IMG/VR virus record: IMGVR_UViG_3300049437_000015
Location: 1 to 47,608 of that record
Reading direction: 5' to 3' (one strand)
Origin: a virus
Taxonomy: Duplodnaviria; Caudoviricetes
DNA: 47,608 nt
Within the stretch, counting starts at the first letter, position 1, and each line of letters begins with the position of its first letter. The notes beneath the pieces are model-generated. The model was not told the DNA's origin. It saw only the letters and a list, made by a program, of their open reading frames with translations, and did not search any database. Below, one piece after another: positions 1 through 47,608 of this stretch. Position numbers and translations under genes: made by a program.

Positions 1-47
1 GTCGAAAAATTGATTTGACTTTATTTATTTTGAATTGGTGAAAATGA

Positions 48-2168
48 ATGGCAATTGGAACGCTGTCGCATAATGAGGATATGGCACAGCGAGAGCGAGA
101 AAAGTCAATTCATCGCCGTGAAATTGCATTGCTTTACGAGGATAACCGGGACTGGAAAGAATGGGAGAAATGTAAGTTCGATTTAGAAAGATATCTTCGC
201 ACTATTTACCCAAAGGCGTTCGACAAGCCTTTTTCTCGCGATCATAAAAAGGCAATTGGTAAAGCTGAGTCAATCGCAATCAATGGAGGACAGCACGCTT
301 TGGCGATGCCCCGAGGTTCAGGCAAAACGACTATCTATGAAAGGACCATGATCTGGTCGCAATCTTACGCTCATCGCCGATTTGGTGTATTGATCGGCGC
401 AACCGAACGGGCGTCACTGAAGAATATGATGAAAATCAAAAACGAACTTCGGTGGAATGATTTACTGGCAACACAATACCCGGAGATCGCATACCCGATT
501 CGGAGATTGCAAAACGACGGCAAAAGAGCAAGGGGGCAATTATGGAACGGAGAGGAAACGCTGATCGAGTGGTCTCCAAATACGGTTCGGTTTGCGCAAA
601 TCCCGCCGGCGGTTGATCGTGGAAATGCTGGTGCAACCCTGCTCGTCGCCGCAATTACCGGAGCGTTCAAAGGACAGGCAGCACCATTGCGTGATGGGAC
701 AATTATACGGCCAGACTTTGTTCTGCTCGACGATCCGCAGACACGCGAGAGTGCGAAAAGCCTAATTCAGACAGGTGACCGTGAAGAGATCATAATGGGC
801 GACGTGCTTGGCCTTGCCGCACAATCTGAAAATATGGCATGTGCGATGGCGATCACGCCGATCTATCCGGGCGATTTGGCAATGCGATTTTTGGACAGAA
901 ATCTTCACCCTGAATGGCAGGGCGATAGGACCAGGATGGTATACTCTTTTCCATCAAATATGGACCTATGGGAGCAGTACGCGGAAGTCCGTTCAGACGA
1001 GCTAAAGAACGATGGCGATGGATCGAAGTCGAGGGAATTTTACATCAATCATCGAGATGCGATGGACGACGGGGCCGAGCTTTCGTGGCCAGAGAACTTC
1101 AGAAAAGGATATGTCTCTGCAATTCAAGATGCGATGGATCGGCGGTTTCGTTCTTACAACGCATTCATGGCAGAATATCAATGCGACCCGCTGGAAGATA
1201 CCGAGGGTCGCGGGTTCTCGATGACGGCCGCCGACATCGTTTCCAAGATCAACGGGTACAGGGCCGGAGTAGTGCCAAGCCAAGCGGAAATACTAACGGG
1301 TTTTATTGATGTTCACGGAGAAGTATTATTCTACTGTATTATCGCATGGAAGCCCGACTTTACGGGCTGGATCGTGGAATATGGAACATTCCCAAAACAA
1401 AACAGAAAATATTTTGCGCTGGCCGACGCCAATCCAATTATGAGCAAATACTTGGCGACGGAATATATCGAACTTCGCGGCCAAGCAACGGAACCAATCG
1501 TGGCAAAGGGATTGAGCCTACTCTTGGCCGACTTGACAGAACGAGAATGGAAAAAGGACGACGGCAACAGCATTACTCTTTCAAGACTGCTGATCGATAC
1601 TGGATGGAAGGACGAAATCGTTTACGGATGCATTCGGATGCTAAATCAAAAGCCTGTATCCTTGCCGATCGTTATGGGGTCAAAAGGCAAAGGCATTACC
1701 GCGACAAAAAAACCATTTTCGAGCTACACTAAGCATCCTGGTGATATTGTCGGCTCCCGATGGCGATCTCCAAAGCCTGAAAAAGGCAGGCAGCGAATCG
1801 TCCACATTGATACCAATTATTACAAATCATTCGTTCATTCAAGGTTATTTGTTCCGCTTCAAGCTTCTGGATCAATTTCACTTTTTGGCGAAGATCCACG
1901 CAAAGCGGATCACACGCTAATAAGCGAACACTTGACGGCTGAAATTCCAAAAGAGGTGTTCAGTAAAACAGATAATCAGACGGTAGTGGAGTGGCAGAAA
2001 AAACCAAACGCTGATAATCACTGGCTAGATTGCGTGGTCGGATGCTGTGCTGCCGCGTCATCATGCGGATGCGCTTTGCCTGAAGCAATGAGCGAAACTC
2101 CTAAAGTATCTCGCAAGGAAGCCGAGCAGGAATTCATGGCCTCGCTGAAACGACGGGGGGTCGTTTGA
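48..2168 (+). CDS. terL: Terminase large subunit (GpA-like)
   Basis: Walker A AMPRGSGKTT, Walker B-like FVLLDDPQT, C-terminal nuclease motif NHWLDC; 706 aa; upstream of portal. Exact start uncertain (ATG 48 or 81). Confidence 0.9.
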   Translation: MAIGTLSHNEDMAQREREKSIHRREIALLYEDNRDWKEWEKCKFDLERYLRTIYPKAFDKPFSRDHKKAIGKAESIAINGGQHALAMPRGSGKTTIYERTMIWSQSYAHRRFGVLIGATERASLKNMMKIKNELRWNDLLATQYPEIAYPIRRLQNDGKRARGQLWNGEETLIEWSPNTVRFAQIPPAVDRGNAGATLLVAAITGAFKGQAAPLRDGTIIRPDFVLLDDPQTRESAKSLIQTGDREEIIMGDVLGLAAQSENMACAMAITPIYPGDLAMRFLDRNLHPEWQGDRTRMVYSFPSNMDLWEQYAEVRSDELKNDGDGSKSREFYINHRDAMDDGAELSWPENFRKGYVSAIQDAMDRRFRSYNAFMAEYQCDPLEDTEGRGFSMTAADIVSKINGYRAGVVPSQAEILTGFIDVHGEVLFYCIIAWKPDFTGWIVEYGTFPKQNRKYFALADANPIMSKYLATEYIELRGQATEPIVAKGLSLLLADLTEREWKKDDGNSITLSRLLIDTGWKDEIVYGCIRMLNQKPVSLPIVMGSKGKGITATKKPFSSYTKHPGDIVGSRWRSPKPEKGRQRIVHIDTNYYKSFVHSRLFVPLQASGSISLFGEDPRKADHTLISEHLTAEIPKEVFSKTDNQTVVEWQKKPNADNHWLDCVVGCCAAASSCGCALPEAMSETPKVSRKEAEQEFMASLKRRGVV

Positions 2169-2362
2169 TGGGATGGAGCCGACCTACAGAGGAACAAAAG
2201 GTGGAGTTTATGAAGAAGCTCGAAAGTCCGGGCGGGGTGCAATGTCCCGATTGCGGCTGCCGAGATACGAAGGTGCGAAAGACTTTGCGAGGAGATGGGT
2301 TCATTCAACGGGCCAGGGTATGCCGTCACTGCGGCAAGCGTTGGCCGACTTTCGAGCAATAG
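2165..2362 (+). CDS. Small zinc-ribbon protein (Ogr/Delta- or NrdR N-terminus-like), candidate late regulator
   Basis: CPDCG...RARVCRHCGKRWPTFE; coupled to terL stop. Confidence 0.65.
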   Translation: MMGWSRPTEEQKVEFMKKLESPGGVQCPDCGCRDTKVRKTLRGDGFIQRARVCRHCGKRWPTFEQ

Positions 2363-2527
2363 GATTTTCATATGGCCATAAGAATTAGCCCACCGTCTTG
2401 GGCCTTGGAGCGATTGAAACAGTCCATCGACTATTGGCAGTCACTTGGTGCTGTTATCGATCACTGGGAATGGCGATATGATTGGAGTTTTGTACTCTAT
2501 ATTTACTAACTTTCTAAGGAGGAAAGC

Positions 2528-2890
2528 ATGCAAGATGGCAATTTGCGAAATGATGAAATGCGGATCAGATATGATCTGGAAATGTGGTCGCGGCGATCTA
2601 TGTCCGATCGCAATAGCGTTCTTACGGTGGCGAGAGAAAATGCAGTTGTCTCAACTTTTGTGCAAGCTTGGAGAGGCGGCGCAATCGATTGGGAAGGTGC
2701 TTTGACTCGAACGGTAATCGAGCTTGCAAGACAGAATGCGGAACTGTTGAAAAACGCCACCAAGTCCATCGAAAGAACTGCAAAATTCAATTTTGAATGC
2801 GCATCTTTTGATTTTAACGCATGGGAAGAAAAAATTCGCGCCGACGAGCGAAAGAAGATTTTAAGCGAACAGGATAACGCCAATGGCTGA
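2528..2890 (+). CDS. Hypothetical protein
   Basis: AAGGAGG SD before ATG; overlaps next ORF. Confidence 0.6.
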   Translation: MQDGNLRNDEMRIRYDLEMWSRRSMSDRNSVLTVARENAVVSTFVQAWRGGAIDWEGALTRTVIELARQNAELLKNATKSIERTAKFNFECASFDFNAWEEKIRADERKKILSEQDNANG

Positions 2891-3140
2891 TTTCGAAATC
2901 AATCTTGGGTATTGGACCGGACCAAAAGCAGCGGAGAAGATGCGGCGCGGTGATACGCTTTATTGGGACGATTTCGGAAAACCAGTTGACGGTCAAGAAG
3001 GGGCAGGATGTTTTACCATCGTTAAGAACGCTAAGCTCCCATGCGCATGCGTCAGAGAACCGGCCGACGTTGAAGACCGAACGGTAGATGTAATTTTTTT
3101 AGCAGGTCCGAAACAAATGGAACCACGGAAACACGATTAG
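2883..3140 (+). CDS. Hypothetical protein
   Basis: Coupled ORF with AGGA upstream. Confidence 0.55.
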   Translation: MADFEINLGYWTGPKAAEKMRRGDTLYWDDFGKPVDGQEGAGCFTIVKNAKLPCACVREPADVEDRTVDVIFLAGPKQMEPRKHD

Positions 3141-3149
3141 GAGGAAATC

Positions 3150-3515
3150 ATGGAGCGACGATGCGATAAATGCGAATGGTGCGGTTCTTTCGGTGTGCAT
3201 ATTTTTTGCTGTCGTTTTCCGCCTCCACATCCAGAGGTACAACCGGGCCATTCCTGCGGAGAATTCAAAAAACGAGAAGGTCCGCTTCATTGGATTCAGA
3301 AGGACACGACTACTCGTATTCGCGAAGAAGTATTCGATCACGCCTATACGCGGGGAGTGAGCGACGGGCGCAAGCTGGAAAGAGAAGACTGCGTATCGCT
3401 CGTCGAGGAGACGGGGTACGAGCGGCAAACCCCATATGGCACCGGGCTTTTGAGCCACGGCGATTACCAAAAGCTGATTGCATCATCCATAAGAAACAGG
3501 GAGAAAATGTCGTGA
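3150..3515 (+). CDS. Hypothetical Cys-rich protein
   Basis: AGGAGG SD; CDKC...CCRFPP...CGEF metal-binding pattern common in phage small proteins. Confidence 0.6.
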   Translation: MERRCDKCEWCGSFGVHIFCCRFPPPHPEVQPGHSCGEFKKREGPLHWIQKDTTTRIREEVFDHAYTRGVSDGRKLEREDCVSLVEETGYERQTPYGTGLLSHGDYQKLIASSIRNREKMS

Positions 3516-3820
3516 TTACAAAAAAACCGAAAATCGACTACGAACATAACGATACCGCGTTGACGCTCAATCCTTTCGAGGTATGCGACGAGCAAGACAG
3601 GTGCGGAACATTTACAAAAACGCATCCAGACGGATGGACGATTAGCGGAAAAGTTTGGGAGGATTATTTTTATTGGGTGAACGATTTTCACGCATGGCAT
3701 CCAACACTAGGACACGTTTGGGGTGATTTTGAAACTGAAGTTCAAGCCGACTCGGAAGAGGCGTTTGCTGATTTTTATTCCAAGCACACGCCGGAATCAT
3801 GGGACTATGCAGAGATTTAA
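3512..3820 (+). CDS. Hypothetical protein (GTG start inside ORF 3170..3820)
   Basis: GTGA overlap with previous stop; aromatic/acidic C-terminal part looks protein-like. Confidence 0.55.
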   Translation: MITKKPKIDYEHNDTALTLNPFEVCDEQDRCGTFTKTHPDGWTISGKVWEDYFYWVNDFHAWHPTLGHVWGDFETEVQADSEEAFADFYSKHTPESWDYAEI

Positions 3821-3851
3821 GGATACATATATCCCGATTCCCGTTTTTTTA

Positions 3852-3879
3852 TTGACACCCTTCAAAGCGGGTGTATAAC
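3852..3879 (+). promoter_or_regulatory. Sigma70-type promoter for the head/tail operon
   Basis: TTGACA (3852-3857), 16-nt spacer, TATAAC (3874-3879); T-rich upstream tract; inverted repeat ACACCC/GGGTGT overlaps it. Confidence 0.7.
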
Positions 3880-3940
3880 GACAACATGGGCGACGGCACG
3901 GAGTAATTAACCGCGTCGAAACCAGACAATACGAAACTTC

Positions 3941-3990
3941 AAGACGGCCATGTAGCGGCTACATCGTTACATGGCCGTCTTTCGTTTCTT
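3941..3990 (+). terminator. Long leader hairpin followed by U-rich tract (attenuator-like)
   Basis: Perfect 14-bp inverted repeat AAGACGGCCATGTA (3941-3954) / TACATGGCCGTCTT (3968-3981), then TCGTTTCTT. Confidence 0.6.
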
Positions 3991-4015
3991 GAGTCTCGCC
4001 CTCCTTTGAATCATC

Positions 4016-4222
4016 ATGGCCGACCCAACCACCATCGCCGAATCGATCGAACAGGCCGCGATTGCCGGAGTGCAAAGCGTCACCGTTGATGGCGTTTCCA
4101 CCACGGGAATGAGCATTGACGAGCGGATAAAGGCCGAACAGTTCGGTAAATCCCAAACGTCGGCAAATAAAAACCATTTCGGTTTACGCTTCGCGCAATC
4201 GAAGCCTCAGCACACGCAATGA
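4016..4222 (+). CDS. Head-tail joining protein (gpW-like)
   Basis: 68 aa, VQSVTVDG motif, immediately before a lambda-type portal. Confidence 0.65.
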   Translation: MADPTTIAESIEQAAIAGVQSVTVDGVSTTGMSIDERIKAEQFGKSQTSANKNHFGLRFAQSKPQHTQ

Positions 4223-5724
4223 GCATTTTGGGAGCGATCCGCCGAATCTTCAGCCGCGAACCTTCGCGGGCGGTGGATTATCCGCGCATGGTGCGAGGCA
4301 CATACGACGCGGCCCGAACCGGCGACCGAAACGAAAAACATTGGGTCGGTGCCGACTGCCTCGACGCCGACGCCGCTCATTCGCCTTCGATACGCCGGCG
4401 GATTTCCACCAGGGCGCGCATGGAAACCGGGAACAACGGTTTCGGCAAGGGTATCAATCTGACGCAGGCGAATTACGTCGTCGGACTCGGCCCCATGCTG
4501 CAAATGGGGACGCAGAATAAGCCCTTCAACGCGATGGTTGAAGCCCGATGGAAGTCCTGGGCGAAACGATCCGGGCTCGCTCGCAAGCTGCGGACGGCCT
4601 GCAAAGCCAAGGTATCGGATGGCGAATCGTTCATCATCGTCCGCGTGAATCCGAACATCGCCGACGCCGTGAAGCTCGATCTGGTCGGCATCGAATGCGA
4701 ACAGTGCGCATCGCCAAATCTCCCCTACGCCGAGCTGAACCGCATCGACGGCATCAAGTTCGACGAGTTTGGGAACGTCCTCTGGTACGAGGTTTTGAAA
4801 CGTCATCCCGGCGGCCAGTTCGCGATCTTCAACTCCGAAACCGAAAATGTTCCTGCCCGTTATATGCTGCACTGGTATCGAGAGGACCGGCCAGGGCAGC
4901 ACCGCGGCATCTCGGAAATCACTCCCACGCTCAACCGTTTCGCCGAGGATCGCCGCTATCGAGAGGCCACCATTGCGGCCGCTGAGAACATCGCGAATCT
5001 TTCCGTACTTCTCGAAACGCAGGGTATGCCCGACGACGGCCCGGACGCCTCGCCGCCGTTTCAAGCGTTTCCGATGGAACGCGGGATGATTACGCAGCTT
5101 CCCTACGGCCACAAAATGAGCCAGCCGAAATCCGAACAGCCGACAGCCGGTTATGGGGAATTCGTCGGCGCGCAAATCTCCGAAGAGGCCCGGCCGTTGA
5201 ACATGCCGCGCAACATCGCGGCTTGCGATTCGTCGGATTACTCGTTCTCCGGTGGACAACTCGACCACCTGACCTACTTCGTTTCCATCGACGTGGAGCG
5301 CGACGACTGCGAAAACATGGTCCTCGATAAGCTCTTTGAAGTTTGGTTCCCACTGGCCGTTGAGGCTTACGGCTGGACCGTTACGGATTCGCCCGTTCCT
5401 TCTCATTCATGGTCGTGGCCCGCCCGGCCGGTCATCGACGGCGAGAAGGTCGCCAATGCGAGCCGCACGAATCTTTCCACGGGCTGCGCAACGCTCCGTC
5501 AATTATGGGCCGCGCAAGGCCAGGACTTCGACGATGTTGTCACCGAAATGGCGAACGATTACGGCGTCAGCGAGGCGGAAGTCAAAAAGATTCTCATCGA
5601 CGCGATTTTCAAAAACGGCAATCCGCAAGGCCAACAGCCTGCGAAGCCGGAAGAGCTTCCGCCCAAGAAACAACCGGCCGCGAAAGCAAACGGACACAAC
5701 CGCCTAGCGGAGGTGCTGCAATGA
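4219..5724 (+). CDS. Portal protein, lambda family
   Basis: YDAA, DGESF, DGIKFDEFG, RPGQHRG and YSFSGGQLD motifs typical of lambda-type portals. Confidence 0.9.
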   Translation: MSILGAIRRIFSREPSRAVDYPRMVRGTYDAARTGDRNEKHWVGADCLDADAAHSPSIRRRISTRARMETGNNGFGKGINLTQANYVVGLGPMLQMGTQNKPFNAMVEARWKSWAKRSGLARKLRTACKAKVSDGESFIIVRVNPNIADAVKLDLVGIECEQCASPNLPYAELNRIDGIKFDEFGNVLWYEVLKRHPGGQFAIFNSETENVPARYMLHWYREDRPGQHRGISEITPTLNRFAEDRRYREATIAAAENIANLSVLLETQGMPDDGPDASPPFQAFPMERGMITQLPYGHKMSQPKSEQPTAGYGEFVGAQISEEARPLNMPRNIAACDSSDYSFSGGQLDHLTYFVSIDVERDDCENMVLDKLFEVWFPLAVEAYGWTVTDSPVPSHSWSWPARPVIDGEKVANASRTNLSTGCATLRQLWAAQGQDFDDVVTEMANDYGVSEAEVKKILIDAIFKNGNPQGQQPAKPEELPPKKQPAAKANGHNRLAEVLQ

Positions 5725-5912
5725 AGGCAGTCGTCTATATGCAGATTCACTGTCCGGCATGCAAGTCGATCATGCGCCGCGATGAATCGACTGATACGGT
5801 TTTTTGCGAATGGCCGCGTTGCGATTTGCGGGGAAAGCGATTTCAGGCCCCCACGGTCGATCTCAAACCAGTTTCGGAATTCGATTCGACCATCAAAGGT
5901 GACCCACAATGA
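5721..5912 (+). CDS. Small Cys4 zinc-binding hypothetical protein
   Basis: GGAGG SD, ATGA overlaps at both ends; CPAC...CEWPRC. Confidence 0.55.
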   Translation: MKAVVYMQIHCPACKSIMRRDESTDTVFCEWPRCDLRGKRFQAPTVDLKPVSEFDSTIKGDPQ

Positions 5913-7978
5913 GCAAACAAAGCAAACGCCGCCGACTCGCCATGATTCTCGCCAAAGCATCCGAGCATGTCATCGAGTGCGCATGCTCGCCCGTTGAATG
6001 GATTCAAGCCAAAGAAGGAGAGACGCATGCGGACGATTCGCCCAAGCGATTCAAGATGCGAGCCTACACCGGCGGCCCGATGCTTGTCGGCTACTACGGT
6101 TCGCCCGTCGTCATCGACATGGCCGGACTAACGGCGAAGGCCCCGCTGCCCATTTTGATGAATCACGACATGGGGCAAATCGTCGGTCATGCGGACGAAA
6201 TCGACGCAGGGGAATCGAATCTCGATCTATCGGGCATCGTGTCCGGCGCAACTCAATTTTCCGAGCAAGTCGTTGCCTCCTCAAAAAACGGCTTCCCGTG
6301 GAAAGCGTCGGTAGGCGCACGGCCCGACAAAATGGAATTCGTCGGCGAGGGCATCACGACGAAAGTCAACGGCAAAACATTCACCGGGCCGCTTTACGTG
6401 GCGCGGCAATCGACGCTGGGTGAAGTCTCGTTCGTCGCAATGGCGGCGGACTCGAAAACGAAAGTCAACGTTGCGGCATCCGCCGCGAATTTTACTGAAA
6501 GGAAGTCCAAAATGGACGAACAATTCTTGCAATGGCTCGAAGCCAGCGGATTCGATGCGGCGACCTTGACGGAAACGCAAAAGACCGCCCTCGAAGCGAA
6601 CTGGAAAAAGGCAACCTCGGCGGTCACTCCGGCCGAGCCGGCCAAACCCGTGGAAGCGAAGCCCGACCCCGTGGCCGAAATTCGCGCCGAGATGAAGCGA
6701 GTCGCCGACATTCAGGCGGCTTGCGTTCCGAACCCGGCCTACACCGCCGAGCAATCGAAGGCCGTGGCCGACATTCAGGCGAAGGCGATCGCCGAGAACT
6801 GGCTGCCGATCAAGGCCGAATGCGAAGTCATCAAGGCCACCTTGCCAAAAGGCCCGGCCATTCACGCTTCCACGCGGGAAGTCAACGGCGATGCGATTTC
6901 GGCCGCGTTCGCCATGTCCTGCGGCCTGAAAAAGTCGGAAGATCATTTCAAACCCGAAGTTCTGGAAGCCGCCTCGCGCCATCGCGGAATGGGCATCCAA
7001 GAACTTTTGCTGATCCAGGCGATGCAAAACGGCTACACCGGCCGGATGGCGATCACGCAGGGGAATGTCCGCGAAGTCCTTCGCGCCGCGTTCTCGACGC
7101 ACACGATCACCACGCTGCTTTCGACGACCGGCAACAAGGTATTGCTCGAAGGCTTCAACTCCATCCCGCAAGTCTGGCGGGAAGTCGCGGCCGTTCGCAG
7201 CGTCAGTGACTTCAAAGCCACCACCTGCTATCGCCTGACTACCGACCTCGAATACGAGGAAGTCGGACCGGGTGGCGAAATCAAGCATGGCACGATGGGC
7301 CAGGAGTCCTATACGCGGCAAATCCGCACGTTTGCGAAGATGCTGGCGATCACTCGCCAAGACATCATCAACGACGATTTGGGCGCGTTCGACGCGATCA
7401 AGCAACGCCTGGGCATCGGTGCCGCGATCAAGATCGACAACACGTTCTGGACCGTCTGGCTGGCTGCCCGCAATGGCGCGGCCTTCTGGACCGCCGCTCG
7501 TGGCAATCTCGTCGCCGGCGCGGCCCTCGCCGAGGCCGGCCTAAATTCCGCCGTGAAGGCTTTCCGTGACATGGAAGGCCCGGATGGCAACATGATGAAC
7601 CTGGAGCCGAAGTTGCTCCTCGTTCCGACCGCACTCGAAGCGACGGCGTTGAAGATTTACAGTTCGCAGGAAATCCGCGATACCACGGCCTCGACCAAGT
7701 ATCCGACCGCGAACATCTACCAGAATCGTTTCCGCCCGGTCACGGTTCCGCAAATGGGAAGCACGTCTTACACGGGCTACTCGGCCACCTCGTGGCACTT
7801 GCTCGCCGACCCGAACGTTTTGGCCTCGGCTGAAATGTGCTTCCTCGACGGCCAGCAATCGCCGACCATCGAATCGGCCGACGCCGATTTCGACACCCTC
7901 GGAATCCAGTTCCGCGGCTATCACGATTTCTATCCCAACATGAGCGAATGGCGAGCCTCGGTGGAATGCCAAGCGTAA
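5909..7978 (+). CDS. Prohead protease-scaffold-major capsid fusion (Mu gpT-like head domain)
   Basis: N-terminal HK97-type protease motifs (ILMNHD, WKASVG, GEVSFV), Ala/Pro linker, capsid motifs VSDFK, ITRQDIINDDLGAF, LLVPTALE. Confidence 0.88.
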   Translation: MSKQSKRRRLAMILAKASEHVIECACSPVEWIQAKEGETHADDSPKRFKMRAYTGGPMLVGYYGSPVVIDMAGLTAKAPLPILMNHDMGQIVGHADEIDAGESNLDLSGIVSGATQFSEQVVASSKNGFPWKASVGARPDKMEFVGEGITTKVNGKTFTGPLYVARQSTLGEVSFVAMAADSKTKVNVAASAANFTERKSKMDEQFLQWLEASGFDAATLTETQKTALEANWKKATSAVTPAEPAKPVEAKPDPVAEIRAEMKRVADIQAACVPNPAYTAEQSKAVADIQAKAIAENWLPIKAECEVIKATLPKGPAIHASTREVNGDAISAAFAMSCGLKKSEDHFKPEVLEAASRHRGMGIQELLLIQAMQNGYTGRMAITQGNVREVLRAAFSTHTITTLLSTTGNKVLLEGFNSIPQVWREVAAVRSVSDFKATTCYRLTTDLEYEEVGPGGEIKHGTMGQESYTRQIRTFAKMLAITRQDIINDDLGAFDAIKQRLGIGAAIKIDNTFWTVWLAARNGAAFWTAARGNLVAGAALAEAGLNSAVKAFRDMEGPDGNMMNLEPKLLLVPTALEATALKIYSSQEIRDTTASTKYPTANIYQNRFRPVTVPQMGSTSYTGYSATSWHLLADPNVLASAEMCFLDGQQSPTIESADADFDTLGIQFRGYHDFYPNMSEWRASVECQA

Positions 7979-8020
7979 GCCGGTTCGATCAACAATAACA
8001 TTTTTTGAAAGGATACGAAC

Positions 8021-8842
8021 ATGGCTCAAACGCCTGTCATCATTCGCGGAAACGGGATGAGCATCGACTACACCCCGTCGTCCGCCGTTGCCGCTGGTGC
8101 GGTAGTCGTTCAGGGTACGCTCGTCGGCATCGCCACGGAAGCGATTGTCGCGAACGCCAAAGGCTCGCTTTGCGTCTTTTGCCAAGCGACCGTTCCGAAA
8201 GACAACTCCAATATGTCGGCCGTCGGCACGGCGATCTATTGGGACGCCGACGGAAACCCATATGGCGGCGATTCCGGTAGCGGGTGTTTCACGACCACGG
8301 CGACTGGCAACACGTTCGCCGGTTGGTGCCTCGAAATCGCCGGAACCACGACCGGCACGGTGCTAGCTCTGATTCAATCGAGCTTCGCAGTTTCGGTTAC
8401 GACTTCCGACGCGTTGACCGACGTTGGCACCGTGACTTATGCAGCCGGCAGTCTGCTGGTTGGCGACGGCTCGAAGTTCGAGAACGTGGCTGTCAGCGGC
8501 GCGTATGCTTTGGCCGCGACCGGCGCGTTGACTTACAACTGCGCCACGAAGGCAGCCGCCGGAAGCACTCAGAGCGATGCCACGGCAATCACCGCTGAAG
8601 GCTTCTGCCTCGTTACCGCCGCCGACGCGACGAAAGGCGTAAAGCTCCCCGCCGCCGCTGCCGGGAAGCGAGTCACCGTCAAGAACAACGCCAACGCGGT
8701 TCTGAAAGTCTATCCGGCCTCCAGCGATGCGATCAACGCATTGTCTGCCGACGCCGCTCTGAGCATGGCCGCTTACACGTGCGCCACGTTCACTGCTTAT
8801 GACGCGACGACTTGGTACACCGAGCCGTTGCTGCCGAGCTAA
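8021..8842 (+). CDS. Capsid cement/decoration protein (DUF2190-like) with C-terminal extension
   Basis: SIDYTP..AVAAG.VVV...LVGIA and AIYWD motifs; directly after capsid; AAGGA SD. Confidence 0.75.
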   Translation: MAQTPVIIRGNGMSIDYTPSSAVAAGAVVVQGTLVGIATEAIVANAKGSLCVFCQATVPKDNSNMSAVGTAIYWDADGNPYGGDSGSGCFTTTATGNTFAGWCLEIAGTTTGTVLALIQSSFAVSVTTSDALTDVGTVTYAAGSLLVGDGSKFENVAVSGAYALAATGALTYNCATKAAAGSTQSDATAITAEGFCLVTAADATKGVKLPAAAAGKRVTVKNNANAVLKVYPASSDAINALSADAALSMAAYTCATFTAYDATTWYTEPLLPS

Positions 8843-8856
8843 CGTTTTTCTGCTCC

Positions 8857-8893
8857 CCGGCGGGTCGGGTTTCCTCCGTACCCGGCCTGCCGG
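8857..8893 (+). other. GC-rich intergenic hairpin
   Basis: CCGGCGGGTCGGGT pairs with ACCCGGCCTGCCGG between the two decoration paralogs. Confidence 0.55.
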
Positions 8894-8919
8894 TTCATAT
8901 ACCGCAAAGGAATTCGATC

Positions 8920-10665
8920 ATGACCCAAACCGTACCCTGCATCGTCAAAGCTCGCGGACGTTCCATCGACTATACGCCGGTCAGCGCGGTCGGTGGCGGC
9001 ATGGTCGTCATCCAAAGCGGATTGATCGGCGTTACGCCGCAAGCGATCGAGGCCGGACGCAAGGGCACGATTATCGTTGACGCTGACGTGGAAGGGCCGA
9101 AAGACTCTTCCGATATGTCCACGCCCGGGTTGGCGATCTATTGGGACAACTCGGCGGGCTGTTTCACGACCACGGCGACGGATTATTATTTCGGGCAAAA
9201 CCTCGAAGCGGCCGCGACATCGGCGACGAAGGCGACGGTGCGGATGCTTGCGTCTGAATCTCCAATAAGTGTGATTGAATCGTTTACCGGATCGCAGATA
9301 TTCAACCCGCTCAACTATGGCGCCGTCGGCGACAATTCCACCGACGACTATACCGCTTTGATGCGCACGCTCGACGCGGCGAAAGGCGCGAGCGATCACG
9401 GCGGCACGGTGTTGATTCCGGCCGGAAAGATTTTCAAAATTGGTGGTGACGCACCTGTTACAATTCCCAATGGCGGTGTTGAAGTTGTCGTGGACAATCC
9501 GACAGGAGTCGGTTATCGCCAACCTCCTATTCGTATTTGCGGCGAGGCGATCGATTTTTATTCCAACCTTCACACGCATGACGTAAAAGGCGGATCGGTT
9601 CTAAATCTCGTTCGCGCCGCCGACACGCCCGCCGACAACCGAGCGAAGATCGAAACTTTCGGCCTCGGCAATCTCGAAATCGACCACTTGACTTTGATGG
9701 ACGACACAGATGGCACGACGAATTTTTTATTTTCGACGCTTACGAGTTGCAATATTCATGACGTTTTCTTTCGTGGGAAGACAAGTCGCTGGCATGATGC
9801 AACCTATCCGACGCAAGACGCGATTGTATTCGGCGGAGAAAATGCAGCGTCCGAATCTGGCCGCACCTCTGGTTTTCAAGGTTACGGCACAAAAGTCGTC
9901 GGGTGCTATTTCGACAATATTCGCCGATGCGTGTACCAAAAAACGTGGTGCAATTCCATTAACGTGGAGCGCAATACGGTGTGGAATGGGTGCGGCGGAG
10001 TCGCTCCGTTTGAAGTTCTCGGAAAAGGCAGCGGTGCCGTCCCATTGGTTGCTGGCGGCGTTTTCGCTAACAACTTGATCGAAGGCTATTTTTATAACTT
10101 CGGATTCAAGCTGACAAACGCCGAGCAATTCACGTTTATCGGCAATTCGATGTGGGACATTTTCACGTCGGAAGGTGACTTTGAATATGTCTATCGCTTT
10201 GAATCAACGGCTTCATATAACACCATCTTTGGTGGCTTCAACGATACTTCCGACCCAACTCTCTTAGTGAGTGACGCCGGAACTGGCAATAAACGTTTTA
10301 CCTATAACGGCATGGAAGGCTCGTCGCTCGTATTCGGTCCAGTTACTATTAATCAGACTGGCACGAAGGGAATTACTCTACAGCAGGGGACAGGAACCGT
10401 AGGTGGTCCGGCATTTTACCTTTATCGCGGCGCGGTTCTGTGCGGTGAAGTCTATATGTACGGCACTGCCGACAGCGGGACTTACCATCTTTATCTTCAA
10501 AGCGATACCGGAAAAGTTGTCTTGGCTCCGAAGGCTGCATCGACGGTGAACATCACCACATTACCCGTTTACGCCAATAATGCGGCGGCTCTGGCAGGGT
10601 CGAGAGTTGCCGGTGATTTATATCGAACGAACGGCGACCCGGACACGATTTGCATTGTTCATTAA
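8920..10665 (+). CDS. DUF2190-like domain fused to a pectate-lyase-3-like beta-helix (capsid spike/depolymerase candidate)
   Basis: N-terminus SIDYTP...AIYWD paralogous to 8021; then FNPLNYGAVGDNSTDDYTAL...GGTVLIPAG beta-helix signature; AAGGA SD before ATG 8920. Confidence 0.75.
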   Translation: MTQTVPCIVKARGRSIDYTPVSAVGGGMVVIQSGLIGVTPQAIEAGRKGTIIVDADVEGPKDSSDMSTPGLAIYWDNSAGCFTTTATDYYFGQNLEAAATSATKATVRMLASESPISVIESFTGSQIFNPLNYGAVGDNSTDDYTALMRTLDAAKGASDHGGTVLIPAGKIFKIGGDAPVTIPNGGVEVVVDNPTGVGYRQPPIRICGEAIDFYSNLHTHDVKGGSVLNLVRAADTPADNRAKIETFGLGNLEIDHLTLMDDTDGTTNFLFSTLTSCNIHDVFFRGKTSRWHDATYPTQDAIVFGGENAASESGRTSGFQGYGTKVVGCYFDNIRRCVYQKTWCNSINVERNTVWNGCGGVAPFEVLGKGSGAVPLVAGGVFANNLIEGYFYNFGFKLTNAEQFTFIGNSMWDIFTSEGDFEYVYRFESTASYNTIFGGFNDTSDPTLLVSDAGTGNKRFTYNGMEGSSLVFGPVTINQTGTKGITLQQGTGTVGGPAFYLYRGAVLCGEVYMYGTADSGTYHLYLQSDTGKVVLAPKAASTVNITTLPVYANNAAALAGSRVAGDLYRTNGDPDTICIVH

Positions 10666-10681
10666 ATGTCAAGAGGGCGTG

Positions 10682-11467
10682 ATGAATACCATTTACAACC
10701 GTTTTTACTACGCCGACCCAACAGGAAAGTATCCGCACGGTTACTTTTCCCGCAACATCATCGGCAAAAAATACGGCTGGAAATGGCTGGAAATTTACTC
10801 GAAAGTCAGTGCCGACATATCCGATGCTCCGGCGTTTGCCGCGAACCTGACCGGCGGATCGACGGTGCTGTTGGACTGCGAGGGGAAAGATACGTGGTCC
10901 GTTTACATCGCGGGCAATGAACCGCTCCAAGTGCTGCCCGAGCGAGTGGCTTTGTGGGATAGGCTAGTTGATTCCATGCGGAATGCAAATCGGACGATCA
11001 ACATCGGTGCGTTTCGGCAAGTGCCGCTCAGCGCGGAGTGGTTATTCACCGGGCCGAATTGGGAATCGAAACTGTACAGACAACAATTCGATTCGTGTTG
11101 GCATGTCGTTGAGAAGTGCGATTTTGTCGCCCCGGCGATTTACTTGCAACGGTCGATGAGCCTGCAATTTATCCAAGAGTGGATCGGCAACTACTGCGCA
11201 GCGGTTCGCGAATACGACCAAGACATACAAATCACGCCGGTCTTTTGGTTGACGTATTGGAGCGAGCTAAAAGAACTTGGCGACCGGTCCAAAATTGTTT
11301 GGACTCAATCGCTCATGGAAAAGTATCGGCTGCCGCAAAGACTGGTTAGGGCCGTGCTGCAAGCGTTTTCGGACAATGGCATCAACTCGATGATCGGCTG
11401 GCAAGAGGAGCGGCAGCCGTGGGATGAAAAGTACATGGCCCCTGTTATCGCGTGGGGAAGAAAATGA
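10682..11467 (+). CDS. Hypothetical protein, possible glycoside-hydrolase-like barrel
   Basis: VLLDCE and DFVAPAIYL segments, Trp/Tyr-rich; resemblance only. Confidence 0.4.
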   Translation: MNTIYNRFYYADPTGKYPHGYFSRNIIGKKYGWKWLEIYSKVSADISDAPAFAANLTGGSTVLLDCEGKDTWSVYIAGNEPLQVLPERVALWDRLVDSMRNANRTINIGAFRQVPLSAEWLFTGPNWESKLYRQQFDSCWHVVEKCDFVAPAIYLQRSMSLQFIQEWIGNYCAAVREYDQDIQITPVFWLTYWSELKELGDRSKIVWTQSLMEKYRLPQRLVRAVLQAFSDNGINSMIGWQEERQPWDEKYMAPVIAWGRK

Positions 11468-11468
11468 A

Positions 11469-11846
11469 ATGGGAATGCTTAACCGAGCCGTGAACTCGAT
11501 GCTCTCCACCCTGCTTTCCTCCGAAGGCGAGGCGGTGACGTACGCGCGGGGAAGCGACACGGTTTCGCTGACGGCGATTCGCGGCAAGGCGGAATTGAAC
11601 ATCGATAAATTCACCACAGTTCAGGTGGAAGGAATCGATGCGAGCTGGATCATCGACGCGACGATGCTTGTTCACGTTGAATATGCTGGCATGTACCAAA
11701 CGTCAGAGCTTTGGACGCCGCAACGGAGTGACCGAATCACCGACGCGAACAACCAAGTTTGGGAAGTGACGCCGGTCGATGGGATCGGCTGCTATCGAGA
11801 CACGCGGGGAATGATGCGAATTTTCGTAAAGGCGATAGTTGCATGA
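11469..11846 (+). CDS. Head closure/head-tail joining protein
   Basis: Position, size, VTY.RG and PQRSDRI motifs. Confidence 0.6.
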   Translation: MGMLNRAVNSMLSTLLSSEGEAVTYARGSDTVSLTAIRGKAELNIDKFTTVQVEGIDASWIIDATMLVHVEYAGMYQTSELWTPQRSDRITDANNQVWEVTPVDGIGCYRDTRGMMRIFVKAIVA

Positions 11847-12277
11847 GCATTCAAGCGGACGTTGCCGACGCGGTTACTTCGGAGTTAAACCTCCATGCGT
11901 TCAGCTTGACGTTTACCGCCACGCGAACCCAGTTGCCGAGCTACAAACGAACCGAGACGAAAGAGTTAAAAGTATGGGTGATTCCGACTTCGCGAAAATC
12001 GGAAATCAAGAACCATAAAACGCGCGGCTTTACCATTCAAATCGACGTAGGCGTGGGCGCGCCAGTCAGCCCGGAAGACAACACCGCCGTCGATCCATAT
12101 TTGGACTTACTCGAATCGATTGATGATTTTTTGGCCTTCCGAGAATTGCCGACCTACACGAATGCGAAATGGATCGGGAGCGAAACGGTTGATGGCGCTG
12201 ACGCCGGCTATGCTCCCGACATGCTCGATGCGAACCAATACTTGGGCGTGATACGAGCGACTTACCGGATTTGCTGA
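11843..12277 (+). CDS. Neck/tail terminator-like protein
   Basis: ATGA overlap; position between head closure and tail genes. Confidence 0.55.
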   Translation: MSIQADVADAVTSELNLHAFSLTFTATRTQLPSYKRTETKELKVWVIPTSRKSEIKNHKTRGFTIQIDVGVGAPVSPEDNTAVDPYLDLLESIDDFLAFRELPTYTNAKWIGSETVDGADAGYAPDMLDANQYLGVIRATYRIC

Positions 12278-12278
12278 C

Positions 12279-12737
12279 ATGCTGAAACTCGATGCGATGA
12301 AAGGAATGTTTTTCGACCGCGCGGCGGTAATGAAAGCCGCCGACGCAGGTACGCGGAAAGTACTGTCGAAATTCGGCGCATTCGTCCGCACGTCCGCGAA
12401 GTCGAGTATTCGCAAACGTCGCCGCGCATCCGAGCCAGGAATGCCGCCAAGTTCGCATACGGGATTGCTGAAGAAATTTATTTTCTTCGGATACGACGCC
12501 TCGAAAAAATCGGTGGTCATCGGTCCGACGCTTCTGAATGGAAAGGCCGGGACCGCACCAGAGGCTTTAGAGTACGGCGGAACCGCCGTTTTAATGGTTC
12601 GCAAACAAGGGATGACGCGAAAAGGCCAACGCGAAAAGAAAGTCATTCAAATCAAAAAACGTCCCTACATGCAACCAGCCTTCGATAAAAACTTACCCCA
12701 ATTGCCCTCGCTTTGGGCGAACTCAATCAAAAAATAA
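12279..12737 (+). CDS. HK97 gp10-like neck/tail completion protein
   Basis: ASEPG.PP..HTG.LKK.I, LEYGG, RPYMQPAF motifs. Confidence 0.7.
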   Translation: MLKLDAMKGMFFDRAAVMKAADAGTRKVLSKFGAFVRTSAKSSIRKRRRASEPGMPPSSHTGLLKKFIFFGYDASKKSVVIGPTLLNGKAGTAPEALEYGGTAVLMVRKQGMTRKGQREKKVIQIKKRPYMQPAFDKNLPQLPSLWANSIKK

Positions 12738-12749
12738 GGAGCCTTTCAA

Positions 12750-13160
12750 ATGGCAGACCTCATTGGCCTGGATGCCGTGATTTATCGCGGTGCCGTCAAC
12801 ACCACGCCTTCGACCTTGATGGTGAATTACCGCAAGGCAAAACTCAATCGCGATAAGGTGATGGCTGACAACAGCCGCCACGGCATGAAAACGGCCTCGC
12901 AACGTCCGACGCGAACGAACAACACCATTGAATTTGAGATGGTCGATTCCGACACGGATGCTGACGTTGCCGCGCTGTGGGCGGCGTTCAATGCCGATAC
13001 CCCGCTGGCCTTCAAGATTCTCGACAAGGCCAACGGCAAGGGAATCCTCGGCGATTTCTACGTGTCGAAAATGGAGCAGGATCAAGACGAAGAAAACATG
13101 CAGATTTTCTCCGTCGGCCTTTCACCGACCTCGGAATACCGCGACGTGGTTGCGGTCTAA
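12750..13160 (+). CDS. Major tail tube protein
   Basis: AAGGAG SD; 136 aa, beta-rich, position before chaperone and tape measure. Confidence 0.65.
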   Translation: MADLIGLDAVIYRGAVNTTPSTLMVNYRKAKLNRDKVMADNSRHGMKTASQRPTRTNNTIEFEMVDSDTDADVAALWAAFNADTPLAFKILDKANGKGILGDFYVSKMEQDQDEENMQIFSVGLSPTSEYRDVVAV

Positions 13161-13198
13161 TTCGCGAACCGACATTTCAATTCAAGGAATCCATATCG

Positions 13199-14029
13199 AT
13201 GGCGACCATCAATTTTCAAGAAAACGTTTCGCTCGGCGGGGTGAGCTTCAACACTTACTACCCGATCACCGGCAATAGTCAAGTTCCCAACCTCGAAGAG
13301 CCGTTGGCGGCCGGCAACTCAGGTACACTCACCACTCGCACCGACGACAACACCGGCGTGGCAACGCTCTCCACGGGCCACGGCATCATCACAAGCGATG
13401 TTTGCGATATCTATTGGACCGGCGGATATCGACACGGCATGACCGCTACGGTGGCGACCAACGCGATCACACTCGACGGCGGGACCGGCGATCCGCTCCC
13501 CACGGAAGCGGCCGTGGTCGTCGTTTCCAAGCAGGAAACCTACAACCTCGATTTTTCGACGAGCATCCTCGCGGCGTTGCGGATACTCTGCGATCAGCGC
13601 GCCCACGTCGGATTCCGAAGCTCGGCTTCCGCCTTGCTCAAAGATTTGGATTTAACCGCCACCCGTCCGTTCTGTTGGAACGACGATCATCCACAGACAT
13701 TCAACAACGTCGGCCAGTCCGCGCAACTCACCACTCGCACGGACGACAACACGGGCGTCGCCACCTGCTTGACCGGCCACGGCATCGAAACCGCCGACGT
13801 GGTTGACGTTTATTGGCTCGGAGGATTCCGCCTGGGCATGGCCGCCACGACCGCGACGAATGCCGTCACGTTGGAAGGCGGCTCGGGCGACGCCCTCCCG
13901 CTGGTCAATACGGCTTTGATTTTGGTCAACGTTTCCGACGACGGATATCCCGACGTTGCCTCAATCGTCGCGTCGAATGGATCGGCCACGGCGGCAACGC
14001 TCAAAATCGGCGGACTCGCGAACGCCTAA
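13199..14029 (+). CDS. Virion-associated protein with an internally duplicated ~60-aa domain
   Basis: Two copies of LTTRTDDNTGVAT..TGHGI.T.DV.D.YW.GG.R.GM.AT.ATNA.TL.GG.GD.LP. Confidence 0.7.
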   Translation: MATINFQENVSLGGVSFNTYYPITGNSQVPNLEEPLAAGNSGTLTTRTDDNTGVATLSTGHGIITSDVCDIYWTGGYRHGMTATVATNAITLDGGTGDPLPTEAAVVVVSKQETYNLDFSTSILAALRILCDQRAHVGFRSSASALLKDLDLTATRPFCWNDDHPQTFNNVGQSAQLTTRTDDNTGVATCLTGHGIETADVVDVYWLGGFRLGMAATTATNAVTLEGGSGDALPLVNTALILVNVSDDGYPDVASIVASNGSATAATLKIGGLANA

Positions 14030-14042
14030 AAGGAGGTTTTTT

Positions 14043-14600
14043 GTGAAATCGTTCAACGATACGCTGGGCCGCGAATGGAAGATCGATATTACCATCGGCG
14101 CGTTGGCTCGCGTCAAAAGCGCGATGGGGCTCGATCTTCTCGCGCCGCATGAAGTACCCGGTGACGATGCCGATGAGCGGGCACGGTCGAAACTGTTTAA
14201 GGGCCGGAAAGCCTTATTGGTTTCCGTCTTGAACAGCGACCCGAGCCTGCTTTTCGACGTTATCGCCAATATCCTCGCGCCGCAAATGGAAGCCAAGAAG
14301 GTTCCCGTCGAGGATTTTGTCGAGTCGATGGGAGGCGATGCGGCCTATTCGGCCTACCGCGCGTTCGTCGATGAGTGGTCCGATTTTTTCCTGAAATTCC
14401 ACCGGCCGGACGCCGCGGCGATGGTGCTCAAACACGCGGAGATGATCGAAGCGGAGAGCAAGCGCGACGTGGCGATGGTGGAGAAAGTCGGAGCGACGGT
14501 GGAACGGACGATGGCGAGGAATCGGACGGAAGCGATAGCAAGACTCGATTCCGTTGGGAATGGCGAGACATCTATCGATTCGCTGGTTACCTCGGAATAG
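14043..14600 (+). CDS. Tail assembly chaperone (gpG-like)
   Basis: AAGGAGG SD, GTG start, KSF.D..GREW.I.IT N-terminus; position before tape measure. Confidence 0.7.
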   Translation: MKSFNDTLGREWKIDITIGALARVKSAMGLDLLAPHEVPGDDADERARSKLFKGRKALLVSVLNSDPSLLFDVIANILAPQMEAKKVPVEDFVESMGGDAAYSAYRAFVDEWSDFFLKFHRPDAAAMVLKHAEMIEAESKRDVAMVEKVGATVERTMARNRTEAIARLDSVGNGETSIDSLVTSE

Positions 14601-14830
14601 ACCCGGAGCCTTACACGCTCCGACAGTTGGTTTGGATGGTGGAAGGTAAGCGGCTTGAAGAGTGGGATCAAACCGCACTTTTGGCCGCGAAAATTCACAA
14701 CGCTTTCGCTGGGCGATCAAGCGTTCGCGGAGCGGATGCGTTTCATCCTTACCGAAAGAAAAAAACAATCGATCCGCCAATGGCGCGAAACACCGGCGAA
14801 ACCTTGATTGCCGCATTTTGCGGAAAATAA
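14384..14830 (+). CDS. Tail assembly chaperone gpGT C-terminal part, -1 frame (start marks candidate slippery site)
   Basis: Overlapping -1 frame encodes AGYLGIDPEPYTLRQLVWM...W.QTALLA and ends 1 nt before the tape measure ATG. Confidence 0.6.
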   Translation, partial: FFPEIPPAGRRGDGAQTRGDDRSGEQARRGDGGESRSDGGTDDGEESDGSDSKTRFRWEWRDIYRFAGYLGIDPEPYTLRQLVWMVEGKRLEEWDQTALLAAKIHNAFAGRSSVRGADAFHPYRKKKTIDPPMARNTGETLIAAFCGK

Positions 14831-14831
14831 C

Positions 14832-16760
14832 ATGGCGAACTCTGGAGCAATTCGAGCCGGCCGCGCGTTTGTCGAACTTTTCGGCGACGATTCCAAGCTC
14901 GTGCGCATGCTGAAAGGCGCGGAAACAAAGGTCAAGGCGTTCGGGACCGGCCTTATGGCGATGGGCGGAAAGATGTTCGCCGGAGGAATGGCACTGGCCG
15001 CTCCGCTTGCCGCAGCCGTCAAGCAGTTCACCGATTACGGCAGCCAACTCAACGACATGAGCGCACGAACCGGCGTAAGCGTCGAAGCTCTTTCCGAATT
15101 TGGATACGCCGCACAGCTTTCCGGGGCCGACTTAGAAACGCTCGAAGGCGGAATCCGCAAGATGCAAAAGGCCCTCGGCGGCGTTGATGGCGCGTCGAAG
15201 GATGTTGCCGAGGCTTTGGCGTCGATCGGGCTTAACATGCAACAGCTTGCGGCGATGAATCCAGAGCAGAAGTTTATGAAGATCTCCGAGAAGATCAACG
15301 GAATCGAGAGTCCGACCCGCCGGGCGGTCATTGCGATGGCAATCTTCGGGAAATCTGGAACCATGCTTTTGCCGATGATGGATGGCCTCGCGGAAACCCG
15401 CAAAGAGGCAGAACGGCTCGGACTGACCATGAGCACGGCCGACGCGGCTGCGGCGGATACGTTGGGCGACACGATGGATACGCTTTGGGCGAGCATCAAA
15501 GGCGTTGCCAATCAAATCGGCGCGGCATTGGCTCCGTCGCTGACCTCCGTTCTTTCGACGGCGACGGAATATGTGGCCCAAATAATCGCCTGGGTCAGGG
15601 AGAATCGAGGCTTGATTGTAACCATCGGCAAGGTCACGGCGTTCATTGTGGCCGCCGGAGCCGCGATGGTGGCTCTTGGCGCGGTCGTTTACGGGATCGG
15701 CGCGGGTGTCGGAATTTTAGCGACCGTTTTTGGGGCGGTTCTTTCTCCGCTCGGGCTTCTCATCGGCGGGCTAGTTGCCCTCGGAGCATATTTCGTTTCG
15801 ACCGGCGACGCCGGAACCTGGGTCGGCAGCATTCTCTCTTGGCTCGGCGATAACTTCGGATGGCTCAAGGACACGGCCCTGGCCGCCTGGGGAGCGATAA
15901 CCGGCGCAATTGCCTCGGGCGATATCGGTGCCGCGTTCAATCTCGCCTGGGCGACGATCAAAATGTATTGGGCCGAAGGGGTCGCTTGGCTTACACAAAA
16001 GTGGCTGGCCTTCAAGGGGTTATTCCTGCAAATTTGGAGCGAGGCGGTCTATGGCACGGCCACATTCATGGTCGATGCCTGGGCTGGCATGCAACGCACC
16101 TGGGTTTCGATTGTCTCGGCGATGAAGACGGTCTGGGCTGAATTCACCACCTGGGCCGGAAACCTCTGGAATTCAATGCAGCAAGGCGTTGGCAACGTCT
16201 TTCTGTCCGCGCTCGAGAAGGTCGGTGTTTTGACGGCTGACGAAGCCAAGTCCGCAAAAGCGGACATGAACAAGACGCTCGAATCGCAGAAGCAGGACCG
16301 GACTGCGGCGAACGATGAATATCTGAGGCAAATTGACGCCGAGGAAGCCAAGCAGAAAGACGCGATCACGGCGAATCAAAAGCTCATGGATGACGCGCTG
16401 GCCTCCGATCAGGCGGCGAAAGACAAGGCCCGGCAGGATGGCATCAACGCGGACGCGGAAGCATCTCGAAAAGCGGCCGACGCGGCCCGTGCCGAATGGG
16501 ATACCGCACTCGCCGCGGCGGGCGTGGAAGCGGGTGCGGGAATGCCCGGAGGCCCAGGAAAGCCTCAGCCGTTCGCGGGGAGCGATGTTACCGGCCAGAT
16601 GAAGACGAAGGTGACGAGCACGTTCAACGCCTTCGCCCTGAGCGGCATGGGGCCAAGCAACTCACAAGAGGAAACCGCGAAGAACACCCGCGAGACGGCA
16701 AGGATTCTTCGCCGGTTCGAAATTCACGGAATGGACACCACCACGAAGGCAACCGCATAA
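14832..16760 (+). CDS. Tape measure protein
   Basis: IRAGRAFVEL N-terminus, MSARTGVSVE.LS, AMAIFGKSG..LLP, hydrophobic stretch, Trp-periodic helices. Confidence 0.88.
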   Translation: MANSGAIRAGRAFVELFGDDSKLVRMLKGAETKVKAFGTGLMAMGGKMFAGGMALAAPLAAAVKQFTDYGSQLNDMSARTGVSVEALSEFGYAAQLSGADLETLEGGIRKMQKALGGVDGASKDVAEALASIGLNMQQLAAMNPEQKFMKISEKINGIESPTRRAVIAMAIFGKSGTMLLPMMDGLAETRKEAERLGLTMSTADAAAADTLGDTMDTLWASIKGVANQIGAALAPSLTSVLSTATEYVAQIIAWVRENRGLIVTIGKVTAFIVAAGAAMVALGAVVYGIGAGVGILATVFGAVLSPLGLLIGGLVALGAYFVSTGDAGTWVGSILSWLGDNFGWLKDTALAAWGAITGAIASGDIGAAFNLAWATIKMYWAEGVAWLTQKWLAFKGLFLQIWSEAVYGTATFMVDAWAGMQRTWVSIVSAMKTVWAEFTTWAGNLWNSMQQGVGNVFLSALEKVGVLTADEAKSAKADMNKTLESQKQDRTAANDEYLRQIDAEEAKQKDAITANQKLMDDALASDQAAKDKARQDGINADAEASRKAADAARAEWDTALAAAGVEAGAGMPGGPGKPQPFAGSDVTGQMKTKVTSTFNAFALSGMGPSNSQEETAKNTRETARILRRFEIHGMDTTTKATA

Positions 16761-17560
16761 TGGCCGTTACCGTCACACCACGCCCGGGAATGAATTACGC
16801 CGGCGGCGATTCGCCGACGTGGGATGTTGATTTCAACATCGAAGGCACGAGCGATCCGGTTGAAGCTCGGCTGCAACTTCTTTATCAGACCGATGCGATT
16901 TATGACGGCCTCGTTCGACAAACCCCGCGCGTCGTTCATCAAGGCGGCGATTTCTTCATTGGCACGATCACTTACGCTAAATCCGCTCCGTTGCCGGGTC
17001 GGCTTGAATATCAATTCGAGATCGGCGGTAAAACCGAGAAGAAATATCAAAGCCTCTCGACAACATCTTATCCGTCAACGGCTCCCGATTACAACGGAGC
17101 AATTGCCGTCGTCAAGAGCGGCGACACCATCGATGTTCAGGGAATCGATGTTGACGTTCCATCAAAAGCTTTTTCGCTGAAATGGACCCTCGACGCGTCG
17201 GCGTTCACTTCTGCGCTTGAGCAAAATCTTTACGCTATGTCTATCGCGCCGGTCAACTCCGCTCCATTTATGGGTTATGCGGCTGGGGAACTGCTCTACA
17301 AGGGATCATCCGGCGGACTCAAGGAGGGCGATGAAACAGGCGAATTGACATTAAAATTCGAGGCATCTCCGAACCTGACCGGCCTGACCATCGGCGGTAT
17401 AGGCGGAATCTCGAAACAAGGCTGGCAACTTATCGATATCGTGCGCGAGGCTTCTGACGCCACGGGCAGCGGAACTAAATTTATGACGCCGAAAATCACC
17501 GGCATCTACGTCCACACGGTTTTCTATACCAGCAATTTCTCCGCGTTACTGGGGATTTAA
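16760..17560 (+). CDS. Distal tail/baseplate-region protein
   Basis: Coupled to tape measure stop (TAATG); F.GYAAGELLY.G..G motif; position. Confidence 0.6.
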   Translation: MAVTVTPRPGMNYAGGDSPTWDVDFNIEGTSDPVEARLQLLYQTDAIYDGLVRQTPRVVHQGGDFFIGTITYAKSAPLPGRLEYQFEIGGKTEKKYQSLSTTSYPSTAPDYNGAIAVVKSGDTIDVQGIDVDVPSKAFSLKWTLDASAFTSALEQNLYAMSIAPVNSAPFMGYAAGELLYKGSSGGLKEGDETGELTLKFEASPNLTGLTIGGIGGISKQGWQLIDIVREASDATGSGTKFMTPKITGIYVHTVFYTSNFSALLGI

Positions 17561-17561
17561 T

Positions 17562-18326
17562 ATGGCCCTGAAACGCTGGACCCCCGGACAGCCTGCCGTT
17601 CTTTCGTCGGCGACATGGAACACGTTTTGCGACGTGGCTGAGGATTTCCAAAGATCGGACCTGACCGGAAGCGGTGCGAAAAGCGGAACGAAGAACTCGG
17701 CGATCCTCACGATCAAGAACACTTCCGGTGTGGCCCGCGATCGATTCGACGTGCTGAAGCTCGATACGCCGATTATTACCGAGGCGCAGAATGCGGACGC
17801 TTTCAAAAACCTCGCCGGATTCAACGCAGTCGCCCTTGATTCTTCTGCCGACGCAACGCCGGTTATTCTTTTGCAACCGCTTGACGAAGATCAATGCGGC
17901 CGTGGCGTGATTCTCGGCGCTGCAATCGCGAACGTCGAAATACTCGACAACGATCACAAATACGCGAAATACTCTTCCGACCACCCGGAGTATCTCGAAT
18001 CGTCGGGGAGCGGATCGATCAAGCTGCTTTACAATCCGGGGACGGGGAACGATATTGCGATTGTGCTGCTCGGTTCGTCCAGTTCCTCTATCGTTTGCGC
18101 CGTCCTCACCGAAGACCTCGTTTATGGCGGCACGGCCGACGCAACCGAGTACACCACGGTTTCGCCGTTGGGCGGCACGGCGACAACGACCACGCTGGCC
18201 GATTGCTGGTGTCCGTTTCTTATGGCTGGAAAACAACTCTCTTCCGGCTTCCATATCGGCGTTGACAAATCTCAGGGAAACATGGTCATTCAAACTCTCG
18301 AATGCTCCGTCGATATCCCGACGTAA
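17562..18326 (+). CDS. Tail-tip-region protein
   Basis: Position; IKNTSG..RDRFDVL motif. Confidence 0.55.
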   Translation: MALKRWTPGQPAVLSSATWNTFCDVAEDFQRSDLTGSGAKSGTKNSAILTIKNTSGVARDRFDVLKLDTPIITEAQNADAFKNLAGFNAVALDSSADATPVILLQPLDEDQCGRGVILGAAIANVEILDNDHKYAKYSSDHPEYLESSGSGSIKLLYNPGTGNDIAIVLLGSSSSSIVCAVLTEDLVYGGTADATEYTTVSPLGGTATTTTLADCWCPFLMAGKQLSSGFHIGVDKSQGNMVIQTLECSVDIPT

Positions 18327-18335
18327 GGAGGCAAC

Positions 18336-20756
18336 ATGATCGGCGGTGGTTCTATAGACGGTTGTTGCGGCGATCCTTGCCCCGATTGGACGGCGGATTT
18401 TGGTACGGATTATCCGAGGTATTACAAAGCAAGAATCACATGGAGCGAAGAATTTTGCCCAACAATACCAGCCGAGACTACTTGTGGAATTGATTTTTTG
18501 CGGCATGAACTCCTTGCCACTCATTACACGGGCTCAAGTTATTGCGGAAATATTTCGCTTCGATCTTACTGCTCGTCGTCGCGGCCGCTTGATGGTTATA
18601 TGGAGTCTGCGAGCCCAGAAAGTCCGATAGGCGTACGGTTTTCTTATTTGGGTGTGTCGTTCAAAAAAGAAGACGGTAGCTGGTTTGCTACCATTCGTGT
18701 CGGGGCTTTGAATTCTGTTGCCTATGGTATCTACCGCTGTGGCCCGGTTGACCTAAGCGATCTAAGCTCAATCACGCTTAGCGACTTGACGATACTAGGG
18801 CTACCGGGAACCGAGAACTTCCCCTCGTCAATAACGCTCACCGAAATCGACGGTACGCTGTGCGGCAGAGACACCGAAGGCGATTGCCCATGCGAGGAAC
18901 AGGGAGTCATTGGGCCGATAGACTGGGTTACTTTGTCTAAAGGTGCATGGTCGTGGGACACGGCCTTTGATTATGATCGATGCACGGAAACGAAGCCAGA
19001 GTACGATTGCTGTTTGGTCGGGACCGTGGATTACACTTGCTGGTCATCGAGTGTTTTTTACGGATACCAGAGCTATAGCGGAAGCTTTGATTTTCGAGTT
19101 ACGCATCAATACTATGGAAGCGCGTGGGAATCTGTATTCGTTCCTGATAGTGGCCTAGCGGTTATTGCGGGCATGATTCGGTTGATTACGCGGTGCGGAA
19201 AAACTTATTTGGTAACTGGCCTGAACTCAGCGGGGTGCTATCCACCCGTTCCGAATTATTTAGTTGAGTGGGTTTCAAACGGCGGTGAAGCATGGCCCTA
19301 TCCGTGTCCGGCTGGACTTGCGATCCAAGAGTTAGGCGATCATCCAATGACCGGAGGAATATCGTTCCCATTCACGGCATCGGGTTCGTGGGCTGTTGAT
19401 TTTGGGGAAGTACCAGACACCGAAGCAAATGCGGCCGGTGCCGACGTAACCGTGACTTATACCGGCTTTGGCGAATGCGTTACTGATGATGATATGACAT
19501 GGGAGCTTCCCTGCGGTGCGCACGTGACCGGCTGTATAGCGTTGCGAATCTTCGGCGTATGTGGCGATCAAGCGTATCCCGGATTGATTCATCTATCTGG
19601 CGCGTATGGCGGAACGACTTGGACGAGCGGCACGGTAACGACTGCCGACGGAACCATTGAAGTCACCGCCTACGTCGATGAAGACTGCGTATTGCACATT
19701 GAATCAACGACCTATTTCGGCGAACACTACCTTTTCGAGGTACAGCTTGAATCTGGGGCATATTACCGCAACGTCCGCAAGACGATTGACAACGCCGTTG
19801 AAATGCAGGTCGGCGACACCCGCTATGTAACAAAGGTAGAAATAAACTGGCTAGACCGAGCGGAGTGTAACCGACTCAATGACCCCATGCAGTCGGAAGC
19901 GGATTGCTACTTCTGTGAAGGCAATTCGTTCGTGGTCGATACGCTCGTCATCCGCGTTCCCGGCTCGACCGTCGTGAAACTCCAAAGGAACTTCCTCGAA
20001 AAGACCGCCGCATGTATTTGGCAAAACGATAATATCGCCGACTGCACCGAGGATAGTAATTCATTTTCCATCGAAGTCACCGGCAACAAAGACGGATGCT
20101 CGGCCTACTTTGAAGCGACCGTAACGAAACTTTCCGTCACGCCGAATCAGTGGGTCAAGTATCGCAAAACAGTGGACGTTCGCACGGAAGAGATCAACTG
20201 TTTCGGAACGCACACGCTGACCGAGTATTCCCGTTCCGGCGCGGGCGAAATCCCCGAATGCGGCTCGACGTTCGTTATCGAGGCGGGATCGAAATCGAAC
20301 TACCACAAGCCTGCCCACCTGTCCGACGTTCATTCGGCTCCGTATTACGTTCATGTTCGCTTGGTCGATCCACCCAACGACGAAACGATTTACGATATTC
20401 CGCTCAGCGGCTCAAGCGATGATGACCATTGGATTTTTCACTACGGCCCCGGATACGTCACTCCTGATTCGTGGTCATCGCCACCGTCGCCTTGCCTCAG
20501 TGGTGCGGCACTCTGGGGCGACATGGAAATTAAATACACTTGGCTCGATTACTACTGCCTCCTCATGGAGTTCACGTTGACGCTCGTTGATGCGGAATCG
20601 AACGAGTGTTCGCTGTACTGCGGAATCCGCCTCCTCTCGCCATGGGAGATTTGCAGCGGCGATGAATTCCAGTGCGGCGATTTTTACATTTCCATCGACC
20701 CCGAAGTCAACTGGATACCCGGAAACCCATGCGTGAAGCAGCCCTATGCGACCTAA
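18336..20756 (+). CDS. Large Cys-rich protein, candidate receptor-binding/tail-tip protein
   Basis: AAGGAGG SD; 806 aa; about 38 Cys by manual count; end of tail module. Confidence 0.6.
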   Translation: MIGGGSIDGCCGDPCPDWTADFGTDYPRYYKARITWSEEFCPTIPAETTCGIDFLRHELLATHYTGSSYCGNISLRSYCSSSRPLDGYMESASPESPIGVRFSYLGVSFKKEDGSWFATIRVGALNSVAYGIYRCGPVDLSDLSSITLSDLTILGLPGTENFPSSITLTEIDGTLCGRDTEGDCPCEEQGVIGPIDWVTLSKGAWSWDTAFDYDRCTETKPEYDCCLVGTVDYTCWSSSVFYGYQSYSGSFDFRVTHQYYGSAWESVFVPDSGLAVIAGMIRLITRCGKTYLVTGLNSAGCYPPVPNYLVEWVSNGGEAWPYPCPAGLAIQELGDHPMTGGISFPFTASGSWAVDFGEVPDTEANAAGADVTVTYTGFGECVTDDDMTWELPCGAHVTGCIALRIFGVCGDQAYPGLIHLSGAYGGTTWTSGTVTTADGTIEVTAYVDEDCVLHIESTTYFGEHYLFEVQLESGAYYRNVRKTIDNAVEMQVGDTRYVTKVEINWLDRAECNRLNDPMQSEADCYFCEGNSFVVDTLVIRVPGSTVVKLQRNFLEKTAACIWQNDNIADCTEDSNSFSIEVTGNKDGCSAYFEATVTKLSVTPNQWVKYRKTVDVRTEEINCFGTHTLTEYSRSGAGEIPECGSTFVIEAGSKSNYHKPAHLSDVHSAPYYVHVRLVDPPNDETIYDIPLSGSSDDDHWIFHYGPGYVTPDSWSSPPSPCLSGAALWGDMEIKYTWLDYYCLLMEFTLTLVDAESNECSLYCGIRLLSPWEICSGDEFQCGDFYISIDPEVNWIPGNPCVKQPYAT

Positions 20757-21169
20757 GCACGTTCACCGTCGAAGGCGAACGCTATGATTCGATATGTCCG
20801 CGTTGCAATCTACCGGCAACGTGGTGGAAGGGTCAGCGTTCGCCAATTCGCCCGTGCGATCCAGAATTCGCCGCGAAGCATTTGGAGGCCCGGAAGAATC
20901 CGCCGAAGCAACAGCCGACCGAGCGGCCGGCTCGCAACCCATCACGGCAAGCAGCTAAAATCAGCAACGAAGAAAAGGCGGCGGCCATTGCTAGAGACGT
21001 TCTAAAATGCGTCACAGAAAACCCCGGCTTGACGCTTGACGAGATTGCAAAAAAAATAAAAAAAACCTGCCCCGGCAGTAAAGCAAAAGTCGAGTATCAC
21101 CTGGAATGCTCGGCTGCAACCGGCATCATGCGAAAAGAAGGCGAGCCCGCGATGTACTACACTGCGTGA
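20729..21169 (+). CDS. Hypothetical protein with Cys motifs and C-terminal winged-HTH-like segment
   Basis: CPRC motif; NPGLTLDEIAKKI resembles HTH. Confidence 0.5.
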   Translation: MREAALCDLSTFTVEGERYDSICPRCNLPATWWKGQRSPIRPCDPEFAAKHLEARKNPPKQQPTERPARNPSRQAAKISNEEKAAAIARDVLKCVTENPGLTLDEIAKKIKKTCPGSKAKVEYHLECSAATGIMRKEGEPAMYYTA

Positions 21170-21225
21170 AATAAATCAACGCTGCACGGATAGGGACGAA
21201 GAAATGTCCAAAGGGGTATTGGTGA

Positions 21226-21909
21226 TTACTTCTTTCGGCCGTCGATCCACTTGCGGTCGGACTCGCTCAGTTGTTCGATTGGGATGCTGGCCGTCTTGCC
21301 GTTCTTCTTTTTCAGCTTCACAACGTTATTTGTGACGCCAGCGAATTTCGCCTCTACCTCAAAATTGCCGGTCGCATCTTTCCATGTTCTCCATTTGGCA
21401 TTCTCTTCCTCGGCTAGTTTATCGAGCTTCTTTTTTCTCGCCTCTTCCTTGGCTTTCTTGGCATCTTGTTCGATCTTCTTTTCATCAATCGCAACAAGCC
21501 GCGGAATGGTTTTCGAGCTTCCCATCGCCGTGGTGTATTTCTTTGATCCGTCAACCTTGAATGGTACTTTCAGGTTGACCGTGAAATCGTCGCCGTCGGA
21601 AAGACCCTTTGTCGAATAGCCTTCGATCCAGAGCGCGTGCGATCGGTGGTTAACTTCAACGTCAACAATCATATTCTCGGCGTCGATAATCTGAATGACG
21701 CGAGCGCCGTGAACATAACCGACGACTCCATCATCCGCCGTGATGTATTTTCCGCCGATATCGTCCCAGTAAAATCGCGGGTATTTCAGCTTTGGTTCAG
21801 GCTTATAATTACCAGTCCCCAAACCCTGGATTGCGTGGGGCGAAAAAGTTCCCTGCCCAAACGCACTACTGGAAACCATCGCACCGATGAGAAAAATTGA
21901 AAAACGCAT
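21226..21909 (-). CDS. Secreted protein with C-terminal SHD1 (SLA1 homology domain 1); moron
   Basis: Signal peptide MRFSIFLIGAMVSSSAFG; WRTWKDATGNFEVEAKF...VKLKKKNG...IPIEQLSESDRKWI; GGAGG SD on the minus strand. Confidence 0.8.
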   Translation of the reverse strand: MRFSIFLIGAMVSSSAFGQGTFSPHAIQGLGTGNYKPEPKLKYPRFYWDDIGGKYITADDGVVGYVHGARVIQIIDAENMIVDVEVNHRSHALWIEGYSTKGLSDGDDFTVNLKVPFKVDGSKKYTTAMGSSKTIPRLVAIDEKKIEQDAKKAKEEARKKKLDKLAEEENAKWRTWKDATGNFEVEAKFAGVTNNVVKLKKKNGKTASIPIEQLSESDRKWIDGRKK

Positions 21910-22042
21910 GATCTACCTCCGCTCCTCACCCTACCCTCAATCCTCGATTCCTTCAATCACCAATTCGGGTTATTGTGGTTTACCGAAAATACCACCTTTG
22001 GGCTTCATTTCAAAATATTCCGAAATAATTATCGAAATGCTG

Positions 22043-22070
22043 TTGACATGCCGATAAATAGCTGTAGAAT
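22043..22070 (+). promoter_or_regulatory. Sigma70-type promoter
   Basis: TTGACA-N16-TAGAAT in AT-rich intergenic DNA. Confidence 0.7.
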
Positions 22071-22148
22071 GAGTGAAGAATCAAACAACTGATTCGACTC
22101 GGCAACTGAGTGAGTTGCAGGCGGCCTTGATCGGCCAGGAGAATTAAA

Positions 22149-22454
22149 ATGAAGATTTGCATTACCGAACAAAACCACCGAACTGGAAAGACGCGTGAAA
22201 TTTGCGTCATTGACCACACCGACACATGTGACGCGCTTAATGCGGTCGCCTTGCCGGACTGGACTACCGGATGTCCGATTGACAAAGGAGCGGACGGAAG
22301 CGGATTTATTGCCGACCCCGACGACGACCAACACATCATCAGCGCGGACGTTATGCATGACTGCTTCACGGATAAATGCGAATGCGACGAATGTAAACGA
22401 AGTCAATCGATGACCGGCGAAGAGATGGACTACATGGAATCATACGACGAATAG
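22149..22454 (+). CDS. Acidic Cys/His-containing hypothetical protein
   Basis: AGGAG SD; first gene after promoter. Confidence 0.65.
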   Translation: MKICITEQNHRTGKTREICVIDHTDTCDALNAVALPDWTTGCPIDKGADGSGFIADPDDDQHIISADVMHDCFTDKCECDECKRSQSMTGEEMDYMESYDE

Positions 22455-22533
22455 CCGCACTCCTCTCCTCGGCGGGAGCGACTAATCACCGCTCGGATAC
22501 ACACCGCCGGGGAGAGCCTTTCAAAAAACGACC

Positions 22534-22704
22534 ATGAAGAAACCAAAACGCGGCGCGCCTCGAAAATCCGAAGAGGCCCGCAAATCGAAGCAAATTACCG
22601 TAAAGCTCACGCCGGCCGATCACGCCGAGATTACCCGGCTGGCTGTCGAATCGCGGCTGACCGTGACCGATTACCTGACGCGGCGGGGGCTGGGGATTGA
22701 TTAG
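22534..22704 (+). CDS. Ribbon-helix-helix DNA-binding protein (MobC/CopG-like), 56 aa, not in ORF track
   Basis: MKKPKRGAPRKSEEARKSKQITVKLTPADHAEITRLAVESRLTVTDYLTRRGLGID: ITVKL strand followed by two helices. Confidence 0.7.
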   Translation: MKKPKRGAPRKSEEARKSKQITVKLTPADHAEITRLAVESRLTVTDYLTRRGLGID

Positions 22705-22767
22705 GTTGTGTTTTGTACAGTTTGTGGTTTACCGAAAGAATATTTTTCAAATATTTGGGAATTCCTA

Positions 22768-22795
22768 TTGACGGAATTCCGACATAGGGTATATT
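22768..22795 (+). promoter_or_regulatory. Sigma70-type early promoter with two GGAATTCC palindromes around the -35
   Basis: TTGACG-N16-TATATT; GGAATTCC at 22758-22765 and 22773-22780. Confidence 0.65.
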
Positions 22796-22801
22796 CTTAA
22801 A

Positions 22802-23215
22802 ACATCGTCGAAAAGCTCCCTAAAAGGTTCGAGTCCTTGTCGGGGAGCTTTCGGCGGACTTGTGAAAGCCCGCCTTGCGAATAGTGGCGGGTGGTGACGG
22901 TTATAAGGGAGTTTCCCGAAGGCAGTCACGGCGGGCGCGTTTCCGTTTTGTAAACACCCGTCACTTTATTTTGTTTTTTGCGAAGTCCCGAGCGATGGAA
23001 GCACGGGCCAAGCCTTTACAAGCTTGCAAACGCATTCAGGCCGACTCTTTGGCCGACCCGGATGCAAACCGGAACTTACACGTTGCAAGAAAGCGACACG
23101 CTCAGCGTGCGCGACAATGGAATGCGACGTGCCCATGCAGGATACGGCGGCATGATGACGCTGGACAGAATAGCACGAGCTATACTTGATATAGCAAGAG
23201 CTTGTCGGGCATTTC
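22802..23215 (+). ncRNA. Putative structured ncRNA/leader upstream of the recombinase
   Basis: Many nested complementary segments read by eye (see findings); no convincing protein-like ORF. Confidence 0.5.
22824..22848 (+). other. tRNA 3'-end-like sequence (Asn-like), candidate attP core
   Basis: AAGG-TTCGAGT-CCTT T-arm followed by G-TCGGGGA-G-C; about 380 bp upstream of a tyrosine recombinase. Confidence 0.5.
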
Positions 23216-23227
23216 AAGATTTACATC

Positions 23228-24100
23228 ATGCTGCTTGCCGATATCTTCCAACAGTATTATCTGTTGGAACACCCCGAAATTGCGCGGGGCACCGTGCAAA
23301 ATATCAACGCCTCGATTCGCGCTTACTCGCGATTCCTGGGCCGCGATGCTACATTGACGGACTTCTCGAAGAAATCGCTTTACGACTTTATGGCATGGAT
23401 GTCCGAGCTTGGCTATGCGCCGAAGTCGATCAACAACAAGCGCGGCGATTTGATAACGCTCTGGTACTCCGCTCACGACGAAGGCATGATCGGGCCGGTG
23501 CCGCGAATCAGAAAGCGGAAGGAACCGAAAAGACTGCCGGTGGTATGGACGCTGGACGAGATTCGGAGAATCTACGCGGCCACGGATGGGGCCGTCGGCA
23601 GTTATCGCGGCGTCTCAAAGAAGCTTATCGGCAAGCTAGCAATCTCGATTCTTTGGGACACGGGCTGCCGAGTCGGAACGCTCCGAAAGGCGAAGCTGGC
23701 CGATGTAAATCTATCGACCGGCGCGTGGTTCGTTCCGGCAGAAAACTTGAAGGGATCGCCTGCGGATCGCATCTTTCGCTTGCACCCGAACACGATTGCA
23801 ATTCTCAAGGAAACGCTGGCCGTGAAACGCGAACGACTTGTTCCGTTGCCGCTGGACAAGAACACGATGTACGAATGGGCGAAGAATCTCTTGACGCGAG
23901 CCGACTTACCGCACGACAGACTCAGGAAATTTCATTGCATTCGACGCACGGCGGAAACACAAGCCGCGGCAAAGATGGGCATCGGATGGGCGGCGGCAGC
24001 GATTGGCCACACGGAAGAGGTTGCAAGGAAGTATTACGTCAACCCGCTCTACCTCGATTCACCGAATTTGATCGACGCTCTTCCTCGGCTAACCGATTAG
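23228..24100 (+). CDS. int: Tyrosine recombinase/integrase
   Basis: Catalytic set intact: GCRVG (R), ENLKG (K), FHCIRR (HxxR), IGHT (H), KYY (Y); N-terminal SAM-like core-binding region. Confidence 0.9.
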   Translation: MLLADIFQQYYLLEHPEIARGTVQNINASIRAYSRFLGRDATLTDFSKKSLYDFMAWMSELGYAPKSINNKRGDLITLWYSAHDEGMIGPVPRIRKRKEPKRLPVVWTLDEIRRIYAATDGAVGSYRGVSKKLIGKLAISILWDTGCRVGTLRKAKLADVNLSTGAWFVPAENLKGSPADRIFRLHPNTIAILKETLAVKRERLVPLPLDKNTMYEWAKNLLTRADLPHDRLRKFHCIRRTAETQAAAKMGIGWAAAAIGHTEEVARKYYVNPLYLDSPNLIDALPRLTD

Positions 24101-24145
24101 CTCTAGCCGATCTTCCACGTTGCCTTGGCGGGCTTTTTGTGGAAC

Positions 24146-24184
24146 CGCCCCGCGCCGCACTTCGCGGCCGGGGCTTCTTTTTTT
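24146..24184 (+). terminator. Rho-independent terminator after the recombinase
   Basis: GCCCC..GCCGC/GCGGC..GGGGC stem followed by TTCTTTTTTT. Confidence 0.7.
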
Positions 24185-24205
24185 CACACCACAAGGATTC
24201 ACATC

Positions 24206-24718
24206 ATGGATGAATATTTAATGGTAGGAAGTGATTCGAGCATAATCACCATCGACGTTGAAGATGCGTTTCATCGGTTCAGTATTGAAGTCGGCGGTGA
24301 AACAGTTGAATTTAGGCCTGCTGATGTTAAGTGGGAGGTAACTAAAACAGCTTACGCATCATATGCAAGAAAAGAATTCACACGAAAAGGAGTTCGCAAA
24401 AAAGTTAAGCTCCACAGGTTGCTGCTGAACGCAAAAGAAGGCGAATACGTTGATCACAGAAACCATAATGGACTCGACAACAGACGTGCCAATATCAGAA
24501 TTGCTACCCCACAGCAAAATCAATTTAATAAAAATGCTAAACGCGGAAAGAAATTTAAGGGCGTAACTCAGTTAAAGGGATGCAAAAAATATACCGCATT
24601 TATTTGCGGGAAAAAGATAGCATCATTCAAGACTCCCGAAGAAGCCGCCCTAGCCTACAACGCGAAGGCATTAGAAGTGTTTGGCGAATTTGCAAGACTG
24701 AACAAGGTAGAGGTATAG
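24206..24718 (+). CDS. HNH-AP2 homing endonuclease
   Basis: VDHRNHNGLDNRRANIR (HNH) plus FKGV...F.TPEEAALAYN..A..VFGEFA..N (AP2); AT-rich. Confidence 0.88.
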   Translation: MDEYLMVGSDSSIITIDVEDAFHRFSIEVGGETVEFRPADVKWEVTKTAYASYARKEFTRKGVRKKVKLHRLLLNAKEGEYVDHRNHNGLDNRRANIRIATPQQNQFNKNAKRGKKFKGVTQLKGCKKYTAFICGKKIASFKTPEEAALAYNAKALEVFGEFARLNKVEV

Positions 24719-24770
24719 CGGGAGTCCACGGTGCGGCGGTTTCTTTTTTCTAAAGAATAATAGGTGAACA

Positions 24771-25961
24771 ATGGAATACGAACTTAAAATCGACAAGGAA
24801 TTTCAATCGCTTTGCCCGCCGCTCACGCCAGAAGAGTTGAGCTTGCTCGATACGAGCATCAACGAAAACGGATGTAAGGAAGCAATCGAGGTTTGGGCAA
24901 ATCACGATGACACGATCATCGACGGGCATAATCGTTATCGGATTTGCAAGTCATGCAAGATCGATTTCAAAACGAAGGCGTTGAAATTTGAGACGCGCGG
25001 CGAGGTGATTAACTACATCATCGCCAAGCAGTTGGGGCGGCGGAACCTCACCGAGTTTCAGAAGTCTGCTTTGCGTGGACGGCGTTACGCCAACGAGAAA
25101 GAACAGGGAAAAAGGACTGATTTAACTTCTGCTCAAAATGATGAGAAGTTAGGGAATGACGAAAGTCCCCCAGAAACTACTGCTGAAAAGCTAGGAAAAG
25201 AGTACGGCGTTTCACGGATCACCATCCAACGCGACGAGCATTTTGCTATGGGGCTGGAAAAGATCGCGCAGGCGATGGGCGAACAGATGAAGAACGATAT
25301 TCTCTCAGGCGTCGTCAAGATCAAGCGGGGAGTAATAGAAAAATTGCGTGACGCGGACGCCGAAGAAGTCAAATCCGTTATCGCTAACGCGACGAAGAAA
25401 AAAGAAGCCAAACGCGATTCAGCGACCTCTAATAATCCACTCCCTAAACCCAATGCGGTAAAACTTCTTTCGCAAAAGGCGACGGCCATCCAAATGGCGG
25501 TCAATCAAGGAATGAAGCTGGCTGAGGCTTGCGGAATCTACGGACTTCAAAGAAATTCTTATTCGCGCGTTAGTGCAGTCGTGCAGTCGAATAAACAAAT
25601 TCTTATCGATGCGATGGATAGTGAACTTCTGACGATAAGCGGCGCGGAAACGCTCATCAACAGGTCTGTTGAAAAAATAACAGAAGCCATCGAGAAGGCA
25701 AAGGCGGAAAAGGCAGCCAAGAATCACAAGCCTCTTTCAGTCGCCGGACGATCCAAGCAAGAATTGCTACGCGAATTACTAGAGCGGACTTATGCCGATT
25801 GGTCCGGCGCTTCTAATAATCGACCTATCTCTAAGAGTTGCATTCCGACGAACGCGGAAAAACTCGCGGAACTCGAATTGCTCTGCAAAAACGTTCGCCG
25901 TTATGTGATCGACTACCTCAAAAGAATCGAGGAGGAAATTAGCAATGTTCGTCAGGGATAA
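24771..25961 (+). CDS. ParB/Srx-like N-terminal domain protein
   Basis: PPLTPEE...L..SI...G, IIDGHNRY, QLGRRNL, HTH-like AEKLGKEYGVSRITIQRD. Confidence 0.8.
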   Translation: MEYELKIDKEFQSLCPPLTPEELSLLDTSINENGCKEAIEVWANHDDTIIDGHNRYRICKSCKIDFKTKALKFETRGEVINYIIAKQLGRRNLTEFQKSALRGRRYANEKEQGKRTDLTSAQNDEKLGNDESPPETTAEKLGKEYGVSRITIQRDEHFAMGLEKIAQAMGEQMKNDILSGVVKIKRGVIEKLRDADAEEVKSVIANATKKKEAKRDSATSNNPLPKPNAVKLLSQKATAIQMAVNQGMKLAEACGIYGLQRNSYSRVSAVVQSNKQILIDAMDSELLTISGAETLINRSVEKITEAIEKAKAEKAAKNHKPLSVAGRSKQELLRELLERTYADWSGASNNRPISKSCIPTNAEKLAELELLCKNVRRYVIDYLKRIEEEISNVRQG

Positions 25962-26910
25962 TCGAGAAGAAAACTTTCTAACGAAGATGGGGGTCAAGTT
26001 CAAATACTCGAACTCCATTACGTTTCAACAACTAGTCCCGACATGGGAAGATCAAAATCAGGGCAGATCGAAATCGCGTGTGGAAGAAGTTGTTCTCGAA
26101 TATGCTGCGAGAACAGAAGCCGGATCGAATGCGCCTGCTCCGATTCTACGCACAACTGCAAAGGGACTGGACCCTTTAGACGGAGTTCAAAGACTCGGCT
26201 CGGAAAAGTTACTCGGTAGCACCAATTTTTCCGCATACATCGTCGAAACGGACTCCAATAAATTAGCGTTATCGATTCGCATTATGGCGAACCATCTCCT
26301 TGCCGGTCATCCCGAGCCGGTCGAATGGACGAAGCGGCGGGCTATCCAAATGCTCGCCATCGAAAATGATATGTCGCTCGAAGAGGTGGCTCGACTAGGT
26401 GGATGGAAGATTGCCGACGTTCAAGAAGAACACAAGGCGATGACGTGGGGTTTCGCCATTCGATGCAACGGCGGACCCGACCAACTTCCCAAGGGCGTTC
26501 TTCTTGCGTTGGATGAGAACGCCAAGATGGACGATTTGCGGGTGGCAACAAAGCCTGTTGTCGAATTTATTTCCGATTTGAAAGTTGGCAAGTTTTCAAA
26601 CGGCGACAGCAAGCCCCATATCGAACGCTTCTTTGCGGTCAATCGCAAGGATAGGAAAAACATCTACGAACAATTCGAGAAGAAGCACGAAGAATTCCGC
26701 AATGACCCTGAGATCAAGGCTCGGCTCGAAGGCCGTAAACGATGCCGCCTAACTCCCGAAATCGAGTTGCGGAGGATTCTTAAAACATCTTTGGCGACTG
26801 CCGAAAAAATCCAAAAGAATAAACATCATATTCCGTACATGGAAGAATTTTTCCAGCTTTGGAATCAAGTACGAGACACGCTTTCCGAGATTGCTAAAAA
26901 CAAGAAATAA
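25945..26910 (+). CDS. Second, divergent ParB-like protein
   Basis: PAPIL...DPLDGVQRL resembles the ParB DGxxR motif; HTH-like SLEEVARLGG. Confidence 0.5.
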   Translation: MFVRDNREENFLTKMGVKFKYSNSITFQQLVPTWEDQNQGRSKSRVEEVVLEYAARTEAGSNAPAPILRTTAKGLDPLDGVQRLGSEKLLGSTNFSAYIVETDSNKLALSIRIMANHLLAGHPEPVEWTKRRAIQMLAIENDMSLEEVARLGGWKIADVQEEHKAMTWGFAIRCNGGPDQLPKGVLLALDENAKMDDLRVATKPVVEFISDLKVGKFSNGDSKPHIERFFAVNRKDRKNIYEQFEKKHEEFRNDPEIKARLEGRKRCRLTPEIELRRILKTSLATAEKIQKNKHHIPYMEEFFQLWNQVRDTLSEIAKNKK

Positions 26911-26912
26911 CC

Positions 26913-27227
26913 ATGCAACTTTCCCTATTCGACAATCCGGCCGTCCAAACCGCTCCCTATATTCGCGGCTCGTCAACGTCCAAGGCGGCGGCGGTAGCGA
27001 TAGGGCCGACGCTCAGCGAGAAGCAGAAAGCGGTTTACGAGTACATCCGGTCATGCGGAACATTCGGAACGACAGATAACGAACTCATTCCGGCGATCGT
27101 GAAGCTCCACAAGATGAATTTCAACACGCCGCGAGCGAGGAGAGTAGAACTCATGGAAAAGGGGCTAATCGAGAAGAGCGGAGAGCGAAAAGGATGTAAC
27201 GTTTGGGTTGCGAAAACTAGCCAATAG
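26913..27227 (+). CDS. Winged-HTH hypothetical protein
   Basis: TSKAAA...LSEKQKAVYEYI...G.TD.EL...RARRVELMEKGLI. Confidence 0.65.
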   Translation: MQLSLFDNPAVQTAPYIRGSSTSKAAAVAIGPTLSEKQKAVYEYIRSCGTFGTTDNELIPAIVKLHKMNFNTPRARRVELMEKGLIEKSGERKGCNVWVAKTSQ

Positions 27228-27240
27228 AAAGGAATCTATC

Positions 27241-27477
27241 ATGCTCGTACTTGGTCGGCAAATCGATCAATCGATTCTTATTGGAAAAGATGTAGTTATT
27301 CGCGTGGTCAGCATCCACGGAAATCACGTTCACCTTGGTATCGACGCGCCGAAAGATGTCGAGATACTTCGGCCGGACGCGATTGTGCGAACGCGGATAC
27401 TTACAGCGGCGGCCGATGGAAAACTTGCCAAGTGCGAGAAAGACCTAGACGATGCCGAGCAGTTGGCGCAGATTTAA
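27241..27477 (+). CDS. csrA: Carbon storage regulator CsrA/RsmA homolog
   Basis: MLVLGRQIDQSILIGKDVVIRVVSIHGNHVHLGIDAPKDVEILR matches the CsrA consensus; AAGGA SD. Confidence 0.9.
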   Translation: MLVLGRQIDQSILIGKDVVIRVVSIHGNHVHLGIDAPKDVEILRPDAIVRTRILTAAADGKLAKCEKDLDDAEQLAQI

Positions 27478-27478
27478 C

Positions 27479-27616
27479 ATGACCACCACCCAATCAAAAC
27501 TCGCCCGCAATCTCCGCGAACTTGAAGTCCAGCGGAAGCGGCTTCAATTAAAAACGGCTGAACATCGTTTGAATATCGAGCGGTCCAAAAACTGGCGAAA
27601 CGTGAAAGGGAGATGA
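27479..27616 (+). CDS. Small basic hypothetical protein (45 aa, not in ORF track)
   Basis: Fills the gap exactly between csrA and the next gene. Confidence 0.45.
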   Translation: MTTTQSKLARNLRELEVQRKRLQLKTAEHRLNIERSKNWRNVKGR

Positions 27617-27619
27617 GGT

Positions 27620-27949
27620 ATGGATATCATACGAGAATTTATACCACGAATCACCATCGATCAATTCGCCGAAGAAAGCGGGCTAAAGATGAAAGTCGTT
27701 GAGCGAAAGAAGCCCGAGAATGATACCGCACGATACTACGCTCATTTTGTCGATGAGCGAGGCTATGGTGTCGAAGAAATTGGCGATGGTGTTTTGCTAG
27801 GAACATACGGAAACGGAGTCTGCGAGCAAGACGCGATCGACGATTACGCAAGGCAGATAAGTCTCAAAAGGCTAGTCGCACACGCATACGACGACAACAG
27901 AAAAGAATTCAACGTCCCACGGTTAAAAGCAAACGAGGAGAAGCAATGA
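27620..27949 (+). CDS. Hypothetical protein
   Basis: SD-like GGGAG/GAGG; tightly packed. Confidence 0.6.
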   Translation: MDIIREFIPRITIDQFAEESGLKMKVVERKKPENDTARYYAHFVDERGYGVEEIGDGVLLGTYGNGVCEQDAIDDYARQISLKRLVAHAYDDNRKEFNVPRLKANEEKQ

Positions 27950-28080
27950 AACGCCTCAAATCAATCCATGCGTGGTGGCAGAACTGGGGAGAATGCTTTA
28001 CGATTCCCGCGATGATTGTGTGTTTGTTGTGGGTGACTTGTGAGTTGATGCACTTCTATCAACAGGTGAGGCTGAAATGA
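27946..28080 (+). CDS. Small membrane protein (44 aa, not in ORF track)
   Basis: GAGGAG SD, ATGA overlaps at both ends, hydrophobic FTIPAMIVCLLWVTC. Confidence 0.55.
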   Translation: MKRLKSIHAWWQNWGECFTIPAMIVCLLWVTCELMHFYQQVRLK

Positions 28081-28268
28081 GCGGCTCTGATGACGACGAC
28101 TTTTTCGGCGATACGATCTATGAAGTTTGGCGAAGGGGCGGAAATCCAGATAATGTTGACCGCGATAGAGTAAATCAATATTTCGACATGGACCTGGGCT
28201 ACGAAGAAGCGGCGAGAAGCGAACTCGAAAAACAGCATTTTTTTAACCCTACGGAGGAAATATCGTGA
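28077..28268 (+). CDS. Acidic hypothetical protein
   Basis: Coupled ORF. Confidence 0.55.
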   Translation: MSGSDDDDFFGDTIYEVWRRGGNPDNVDRDRVNQYFDMDLGYEEAARSELEKQHFFNPTEEIS

Positions 28269-29248
28269 GTACAGTTATTGTTGAGGAATCGGTTGCGAGT
28301 GCGGCGTTGAAGAAGTTCGTTCCCACGGATTTCAGTATTGCGGCCATGAGCGAAGAGTTCATGCCGCTCACCATCAGTGGCCTTAATGACGCCGCTGGAT
28401 ACAAGCGGGTGCATGACGCTCGAATGATCGTCAAGAGTCACCGCGTCTCGGTCGAAAAGGTCCGCAAAGAACTTAAACAGGATGCTTTGGAGTACGGTCG
28501 CAAGGTCGATGCCGAAGCCAAGCGGATCACGGCTTTACTCGAACCCATCGAAACCCACCTTCTCACGCAAGAGGAAGCTATCGACGCCGAGAGGGAACGG
28601 ATTCGGAACGCCGAACGGTTGCGACTTGAAGCCGAGGTTAAAGCGAAGCAGGAAGCCGAAGATGCTCGGTTGCTGGCGATCAAGCAAGCCGAAGAAGCTC
28701 GAATCAAAGCCGAGCAAGCCGCCGAGAACGAACGCCTGCGGATCGAACGCGAAAAGCTTGCCGAGCAACAGCGGATGCTCGACGAAGAACGTCGCAAGAT
28801 GGAAGCCGAGCGGCAAAAGGTTGCCGATGAAGCGGCTCGAATCCAACGCGAAAAGGACGCCGAGGCGAAACGGCTCGCCGATATCGAAGCCGCGAAGCAA
28901 CGCGAAATCGAGAACGAACGCATCCGCAAGGAAGCCGCCGAAAAGGCTCGTATCGAAACCGAGCAGCGACTTGCACGGGAAGCTGCCGAAGCTCAGGCCC
29001 GCAAGGAACGCGAGGAAGCGGAAGCGAAAGTTAAGGCCGAGCGAGCGGAGAAGAAACGCCTTCGCCAATTGGCTTTGCGGCCGGATAAAGACAAGCTCAT
29101 GGAAGTAGCGGAGATGGTGGACAACATCGTCGTTCCCGATGTTGCTGAGTTGACCGCCGACGCCGCTCCGATTGCCAGCCGGATTAGCTTGCTGCTTCAC
29201 GATACGGCGCAGGCAATTCGGTTGATCATCGAAGAACTGGATCAATAA
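28265..29248 (+). CDS. Coiled-coil protein of the recombination module
   Basis: VEKVRKELK...GRKVD.EAK.IT..LEPIE..L N-terminus then long E/A/R/K coiled coil; GGAGG SD. Confidence 0.75.
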   Translation: MSTVIVEESVASAALKKFVPTDFSIAAMSEEFMPLTISGLNDAAGYKRVHDARMIVKSHRVSVEKVRKELKQDALEYGRKVDAEAKRITALLEPIETHLLTQEEAIDAERERIRNAERLRLEAEVKAKQEAEDARLLAIKQAEEARIKAEQAAENERLRIEREKLAEQQRMLDEERRKMEAERQKVADEAARIQREKDAEAKRLADIEAAKQREIENERIRKEAAEKARIETEQRLAREAAEAQARKEREEAEAKVKAERAEKKRLRQLALRPDKDKLMEVAEMVDNIVVPDVAELTADAAPIASRISLLLHDTAQAIRLIIEELDQ

Positions 29249-29294
29249 ACGCCGCGAAACGAAAACCTAAAAACTTTAACAAAGGAAATCTGAA

Positions 29295-29717
29295 ATGGCA
29301 GAACCTAACATCGCTCTTACGCTCAGTCCAGAACTCATAAAGCCCATCGTGGAGGCAAAAATCTCCGTGGCCATTGCAGAGGCATTGAAAGATCAGGGAA
29401 CGCTTATCGAAAAATGCGTTGCCTACGCGATGAACATGAAAGTATCGTCCAGTGGACGTGTTAGCAGTTCATCGTATGAAAACAACCATCGATTTCTAGA
29501 CATTATTGTCAACAACGCACTCCAAGACGCGGCCAGGAAAGCACTTGCTACTTGGCTCGAAGAAAACATGGATGCTTTTCAGGCCGCATTCATTAAGTCA
29601 CTCAAGGCCGACAAAAACGCAGTCGTGAAGGCCATGATGACTGGATTCAAAGATAGCTTATCCAGCAATTACTCGTTCAATGTCTGTTGCAGTTTTCAGA
29701 CGCCAAAGGATCGCTAA
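29295..29717 (+). CDS. Hypothetical protein
   Basis: AAGGA SD; helical. Confidence 0.65.
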   Translation: MAEPNIALTLSPELIKPIVEAKISVAIAEALKDQGTLIEKCVAYAMNMKVSSSGRVSSSSYENNHRFLDIIVNNALQDAARKALATWLEENMDAFQAAFIKSLKADKNAVVKAMMTGFKDSLSSNYSFNVCCSFQTPKDR

Positions 29718-29746
29718 TAAGGCGAAACGAATCGAGGAACTTAACC

Positions 29747-30016
29747 ATGAAAAACAAAGCCCGGCTAGGACTGATTCGTAGCGTGGCCGAACTGTACTGC
29801 GGGCAGGTGATTCGGATTCACTACCCGCATAAGTTTCTCGATACCACGGTGGTGCGAGCGGAAGTTGACAGCCTTTGTTTTATGGGCAGAAGCCGAGTCG
29901 AGAAGGCGACCTACGAAGAGTTGGGCATCGAGCCTTATCCGATCGGCGTATGGTCGGATACTTACGTCACCGACAGGGACGTTGAATGTGAATGCGTGAA
30001 AGTTTTTGGAGGGTAA
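29747..30016 (+). CDS. Hypothetical protein
   Basis: GAGGA SD before ATG 29747. Confidence 0.55.
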   Translation: MKNKARLGLIRSVAELYCGQVIRIHYPHKFLDTTVVRAEVDSLCFMGRSRVEKATYEELGIEPYPIGVWSDTYVTDRDVECECVKVFGG

Positions 30017-30023
30017 AACTACC

Positions 30024-30088
30024 GCCGTCGCCGTGGAAACGAATGGGATTGAAAGAAGATCGCCGAAACAATTCGGCGGCGGCTTTTG
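30024..30088 (+). terminator. Terminator-like hairpin with an alternative long-range stem
   Basis: CGCCGAA/TTCGGCG inner hairpin competes with GCCGTCGCCG/CGGCGGCGGC; followed by TTTT. Confidence 0.45.
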
Positions 30089-30098
30089 AATAAGGTGG

Positions 30099-31157
30099 AT
30101 GATGAACGAAAAACAAATACTAACGCATTCCTCAATATCGACATTCAAAAAATGCCGTCGCCGATACTTTTGGGAATACGAGTGCGGCATTCGCGGAAAG
30201 ATTGATGGTAAGGCATTGCGAATTGGATCAACCGGACATACGGCTTTGGAGTTTTTCAAGCGAGACGGAAATCTCGAAAAGGCACTCGAAACCATCGATT
30301 GGTATTACGCGTTACTGACCGACCTTTCGGATGACGAAATTAAGTACGAGAAAAAAACGGTCGCTTGTTTGGTGGCCGGATACGTTTGGCGATGGGCGAA
30401 CGCTCCGCTAGAAATCATTGCCACGGAACAGTCGTTTAATGTGCCACTGTTCAATCCTTCTACAAAATCAAGTTCGTTGATATTCGACATTGCCGGAAAG
30501 ATCGACGGAATTGTTCGGTTGCAAGATCAACGATTAGCCGTCCAAGAACATAAGTTCTTATCTGAGCAAATTGACGACGACTCCGATCTTTGGCGACGGT
30601 TACAAATCGATCAGCAGATAACTGTTTATGTCATGGTGGCGAGACGCATCGGACATAACGTCGATACTGTTCTCTACGATATTATTCGCAAGCCGACGAT
30701 CAAGCCCACGCCGGTTCCAGTGCTTGACGACAACGGCATGAAAATCGTTTTGGATAAAGACGGCAATCGCCCAATGACTGCCAGGGGCCAATTCTATCAG
30801 ACTGGCAACGCCGAAAAGGGACTCGTATTGCAACAGCGCGAAATGACCGCCGATGAATGGGGCAAGAAGCTCTTGGACGATATCGGCGAACGGCCTGATT
30901 TTTATTACGTTCGCAAAGAAGTCCCCCGCCTCGATGATGAGATTATCGAATTTCAGTACGAGCTTTGGGACATTCAAAAAACGATTAGAGCCGCCCAAAA
31001 CGAACAACGGTGGTTCAAAACCGTTAGCTCTGATACGTGTGATTATTGTTCATTTCGTGCGCTGTGTTTATCAAAGTACAATCCTTCCGATCCGTTGCTG
31101 GAAGGCTTTATAAAGATTGACGACGTTCACCCGGAACTCAAATCAGATTCATTTTAG
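30099..31157 (+). CDS. PD-(D/E)XK exonuclease (RecB/Cas4-like, Fe-S Cys)
   Basis: THSSISTFKKCRR, IGSTGH, AGKIDG...EHK, Q...Y, CDYCSFRALC. Confidence 0.85.
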   Translation: MMNEKQILTHSSISTFKKCRRRYFWEYECGIRGKIDGKALRIGSTGHTALEFFKRDGNLEKALETIDWYYALLTDLSDDEIKYEKKTVACLVAGYVWRWANAPLEIIATEQSFNVPLFNPSTKSSSLIFDIAGKIDGIVRLQDQRLAVQEHKFLSEQIDDDSDLWRRLQIDQQITVYVMVARRIGHNVDTVLYDIIRKPTIKPTPVPVLDDNGMKIVLDKDGNRPMTARGQFYQTGNAEKGLVLQQREMTADEWGKKLLDDIGERPDFYYVRKEVPRLDDEIIEFQYELWDIQKTIRAAQNEQRWFKTVSSDTCDYCSFRALCLSKYNPSDPLLEGFIKIDDVHPELKSDSF

Positions 31158-31166
31158 GAGGAAATC

Positions 31167-31988
31167 GTGAAACCAGTATTGGCTCCAAATCGACCTAATA
31201 CACCGGCGGCAAGTGTCGCGGCGCAACAGCCAGCAAGAGATTTACAAATCTCTCGTGGCATCAACGTGCAAGCCCAAAAGATAATTCTTTACGGCCCCGG
31301 CGGCGTTGGTAAGTCATCGTTGGCGGCATCACTAAAAGATTCCGGCATCGACCCGTTGTTTATCGACTTCGACGAAGGGAGCAATTTTTTAGATGTTGCC
31401 CGCGTCGTTCCGCAAACGCTCGACGAGACGCGTCGTATTTTGCAAAACCGTGAAATGTTTCAACCGTTCGGGGCCATTGTTTTAGACTCGCTTACGAAGG
31501 CCGAGGAAGTCGCTACGGCATGGACGCTCGCCAATGTGCCGCACGAAAAAGGCCACGCCGTCAAATCCGTGGAAGGATACGGATTTGGAAAGGGCTACCA
31601 ACACGTTTTTGAGACGATGTTGATGCTCTTGGGCGACTTGGACGCCGTGGCCCGCAGCGGCAAGCACGTCGTTTGTATCGCCCACGAATGCGTGGCTAAT
31701 GTTCCCAACCCGCAGGGTGAGGACTTCATTCGCTACGAGCCGCGTTTACAGTCGCCTGCTTCCGGCAAGTCATCGGTTCGTCTCCGCGTCAAGGAATGGG
31801 CCGACCACCTGATTTTTATAGGCTACGATCAGGTCATTAAGGACGGTAAGGCGACCGGCGCGGGCACGAGAACGATCTACACCACAGAAAGGCCGACGCA
31901 CATGGCGAAGTCTCGCTCGCTTGATGAAGCCTTTCCTTATCAACTCAACGACCTAACCCTTTGGAACAAACTTTTTAACAAGGAATAG
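31167..31988 (+). CDS. Sak4-like AAA ATPase (single-strand annealing)
   Basis: YGPGGVGKS, VLDSLT, GFGKGY, VCIAH, VKEWAD, AKSR. Confidence 0.85.
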   Translation: MKPVLAPNRPNTPAASVAAQQPARDLQISRGINVQAQKIILYGPGGVGKSSLAASLKDSGIDPLFIDFDEGSNFLDVARVVPQTLDETRRILQNREMFQPFGAIVLDSLTKAEEVATAWTLANVPHEKGHAVKSVEGYGFGKGYQHVFETMLMLLGDLDAVARSGKHVVCIAHECVANVPNPQGEDFIRYEPRLQSPASGKSSVRLRVKEWADHLIFIGYDQVIKDGKATGAGTRTIYTTERPTHMAKSRSLDEAFPYQLNDLTLWNKLFNKE

Positions 31989-31991
31989 AAC

Positions 31992-32657
31992 ATGGGAAAC
32001 CCATTGTCACAAGCTGGAGTGTTTCGCGGACAGATTATCAGTTACGGACTTTACGAACCTGGAAAAGACGGTTCGCAATCGTTGGCAATCAGCGTTGTCG
32101 CCCATATTCAAGATGCGTGGGACGGCGAAAAGCAAGAGTGGATCGATTGGCGCGAGTACGAATTGGAAGGCGAAGGCGATCTTTGGATCGTCAAGCGAAC
32201 CGGCGAATTGATTCAAAACCAAATCAATAATCTCGTTAAACACGCCGGATGGGACGGTGATGTCATGTCGGTTGCCGAACGGCGATGGGTTTCAACTCCA
32301 TGCCAGTTTGTGGTCAACGAAGAAAAAGATCCGAACGGCAAGTACGACACCAAGTTCAAAATAGCCTTCATCAACGCTTGGGATAGCGTTCCTGGGGCTG
32401 GGCGGCAGTTCCTTGACCCACAGAAGGCTAAAGCCATTGCCGACCGTTATGGACCCCAATTAAGGGCTTTGACGGGATCGATCAAGCAGAACTCCGTAGT
32501 GCCTTCGACCAAGAAGCCTTCGATACCGTCCAAGCCCATCGCTCCTAAGCAACAGGAAATCAATCGGCTCAATCAATCGGTTCCCGATCCGACCGGCGGA
32601 TTTGACAACGACATCAACGCCGAACTGAACCAGCAAGGCGACGATATTCCGTTTTAA
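31992..32657 (+). CDS. Single-stranded DNA-binding protein (DUF669-like)
   Basis: Follows Sak4-like gene; acidic tail GDDIPF. Confidence 0.7.
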   Translation: MGNPLSQAGVFRGQIISYGLYEPGKDGSQSLAISVVAHIQDAWDGEKQEWIDWREYELEGEGDLWIVKRTGELIQNQINNLVKHAGWDGDVMSVAERRWVSTPCQFVVNEEKDPNGKYDTKFKIAFINAWDSVPGAGRQFLDPQKAKAIADRYGPQLRALTGSIKQNSVVPSTKKPSIPSKPIAPKQQEINRLNQSVPDPTGGFDNDINAELNQQGDDIPF

Positions 32658-32739
32658 GTAACCACGACCAACGAACAGAAAGGAGTTATGCGTGTAATGG
32701 ACAATCCTGGGCTGGATTGCAGGAGCGTCCCGCCTTTAT

Positions 32740-32871
32740 GCGGCAGCGGCGTGGATGGATGACACGCAAATCGTGGATTGGGTCAAGCAAAGGCCGGAAG
32801 GCAAAGCTTATGCGGCGTTCGATTCGCCGACCACGAGGATAGCTAAGCCGGTTCGATTCCGGCCTGCCGCA
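32740..32871 (+). ncRNA. tRNA-like RNA with a second tRNA-like minihelix in place of the anticodon arm
   Basis: Acceptor GCGGCAG/CTGCCGC, D-arm GCGTG/CACGC, T-arm GCCGG-TTCGATT-CCGGC; inner TCGTGG/CCACGA with CGGCG-TTCGATT-CGCCG. Confidence 0.7.
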
Positions 32872-32908
32872 CTAAACCATTCGGAAATCACTAACAGTTG
32901 GAGGAGTT

Positions 32909-33124
32909 ATGACAAGCGGAAGCGATTACGTATTTCCCGTTCCCAGTTCAAGCGAGTACGGCCTCACTAAACGCGAGCTATTCGCGGCGATGGCGATGCA
33001 AGGATTAGTGACAAATGGAAATATCAACGTAAATGGAAAGCGGATCGCGGAAGCCACAGAGTATGCAAAGGCCGCTGTAGCTATTGCCGACGCGCTCATC
33101 GAAGCCCTCAACGTGAAGGAGTAA
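32909..33124 (+). CDS. Conserved phage hypothetical protein
   Basis: GLTKRELFAAMAMQG...AVAIADALIEAL family motif; GGAGG SD. Confidence 0.8.
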   Translation: MTSGSDYVFPVPSSSEYGLTKRELFAAMAMQGLVTNGNINVNGKRIAEATEYAKAAVAIADALIEALNVKE

Positions 33125-33126
33125 TC

Positions 33127-33303
33127 ATGCCCGAACGAGAAAGCGGCTGGTATTTTGTTAAGTACAACGGTAACTGGATGATCGCGTCGTATAATCCTGC
33201 GTTCGATACACTACCGTGGCTGATTACTGATTCTGAGGTATGGCTTCAAGACAGAGATTTTGAAGAAATCGGCGAACGGATCAAAATGCCGGACGAGGAA
33301 TAG
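33127..33303 (+). CDS. Small hypothetical protein (58 aa, not in ORF track)
   Basis: AAGGAG SD; RESGWYFVKY...EIGERIKMP. Confidence 0.6.
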   Translation: MPERESGWYFVKYNGNWMIASYNPAFDTLPWLITDSEVWLQDRDFEEIGERIKMPDEE

Positions 33304-33307
33304 AGCG

Positions 33308-33572
33308 AGTTGCGAACGTGGAACCGCTGCCACGCTAAACAAAGACGGGCAACTAGTGCCGAGTCGTGTTTGCGGCCTTGTGCCGCCTGAAACCGTGCGG
33401 AGGCATTTACTCGGCAATCTCCGTGAACGGGCCGACTTAGGCGGAGCGGATAGTCACTCCTGCATTTTGGGACCGATTATTCGCATGTACCGTCGAAGCC
33501 TAAGTGCGACGGGATGAATGGTTCTACTGGACCAGGAGAGCCGCGAGCCTGCATGAGGCGAACAGCGGCGTT
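33308..33572 (+). ncRNA. Putative structured RNA/leader with pseudoknot potential
   Basis: Four stem domains and two loop complementarities (see findings). Confidence 0.5.
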
Positions 33573-33586
33573 TTAAGGAACAGCAA

Positions 33587-34471
33587 ATGAGAGACTATGG
33601 AAAAGTAGCACCGACGTTCTGGACAGGTGAGACAGGCCGCGACTTGCGAAAAGCAAGCAAGGATGCGCAGCTCGTCGCACTCTACTTATTGACGTGCGGA
33701 TCATCCCACATGAGCGGTATTTATTACCTCGCGCTGCCGACGCTTTGCCATGAGTTAGGCCTGACAATACGAGGGGCTTCAAAGGCCCTTCAAAGGGTCG
33801 AGAAGACGGGCTTCGCCTACTTCGATGCCCCTTCGGAAGTCGTTTTTGTGCCCGAAATGGCCCGCTTTCAGATCGGCGAACGGTTGGAACCAAAAGATAA
33901 CCGACACAAGGGCTTAATCAAGTACCTTGAAAACTATCGTAAGTCCTTATTCTACAAGGACTTCTATACTCGATACAAGGTGTCGTTTTCGCTGCCGGAA
34001 CCAAGCCCCTTTGAAGCCCCTTGCAAGGGTCGCGTGCGCACGCGCGCAGAACAGGAGCAGGAACAGGAGAAAGAACAGGAGCTAGAGCAGGATCAGGAAA
34101 AAGAGAAAGAACAGGAACAGGAAACCTATTGCGGCGAGCCGTCAGAGACGGCATCTCCGCCGAACGCCGTATTCATCTTTCCCACGGTCGGCAAGGAACC
34201 GCACGAATACCCACTTCTCGAATCCAAGGTCGCCGAATACCAAGAGACCTTCCCCGGCTTGAACGTCATCGCGGAATTGCGTAAGGCCCTTCAATGGTGC
34301 AAGGATCGTCCGACCAATAGAAAGACCAACGCTGGAATGCCAAAGTTTCTCTTCGGCTGGTTGAGCCGAACCCAGGACCGAGGAGGGTCAAAAGGAAACG
34401 CCGATCCTAGAGGAACCATTGCGGCCATGCAGGGCTATCTCGCTCTAAAGGAGTCGGAAGCCAATGAATAA
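33587..34471 (+). CDS. Replication initiator (replisome organizer-like)
   Basis: MRDYGKVAPTFWTG...ALYLLT N-terminal wHTH type, EQEQEQEKEQE linker, helical C-terminus ..KFLFGWLSR. Confidence 0.8.
   Translation: MRDYGKVAPTFWTGETGRDLRKASKDAQLVALYLLTCGSSHMSGIYYLALPTLCHELGLTIRGASKALQRVEKTGFAYFDAPSEVVFVPEMARFQIGERLEPKDNRHKGLIKYLENYRKSLFYKDFYTRYKVSFSLPEPSPFEAPCKGRVRTRAEQEQEQEKEQELEQDQEKEKEQEQETYCGEPSETASPPNAVFIFPTVGKEPHEYPLLESKVAEYQETFPGLNVIAELRKALQWCKDRPTNRKTNAGMPKFLFGWLSRTQDRGGSKGNADPRGTIAAMQGYLALKESEANE
33771..34123. repeat. Iteron-like GCCCCTT/CCCTT-N2-AAGGGTCG repeats plus CAGGAR purine repeats; candidate origin
   Basis: CCCTTCAAAGGGTCG (33786), CCCTTGCAAGGGTCG (34018), AAGCCCCTT (34003, 34014), inverted AGGGGCTT (33772). 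Confidence 0.5.
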
Positions 34472-35090
34472 CACACAACGCTTTACGGCGGCGATAGGTG
34501 CGTTGTGCGAGGCGTTTAACCGATCCCCGACCACTGCGACTTTCAAGGCTTACGAGTGGGGACTGGACGGAATTGCTATCGAATCGATCGAACGGGCCTC
34601 AAAGCAGGCGTTACGAACATCAAAGTTCATGCCGTCGCCTTCGGAGCTTCGGGAAATGGCGGGTGAGCTAAAGCCGCAAAACCGCGCCATACTGGCGTGG
34701 GACGCATTTAAGAAAGCGTTGAAGGAACATGGGTATTACCACTCGGTTGACTTCGACGACAAGGTAATCAACGCGACGATTCGCAACCTGGGAGGTTGGA
34801 TGAAGTGCGCCGAGGAAATTGACTCCCGGCCGTTGCATGAATTCGACACCTGGTTTCGCAAGGAATTCGAGCGGGTCTATGTGTCGCTGTTCGCTTCTGG
34901 CGTTGGCGGCGAATCGATCAAATATCTCTCGGGATACTACGAACTGGAAAATACGAGGAACGGCTACGAATACAGCGATGTAAAACTAATCGCCACGGGC
35001 TTGCCAGCACTCCCCCGAGAGGTTTTGAAAATCGAGAGTATCGTTGAAAAAACGGCGTTATCAATTGGCGTAGATAAAAAAGGAAAATAA
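34464..35090 (+). CDS. DUF6475-like protein (helicase loader/inhibitor position)
   Basis: KFMPSPSELRE, AW...K...G.Y.SVDFDD..I.A.I..LGGW. Confidence 0.7.
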   Translation: MNNTQRFTAAIGALCEAFNRSPTTATFKAYEWGLDGIAIESIERASKQALRTSKFMPSPSELREMAGELKPQNRAILAWDAFKKALKEHGYYHSVDFDDKVINATIRNLGGWMKCAEEIDSRPLHEFDTWFRKEFERVYVSLFASGVGGESIKYLSGYYELENTRNGYEYSDVKLIATGLPALPREVLKIESIVEKTALSIGVDKKGK

Positions 35091-35094
35091 CCCA

Positions 35095-35409
35095 ATGAAC
35101 TACCCGCCCCTGTCCGAACTAGACCCCGCAGAAACCGCCCGTATGGCTCCGATATTTGACGACTCGCGTTACAAGACCCGCATTGAAATGCGCGAGCTTC
35201 AAGAGCGGTACGAACGGCGGATCGGATTACTGAAAAGGAAATTGGCGATAGCGGAGCAATGGATCGAAAACGAACTCGCCCGGCAAAAGTTGGAAGAAAT
35301 CGAGTTGCTTAAATTCCGCGTCGGGTTCGCTAACTGTGACGCGGAGATGGAGCGTATCGAAAAGAAGTACGCGAAGAAACGCGAGGCTATTTTAGGAGGC
35401 GAGCAATGA
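35095..35409 (+). CDS. Hypothetical coiled-coil protein
   Basis: Packed ORF. Confidence 0.55.
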   Translation: MNYPPLSELDPAETARMAPIFDDSRYKTRIEMRELQERYERRIGLLKRKLAIAEQWIENELARQKLEEIELLKFRVGFANCDAEMERIEKKYAKKREAILGGEQ

Positions 35410-35756
35410 CTGAACTTGAACGGAAAACGCTGATTGAGTTTATGGGGTGGAAAAAAATCGGTCCATACTATTGGAAAGACCGAGATGAACAAAGAATCAC
35501 ACGTTATGATCCATGTAAAGTGTTTCGTGGTATTACCGACCGTGACGATACCGCGCTGTTGATTGATGAAGTCATGCGGCGCGGCAAAGAATGGGAAGCG
35601 ATGTTTGTGAATCGGCTCTACGAAGAAATCCGCGAACTGCAAATCTACAAGCAAACAGACTGGAATGTGTTGCAGGGAATGCTAACTCCTCCCGAGAACA
35701 TCATTCGAGCCGTACTGAACACAATCAAGGATATGGAGGCCAGCAATGACACTTGA
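35406..35756 (+). CDS. Hypothetical protein
   Basis: AGGAGG SD; ATGA overlap. Confidence 0.6.
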   Translation: MTELERKTLIEFMGWKKIGPYYWKDRDEQRITRYDPCKVFRGITDRDDTALLIDEVMRRGKEWEAMFVNRLYEEIRELQIYKQTDWNVLQGMLTPPENIIRAVLNTIKDMEASNDT

Positions 35757-35949
35757 CAAGATCGAGGTCGGCAAGACGTATGAGAACAATAATGGTACGG
35801 TGAGACGGGAAATAATCAAAGTCATCGGAAGCGTACCAACATCCATCTATTATCGTGAATATGTGAACAAAAATGGCGAGTGGCATTTTTACGGAACGTC
35901 GCTTGGGTATATCAAGCAATTTCAACAATGGGCGAAACGGGAGATTTAA
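35746..35949 (+). CDS. Hypothetical protein
   Basis: GGAGG SD; IEVGKTY...F.QWA. Confidence 0.6.
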   Translation: MTLDKIEVGKTYENNNGTVRREIIKVIGSVPTSIYYREYVNKNGEWHFYGTSLGYIKQFQQWAKREI

Positions 35950-35950
35950 G

Positions 35951-36304
35951 ATGAAACCGCCGTTTAGATTTGAAGTTGATAGCCGTGGTGGTGATTACAG
36001 AGCCATACGCGATGAAAGTGGAACCGAAGTAGGCCGAATTCGGCGCGAACATGCAGATACACTAGCCGTTGCCTTGAACGCGGGAACAGAGAAGCAAGCC
36101 TATCCTTCGCTCTGGTGCAATGGTGAAATGCTCGATGCCGAGTGGCACGGAATAATGCCGCAACTCGGATGGATTATTGAGCTTAACGACGAAGAATACC
36201 GTGTCGATAAGATTACCGTTTGTGCCGGAATTGTAATCGACGTTGTGAAAATTTCCAAACCGGAAATAACCGTAATCAAGGAGGCCGAACATGAAACTGA
36301 CTGA
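35951..36304 (+). CDS. Hypothetical protein
   Basis: GGGAG SD before ATG 35951. Confidence 0.55.
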   Translation: MKPPFRFEVDSRGGDYRAIRDESGTEVGRIRREHADTLAVALNAGTEKQAYPSLWCNGEMLDAEWHGIMPQLGWIIELNDEEYRVDKITVCAGIVIDVVKISKPEITVIKEAEHETD

Positions 36305-36635
36305 CGAACAAATCGAACGGTTGCGAAGTTTAGTCCACACGGTCAAATCGAACGAAGATGCCGACGCTATTGCAACGGCTATGACGATTGCGAAGCGGCA
36401 GACCATGCCGAAGCTTAACTGGCGGAAACGGGAGGAGCATTTCGAGACGTTTGAGGATGGGGAAGAGTTGTTTGTGTACGACAGGTGGGGCGAATATGAC
36501 GCAATACGGTTTTGTGTCGATGAAGGCAGATTTGAAATCAACTGTCATAACAATAACTGGGGCAATGATTGGGAAGATGTAGTTTATTGGCTTCCACTTT
36601 CCGAACTCGCCGCAACCCTGCCGGAGGAAAAGTAA
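36291..36635 (+). CDS. Hypothetical protein (DUF551-like C-terminus)
   Basis: AAGGAGG SD; DVVYWLPL. Confidence 0.6.
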   Translation: MKLTDEQIERLRSLVHTVKSNEDADAIATAMTIAKRQTMPKLNWRKREEHFETFEDGEELFVYDRWGEYDAIRFCVDEGRFEINCHNNNWGNDWEDVVYWLPLSELAATLPEEK

Positions 36636-37078
36636 TGGCCGTTCGACTGACCATCATCGTACCGGGTGAGCCGATTGCACAACCGCGAGTCAAGGCGACT
36701 GCATTTGGCGGACGTGCCCGCGTCTATACTCCGACGAAAAACGGCATCGCCGACTATAAGGCGACAATTCGCAAGATTGCGAGCGAGTCGTTTGCTGGGC
36801 CGCTATTGGATTGTCCGCTCGTCGTCGATTGCGAATTTGTGTTCTCGCGTCCGAAGCGACTGGTATGGAAGAAAAGGCCAATGCCGAGGGAGCCAATGAC
36901 CTCCAAACGCGACCGTGATAATTTGGACAAGGCGGTTCTCGACGCGCTAACGAACGTAATTTTGACCGATGACAAATTGGTTTACGACGGTCGGATACAG
37001 AAGTGGTACGCGGAAGGTGATGAACTGCCGCATACGAAGATCACGATTGAATGGAACGAAACCCCGGAGGTGCGATAA
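36635..37078 (+). CDS. rusA: RusA-family Holliday junction resolvase
   Basis: GEPIAQPR, KRDRDNLDKAVLDAL, DDKLV, KWY. Confidence 0.9.
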   Translation: MAVRLTIIVPGEPIAQPRVKATAFGGRARVYTPTKNGIADYKATIRKIASESFAGPLLDCPLVVDCEFVFSRPKRLVWKKRPMPREPMTSKRDRDNLDKAVLDALTNVILTDDKLVYDGRIQKWYAEGDELPHTKITIEWNETPEVR

Positions 37079-37272
37079 TGCCCACCATAACCGCATACCA
37101 GATGCAACGGCGAGTAGCAATCTCGAAGGCCCAATGTTCGATTACGGATGCGATGATGGGCCACGAACTAACCGCCCTTGAATGGCTCCATGTATTTCAT
37201 ACATCCTCGCAAAGAATGATCGGCGAAGGCTTGAAAGAAGAGTGGAACGAAGAAGATCAAGGAAACCAATAA
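37078..37272 (+). CDS. Hypothetical protein
   Basis: GGAGG SD; TAATG coupling at both ends. Confidence 0.55.
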   Translation: MPTITAYQMQRRVAISKAQCSITDAMMGHELTALEWLHVFHTSSQRMIGEGLKEEWNEEDQGNQ

Positions 37273-37457
37273 TGCTCATCCCCGAACTCGAACGAACGCT
37301 GAAGCCGTGCAAGTGTGGTCATCGCGTGACCATAAAAGAAGTATTTGAAATCGGCACTATCATAACGTGTCCGAATCCTTATTGCGAAGAAGGCCCTGTG
37401 CGATTCATCAGCAAGCCCGAACAAGCCGCCGCAATCTGGAACGAAAGGAGAGGCTAA
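37272..37457 (+). CDS. Lar-family restriction alleviation-like zinc protein
   Basis: LKPCKCG...ITCPNPYC...EQAAAIWNER. Confidence 0.65.
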   Translation: MLIPELERTLKPCKCGHRVTIKEVFEIGTIITCPNPYCEEGPVRFISKPEQAAAIWNERRG

Positions 37458-37679
37458 ATGCTCTTAAAACTCAGCGAATTCAGAGGTGACGGCAACGGCA
37501 GCAGCGCGGTTTTTATCAACACGGATGAAGTAGCATTCATTCGCAAGTGGAATTACCATTCATTCCGTCCGGCGATTACCGAAGTCGGATTGAACACTGG
37601 AGAGAAAATTCACGTTTGGGAAGAAATCGAAATTATTGAAAAGAGGCTTGCGGCAACGAAAGGAAGCAATCGTGATTGA
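37458..37679 (+). CDS. Hypothetical protein (FlbD-like)
   Basis: VFINTDEV..I...TEV.L.TGEKI.V.E..E.I. Confidence 0.55.
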   Translation: MLLKLSEFRGDGNGSSAVFINTDEVAFIRKWNYHSFRPAITEVGLNTGEKIHVWEEIEIIEKRLAATKGSNRD

Positions 37680-37768
37680 ATTCGTTCAAGCCTACCGCGT
37701 CGTGGATGAATCGATGGGTGTGCGATAAGTGTGGAAAGAAAATCAGTAGATAACGAAAGGCCCGGCGA

Positions 37769-38575
37769 ATGATTCGCGTATTCCCACGTCGAACCAAATG
37801 GACGCCAACCGATGAACTGGCGTTCGTCGGCGACCTCCCATTGCCCGGACTTCACCCAGAAGATCGGAACATTCCAGTATTGATTTCGTGTGTCTTTACG
37901 TGGGACAAGCCAGAAGCCGAGAGGCTGTATTTCTCGTGGAATCGTTATTACCATCACGTTTCGCTCGGCGGCCCGGCTTATGGCGATTGCGGTGGAGATT
38001 TTGTCGCCGGTCGATTCATCAAAGAAGGCGTCACGATTACGAGCCGTGGATGCCCCAGAAAATGCCCGTGGTGCGTTGTGCCAAGTCGCGAGGGACGGAT
38101 TCGAGAATTGCCGATCGTGCCCGGCTGGATTGTCCAGGATAACAATTTGCTCGCCTGCTCGGAGAAACACCTGGACGCCGTTTTCAAAATGCTTCGAGAG
38201 CAGAAACGCGGGATTGTTTTTTCTGGCGGGCTGGATGCTAGGTTATTCACCGAATCGACCATTGAACGCTTGAAATCGATTCGGATTAAGGAACTATGGT
38301 TTGCCTGCGACGACGAAAACGCGATACCAGCATTGAGGCGGGTAGCGGAACTTTGCGAAGGAATATCGATTGAAAAGAAACGCTGTTATGTGATGATCGG
38401 GCACGCCTACGAATCTCTTCCCGACGCACGACATCGGCTAGAAACTGTTTACTGTCTCGGATTTTTACCGTTCGCTCAACTATATCGCCGAGAACTCGAA
38501 ACTAATTATCCGAGCGAATGGAAAGCACTGGCGAGAAAATGGAGCCGTCCAGCGGCTTACAGAAAGGACCAATAA
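37769..38575 (+). CDS. Radical SAM protein
   Basis: TSRGCPRKCPWCVVP (CxxxCxxC), DNNLLA, F.GGLDARL. Confidence 0.85.
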   Translation: MIRVFPRRTKWTPTDELAFVGDLPLPGLHPEDRNIPVLISCVFTWDKPEAERLYFSWNRYYHHVSLGGPAYGDCGGDFVAGRFIKEGVTITSRGCPRKCPWCVVPSREGRIRELPIVPGWIVQDNNLLACSEKHLDAVFKMLREQKRGIVFSGGLDARLFTESTIERLKSIRIKELWFACDDENAIPALRRVAELCEGISIEKKRCYVMIGHAYESLPDARHRLETVYCLGFLPFAQLYRRELETNYPSEWKALARKWSRPAAYRKDQ

Positions 38576-39294
38576 TGCTCATCCCCGAACTCGAACGAAC
38601 GTTGAAGCCGTGCCCTAAGCCTCGGCTGCTTGATTTGTTCTGCGGTGCCGGCGGCTGTTCGGTGGGCTACCATCGCGCGGGCTTTTACGTGGTCGGCGTT
38701 GATATCAATCCTCAGCCGAGATATCCGTTCGAGTTTCATCAAGCCGACGCGATGGAATTTCCGCTTGATGGGTTCGATGTGATACACGCAAGTCCTCCGT
38801 GCCAAGCCTATTGTGCGTTGCGGCATTTGCATCCTGAGAAACGATACCCGGATTTGATCGCATGGACTCGGCAACGACTGATTGATGCCAAAGTGCCGTT
38901 TGTTATCGAGAACGTGCCGAAAGCACCGTTGCTGCATCCAGTTCAGTTGTGCGGATCATCGTTTGGCTTGCGAGTGCGGCGGCATCGCATGTTTGAATCG
39001 AACGTGCATTTGTCGGGCGGTATGTGTCAGCATCGGATGCAAGGTAGGCCGATTGACGTTAGTGGGACAGGAGGGCCGCGAAGGGGCAAACGATCTGACA
39101 ACGGTGGAGGCAACCCCAACAAGCCAAGAAACATCCAAGAAGCGAGAGAAGCAATCGGCATTGACTGGATGACCCGAAAGGAACTCAGTCAAGCAATTCC
39201 ACCCGCTTATACCGAATACATCGGCCGTCAGTTGATGAAGTATTTAACTCCCGCCGAAGCCGTAGAAATCTGGAACGAAAGGATTGGAACGTGA
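38575..39294 (+). CDS. DNA cytosine-C5 methyltransferase with Lar-like termini
   Basis: LLDLFCGAGG (motif I), ASPPCQ (IV), IENV (VI), RHR.F (VIII), AIPP (X). Confidence 0.88.
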   Translation: MLIPELERTLKPCPKPRLLDLFCGAGGCSVGYHRAGFYVVGVDINPQPRYPFEFHQADAMEFPLDGFDVIHASPPCQAYCALRHLHPEKRYPDLIAWTRQRLIDAKVPFVIENVPKAPLLHPVQLCGSSFGLRVRRHRMFESNVHLSGGMCQHRMQGRPIDVSGTGGPRRGKRSDNGGGNPNKPRNIQEAREAIGIDWMTRKELSQAIPPAYTEYIGRQLMKYLTPAEAVEIWNERIGT

Positions 39295-40151
39295 TTGAAT
39301 TCGTGCAAGCCGACTGCCTGGAGTGGATGCGGGAACAACCTGAAGGCCGGTTCGATTTGGTTTTCGGTTCGCCTCCCTATGAGGACGCTCGCACTTACGG
39401 AATCGATTTCAACCTAAAAGGCCAGGACTGGGTTGACTGGATGGTAAGCGTGTTCCGTGAATCGCTACGCATCTGCAAAGGACTTGTAGCTTTCGTAGTT
39501 GAAGGCAGGACGAACGATTACCGTTACACGGCGACTCCGTTGCTGCTTATGGCCGACTTGCACCGCGCGGGGATCACGCTGAGAAAACCACCGCTTTACA
39601 TTCGTGACGGCATACCGGGAAGTGGTGGGCCTGATTTTTTGAAGAATCGATACGAATTTATCGTGTGTGCAACGAACGGCGGAAAATTGCCGTGGAGCGA
39701 TAACACGGCTTGCGGGCATGAATGCAAGTATCCTCCCGGCGGCGCGATGAGCAATAGAACAAAAACAGGGTTGCGTGTTGGTGGAATGAGAAGGGCTAAT
39801 GGCAAAAGAAGACTTCATGGATATACACATCCCAAGATAGCCAACCCCGGAAACTGGCTCGAATTCCCGGATCATGGCGTCGGCATCGATTGTGGTCCCG
39901 GCGGCGGCGGTCATTTAGGGAATGATCTTGCACACGAAAACGAAGCACCCTTTCCGCTTGGGCTTGCGGAATTCTTCGTCAAGTCGTTTTGCCAACCTGG
40001 AGGATGGTGCCTCGATCCATTCAGCGGAAGCGGCACAACCGCCGAGGCTTGTGAAATCAATGGCAGAAATTGCGTCGGTGTCGATATCCGCGAATCGCAA
40101 ATAGAACTTGGGGAACGGCGTTGTCGGAATGTTCAGAAAGTGTTGGTTTAG
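39291..40151 (+). CDS. DNA N4-cytosine/N6-adenine methyltransferase, beta class
   Basis: GSPPY catalytic motif, APFP..L, LDPFSGSGTT. Confidence 0.88.
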   Translation: MIEFVQADCLEWMREQPEGRFDLVFGSPPYEDARTYGIDFNLKGQDWVDWMVSVFRESLRICKGLVAFVVEGRTNDYRYTATPLLLMADLHRAGITLRKPPLYIRDGIPGSGGPDFLKNRYEFIVCATNGGKLPWSDNTACGHECKYPPGGAMSNRTKTGLRVGGMRRANGKRRLHGYTHPKIANPGNWLEFPDHGVGIDCGPGGGGHLGNDLAHENEAPFPLGLAEFFVKSFCQPGGWCLDPFSGSGTTAEACEINGRNCVGVDIRESQIELGERRCRNVQKVLV

Positions 40152-40162
40152 AAAGGACAGTC

Positions 40163-40264
40163 ATGAGCGACAGAATCTTATTTGATGTGCTGTGCGATTT
40201 TGCCATGTTTCTTTCTCTGGTCATGATCTTCATAGCAATAAGGGGATTGAAAAATGAGCGATAG
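40163..40264 (+). CDS. Small membrane peptide
   Basis: AAGGA SD; single hydrophobic helix. Confidence 0.45.
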   Translation: MSDRILFDVLCDFAMFLSLVMIFIAIRGLKNER

Positions 40265-40649
40265 GTACCTCGAAGCGGCGGAAGCGATTGTAAAAGAGTG
40301 CCGTGGTATCGGCAGAGAAATCGACCCAATAACAACGGAAGAAGTTCTTGACATCCTCCGCGAAAAGCTGGGCGATGAAAAGCCGAAGCAAGACCGTGAG
40401 AAGTGGATCGAGGAAACGGCAGCTATGATAAAAGAGGGGTTGCTTGAACCAATAACCATCATTACCGACCGCCTACCGATGCTGGAGAGTGAACAAATTA
40501 CAACGCTCGAAGCGGAGAACGCGAAGCTCAAAGCGGAGAACGACGACCTGCGACGACATGAGGGAGTAATCGAATATCTTGATAATCTCCGAAAGTTCGA
40601 GGAGGCATCAAGAGAGGCGATGAAAAATGACAAAACTAAAATAATGTAA
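40254..40649 (+). CDS. Hypothetical coiled-coil protein
   Basis: Packed ORF. Confidence 0.6.
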   Translation: MSDRYLEAAEAIVKECRGIGREIDPITTEEVLDILREKLGDEKPKQDREKWIEETAAMIKEGLLEPITIITDRLPMLESEQITTLEAENAKLKAENDDLRRHEGVIEYLDNLRKFEEASREAMKNDKTKIM

Positions 40650-40671
40650 TTCTCGCGGCGAAGGGAGAGGA

Positions 40672-40863
40672 ATGATGTATCATAAAAATGAAATCGAAAA
40701 GGTGCGATATCTAGCTGGTTATGTGAAGGGAGTTGCGAAAGCGACTTCTGATGCTGAAATGGCGGAAGCGGCAAAATATCTCGAAGAGCTGTCCTGTTAT
40801 ATCTGTGGACAAGGATATGTGCGTTGTGATGGAGGGCCTGAGTGTGATTCGGATCATAAATGA
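40672..40863 (+). CDS. Hypothetical protein
   Basis: Purine-rich SD; CYICG...C.GG..C.SDHK. Confidence 0.6.
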   Translation: MMYHKNEIEKVRYLAGYVKGVAKATSDAEMAEAAKYLEELSCYICGQGYVRCDGGPECDSDHK

Positions 40864-40906
40864 AAAATCATTGAATAGCGAAACCCCAACCGCGAAGGAG
40901 TGAGCG

Positions 40907-42583
40907 ATGCCAGGAATAGGAAAACGAGTTGCGATCCTTGAACAGCGAATCGAAGCCCTAGAATCACGTTTTGCCACGCCGAAAGCCGATGGTCCGACGG
41001 AGGATAGGCCGTGGTGGTTTTACTATGAAGACGGAACATACCTTCGATTTACGTCATCGGTGGTTCCTAATGATAGCAATGCTCGGTTTATGTCCAATGG
41101 TAGGCCATTCTCCAGGCATTGCGATTGGGATATTAGAGAGATGACTTCAAGTTGCTGGACTCGCCTTCCCGACGAGACTCCGCTGCCGGTTCTCGAATAT
41201 GCGGACATGATGCGACGGAAAGAATGTGAATGGAAAAAGGATAATTGCGATCCGCCGTGTCTTTTTAGGATATCAGCGTCGGAAACTCACATGATGTCGC
41301 ATGATGGTCAATGGGAGGTAATTAAACCTATAAGTCCAATCACTGAAAACAAAGTCACCCCCGAAGAATCCGCCGCCATCGAAGCCCGGTTGCGAGGATT
41401 CGAGAACGTCGAGGCGATGCTGAGGGAGGATGAGAAGAAATGCAACCGCGACACAACTCTGCCATGCGAAGTGACGATCATTACCGATCCGGCTCATGTG
41501 CTTCAAGAGCAGCTTGCCGAGTCGGAACGGAAGCGGGAGGAGGCAGAAGAAGAGAATACTCGCCTGCAAGAAAAACTTATAGCTGCCATAGCTAGAGAAG
41601 ATAACACGCGGGAGAGCAACGACGAACTCAAACGACAACTCGCCAAGCGGTATGATCTGCTTGAAACCGCATGGGGCGTAATTGCAAACGCTCATTTTGG
41701 AGATTGGGAATCCGCTAGTAAAGATTGGCGAACAGCAGCAGAGCGATGGCGTGACCAATGTCACGTTTTGCAAGCCGTCCGCAAAGCCACTGGGGTGGAA
41801 GAAACGCCGAAGCCGAAAGCGGAGAAGGTGGAGTGGAGAGACAGGCGTGATTCATCTTATGCGAACATCGAAAACTACGCGATTGAGGTAAGCTGCAACG
41901 GTCCCGAAAATTGGGACTGGAATATTACCATGAACGAAATGAGCGGAAATGAATCGTCGCAATACGAAGCCAGGTCAGCCGCCGAGAAGGCACTGGCCGA
42001 GTTGACGGCGAAGAGCGAGCAATCCGAAGTCGAGCAACCTAAAAACAAAACCGTCAAGGTATACCTTGACTATGAGGAAGATGAAAAAACGGGCGATGTA
42101 CGGATTGTGCAACGCGATCCAGAGCAATCCGAAGTCGAGCAACTGCGGAAGCGGGTTGAACATGCCGAACAAGGACACGCGAATGTATTGCTCGAAAATG
42201 AAAATCTGCATACGGAATTGACGGTGGCAAAGAAGCGGTGCGAAGAGTTGGAAAAGCAACTCTGTATCGCCGCCAAAATCGAAAGCGGAAACGCGAGGGA
42301 ATTTGATTGGGCAGTTCTCGGAAAGATTGATGAATTGGAAACCCAACTCGCCGAAGCCACTCGCCCGAAGTCCAACGCCGAAGCGCGGGGGATCGCGGCG
42401 GAATTCATTGAAAACAACGACTATGGACCCAGTGCCAAGAAGCTGATTGTACCTGCGTTTCTGGCAATCCTCGAATCGCAAAACCTCCTCGCCACCGACG
42501 AAACCGTGCTGCGAATGAGAGAGTTGGAAGCGGAAAACGTAAAGTACCGAAGTATCATTAAGAATGTGTTCGATGCAAAGTAG
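40907..42583 (+). CDS. Large mosaic coiled-coil hypothetical protein
   Basis: AAGGAG SD; 558 aa of alternating small domains and coiled coils. Confidence 0.7.
   Translation: MPGIGKRVAILEQRIEALESRFATPKADGPTEDRPWWFYYEDGTYLRFTSSVVPNDSNARFMSNGRPFSRHCDWDIREMTSSCWTRLPDETPLPVLEYADMMRRKECEWKKDNCDPPCLFRISASETHMMSHDGQWEVIKPISPITENKVTPEESAAIEARLRGFENVEAMLREDEKKCNRDTTLPCEVTIITDPAHVLQEQLAESERKREEAEEENTRLQEKLIAAIAREDNTRESNDELKRQLAKRYDLLETAWGVIANAHFGDWESASKDWRTAAERWRDQCHVLQAVRKATGVEETPKPKAEKVEWRDRRDSSYANIENYAIEVSCNGPENWDWNITMNEMSGNESSQYEARSAAEKALAELTAKSEQSEVEQPKNKTVKVYLDYEEDEKTGDVRIVQRDPEQSEVEQLRKRVEHAEQGHANVLLENENLHTELTVAKKRCEELEKQLCIAAKIESGNAREFDWAVLGKIDELETQLAEATRPKSNAEARGIAAEFIENNDYGPSAKKLIVPAFLAILESQNLLATDETVLRMRELEAENVKYRSIIKNVFDAK
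42017..42143 (+). repeat. 22-bp perfect direct repeat GAGCAATCCGAAGTCGAGCAAC (42017-42038, 42122-42143)
   Basis: Exact match, 105 bp apart, in frame. Confidence 0.9.
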
Positions 42584-42608
42584 AACGCCGAACGGAAAGG
42601 AGCGAGGG

Positions 42609-42782
42609 ATGAAAACGAAGGCTGAACGAGTGTCGGAGAAGATTTATAAAATTCTTGCAATGGGCAGCGACACTCCTGAACTATTTACGAACTCGCAGGG
42701 GGTTTGCAAGCTGGTTTCTATCCATTGGGCAAAAGAAATTATCGCCGAAATCCTCGAACGCGAATATGGGGAGGGGAAATGA
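42609..42782 (+). CDS. Hypothetical protein
   Basis: AAGGAG SD. Confidence 0.5.
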   Translation: MKTKAERVSEKIYKILAMGSDTPELFTNSQGVCKLVSIHWAKEIIAEILEREYGEGK

Positions 42783-42952
42783 TGTTTGCACCAATAACCG
42801 TACCACCACGGTTTATATTTGAGCGAAGATCAGGGGTAGCAGGATTTAGGTGTCTGCAATGTGGGCTTTGGATCGAGATGAATCAATACCCAGAAAATCA
42901 ATCATGGAAATGCCTTTGCGAAGATAAGGAACCCAAAAATGAGAACGCCTGA
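42779..42952 (+). CDS. Small Cys-containing hypothetical protein
   Basis: GGAGG SD; CLQC...CLC. Confidence 0.5.
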   Translation: MMFAPITVPPRFIFERRSGVAGFRCLQCGLWIEMNQYPENQSWKCLCEDKEPKNENA

Positions 42953-43370
42953 CGTTGATAGGGCGATCGCTTACGCAAGGAGCGTGCGAGAATCGATGAA
43001 AACGCTTAGAGGAATGTCTCTGCCTATCGATAGAACCGCCGAAAGACTGGAATCGGATATTAACATACTCGTCGATTACATTGAATCGCTGGAGAAGAAA
43101 AACGAGGAGTTGAAGGGGTTTGTCAACATTAAAACGGCTGACGGTGTTCAATGGATTGGGCAGCCAGTATGGACGACAACGTGTAACGGGGAAGTAATAT
43201 CCAACGAATTGACCGGGGAATTTAGATTCATGTATTTCCGGTCAAAAGAACGCAAAGAGTGGATGGCCTCTTTTCCATACGGATACGGAATTGGAAGCCC
43301 GGTCGAGTTGTGCTATTCGACTAAGGAGGCCGCGTTAAAAGCTTATGAAATCGAGCGGGCGGGGGAATAG
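42939..43370 (+). CDS. Hypothetical protein
   Basis: AAGGA SD; KTADGV...YSTKEAA. Confidence 0.6.
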   Translation: MRTPDVDRAIAYARSVRESMKTLRGMSLPIDRTAERLESDINILVDYIESLEKKNEELKGFVNIKTADGVQWIGQPVWTTTCNGEVISNELTGEFRFMYFRSKERKEWMASFPYGYGIGSPVELCYSTKEAALKAYEIERAGE

Positions 43371-43373
43371 GCT

Positions 43374-43655
43374 ATGAACCGAAAGGTGTCACCAATTGCG
43401 AACAACGACGGCGCGGGGATACTTAAATCAGATATGGCGATTTCGGTTATTGCTGAGAAAACCGGCGTCAGCGTCTACTATGTCCGAAAAGTAGTTCGCG
43501 GAGAGCCTAGAGATAAGTTCAAATTCCCCAAAAAGCCTAAATCCACATTCTGTAAGCATTGCGGGAGAGTCGTCGAACCGGCTTATGTGCAGAAAGTTGG
43601 GTGGGTCTTGTGCCTCGCTGAATACTTGGAAAAAAAGTTTCAAGAAAAGGATTGA
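43374..43655 (+). CDS. HTH plus zinc-knuckle protein, candidate regulator
   Basis: ISVIAEKTGVSVYYVRKV (HTH), CKHCG. Confidence 0.55.
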   Translation: MNRKVSPIANNDGAGILKSDMAISVIAEKTGVSVYYVRKVVRGEPRDKFKFPKKPKSTFCKHCGRVVEPAYVQKVGWVLCLAEYLEKKFQEKD

Positions 43656-43679
43656 CACGTTTTTCGGATATCGTTCAAT
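43652..43679 (+). promoter_or_regulatory. Putative promoter for the lysis-like module
   Basis: TTGACA-N16-TTCAAT. Confidence 0.5.
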
Positions 43680-43697
43680 GAAGGGCTGGAGGACAAT

Positions 43698-44252
43698 ATG
43701 AGCGAAACAAACAGAATACTCGGCGGTTTGGTGGTTGTAGCATTCGGCCTAATGCTCATTTACATGATCCAAGGCCGCATGGGCTGCCAGACCGCCCGGC
43801 AGCAAAACCGCGAGGAACGCCGAGAAAAACGCTCCAAGCGGGAAAAAGTGTGCCAACTGTTGCGGATCGACGATGGCGCAACACTGACGGTAGTCTGGGG
43901 ATTGCGAGACCGTGGCGAAAAAACCGTAGTTATCGAGGGGATTTCGATTCCTTCCACCCAACAGAGTGCAGCGAAAGCGAACCTGGAAAAACTCACCGCC
44001 GGTAATCAAGTGCGGGTACATTACGAAGTCCACCGTTTGTTCGCTGCCGAGGCCGGGGAAGAGGAATTAGAAGACGCCGAATTGGAATCTTCGTCCCCCA
44101 TCGTCGGCGCGGTTTACGGCGACGGCGGATTGAACCTTGGAATCGAGCAGCTTCGGGCCGGGTTGGCAAAATGTCAGCCAGACGCGGCGAAAGAACTCAT
44201 AAACGCTGAACGTGAGGCAAAAAAGGCAAAGAAGGGAATTTGGGGAACATGA
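43698..44252 (+). CDS. Membrane-anchored thermonuclease (SNase)-fold protein, catalytically degenerate
   Basis: N-terminal TM; IDDGATL, EGISIP, LGIEQLRAGLA, AEREAKKAKKGIW. Confidence 0.75.
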   Translation: MSETNRILGGLVVVAFGLMLIYMIQGRMGCQTARQQNREERREKRSKREKVCQLLRIDDGATLTVVWGLRDRGEKTVVIEGISIPSTQQSAAKANLEKLTAGNQVRVHYEVHRLFAAEAGEEELEDAELESSSPIVGAVYGDGGLNLGIEQLRAGLAKCQPDAAKELINAEREAKKAKKGIWGT

Positions 44253-44530
44253 GCGCAACTATCCTAATTTGGATCGGGGTGGGCGGATTTATCTTCCTGT
44301 TGTTTGGCTGGCAATATCTCGCCAAGCTGATACCGGCGTCGAAGACGACGGCTGTCATCGATAAGGCCGAGGATTACGCCGATGAGGCCGTGGCTTGGGC
44401 CGCCTTGAAGTCGGCGGCAGTTCTATTCCGCAAGCACGGCAACACGGCTGCGGCAGCCACGCTGGCTGGATTGACGGCCGAGGTCATGCGGTGGGACGAT
44501 CCGCCGGTTACGCCCGATGGGCAGGGGTAA
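44249..44530 (+). CDS. Membrane protein
   Basis: N-terminal TM helix; ATGA overlap. Confidence 0.6.
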   Translation: MSATILIWIGVGGFIFLLFGWQYLAKLIPASKTTAVIDKAEDYADEAVAWAALKSAAVLFRKHGNTAAAATLAGLTAEVMRWDDPPVTPDGQG

Positions 44531-44534
44531 GCCA

Positions 44535-44954
44535 ATGACCACCGCAACACGCATCAGAATCGCCGTGGCGTTGCTCCTCTTCGCGGGAGTATTCACGCTA
44601 CAGCAATCGCCAAACGCCTTAGAGGCGGTATCTGCAGCGATTCAAAGCCCGCTGGAGCTATTCGGCTACAAATCCAAAGTCGTCCAAGCATGGATCGTCG
44701 AGGAATCTTCCGACCGGCCAAAGCTCGATCAACAGCAAATCATAGCGATCCGCAAAGCAGAAACGCTCGGAATTAAGCTCGTCGATCCTCAAGATCAGCC
44801 GGTTGACGCTAAGGCAAAAGCCGAATTGGAAGCCGTTCTAAAGGCCGTCCAAGGCAAGTCGTTGCCGCAACTCGTCCGCAAATGGAGCAACGGCCGAACG
44901 ACGGCTATAGCTTGCCCTGGCACATTCGAGAAGCTTAGGGAGGCCGTACAATGA
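44535..44954 (+). CDS. Exported/membrane-anchored protein (degenerate thioredoxin-like C-terminus possible)
   Basis: Signal-like N-terminus; WIVEESSDR and KSLPQLV segments. Confidence 0.55.
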   Translation: MTTATRIRIAVALLLFAGVFTLQQSPNALEAVSAAIQSPLELFGYKSKVVQAWIVEESSDRPKLDQQQIIAIRKAETLGIKLVDPQDQPVDAKAKAELEAVLKAVQGKSLPQLVRKWSNGRTTAIACPGTFEKLREAVQ

Positions 44955-45679
44955 CTCTCATCCACGACGAAAACGCCTCTGATTTTGTCCAAGTCAACTC
45001 CGGCTTCATGCCGCGAGAAACGGAATTCGGGAAGCTCGAAGGCGTTCCGATGTTCGCGGATAACATCGAACTCATCCCGGAAAGCGAGTGGATCGACCGC
45101 ATTAAGGCGATGGAAGAGGCGAAGGCTTTTCCGCGATACCTCTATGAGGCTAAGAAGCCGGTTCACCAATACCAGGACGGTCATCCGTTGTGCTGGGCCT
45201 ATTCGCTTACCCAGTCCGTCGAAATGACTGACGAGAACTACGCTCAACTGGCCCCCGAATCTATCGTTGGCGTAGCCGGATGGCGTGACACGGGATTCTA
45301 TTGCGACCGTGCTATCCAGTGGGCAATGGAACACGGCATCGCCGAGCGTTCTTTCGTGCCTCAATACTCGCTCAACCCAAAGGCGTACAAGGCCGGATGG
45401 GAAGCGAATGCCAAGCGGCATCGGCCTGTCGAGTGGTTCGACCTCGGTCGTAGTATGTGGCGGGAAGTCGTCACGGCGTTACTCTGTGGATTCGCCGTTT
45501 ACACGGGCTACAATAGATTCGGCCATGCGATCACGCTCGACAGCCTAGTTGTTAAGGACGGAAAGATCGGCGTATCGTCGCCCAATACGTGGCGAGAAGG
45601 AACCGACCGCTGGACCCTGTTCGGCTCGGTAGCAGTTCCGAATGAAGCCTTTGCCGTGCGAAAGGTGGCTTTCGATTAG
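44951..45679 (+). CDS. Papain-like (clan CA) cysteine peptidase
   Basis: YQDGHPLCWAYS (Gln...Cys), GHAI (His), NTW (Asn). Confidence 0.8.
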   Translation: MTLIHDENASDFVQVNSGFMPRETEFGKLEGVPMFADNIELIPESEWIDRIKAMEEAKAFPRYLYEAKKPVHQYQDGHPLCWAYSLTQSVEMTDENYAQLAPESIVGVAGWRDTGFYCDRAIQWAMEHGIAERSFVPQYSLNPKAYKAGWEANAKRHRPVEWFDLGRSMWREVVTALLCGFAVYTGYNRFGHAITLDSLVVKDGKIGVSSPNTWREGTDRWTLFGSVAVPNEAFAVRKVAFD

Positions 45680-45691
45680 GAGTCTCGAATC

Positions 45692-45910
45692 ATGGACGAA
45701 TCCATTGCCATTGCCAATTCAGTCCGCAAGAAGCTAACCGACACGGCCAATTACATCGGCGAGAATACGGGCGATTGCGATTACCCAATGCACCTTTATG
45801 AGCTCACCCGCCTTGATCGAATAGCCAACGAGGGAATCAAAACTTGTGAAGTTCACGACGAACACAAAACAATCCTTCCACCCCAAAAGAGGAGCGACAA
45901 TGAAACCTAA
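45692..45910 (+). CDS. Hypothetical protein
   Basis: AGGAG SD. Confidence 0.5.
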   Translation: MDESIAIANSVRKKLTDTANYIGENTGDCDYPMHLYELTRLDRIANEGIKTCEVHDEHKTILPPQKRSDNET

Positions 45911-46205
45911 CGTAATTGCTGGCTTGATCTTCGGAATCTTGATGCTTGTAGGCGTTTGCATGGCGATCAACTCGCCGTCCGATGCTGTTGCCACGCCGAC
46001 CGTTACGCCTGCGGTTATCGAGCAAACCGATGTCGGCTCGGCTCCGATTTTGTTGCCGATTGTCAACGTTTCGGATTGCGCCAACGGAAAATGTGCGATC
46101 ACCCGTGAACGAACGGTCGAACGAAAAGCCACCGTACAACGTGCCGCCCCGGTTGCCAAGAAGAAGCCTTTGCGGCGATTGCTCGGTAGGCTACGAAGGC
46201 GGTAG
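45900..46205 (+). CDS. Small exported protein with CANGKC motif and basic tail
   Basis: GAGGAG SD; signal/TM N-terminus; KPLRRLLGRLRRR. Confidence 0.65.
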   Translation: MKPNVIAGLIFGILMLVGVCMAINSPSDAVATPTVTPAVIEQTDVGSAPILLPIVNVSDCANGKCAITRERTVERKATVQRAAPVAKKKPLRRLLGRLRRR

Positions 46206-46241
46206 CTATCACCATAACTTACAGCATTCAAGGAGATTATC

Positions 46242-46490
46242 ATGCATTACCGAAACGGTCGCGAAGCGAAGAATGGCGACAAAATCGTAAAACTGGAAGG
46301 TGGCAAGGTCGTATCATTCGGCGTGCTTCACAGCGCGACCCATGGAAACGATTTTTGCAACGGCAACATCGCTGTCGTTCAGTCGGCAAACGATTATGCC
46401 TGCATGTGCGACTGCCTCCATATCGACGATTTGGCGGAATTGCTCAAAGAAAAGGGCCTCGATAAAAGACCAGCAGCCGTATCTGGTTAG
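46242..46490 (+). CDS. Hypothetical protein
   Basis: AAGGAG SD; MHYRNGREAKNGD...CNG...CLH.DD. Confidence 0.7.
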   Translation: MHYRNGREAKNGDKIVKLEGGKVVSFGVLHSATHGNDFCNGNIAVVQSANDYACMCDCLHIDDLAELLKEKGLDKRPAAVSG

Positions 46491-46566
46491 GCGCAAAGCC
46501 TTTACTGTCCCCACCGCCCGGAGATCATGGACGATTGCAGTCAGGATGACACGGGCGGTACTTTGA

Positions 46567-46655
46567 GTCACCTTAGCTCAATGGTAGAGCGAGCGTTAAA
46601 GTAGGCCGAAATCGAAAAGGAACGCTAGATCATGGTTCGACTCCATGAGGTGGCT
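46567..46655 (+). tRNA. tRNA-like gene with canonical acceptor, D and T arms but an expanded anticodon loop (identity undetermined)
   Basis: GTCACCT/AGGTGGC, TA, GCTC-AATGGTA-GAGC, AGCGT/ACGCT with 25-nt loop, CATGG-TTCGACT-CCATG; no encoded CCA. Confidence 0.75.
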
Positions 46656-46698
46656 TTGCAAGAAATATAAATGGCCGGGTAGTCTAAGCGAGGTGGCT

Positions 46699-47076
46699 AT
46701 GGCTTGGAACGGTAGCATTAAGGCGCAACAAATCGCAGATAATGCATATTCAAAGCTAAGGCCAAGGCACAAAAAGAAACGAAAGCGAGTTATTTGCGGA
46801 GGAAGAACGTGGATAGGCAATCATAGTGTTAAAGTCTGGACATATCGCGAGTACATGCTTAGCAAGAATTGGATAAGAAAAAAGCAAGAAAAGTTTAATC
46901 AAGTCGGCAGGAAATGCGAGATTTGCGGGAGCGTTGACGAAATCCACGTACACCATAAAACATACGAGCGATTGGGAAACGAAAAACTTAAAGATTTGCA
47001 AGTTCTTTGCAGTAAATGCCACGAAAGAATCCACGAAGACGACAAGGCCGCAATCGAACACATTAAATCAATCTAG
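46699..47076 (+). CDS. HNH endonuclease (packaging-associated position)
   Basis: Y.EY..S..W, CEICG...HVHHKTY..LGNE...DL..LC..CH..IH. Confidence 0.85.
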   Translation: MAWNGSIKAQQIADNAYSKLRPRHKKKRKRVICGGRTWIGNHSVKVWTYREYMLSKNWIRKKQEKFNQVGRKCEICGSVDEIHVHHKTYERLGNEKLKDLQVLCSKCHERIHEDDKAAIEHIKSI

Positions 47077-47089
47077 CGGAATCAATACC

Positions 47090-47560
47090 ATGCTGTTTGC
47101 CGAAACAATACCAGTCAGCCCAAACCTCACCGATCCGTCTTCATGGGGAAACATGGTTTCGACCGTGGGCGTCCCGATGGGTATCTTGATGATAGCCGCC
47201 TGCATGTTCAGCTATTTTACCTACATCTTACTTCGCTGGCTATTCGCACCTGGCATTTCCGAGCAGCAACCCGATGGGTCTATGAAGAGACTTAAGGATG
47301 GTGGCATTGTGCGCGAGGCTTGCTCGCGTTGGGTCGATGCGCAAGTGGCGGCTTTGAACGGAATCCGCGTGGATATCGATGCGTTGAAAGACGTTTCCGA
47401 CAAGGTCAAGGTCGATCACCAAAGCCAACAGCTTGCACATGCGGCGATGAAGCAGGCAGGACACAAGGCTTTGAACGTGCTGAATACCATTGGCGCGGCG
47501 GTCAAGGTGGACGTGTCGAGCGACATTCAGGCAGCGCACGATAGCCTCAATCAGGCGTAA
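47090..47560 (+). CDS. Membrane protein, holin-like candidate
   Basis: TM segment VGVPMGILMIAACMFSYFTYILL followed by coiled coil. Confidence 0.5.
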   Translation: MLFAETIPVSPNLTDPSSWGNMVSTVGVPMGILMIAACMFSYFTYILLRWLFAPGISEQQPDGSMKRLKDGGIVREACSRWVDAQVAALNGIRVDIDALKDVSDKVKVDHQSQQLAHAAMKQAGHKALNVLNTIGAAVKVDVSSDIQAAHDSLNQA

Positions 47561-47608
47561 TACCCCCCTGGGTCAAGGTACTTCCTCGACCACCCCGCGA
47601 TCGAGGGC
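47561..47608 (+). other. Candidate cos/packaging-site region
   Basis: Non-coding CCCCCC..GGGTC-AAGGTACTTCC and inverted repeat CCTCGA/TCGAGG between HNH/holin-like genes and terL if the contig is circular. Confidence 0.35.

Follow-up and report, generated by a model that had tools for sequence, protein, structure and literature searches.

Directly upstream of the phage integrase gene int, the stretch 22802-23227 reproduces a tRNA-Asn 3′ end without a mismatch within its first 55 nt. This copy is probably the phage attachment site, and the remainder is likely to be the 5′ leader of the int mRNA. On balance the evidence favours an attP followed by an int leader that carries a terminator and an RNA switch coupled to recombination. 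Taken as a whole, the locus is likely to be an attP with a probably regulatory int leader, and a variant of known recombination-coupled control rather than an RNA-guided recombinase.

Layout of the locus

The window, meaning the whole stretch of DNA analysed, is a complete virus record of 47.6 kb whose genes include those for terminase, capsid, CsrA, an SHD1-domain protein and recombination proteins. The host may be a planctomycete, to judge from a typical gene content. The structured region lies between a gene for a ribbon-helix-helix protein and the tyrosine recombinase gene int (Table 1), and the elements follow from left to right as promoter consensus P2, tRNA-Asn 3′ end, leader, int and terminator. 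Among the loci inspected, only this phage has promoter, att, leader and int aligned in one line. A reading made earlier from the sequence only (the sequence-only reading) had described the region as one large multibranch RNA. Its folding does exceed chance, but it is not a single RNA domain and it begins with the end of a tRNA.

Several neighbouring elements are recorded here in their own right. The only clear minus-strand gene (21226-21909) lies just left of the att region and encodes a signal-peptide-like protein with an SHD1 domain, a possible lysogenic cargo. A 13-bp inverted repeat (22463-22516) separates a 101-aa ORF from the ribbon-helix-helix gene. Further tRNA-like T-loop elements occur in early regions, in the window at 32850-32860 and 46566-46656, and downstream of int in the related loci L003, L010 and L012; none of these has an Rfam match. 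A tRNA-Thr called in the window has an unusual anticodon and length.

Table 1. Positions of the features of the int locus and of the phage csrA-like gene in the window.
Feature	Position	Strand	Basis and remarks
Promoter-like site P1	22043..22070	+	11/12 consensus; 16-nt upstream repeat common to P1 and P2
Ribbon-helix-helix protein, 56 aa, candidate repressor	22534..22704	+	Pfam NikA-like, E 3.7e-8, over cut-off; putative repressor role
Palindrome around -35 box of P2, candidate operator	22752..22786	.	14-nt arms, 86% complementary; putative function
Promoter-like site P2, across attP from int	22768..22795	+	10/12 consensus; start probably near 22802
Phage-only left arm, segment 1	22805..22827	+	mirrors tRNA-derived right arm; pairs with 22835-22857
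Likely attP core	22824..22855	+	tRNA-Asn 3′ end, T arm onwards, and about 7 nt past it
T loop, putative crossover region	22828-22834	+	
Hairpin 2:3	22853..22874	+	segment 3 (22868-22874) alternatively pairs with 22886-22892 or 22930-22936; prefix folds
Three-way junction with 11-bp closing stem, then U tract; candidate terminator	22883..22979	+	probability 0.97-0.99 for RNA ending at 22970
Small-hairpin cluster (domain 2 core)	23039..23109	+	soil relative X11 changes 1/31 stem and 8/38 loop/linker positions (Fisher p 0.03)
Strand pairing over int start codon (23224-23234)	23147..23157	+	probability 0.81 in long transcripts
Palindrome with -10-like hexamer, candidate int-proximal promoter or operator	23179..23195	+	no good -35
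Second exact 9-nt copy of right att half-site, candidate Int site	23201..23209	+	19 nt before ATG; only two exact copies in genome
int, 290-aa tyrosine recombinase, core-binding and catalytic domains only	23228..24100	+	conserved R148, K175, H236, R239, H261, Y270; sole Phage_integrase match of record
Hairpin and intrinsic terminator after int	24113..24182	+	terminator scan
CsrA-like RNA-binding protein of the phage, possible regulator of int leaders	27241..27477	+	Pfam CsrA E 7.7e-19; PHROG CsrA-like; putative link to int

The tRNA-Asn 3′ end as a probable attachment site

The T-loop hairpin picked out by the sequence-only reading is real (T stem probability 0.95-0.99), but it is part of a tRNA-Asn 3′ end, an identity which that reading missed. 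A 23-nt pattern taken from the hairpin matches 10 viral records, which comprise seven whole tRNA genes (three Asn and four Gln), two tRNA-Asn 3′ halves of other phages and a second record of this phage. Identity to the tRNA-Asn genes of records L046 and L049 is 27/27. An 11-nt match to the same two records after the tRNA (E 2.7) was taken as chance.

Public sequencing runs that hold the phage point to the same block. In a contig of run X8, which contains part of this phage, the 5′ part of a tRNA-Asn continues into 22824-22854 with no differences (31/31). Summed depth jumps at the core bin to 158.6 against about 20 in run X2, which is possibly the origin of this record, and to 94.6 against about 7 in run X3. 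The phage contigs of X2 stop at 22853 and resume at 22826, and other contigs diverge at 22854 or 22855 into unrelated flanks. The contig graphs branch at both ends of the core; the assembly word is no longer than the core, which leaves the attL and attR junctions unphased. By these comparisons the block begins four bases ahead of the T loop and continues for about seven bases after the tRNA, and 22824-22855 is very probably attP. A likely attP/Int pair for tRNA-Asn is defined here for an uncultured host group. For scans of this kind the lesson is that a T-loop hairpin beside an integrase should be treated as an attachment site until shown otherwise.

Two other phages (L047 and L051) carry a tRNA-Asn 3′ half that starts from the anticodon arm, together with an integrase frame of 422-423 aa. 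It is likely that the same tRNA is used there by a different integrase type at another sub-site.

The integrase and its relatives

The sequence-only reading had noted that Int lacks an obvious arm-binding domain, and both Pfam and the structure-model matches confirm this. Its catalytic residues R-K-H-R-H-Y are all intact. The Pfam SAM-like domain starts at residue 4, and the structure model (mean pLDDT 84) matches XerA and residues 75-356 of lambda Int with no extra domain. Brujita Int is among the fold matches at rank 20, with 14% identity in the structural alignment.

Two sets of relatives were compared. The first set holds 22 distinct int loci, the phage itself and one duplicate having been dropped, and several of these have less than 500 nt of upstream sequence. 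In 8 of the 22 the 1.5 kb preceding int contain a tRNA-Leu (six 3′ halves and two whole genes), and in those first-set relatives that were inspected by eye a promoter sits between att and int. For the held-out set 68 loci were fetched, 59 of them with 200 nt upstream and 45 non-redundant. Ends of tRNA-Ser or tRNA-Ala lie 83-430 nt upstream in 13/45, as counted with patterns written after inspection and with one doubtful edge match dropped, and the tRNA piece is oriented away from int. A complete circular relative has a single tyrosine recombinase and a tRNA half. The tRNA ends upstream of many relatives and the arm-less fold together therefore identify the family as arm-less phage integrases that target tRNA genes, a kind already described though in the minority.

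The closest relative of int (L003, 71% identical) lies in a sequence that is cut 10 nt before its match, and the record has neither att nor leader. Further Int relatives share 58-61% identity. Two tyrosine recombinases of the Int family stand one behind the other in the L003 record (L003:1-1845, G001); a terminator separates them, and their identities to Int are 71% and 41%. An 82-aa frame of the window with no family (46242-46490) is 70% identical to a frame just 3′ of these two integrases in G001. Among 206 genomes around G004, Int relatives were found in G004 only, and GenBank phages gave one weak match.

Promoters and terminators

A promoter upstream of the region had been proposed, and the consensus match P2 bears this out. 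P2 starts about 22 nt before the attP core and appears to face int across att, with no consensus match of at least 9/12 starting between att and 23220. The 16-nt repeat common to P1 and P2 has exact copies at 21973 and 22722, giving two promoter modules (21973-22070 and 22722-22795). In relatives, too, a small HTH gene is seen by eye to be flanked by a pair of promoters. The motif of the palindrome at 23179 recurs in 11 of 19 first-set leaders, where it was chosen after inspection, and in 8/45 held-out leaders against 3.4 expected (p 0.03).

The terminator after int folds at probability 1.0 unaided. Its two-hairpin layout and terminator stem are also found 3′ of the 71%-identical int of L003, which suggests that int is a single-gene transcription unit. 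An antiterminator for this terminator was considered and rejected.

Folding of the region

The folding energy of the 426 nt is -158.2 kcal/mol, with z -2.81, and none of 100 shuffles is equally good. With a second shuffler the region has z -3.5, against a range of -2.55 to +1.49 for 25 segments of equal length from elsewhere in the genome, and z -2.69 when the att repeat is left out. The comparison with shuffles, which the sequence-only reading had set as a check, thus comes out better than chance and below all 25 control windows. The helix strands that it listed are all found in place, but its dense nested pairing holds only in part. In RNA spanning 22802-23227 the local helices are well determined, with pair probabilities of 0.95-0.99 for the T stem, 0.91 for the long closing stem, 0.99 for the GTGAC stem, 1.0 for GGCC, 0.98 for CCGG and 0.99 for CACGC (the last three being domain-2 hairpins). 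The outer nest of domain 2 and the GTTGC hairpin are poorly determined over the same span (0.0 for CCCGA/TCGGG, 0.3 for ATGG/GCACG, 0.5 for CGCATTC/GAATGCG and 0.01 for GTTGC). Two further helices depend on context. The GGCGG hairpin has a probability of 0.01 in 22802-23227 and 0.5-1.0 without the phage arm, and the GCTATA helix rises from 0.38 in that span to 0.96 once the int start is included.

The only relative that covers the RNA is X11, from a soil run, with two contigs of low depth (3.3-3.6). The region has no credible ORF, as had been proposed, because three 1-nt indels in X11 would shift its three overlapping frames. Between 22754 and 22935 X11 differs at one position. At a loose end, by eye, one loop is changed along with two bases in the 3′ strand of the long stem, both of which keep their pairs. 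No helix of the terminated fold shows a two-sided change. Within 23051-23119 changes fall at 1/31 stem positions against 8/38 loop or linker positions of the four small hairpins (p 0.03). In the CGCATTC helix the 3′ strand is changed at 23122 and 23126, and the opposite strand lies outside the X11 coverage. A change at 22941 matches that at 23122 in an alternative helix of the read-through fold (22941-22947/23116-23122; probability 0.58; by eye), and this helix also loses a pair at 23117. The change at 23226 breaks one pair of the helix over the start codon. This pattern of changes, in a single relative, therefore supports the local small hairpins and not the long nested helices. The small domain-2 hairpins most likely belong to the same leader and supply partners for the strands freed in the read-through fold. 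The one RNA run, X8, covers the tRNA piece and 22400-22440 only, leaving the leader and int outside, and so speaks neither for nor against a transcript; the coverage of runs X9, X10 and X14 also falls outside the leader.

Searches for homologous RNAs returned the phage itself only. This holds for blastn and nhmmer against up to 127 loci, for pattern scans, and for covariance models (two against 95 sources and one against 44 more), which were built on one sequence each and have low sensitivity. The best blastn match of the RNA elsewhere falls in coding DNA. Rfam gave no match at the gathering score in the window, where five chance hits fell below the cut-off at E<=10, and only tRNAs in 15 and 20 other loci. 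An alignment of nine leaders has 31% column identity and no invariant column. The search of regions upstream of Int homologues with covariance models, as the sequence-only reading had advised, thus yielded no homologous RNA in 94 other loci, most of them with Int relatives. A ligand riboswitch aptamer conserved across homologous leaders was not found by Rfam, alignment, nhmmer or the single-sequence models, at their low sensitivity. Two distant int leaders (L010:2600-2700 and L012:2620-2700) share sequence and a hairpin motif of their own, and a pattern scan for this motif matched only the phage of L012, in two records.

A predicted read-through/termination switch

A GGCGG run is present three times, as are strands complementary to it, and together they make up a chain of helices that are alternatives to one another. 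About the T loop the two arms are symmetric at 15/22 positions, against 9/22 in the tRNA-Asn gene. By eye the mirror helix contains three T-G juxtapositions and one bulge, which suit RNA pairing. The candidate terminator is atypical in that it encloses a branched loop of 61 nt, and a simple terminator scan misses it.

Int would cross over in the T loop and rebuild the host tRNA gene. The order P2, attP, leader, int is such that integration would therefore replace the phage promoter with that of the host tRNA; P2 and the mirror arm would be carried to the other prophage end, and the leader would end up behind the host tRNA gene. In the free phage, segment 1 is predicted to capture segment 2, freeing segment 3 to pair with the terminator stem on its 5′ side. 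That stem, which precedes the U tract, would then fail and some transcripts would reach int. In the prophage, with no segment 1, hairpin 2:3 and the terminator would form, and read-through from the tRNA would be halted before int. The 11-bp helix over the ATG, which a weak int-proximal promoter may bypass, would further damp the translation of long transcripts.

In the predicted energies the terminated fold leads the read-through fold by 3.5 kcal/mol with the arm and by 10.4 kcal/mol without it, so that removal of the arm shifts the predicted balance by about 7 kcal/mol, with no difference at length 22970. Before the 3′ strand of the terminator has been made, the read-through fold leads by 4.1 kcal/mol with the arm. 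In the tRNA-led folds used for comparison the host tRNA was taken from record L049 rather than from the true host. The probability of the terminator stem is then 0.61 for attP-led against 0.98 for tRNA-led RNA at 23100, and 0.13 against 0.55 at 23260. For RNA ending at 22970, the decision point, the values are 0.97 and 0.98, and for RNA ending at 22950 the antiterminator helix 3:4a has 0.65 with attP and 0.59 with the tRNA. The switch would need to be kinetic and partial because the folds are nearly equal at these two lengths, and it is a prediction that depends on kinetics. The helix over the ATG has p 0.013 against shuffles. As a trait of the family it was ruled out, only 1/57 homologous leaders reaching p<=0.05.

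Three hypotheses had been offered for the RNA, namely attenuator or riboswitch-like control of int, an immunity RNA, and a guide or cofactor for the recombinase. The attenuator is the best supported of the three, but its trigger looks like recombination at attP and not a ligand. In its full form attP would separate the first strand of the antiterminator chain from its remaining strands, and integration would cut the switch and turn read-through into termination. This recombination-switched attenuator is put forward tentatively, as a possible but rather doubtful account.

Alternative explanations

The attP assignment could be right and the mirror arm could still consist of DNA half-sites for the arm-less Int, with the leader acting as an insulating terminator plus an ordinary structured 5′ UTR and int controlled by the promoter swap and by DNA-bound proteins. 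This is plausible, if short of probable, and DNA half-sites account for the symmetry nearly as well as an RNA switch does. The symmetry of 15/22 is in register, as DNA sites would show, and the equilibrium folds at 22970 are alike for attP and tRNA-led RNA. The gene int lies between the half-site copy at 23201 and another, with one mismatch, at 24124; for the former p is 0.007 if the half-site is considered and 0.09 if every 9-mer of the core is. Upstream of the tRNA-Leu att sites of L004, L006 and L026 additional copies of the core half-site were seen by eye, but such copies are not significant in 13 homologous loci, and as a family trait they were ruled out, none being seen there. The symmetric stretch also exceeds in length the core-binding repeats of mv4, which are 7 bp (bioRxiv 10.1101/2023.11.06.565760). 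The T-G juxtapositions and the bulge in the mirror helix, together with the chain of alternatives formed by the three GGCGG runs and their three complementary strands, likewise speak for the RNA.

It is unlikely that the leader is mainly controlled by CsrA, with the host or phage protein binding GGA motifs and setting the output of int. The case for it rests on the motif CANGGA, which fits the SELEX consensus reported in PMC7652899 and was counted in the 200 nt upstream of int in L004-L027 and L067-L130. It occurs in 15/19 first-set leaders, where the pattern was chosen after inspection, and in 28/45 held-out leaders against 11 expected (0/500 shuffles), with no enrichment on the reverse strand. 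In another comparison 25/45 held-out leaders contain it against 38/191 other genes. A csrA gene is present in this phage, in 4/8 mostly partial records with this int family and in G001, and CsrA is common in Planctomycetota (PMC13443453). However, the leader of this phage is devoid of CANGGA and has three ANGGA only, one of which is changed in X11. Placement of GGA in loops is not clear either (7/31 against 31/218). The motif may instead be a DNA operator, because for 9/31 of its held-out occurrences a TTG precedes it by 11-12 nt, the arrangement of a promoter spacer. From its sequence context CANGGA may be either a CsrA site on RNA or a site on DNA. In one subclade it lies between TTG and palindrome, about 35-60 nt before int, like an operator in a promoter spacer.

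About equally unlikely is a reading of the terminated product of domain 1 as a stable antisense immunity RNA of the P4 CI or P1 C4 type. Domain 1 is a three-way junction with a long closing stem, and its product would be made in the lysogen from the tRNA promoter. Segment 3 is antisense to 24127-24136 just after int, and this duplex is among the best 10 of 5265 windows. The post-int terminator, however, needs no help to fold. There is no Rfam match and no relevant C4 or CI hit at E<=10, and ten-nt antisense matches are not in excess (7 against 5.8+-3.4 for random stretches). The ribbon-helix-helix gene and the palindrome at the promoter mean that a candidate protein repressor with an operator is available in place of an immunity RNA.

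A guide or cofactor RNA for the recombinase, as in the IS110 bridge RNAs, is very improbable, for although the region is non-coding, structured and adjoins an arm-less recombinase, and the loops vary in X11 while the small stems persist, the 14 loops and linkers share at most 6 nt with the att site, Int has core-binding and catalytic domains only and no RNA-binding or RuvC-like domain, blastn, nhmmer and the single-sequence models find no homologous RNA in the Int-family loci, att lies only about 100 nt from int in many relatives, and arm-less phage integrases with no known RNA exist (PMC8138268).

Comparison with known systems

A search of the literature on structured RNA at tyrosine recombinases, on CsrA with phage integrases and on control across att, in which few subscription journals were covered, returned nothing on this system. 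In lambda, sib lies 3′ of int and lowers int expression in the free phage through RNA decay. The preferred reading, attP with a switched int leader, resembles sib in that recombination would attach an RNA element across att to the int message or sever it from it. It differs in that the element here precedes int and in the free phage is predicted to increase read-through. If true, the locus would be a 5′ mirror image of the sib retroregulation named in PMC6379469, and an arm-less integrase would obtain direction by expression alone. The int leaders of the family may then also answer to phage-encoded CsrA.

The probable attachment site is close in kind to that of Ms6, whose attP has a 26-bp core starting just before the tRNA T loop (PMC1762012). 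Both have a core of about 26-32 bp that runs from just before the T loop to the end of the tRNA beside a tyrosine integrase gene. In this phage, by contrast, tRNA-Asn is targeted, about 22 bp of the left arm are a mirror of the right and the core lies 22 nt inside the int transcript. With Pcirc and Pint of intB13 in ICEclc the locus has in common a promoter across att that faces int only in the circular form (PMC5812530), a feature known here from the DNA alone. It also shares the tRNA 3′ end as target and, possibly, a second int-proximal promoter. It differs in being a phage with an arm-less 290-aa Int and in the predicted chain of terminator and antiterminator helices crossing the att core, which the passages of PMC5812530 compared here do not describe.

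The structured RNAs of other systems resemble this leader more loosely. A structured non-coding stretch beside a recombinase is shared with the IS110 bridge RNAs (PMC11208158), but this phage has no RuvC-DEDD plus Tnp recombinase, by the definition given there, and no loops matching target or donor. A structured non-coding RNA in a phage leader is shared with P4 CI and P1 C4 (PMC3632133), but here there is no Rfam match and no excess of antisense targets.

Arm-less phage integrases are a minority (27 against 410 phages; PMC8138268), and Int shares with their IntBrujita subgroup a make-up of core-binding and catalytic domains only. As in integration-dependent immunity (PMC3694055), att lies inside a transcription unit and integration would rewire expression. 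Here, however, att is in a non-coding leader and not in a repressor gene, and identity to Brujita Int in the structural alignment is 14%. Arm-less integrases lack the sites that normally set direction. The locus offers a small candidate answer to how their prophages stay put, with a likely att site inside the int leader where recombination is predicted to rewire both the promoter and the RNA fold.

What the first reader, a model, noticed from the sequence alone, without database searches (positions are those of the whole stretch)
32699..32873. tRNA nested within a tRNA: double T-arm RNA with no anticodon
Outer element: acceptor GCGGCAG/CTGCCGC (32740-32746/32864-32870) with discriminator A, 2-nt linker, D-arm GCGTG-GATGGATGA-CACGC with the GG, and T-arm GCCGG-TTCGATT-CCGGC. 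Where the anticodon arm should be is a second acceptor-like stem TCGTGG/CCACGA (32771-32776/32831-32836) with its own T-arm CGGCG-TTCGATT-CGCCG and a GCC-GGAA-GGC hairpin. A GGAC..TCCTG/CAGGA..GTCC hairpin precedes it. It cannot decode, but presents two tRNA elbows: a possible decoy for tRNA-targeting defence nucleases, an RNase P/Z processing signal, or a Y-RNA-like scaffold.
Basis: seen in the sequence. Interest (0 to 1): 0.8.

Follow-up and report, generated by a model that had tools for sequence, protein, structure and literature searches.

The report
Two-elbow tRNA mimic, T5 RNA2 relative
This phage gene is predicted to fold like a transfer RNA whose codon-reading arm is replaced by a second, miniature tRNA-like corner; it belongs to a large uncatalogued family of phage RNAs that includes the unexplained RNA2 of phage T5, and it is likely cut out by host enzymes and may act as a decoy for tRNA-gripping proteins, which is untested.

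Summary
The element is real (32740-32871, +), but it is not a tRNA inside a tRNA. It belongs to a phage RNA family with a constant tRNA-like frame (7-bp acceptor, CG linker, 5-bp D stem closed by GA/GA, T arm) around unrelated 26-134-nt inserts; I recovered 89 distinct members. Acceptor pairing (48 of 51) and D-loop/T-loop covariation support a real elbow. A model trained without the window or T5 scores the window 60.5 bits and T5 RNA2 (GenBank: 'tRNA-like stable RNA with unknown functions') 40 bits; T5/T4 tRNAs score at most 20.2. RNA2 also has an inner T arm. Five diverged phage or metagenome sequences share the window's insert, with double changes at 15 of 17 pairs: a D-stem-less mini-elbow, in a different order from RNA2's. 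Four of the five carry a 6-nt palindrome, so homodimers are possible. No Rfam match, anticodon, encoded CCA, Ro60, RtcB, fixed partner gene, antisense target or expression evidence. Best guess: a host-processed, stable, non-decoding tRNA mimic that titrates elbow-binding proteins. The scan met T5 RNA2 relatives and such frames before on other DNA.

The parts
32740..32871 (+). Whole RNA gene (predicted mature form about 132 nt): tRNA-like frame plus mini-elbow insert
   Evidence: model R1 (trained without this sequence) 60.5 bits, E 1e-11; single copy in the record
32740..32746 (+). Acceptor stem 5' strand (pairs with 32864-32870); U32739 can pair with A32871
   Evidence: family test 48 of 51 with at least 6 of 7 pairs against 4.8 in shuffles; -1:73 pair in 63 of 89
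32747..32767 (+). CG linker and family D arm: 5-bp stem, GA/GA, 5-nt loop with GG
   Evidence: Linker CG in 79 of 89; D-loop covaries with the outer T-loop; compensated D stems in T5-like members
32771..32836 (+). Insert: 6-bp closing stem (32771-76/32831-36) in the anticodon-stem position
   Evidence: 6 of 6 pairs with changes on both sides in 5 sequences
32777..32783 (+). Unpaired D-loop-like strand (AWTGGGT), predicted partner of the inner T-loop
   Evidence: Invariant A, TGGGT in 5 of 5; a similar strand lies 3' of the inner T arm in T5 RNA2 and its relatives; tertiary contact inferred
32785..32809 (+). Middle helix (32785-88/32806-09) with apical GGAA-capped hairpin (32793-32802), where an inner anticodon arm would be
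   Evidence: 4 of 4 and 1 of 2 pairs with double changes
32813..32829 (+). Inner T arm, followed by a bulged purine at 32830
   Evidence: 4 of 5 pairs with double changes, loop invariant in 5 of 5
32840..32845 (+). Self-complementary hexamer in the single-stranded linker before the outer T arm; possible homodimer site
   Evidence: 6-nt palindromes (three different sequences) in 4 of 5 insert homologues, 4-nt in the fifth, against 4 of 72 other members; noticed after the fact, not family-wide
32847..32871 (+). Outer T arm (32847-63), acceptor 3' strand (32864-70), A32871; no encoded CCA
32699..32730 (+).
   Evidence: -13.7 kcal/mol, z -1.67; not seen before homologues
30099..32657 (+). Upstream co-oriented genes: PD-(D/E)XK exonuclease, Sak4-like annealing protein, 221-aa protein without family hit (SSB-like by position and acidic tail, my inference)
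32909..34471 (+). Downstream co-oriented genes: small phrog_2201 protein and DnaD-like helicase loader

Best explanation
The gene encodes a member of the T5-RNA2-type frame family, predicted to fold as a tRNA upper half carrying a second mini-elbow instead of an anticodon arm; it is likely cut out of the early transcript by host RNase P and 3'-trimming enzymes and would then act in trans as a stable, non-decoding tRNA mimic that ties up host proteins gripping the T arm, elbow and acceptor stem, most plausibly tRNA-attacking defence effectors. Shown by sequence comparison: family membership, secondary structure of frame and insert, covariation of the outer elbow contacts, absence of an anticodon. 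Inferred: the inner elbow contact, transcription with the recombination genes, processing, stability. Hypothesis only: the target, the anti-defence role, homodimer formation.
For: The frame keeps what RNase P and elbow readers need (7+5-bp stack; established knowledge, and a 7-bp acceptor stem is named as the major RNase P determinant in PMC4201824, passages) and keeps nothing that charging or decoding needs. Acceptor sequence, 3:70 pair and discriminator are free. Elbow covariation: A18 with G55 in 11 of 11, G18 with U55 in 18 of 19, G19 with C56 in 29 of 29, A19 with U56 in 2 of 2. Inserts fall into 79 clusters among 89 members, yet single insert types are conserved with covariation, which fits selection in an arms race. 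No fixed neighbour gene among 57 loci; 1-3 copies per complete phage genome in 5 of 5 searched. Mostly outside cellular genomes: the same pattern gave 24 distinct members in 120 metagenome loci and 2 in 120 genome loci. T5 RNA2 is kept at 80% or more of its length in 418 of 438 matching phage records and lies in the tRNA region, which is an anti-defence region in T5 (PMC11555353, passages). At least one defence nuclease, Cas12a3, loads tRNA by T arm, acceptor stem and CCA (PMC12851939, passages).
Against: No expression, processing or binding data. Two RNA runs hold the phage only as scattered low-depth contigs across the genome. No sigma-70-type promoter or terminator was found nearby. The anti-defence activities mapped in the T5-like tRNA region were a tRNA-Tyr and an ORF, not a tRNA-like RNA, in the passages seen. 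Characterised phage tRNA counter-defence works by replacing cut tRNAs, not by decoying. Only 5 of 58 members found without demanding an inner T-loop have a closed inner T arm, so the second elbow is not general to the family. A D-loop-like motif is not enriched in inner-T inserts overall (14 of 21 against 30 of 62, p 0.21; my pattern also missed the window's own variant). The elbow covariation may reflect a few clades rather than many independent events.
Confidence: 0.4

Rival explanations
1. A cis-acting punctuation mark: RNase P and 3' processing at the frame cut the early polycistronic transcript between the recombination genes and the downstream genes, and the compact fold blocks exonucleases; the released RNA is a by-product.
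For: It sits between co-oriented genes with no promoter or terminator found. In a crude nearest-ORF pick, 68 of 104 neighbours lie on the same strand. RNase P processes phage M3 and C4 RNAs and mRNAs (PMC11143913, passages). No fixed partner gene.
Against: It does not explain why a specific 79-nt insert is conserved with 15 of 17 covarying pairs and invariant loops across diverged sequences, nor RNA2's place among T5 tRNA genes, where cut sites already abound.
Confidence: 0.22
2. The frame is only a carrier for release and stability, and each insert is an aptamer or guide for its own target, unrelated to tRNA recognition; here the inner T-loop is a folding module.
For: Inserts are unrelated (79 clusters of 89) and most lack a T arm. 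T-loop/GG modules are general RNA folding motifs (own knowledge).
Against: No antisense target for this insert in the genome: 16 hits of 11 nt against a mean of 10.4 for random windows, nearly all from the T arms and frame, none longer than 14 nt. The inner loop keeps the full tRNA T-loop consensus in 5 of 5, and several inserts carry canonical tRNA D arms (L386, L343, L539).
Confidence: 0.22
3. A split tRNA: the inner element is excised like an intron and the outer halves are ligated into a working tRNA, as proposed for Lak phage tRNA introns.
For: True tRNA-in-tRNA loci exist among the phage hits (L053, L007, L075, L107, read by eye), and a Lak tRNA-Thr intron may encode a tRNA (PMC6784885, passages).
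Against: The frame has C8 (88 of 89) and no conserved anticodon halves or junction; CCA is encoded in 1 of 89; no RtcB gene in the record (record 68% complete). The inner unit lacks a 7-bp acceptor.
Confidence: 0.05
4. A decaying tRNA pseudogene or chance juxtaposition without function.
For: Modest folding z-score; no close relative by blastn in 50,697 phage records.
Against: Compensatory changes throughout frame and insert; conservation of RNA2 across T5-like phages.
Confidence: 0.04
5. A Y-RNA-like tether for a Ro60 protein.
For: [quoted passage not shown]
Against: No TROVE gene in the record (control rang in 2 of 14 genomes); no conserved neighbour in 57 loci; no Rfam match.
Confidence: 0.03

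Closest known systems
Phage T5 RNA2 (rna2, T5s06; NC_005859 32959-33083), annotated 'tRNA-like stable RNA with unknown functions'
   Same: 7-bp acceptor with a -1:73 pair, CG linker, 5-bp D stem closed by GA/GA, A before a GCMGG T arm, a stem in the anticodon position holding a second T arm and a TGG(G)T strand. Detected by a frame model trained without it, 40 bits.
   Different: The insert has another order and sequence: RNA2 has the T arm first and the D-like strand after it; the window type has the D-like strand, then a hairpin, then the T arm. RNA2 has a small hairpin before the outer T arm; the window type has a palindrome. RNA2 lies in a tRNA cluster; this gene lies among recombination and replication genes.
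Phage T5 RNA1 and T4 RNA C / RNA D (stable tRNA-like RNAs of unknown function)
   Same: tRNA-like ends around a non-tRNA middle, 120-145 nt.
   Different: One T-loop each; RNA1 has a leucine-type D arm. T4 RNA C scores 20.2 bits with the frame model, the level of ordinary tRNAs; RNA1 was not reported at E up to 1.
allo-tRNAs and tRNA-Sec (Mukai et al., PMC5389517; sections 13 and 16 read)
   Same: Long D stem with a tetraloop; two short-insert members give weak tRNA-Sec matches (31.3 and 25.8 bits, threshold 47). Some allo-tRNAs are not used in translation.
   Different: allo-tRNAs have 8/4 or 9/3 branches, an anticodon arm and a long variable arm; this family is 7/5 with no anticodon arm.
Bacterial and phage Y RNAs (YrlA; PMC4201824, passages)
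   Same: Non-decoding RNA with a tRNA-like D/T/acceptor domain; one member is cut by RNase P.
   Different: No Ro60 neighbour here, no Rfam match, and the frame closes the 5' and 3' ends of the RNA.
Lak phage tRNA-Thr intron that may encode a tRNA (PMC6784885, passages)
   Same: A tRNA-like unit inside a tRNA-like unit.
   Different: There the outer gene is an ordinary tRNA that also exists without the intron; here the outer frame is not a decoding tRNA.

Membership tests
T5 RNA2-type frame RNAs | 7-bp acceptor, CG linker, 5-bp D stem closed by GA/GA, A + GCMGG T arm | tested here: met
   One descriptor without fixed D-stem or linker sequence finds the window, T5 RNA2 and T5-like variants
T5 RNA2-type frame RNAs | Detection by an independent covariance model above tRNA background | tested here: met
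   R1 (15 sequences, none T5-like, none with inner T arm): window 60.5, RNA2 40, T5-like variants 30-35, T5/T4 tRNAs at most 20.2 bits. The Acinetobacter-phage RNA2-like hit L597 was not reported.
T5 RNA2-type frame RNAs | Second T arm inside a stem at the anticodon position | tested here: met
T5 RNA2 proper (same insert) | Homologous insert with T arm first and D-like strand after | tested here: not met
   Order reversed; blastn of the window finds no phage record; insert model R2 gives RNA2 29.3 bits, no more than frame-only members
T5 RNA2-type frame RNAs | Expressed as a discrete stable RNA | not testable with these tools
   Only low-depth contigs available; for T5 I saw only the GenBank note
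Canonical tRNA (RF00005) | U8, A14, 5-bp anticodon stem with 7-nt loop | tested here: not met
   C8; no anticodon loop; ARAGORN and Rfam miss it
Intron-split or nested tRNA | Outer halves rebuild a tRNA after excision; inner unit is a complete cloverleaf | tested here: not met
Y RNA (YrlA) | Encoded beside a Ro60/TROVE gene | tested here: not met
   (record 68% complete)
Y RNA (YrlA) | Binds Ro60 | not testable with these tools
   Needs co-purification
tmRNA | G3.U70 alanine identity, CCA end, tag reading frame | tested here: not met
   G3-C70 here; G.U at 3:70 in 2 of 89; only 17-nt T-arm matches of about 12 bits
allo-tRNA / tRNA-Sec | 8/4, 9/3 or 8/5 branch with anticodon arm and long variable arm | tested here: not met
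   7/5 branch (often with a -1:73 pair), no anticodon arm; sub-threshold tRNA-Sec scores only
C4/CI-type RNase P-processed antisense RNAs | Complementary target sites in the same phage genome | tested here: not met
   exact matches of 10 nt or more only; shorter or host targets not tested; record incomplete

The most novel reading that the evidence does not exclude
Phages have evolved a natural tRNA-scaffold display system: a constant frame borrows the host's tRNA processing to release and protect hundreds of different cargo RNAs. The cargo type seen here pairs with a second copy through its palindrome to present four tRNA elbows, making a multivalent RNA-only inhibitor of tRNA-gripping antiphage effectors, and giving T5 RNA2 its long-missing function.
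Probability: 0.15. Interest if true: 0.88.

Novelty: new variant of a known kind. Interest (0 to 1): 0.56.

Why it matters
T5's 'tRNA-like stable RNAs of unknown function' are annotated but unexplained. This work places RNA2 in a large frame family (about 510 stored IMG/VR stretches match one pattern, and 58 of 119 fetched loci gave distinct members) and supplies covariation for the elbow. It also names tractable systems: T5 in E. coli, Caulobacter phage DMCA and cyanophage Pan3. If the mimic blocks tRNA-targeting defences, it would be a counter-defence made of RNA alone and not based on replacing tRNAs. If it is a carrier, it is a natural library of phage RNA aptamers.

Tried and rejected
Rfam at gathering score: nothing in the window, only a neighbouring tRNA in 18 homologue loci; E-value scan gave T-arm fragments only. 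blastn against phages: no match. Exact close-homologue pattern: 0 in viral contigs. Synteny via the upstream 221-aa protein: one 55% relative, but no locus in viral or metagenome contigs. T4 RNA C and D: one T-loop each, not homologous. RNA runs X1 and X2: 4 and 2 contigs in 28-37 kb (one X2 contig spans 32627-32913) and 21 and 6 in 2-21.5 kb, depth 2-4, so no evidence of expression or habitat. Family-wide palindrome before the T arm: 40 of 83 against 32.9 shuffled (p 0.053), 6-mers 9 against 6.8 (p 0.23), rejected as a family trait. D-loop-like motif in all inner-T inserts: not significant. Association with phrog_2201: seen near the window and three loci, but my motif test gave 1 of 38 against 0 of 42, not supported. 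T4-type RNA ligase search: nothing rang, control included, so uninformative. Host assignment: portal protein matches only about 24-25%; 0 of 3 planctomycete-type genomes matched R2; host unknown. T5 st0 deletion mutant keeps rna2, so it says nothing on dispensability. Literature: ten searches found no paper on this frame family or on RNA2; the older T5 RNA papers and catalogues of candidate phage RNAs (recalled, not seen) and all supplements were not checked, so the family may be listed there.

Full report
Setting. The window is a 47.6-kb linear virus record, 68% complete by CheckV, with terminase, portal, capsid-protease and tape-measure genes and an early block of exonuclease, Sak4-like annealing protein, DnaD-like loader, RusA and methyltransferases. 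The element lies on the + strand in the gap between a 221-aa gene (31992-32657) and a small phrog_2201 gene (32909-33124), co-oriented with both. The host is unknown.

Observation. ARAGORN and Rfam miss the element. Energy alone is weak (z -2.08), and the lowest-energy fold loses the inner T arm by 1.3 kcal/mol, so homologues were needed.

The frame family. A loose double-T-loop pattern hits about 2100 stored viral stretches; 110 of 131 matches in the 127 fetched loci have both T stems closed, but these are mixed kinds. Patterns on the unusual D arm gave 374 D-arm matches, 99 frames and 89 distinct frames counting the window. The frame is a 7-bp acceptor, a CG linker (79 of 89), a 5-bp D stem closed by GA/GA, a variable insert of 26-134 nt, an A (83 of 89) and a T arm. 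The D-stem sequence was fixed by my patterns, so its invariance there means nothing; compensated D stems came from the T5-like members and L154. Because the descriptor demanded acceptor pairing, I tested it separately on the loci, fixing positions only by D arm and T arm: of 119 loci, 58 had a closed T arm, 51 were distinct, and 48 of these paired at 6 or 7 of 7 positions against a mean of 4.8 (maximum 12) in 1000 shuffles. Pairing continues to -1:73 in 63 of 89 and then drops to about 40-50%. The elbow covaries in the 31 members with a 4-5-nt D-loop and 7-nt T-loop: A18/G55 11 of 11, G18/U55 18 of 19, G19/C56 29 of 29, A19/U56 2 of 2; 2-nt D-loops go with 8-nt T-loops in 40 of 42. These counts are sequences, not independent events. 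Nothing needed for charging or decoding is kept: C8 in 88 of 89, free 3:70 pair and discriminator, CCA encoded in 1 of 89. Inserts form 79 clusters. No neighbour gene is shared by more than two of 57 loci; the annotated neighbours are recombination, replication and packaging genes. The same pattern gave 24 distinct frames in 120 metagenome loci and 2 in 120 cellular-genome loci; model R2 found 5 hits in the 100 of those 120 genome loci given and one weak hit in 11 more; 9 were not given.

Link to T5 RNA2. Earlier notes of this scan pointed to T5's tRNA-like RNAs, so I fetched the T5 region. RNA2, annotated 'tRNA-like stable RNA with unknown functions', folds with the same frame and an inner T arm. 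A model built from 15 frames, none T5-like and none with an inner T arm, scores the window 60.5 bits, RNA2 40 bits and three T5-like variants 30-35 bits, while tRNAs of T5 and T4 and T4 RNA C reach at most 20.2. RNA2 is matched over at least 80% of its length in 418 of 438 phage records, and its inner T stem shows compensatory changes by eye. Later look-ups showed that the scan had already described RNA2 as a two-elbow mimic and met such frames elsewhere; these are unchecked notes and I rely on my own calls.

The insert. Three homologous inserts were picked by eye (L356, L299, L387) and a fourth, L337, was found by the model built on them (85 bits); L321, L571 and L426 give the same 135.5-bit score as the training sequence L299 (L321 and L571 read identical). 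In the five distinct sequences, 94% of cells pair and 15 of 17 pairs change on both sides; 0 of 500 shuffles reach this, and slid controls give 36-44%. The structure was drawn from these sequences, which favours it over the controls. The order is closing stem, an invariant unpaired AWTGGGT strand, a helix capped by a GGAA/GAAA-type hairpin, a T arm with invariant loop, a bulged purine, closing stem. That is tRNA order without D stem or anticodon: a mini-elbow, not a tRNA. RNA2 has the same two parts in reverse order. The inner GG/T-loop contact is inferred from invariance only. An inner T arm is a minority cargo: 5 of 58 frames found without demanding it. Some frames do carry fuller tRNA remnants with canonical D arms (L539 in cyanophage Pan3, L386, L343), so tRNA pieces are a recurring source of cargo.

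A palindrome. The linker before the outer T arm holds a 6-nt self-complementary word in 4 of the 5 insert homologues, in three different sequences (TAGCTA, TGGCCA, GTGCAC), and a 4-nt one in the fifth, against 4 of 72 other frames. The change from TAGCTA to TGGCCA is compensatory for a symmetric dimer. This was noticed after the fact, rests on five sequences and does not hold family-wide; it is a lead.

How it most likely works. Step 1 (inferred): co-transcription with the early genes, since no own promoter was found (sigma-70 type only). Step 2 (inferred from the 7+5 stack and covarying elbow): RNase P cuts at the acceptor and 3' trimming follows; RNase P is known to cut phage non-tRNA RNAs (PMC11143913, passages) and a Y RNA with a 7-bp acceptor (PMC4201824, passages). 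Step 3 (shown by sequence): the product cannot decode. Step 4 (hypothesis): it competes for proteins that grip the T arm, elbow or acceptor. Cas12a3 is one defence effector that does so (PMC12851939, passages). Against step 4: in the T5-like tRNA region the mapped anti-retron factors were a tRNA-Tyr and an ORF (PMC11555353, passages). I put 0.40 on the trans-acting mimic, 0.22 each on punctuation and on a carrier with unrelated cargo, and 0.12 on splicing, decay and Y RNA together. No Ro60 or RtcB gene was found in the record, and no antisense target.

Known and new. It works like a tRNA upper-half mimic (as YrlA or the tmRNA tRNA-like domain do; the latter from my own knowledge) but fails their membership tests. 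It is a member of the T5-RNA2-type frame family and not a homologue of RNA2's insert. A distant origin from tRNA-Sec or allo-tRNA is possible: long D stem with tetraloop (PMC5389517, sections 13 and 16) and sub-threshold tRNA-Sec scores for two short members. Ten literature searches found no description of the family or of RNA2's function; most subscription and older papers are outside the library and I read no supplements. Verdict: real, conserved, function unknown and testable in T5; a new variant of a known but unexplained kind; interest 0.56.

Noticed in passing
window 46566-46656 (+): A second tRNA-shaped gene with canonical D and T arms but a 6-bp anticodon stem closing a 23-nt loop and no CCA; ARAGORN calls it Thr(agt), Rfam does not reach threshold. 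Probably another non-decoding tRNA-like RNA on a different frame.
   Followed up: partly
window 33305-33585 (+): Long gap before the DnaD-like gene made of several hairpins (z -1.88); no Rfam match.
   Followed up: partly
window 32688-32762 (+): A 24-codon ORF after a purine-rich, ribosome-binding-like stretch runs through the upstream hairpin and stops in the D-loop of the RNA; possibly a gene remnant or a leader peptide.
   Followed up: no
L053, L007, L075, L107, L016 (around the matches): By eye, whole tRNA or tRNA-like genes sit inside the anticodon loop of another phage tRNA (Arg, Glu, Gln, Thr hosts).
   Followed up: no
L020, L024, L045, L082, L122: A conserved ~100-nt phage element with three T-loop hairpins inside one closing stem.
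   Followed up: no
L036, L135, L028, L095: Leucine-type or other tRNA frames that also carry an inner T arm, so the second-T-arm cargo occurs on more than one frame.
   Followed up: partly
L356 708-740; L217 1492-1872; L178 1322-1604; L408 146-393: Tandem or nearby second frames: in L356 a second frame starts directly after the first and has no matching T arm in view; L217, L178 and L408 hold two frames with different inserts.
   Followed up: partly
L539 2502-2663 (Pseudanabaena phage Pan3), L538 2498-2631 (Caulobacter phage DMCA), L540 383-527 (Komagataeibacter phage phiKX1): Unannotated frame RNAs in cultured phages; the Pan3 insert contains a degenerate tRNA with canonical D and T arms, the nearest thing to a true nested tRNA in this family.
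   Followed up: partly
L597 345-492 (Acinetobacter phage AB1I1M-1): An RNA2-like insert with inner T arm on a frame whose D arm differs; partly overlapped by an annotated hypothetical ORF.
   Followed up: no
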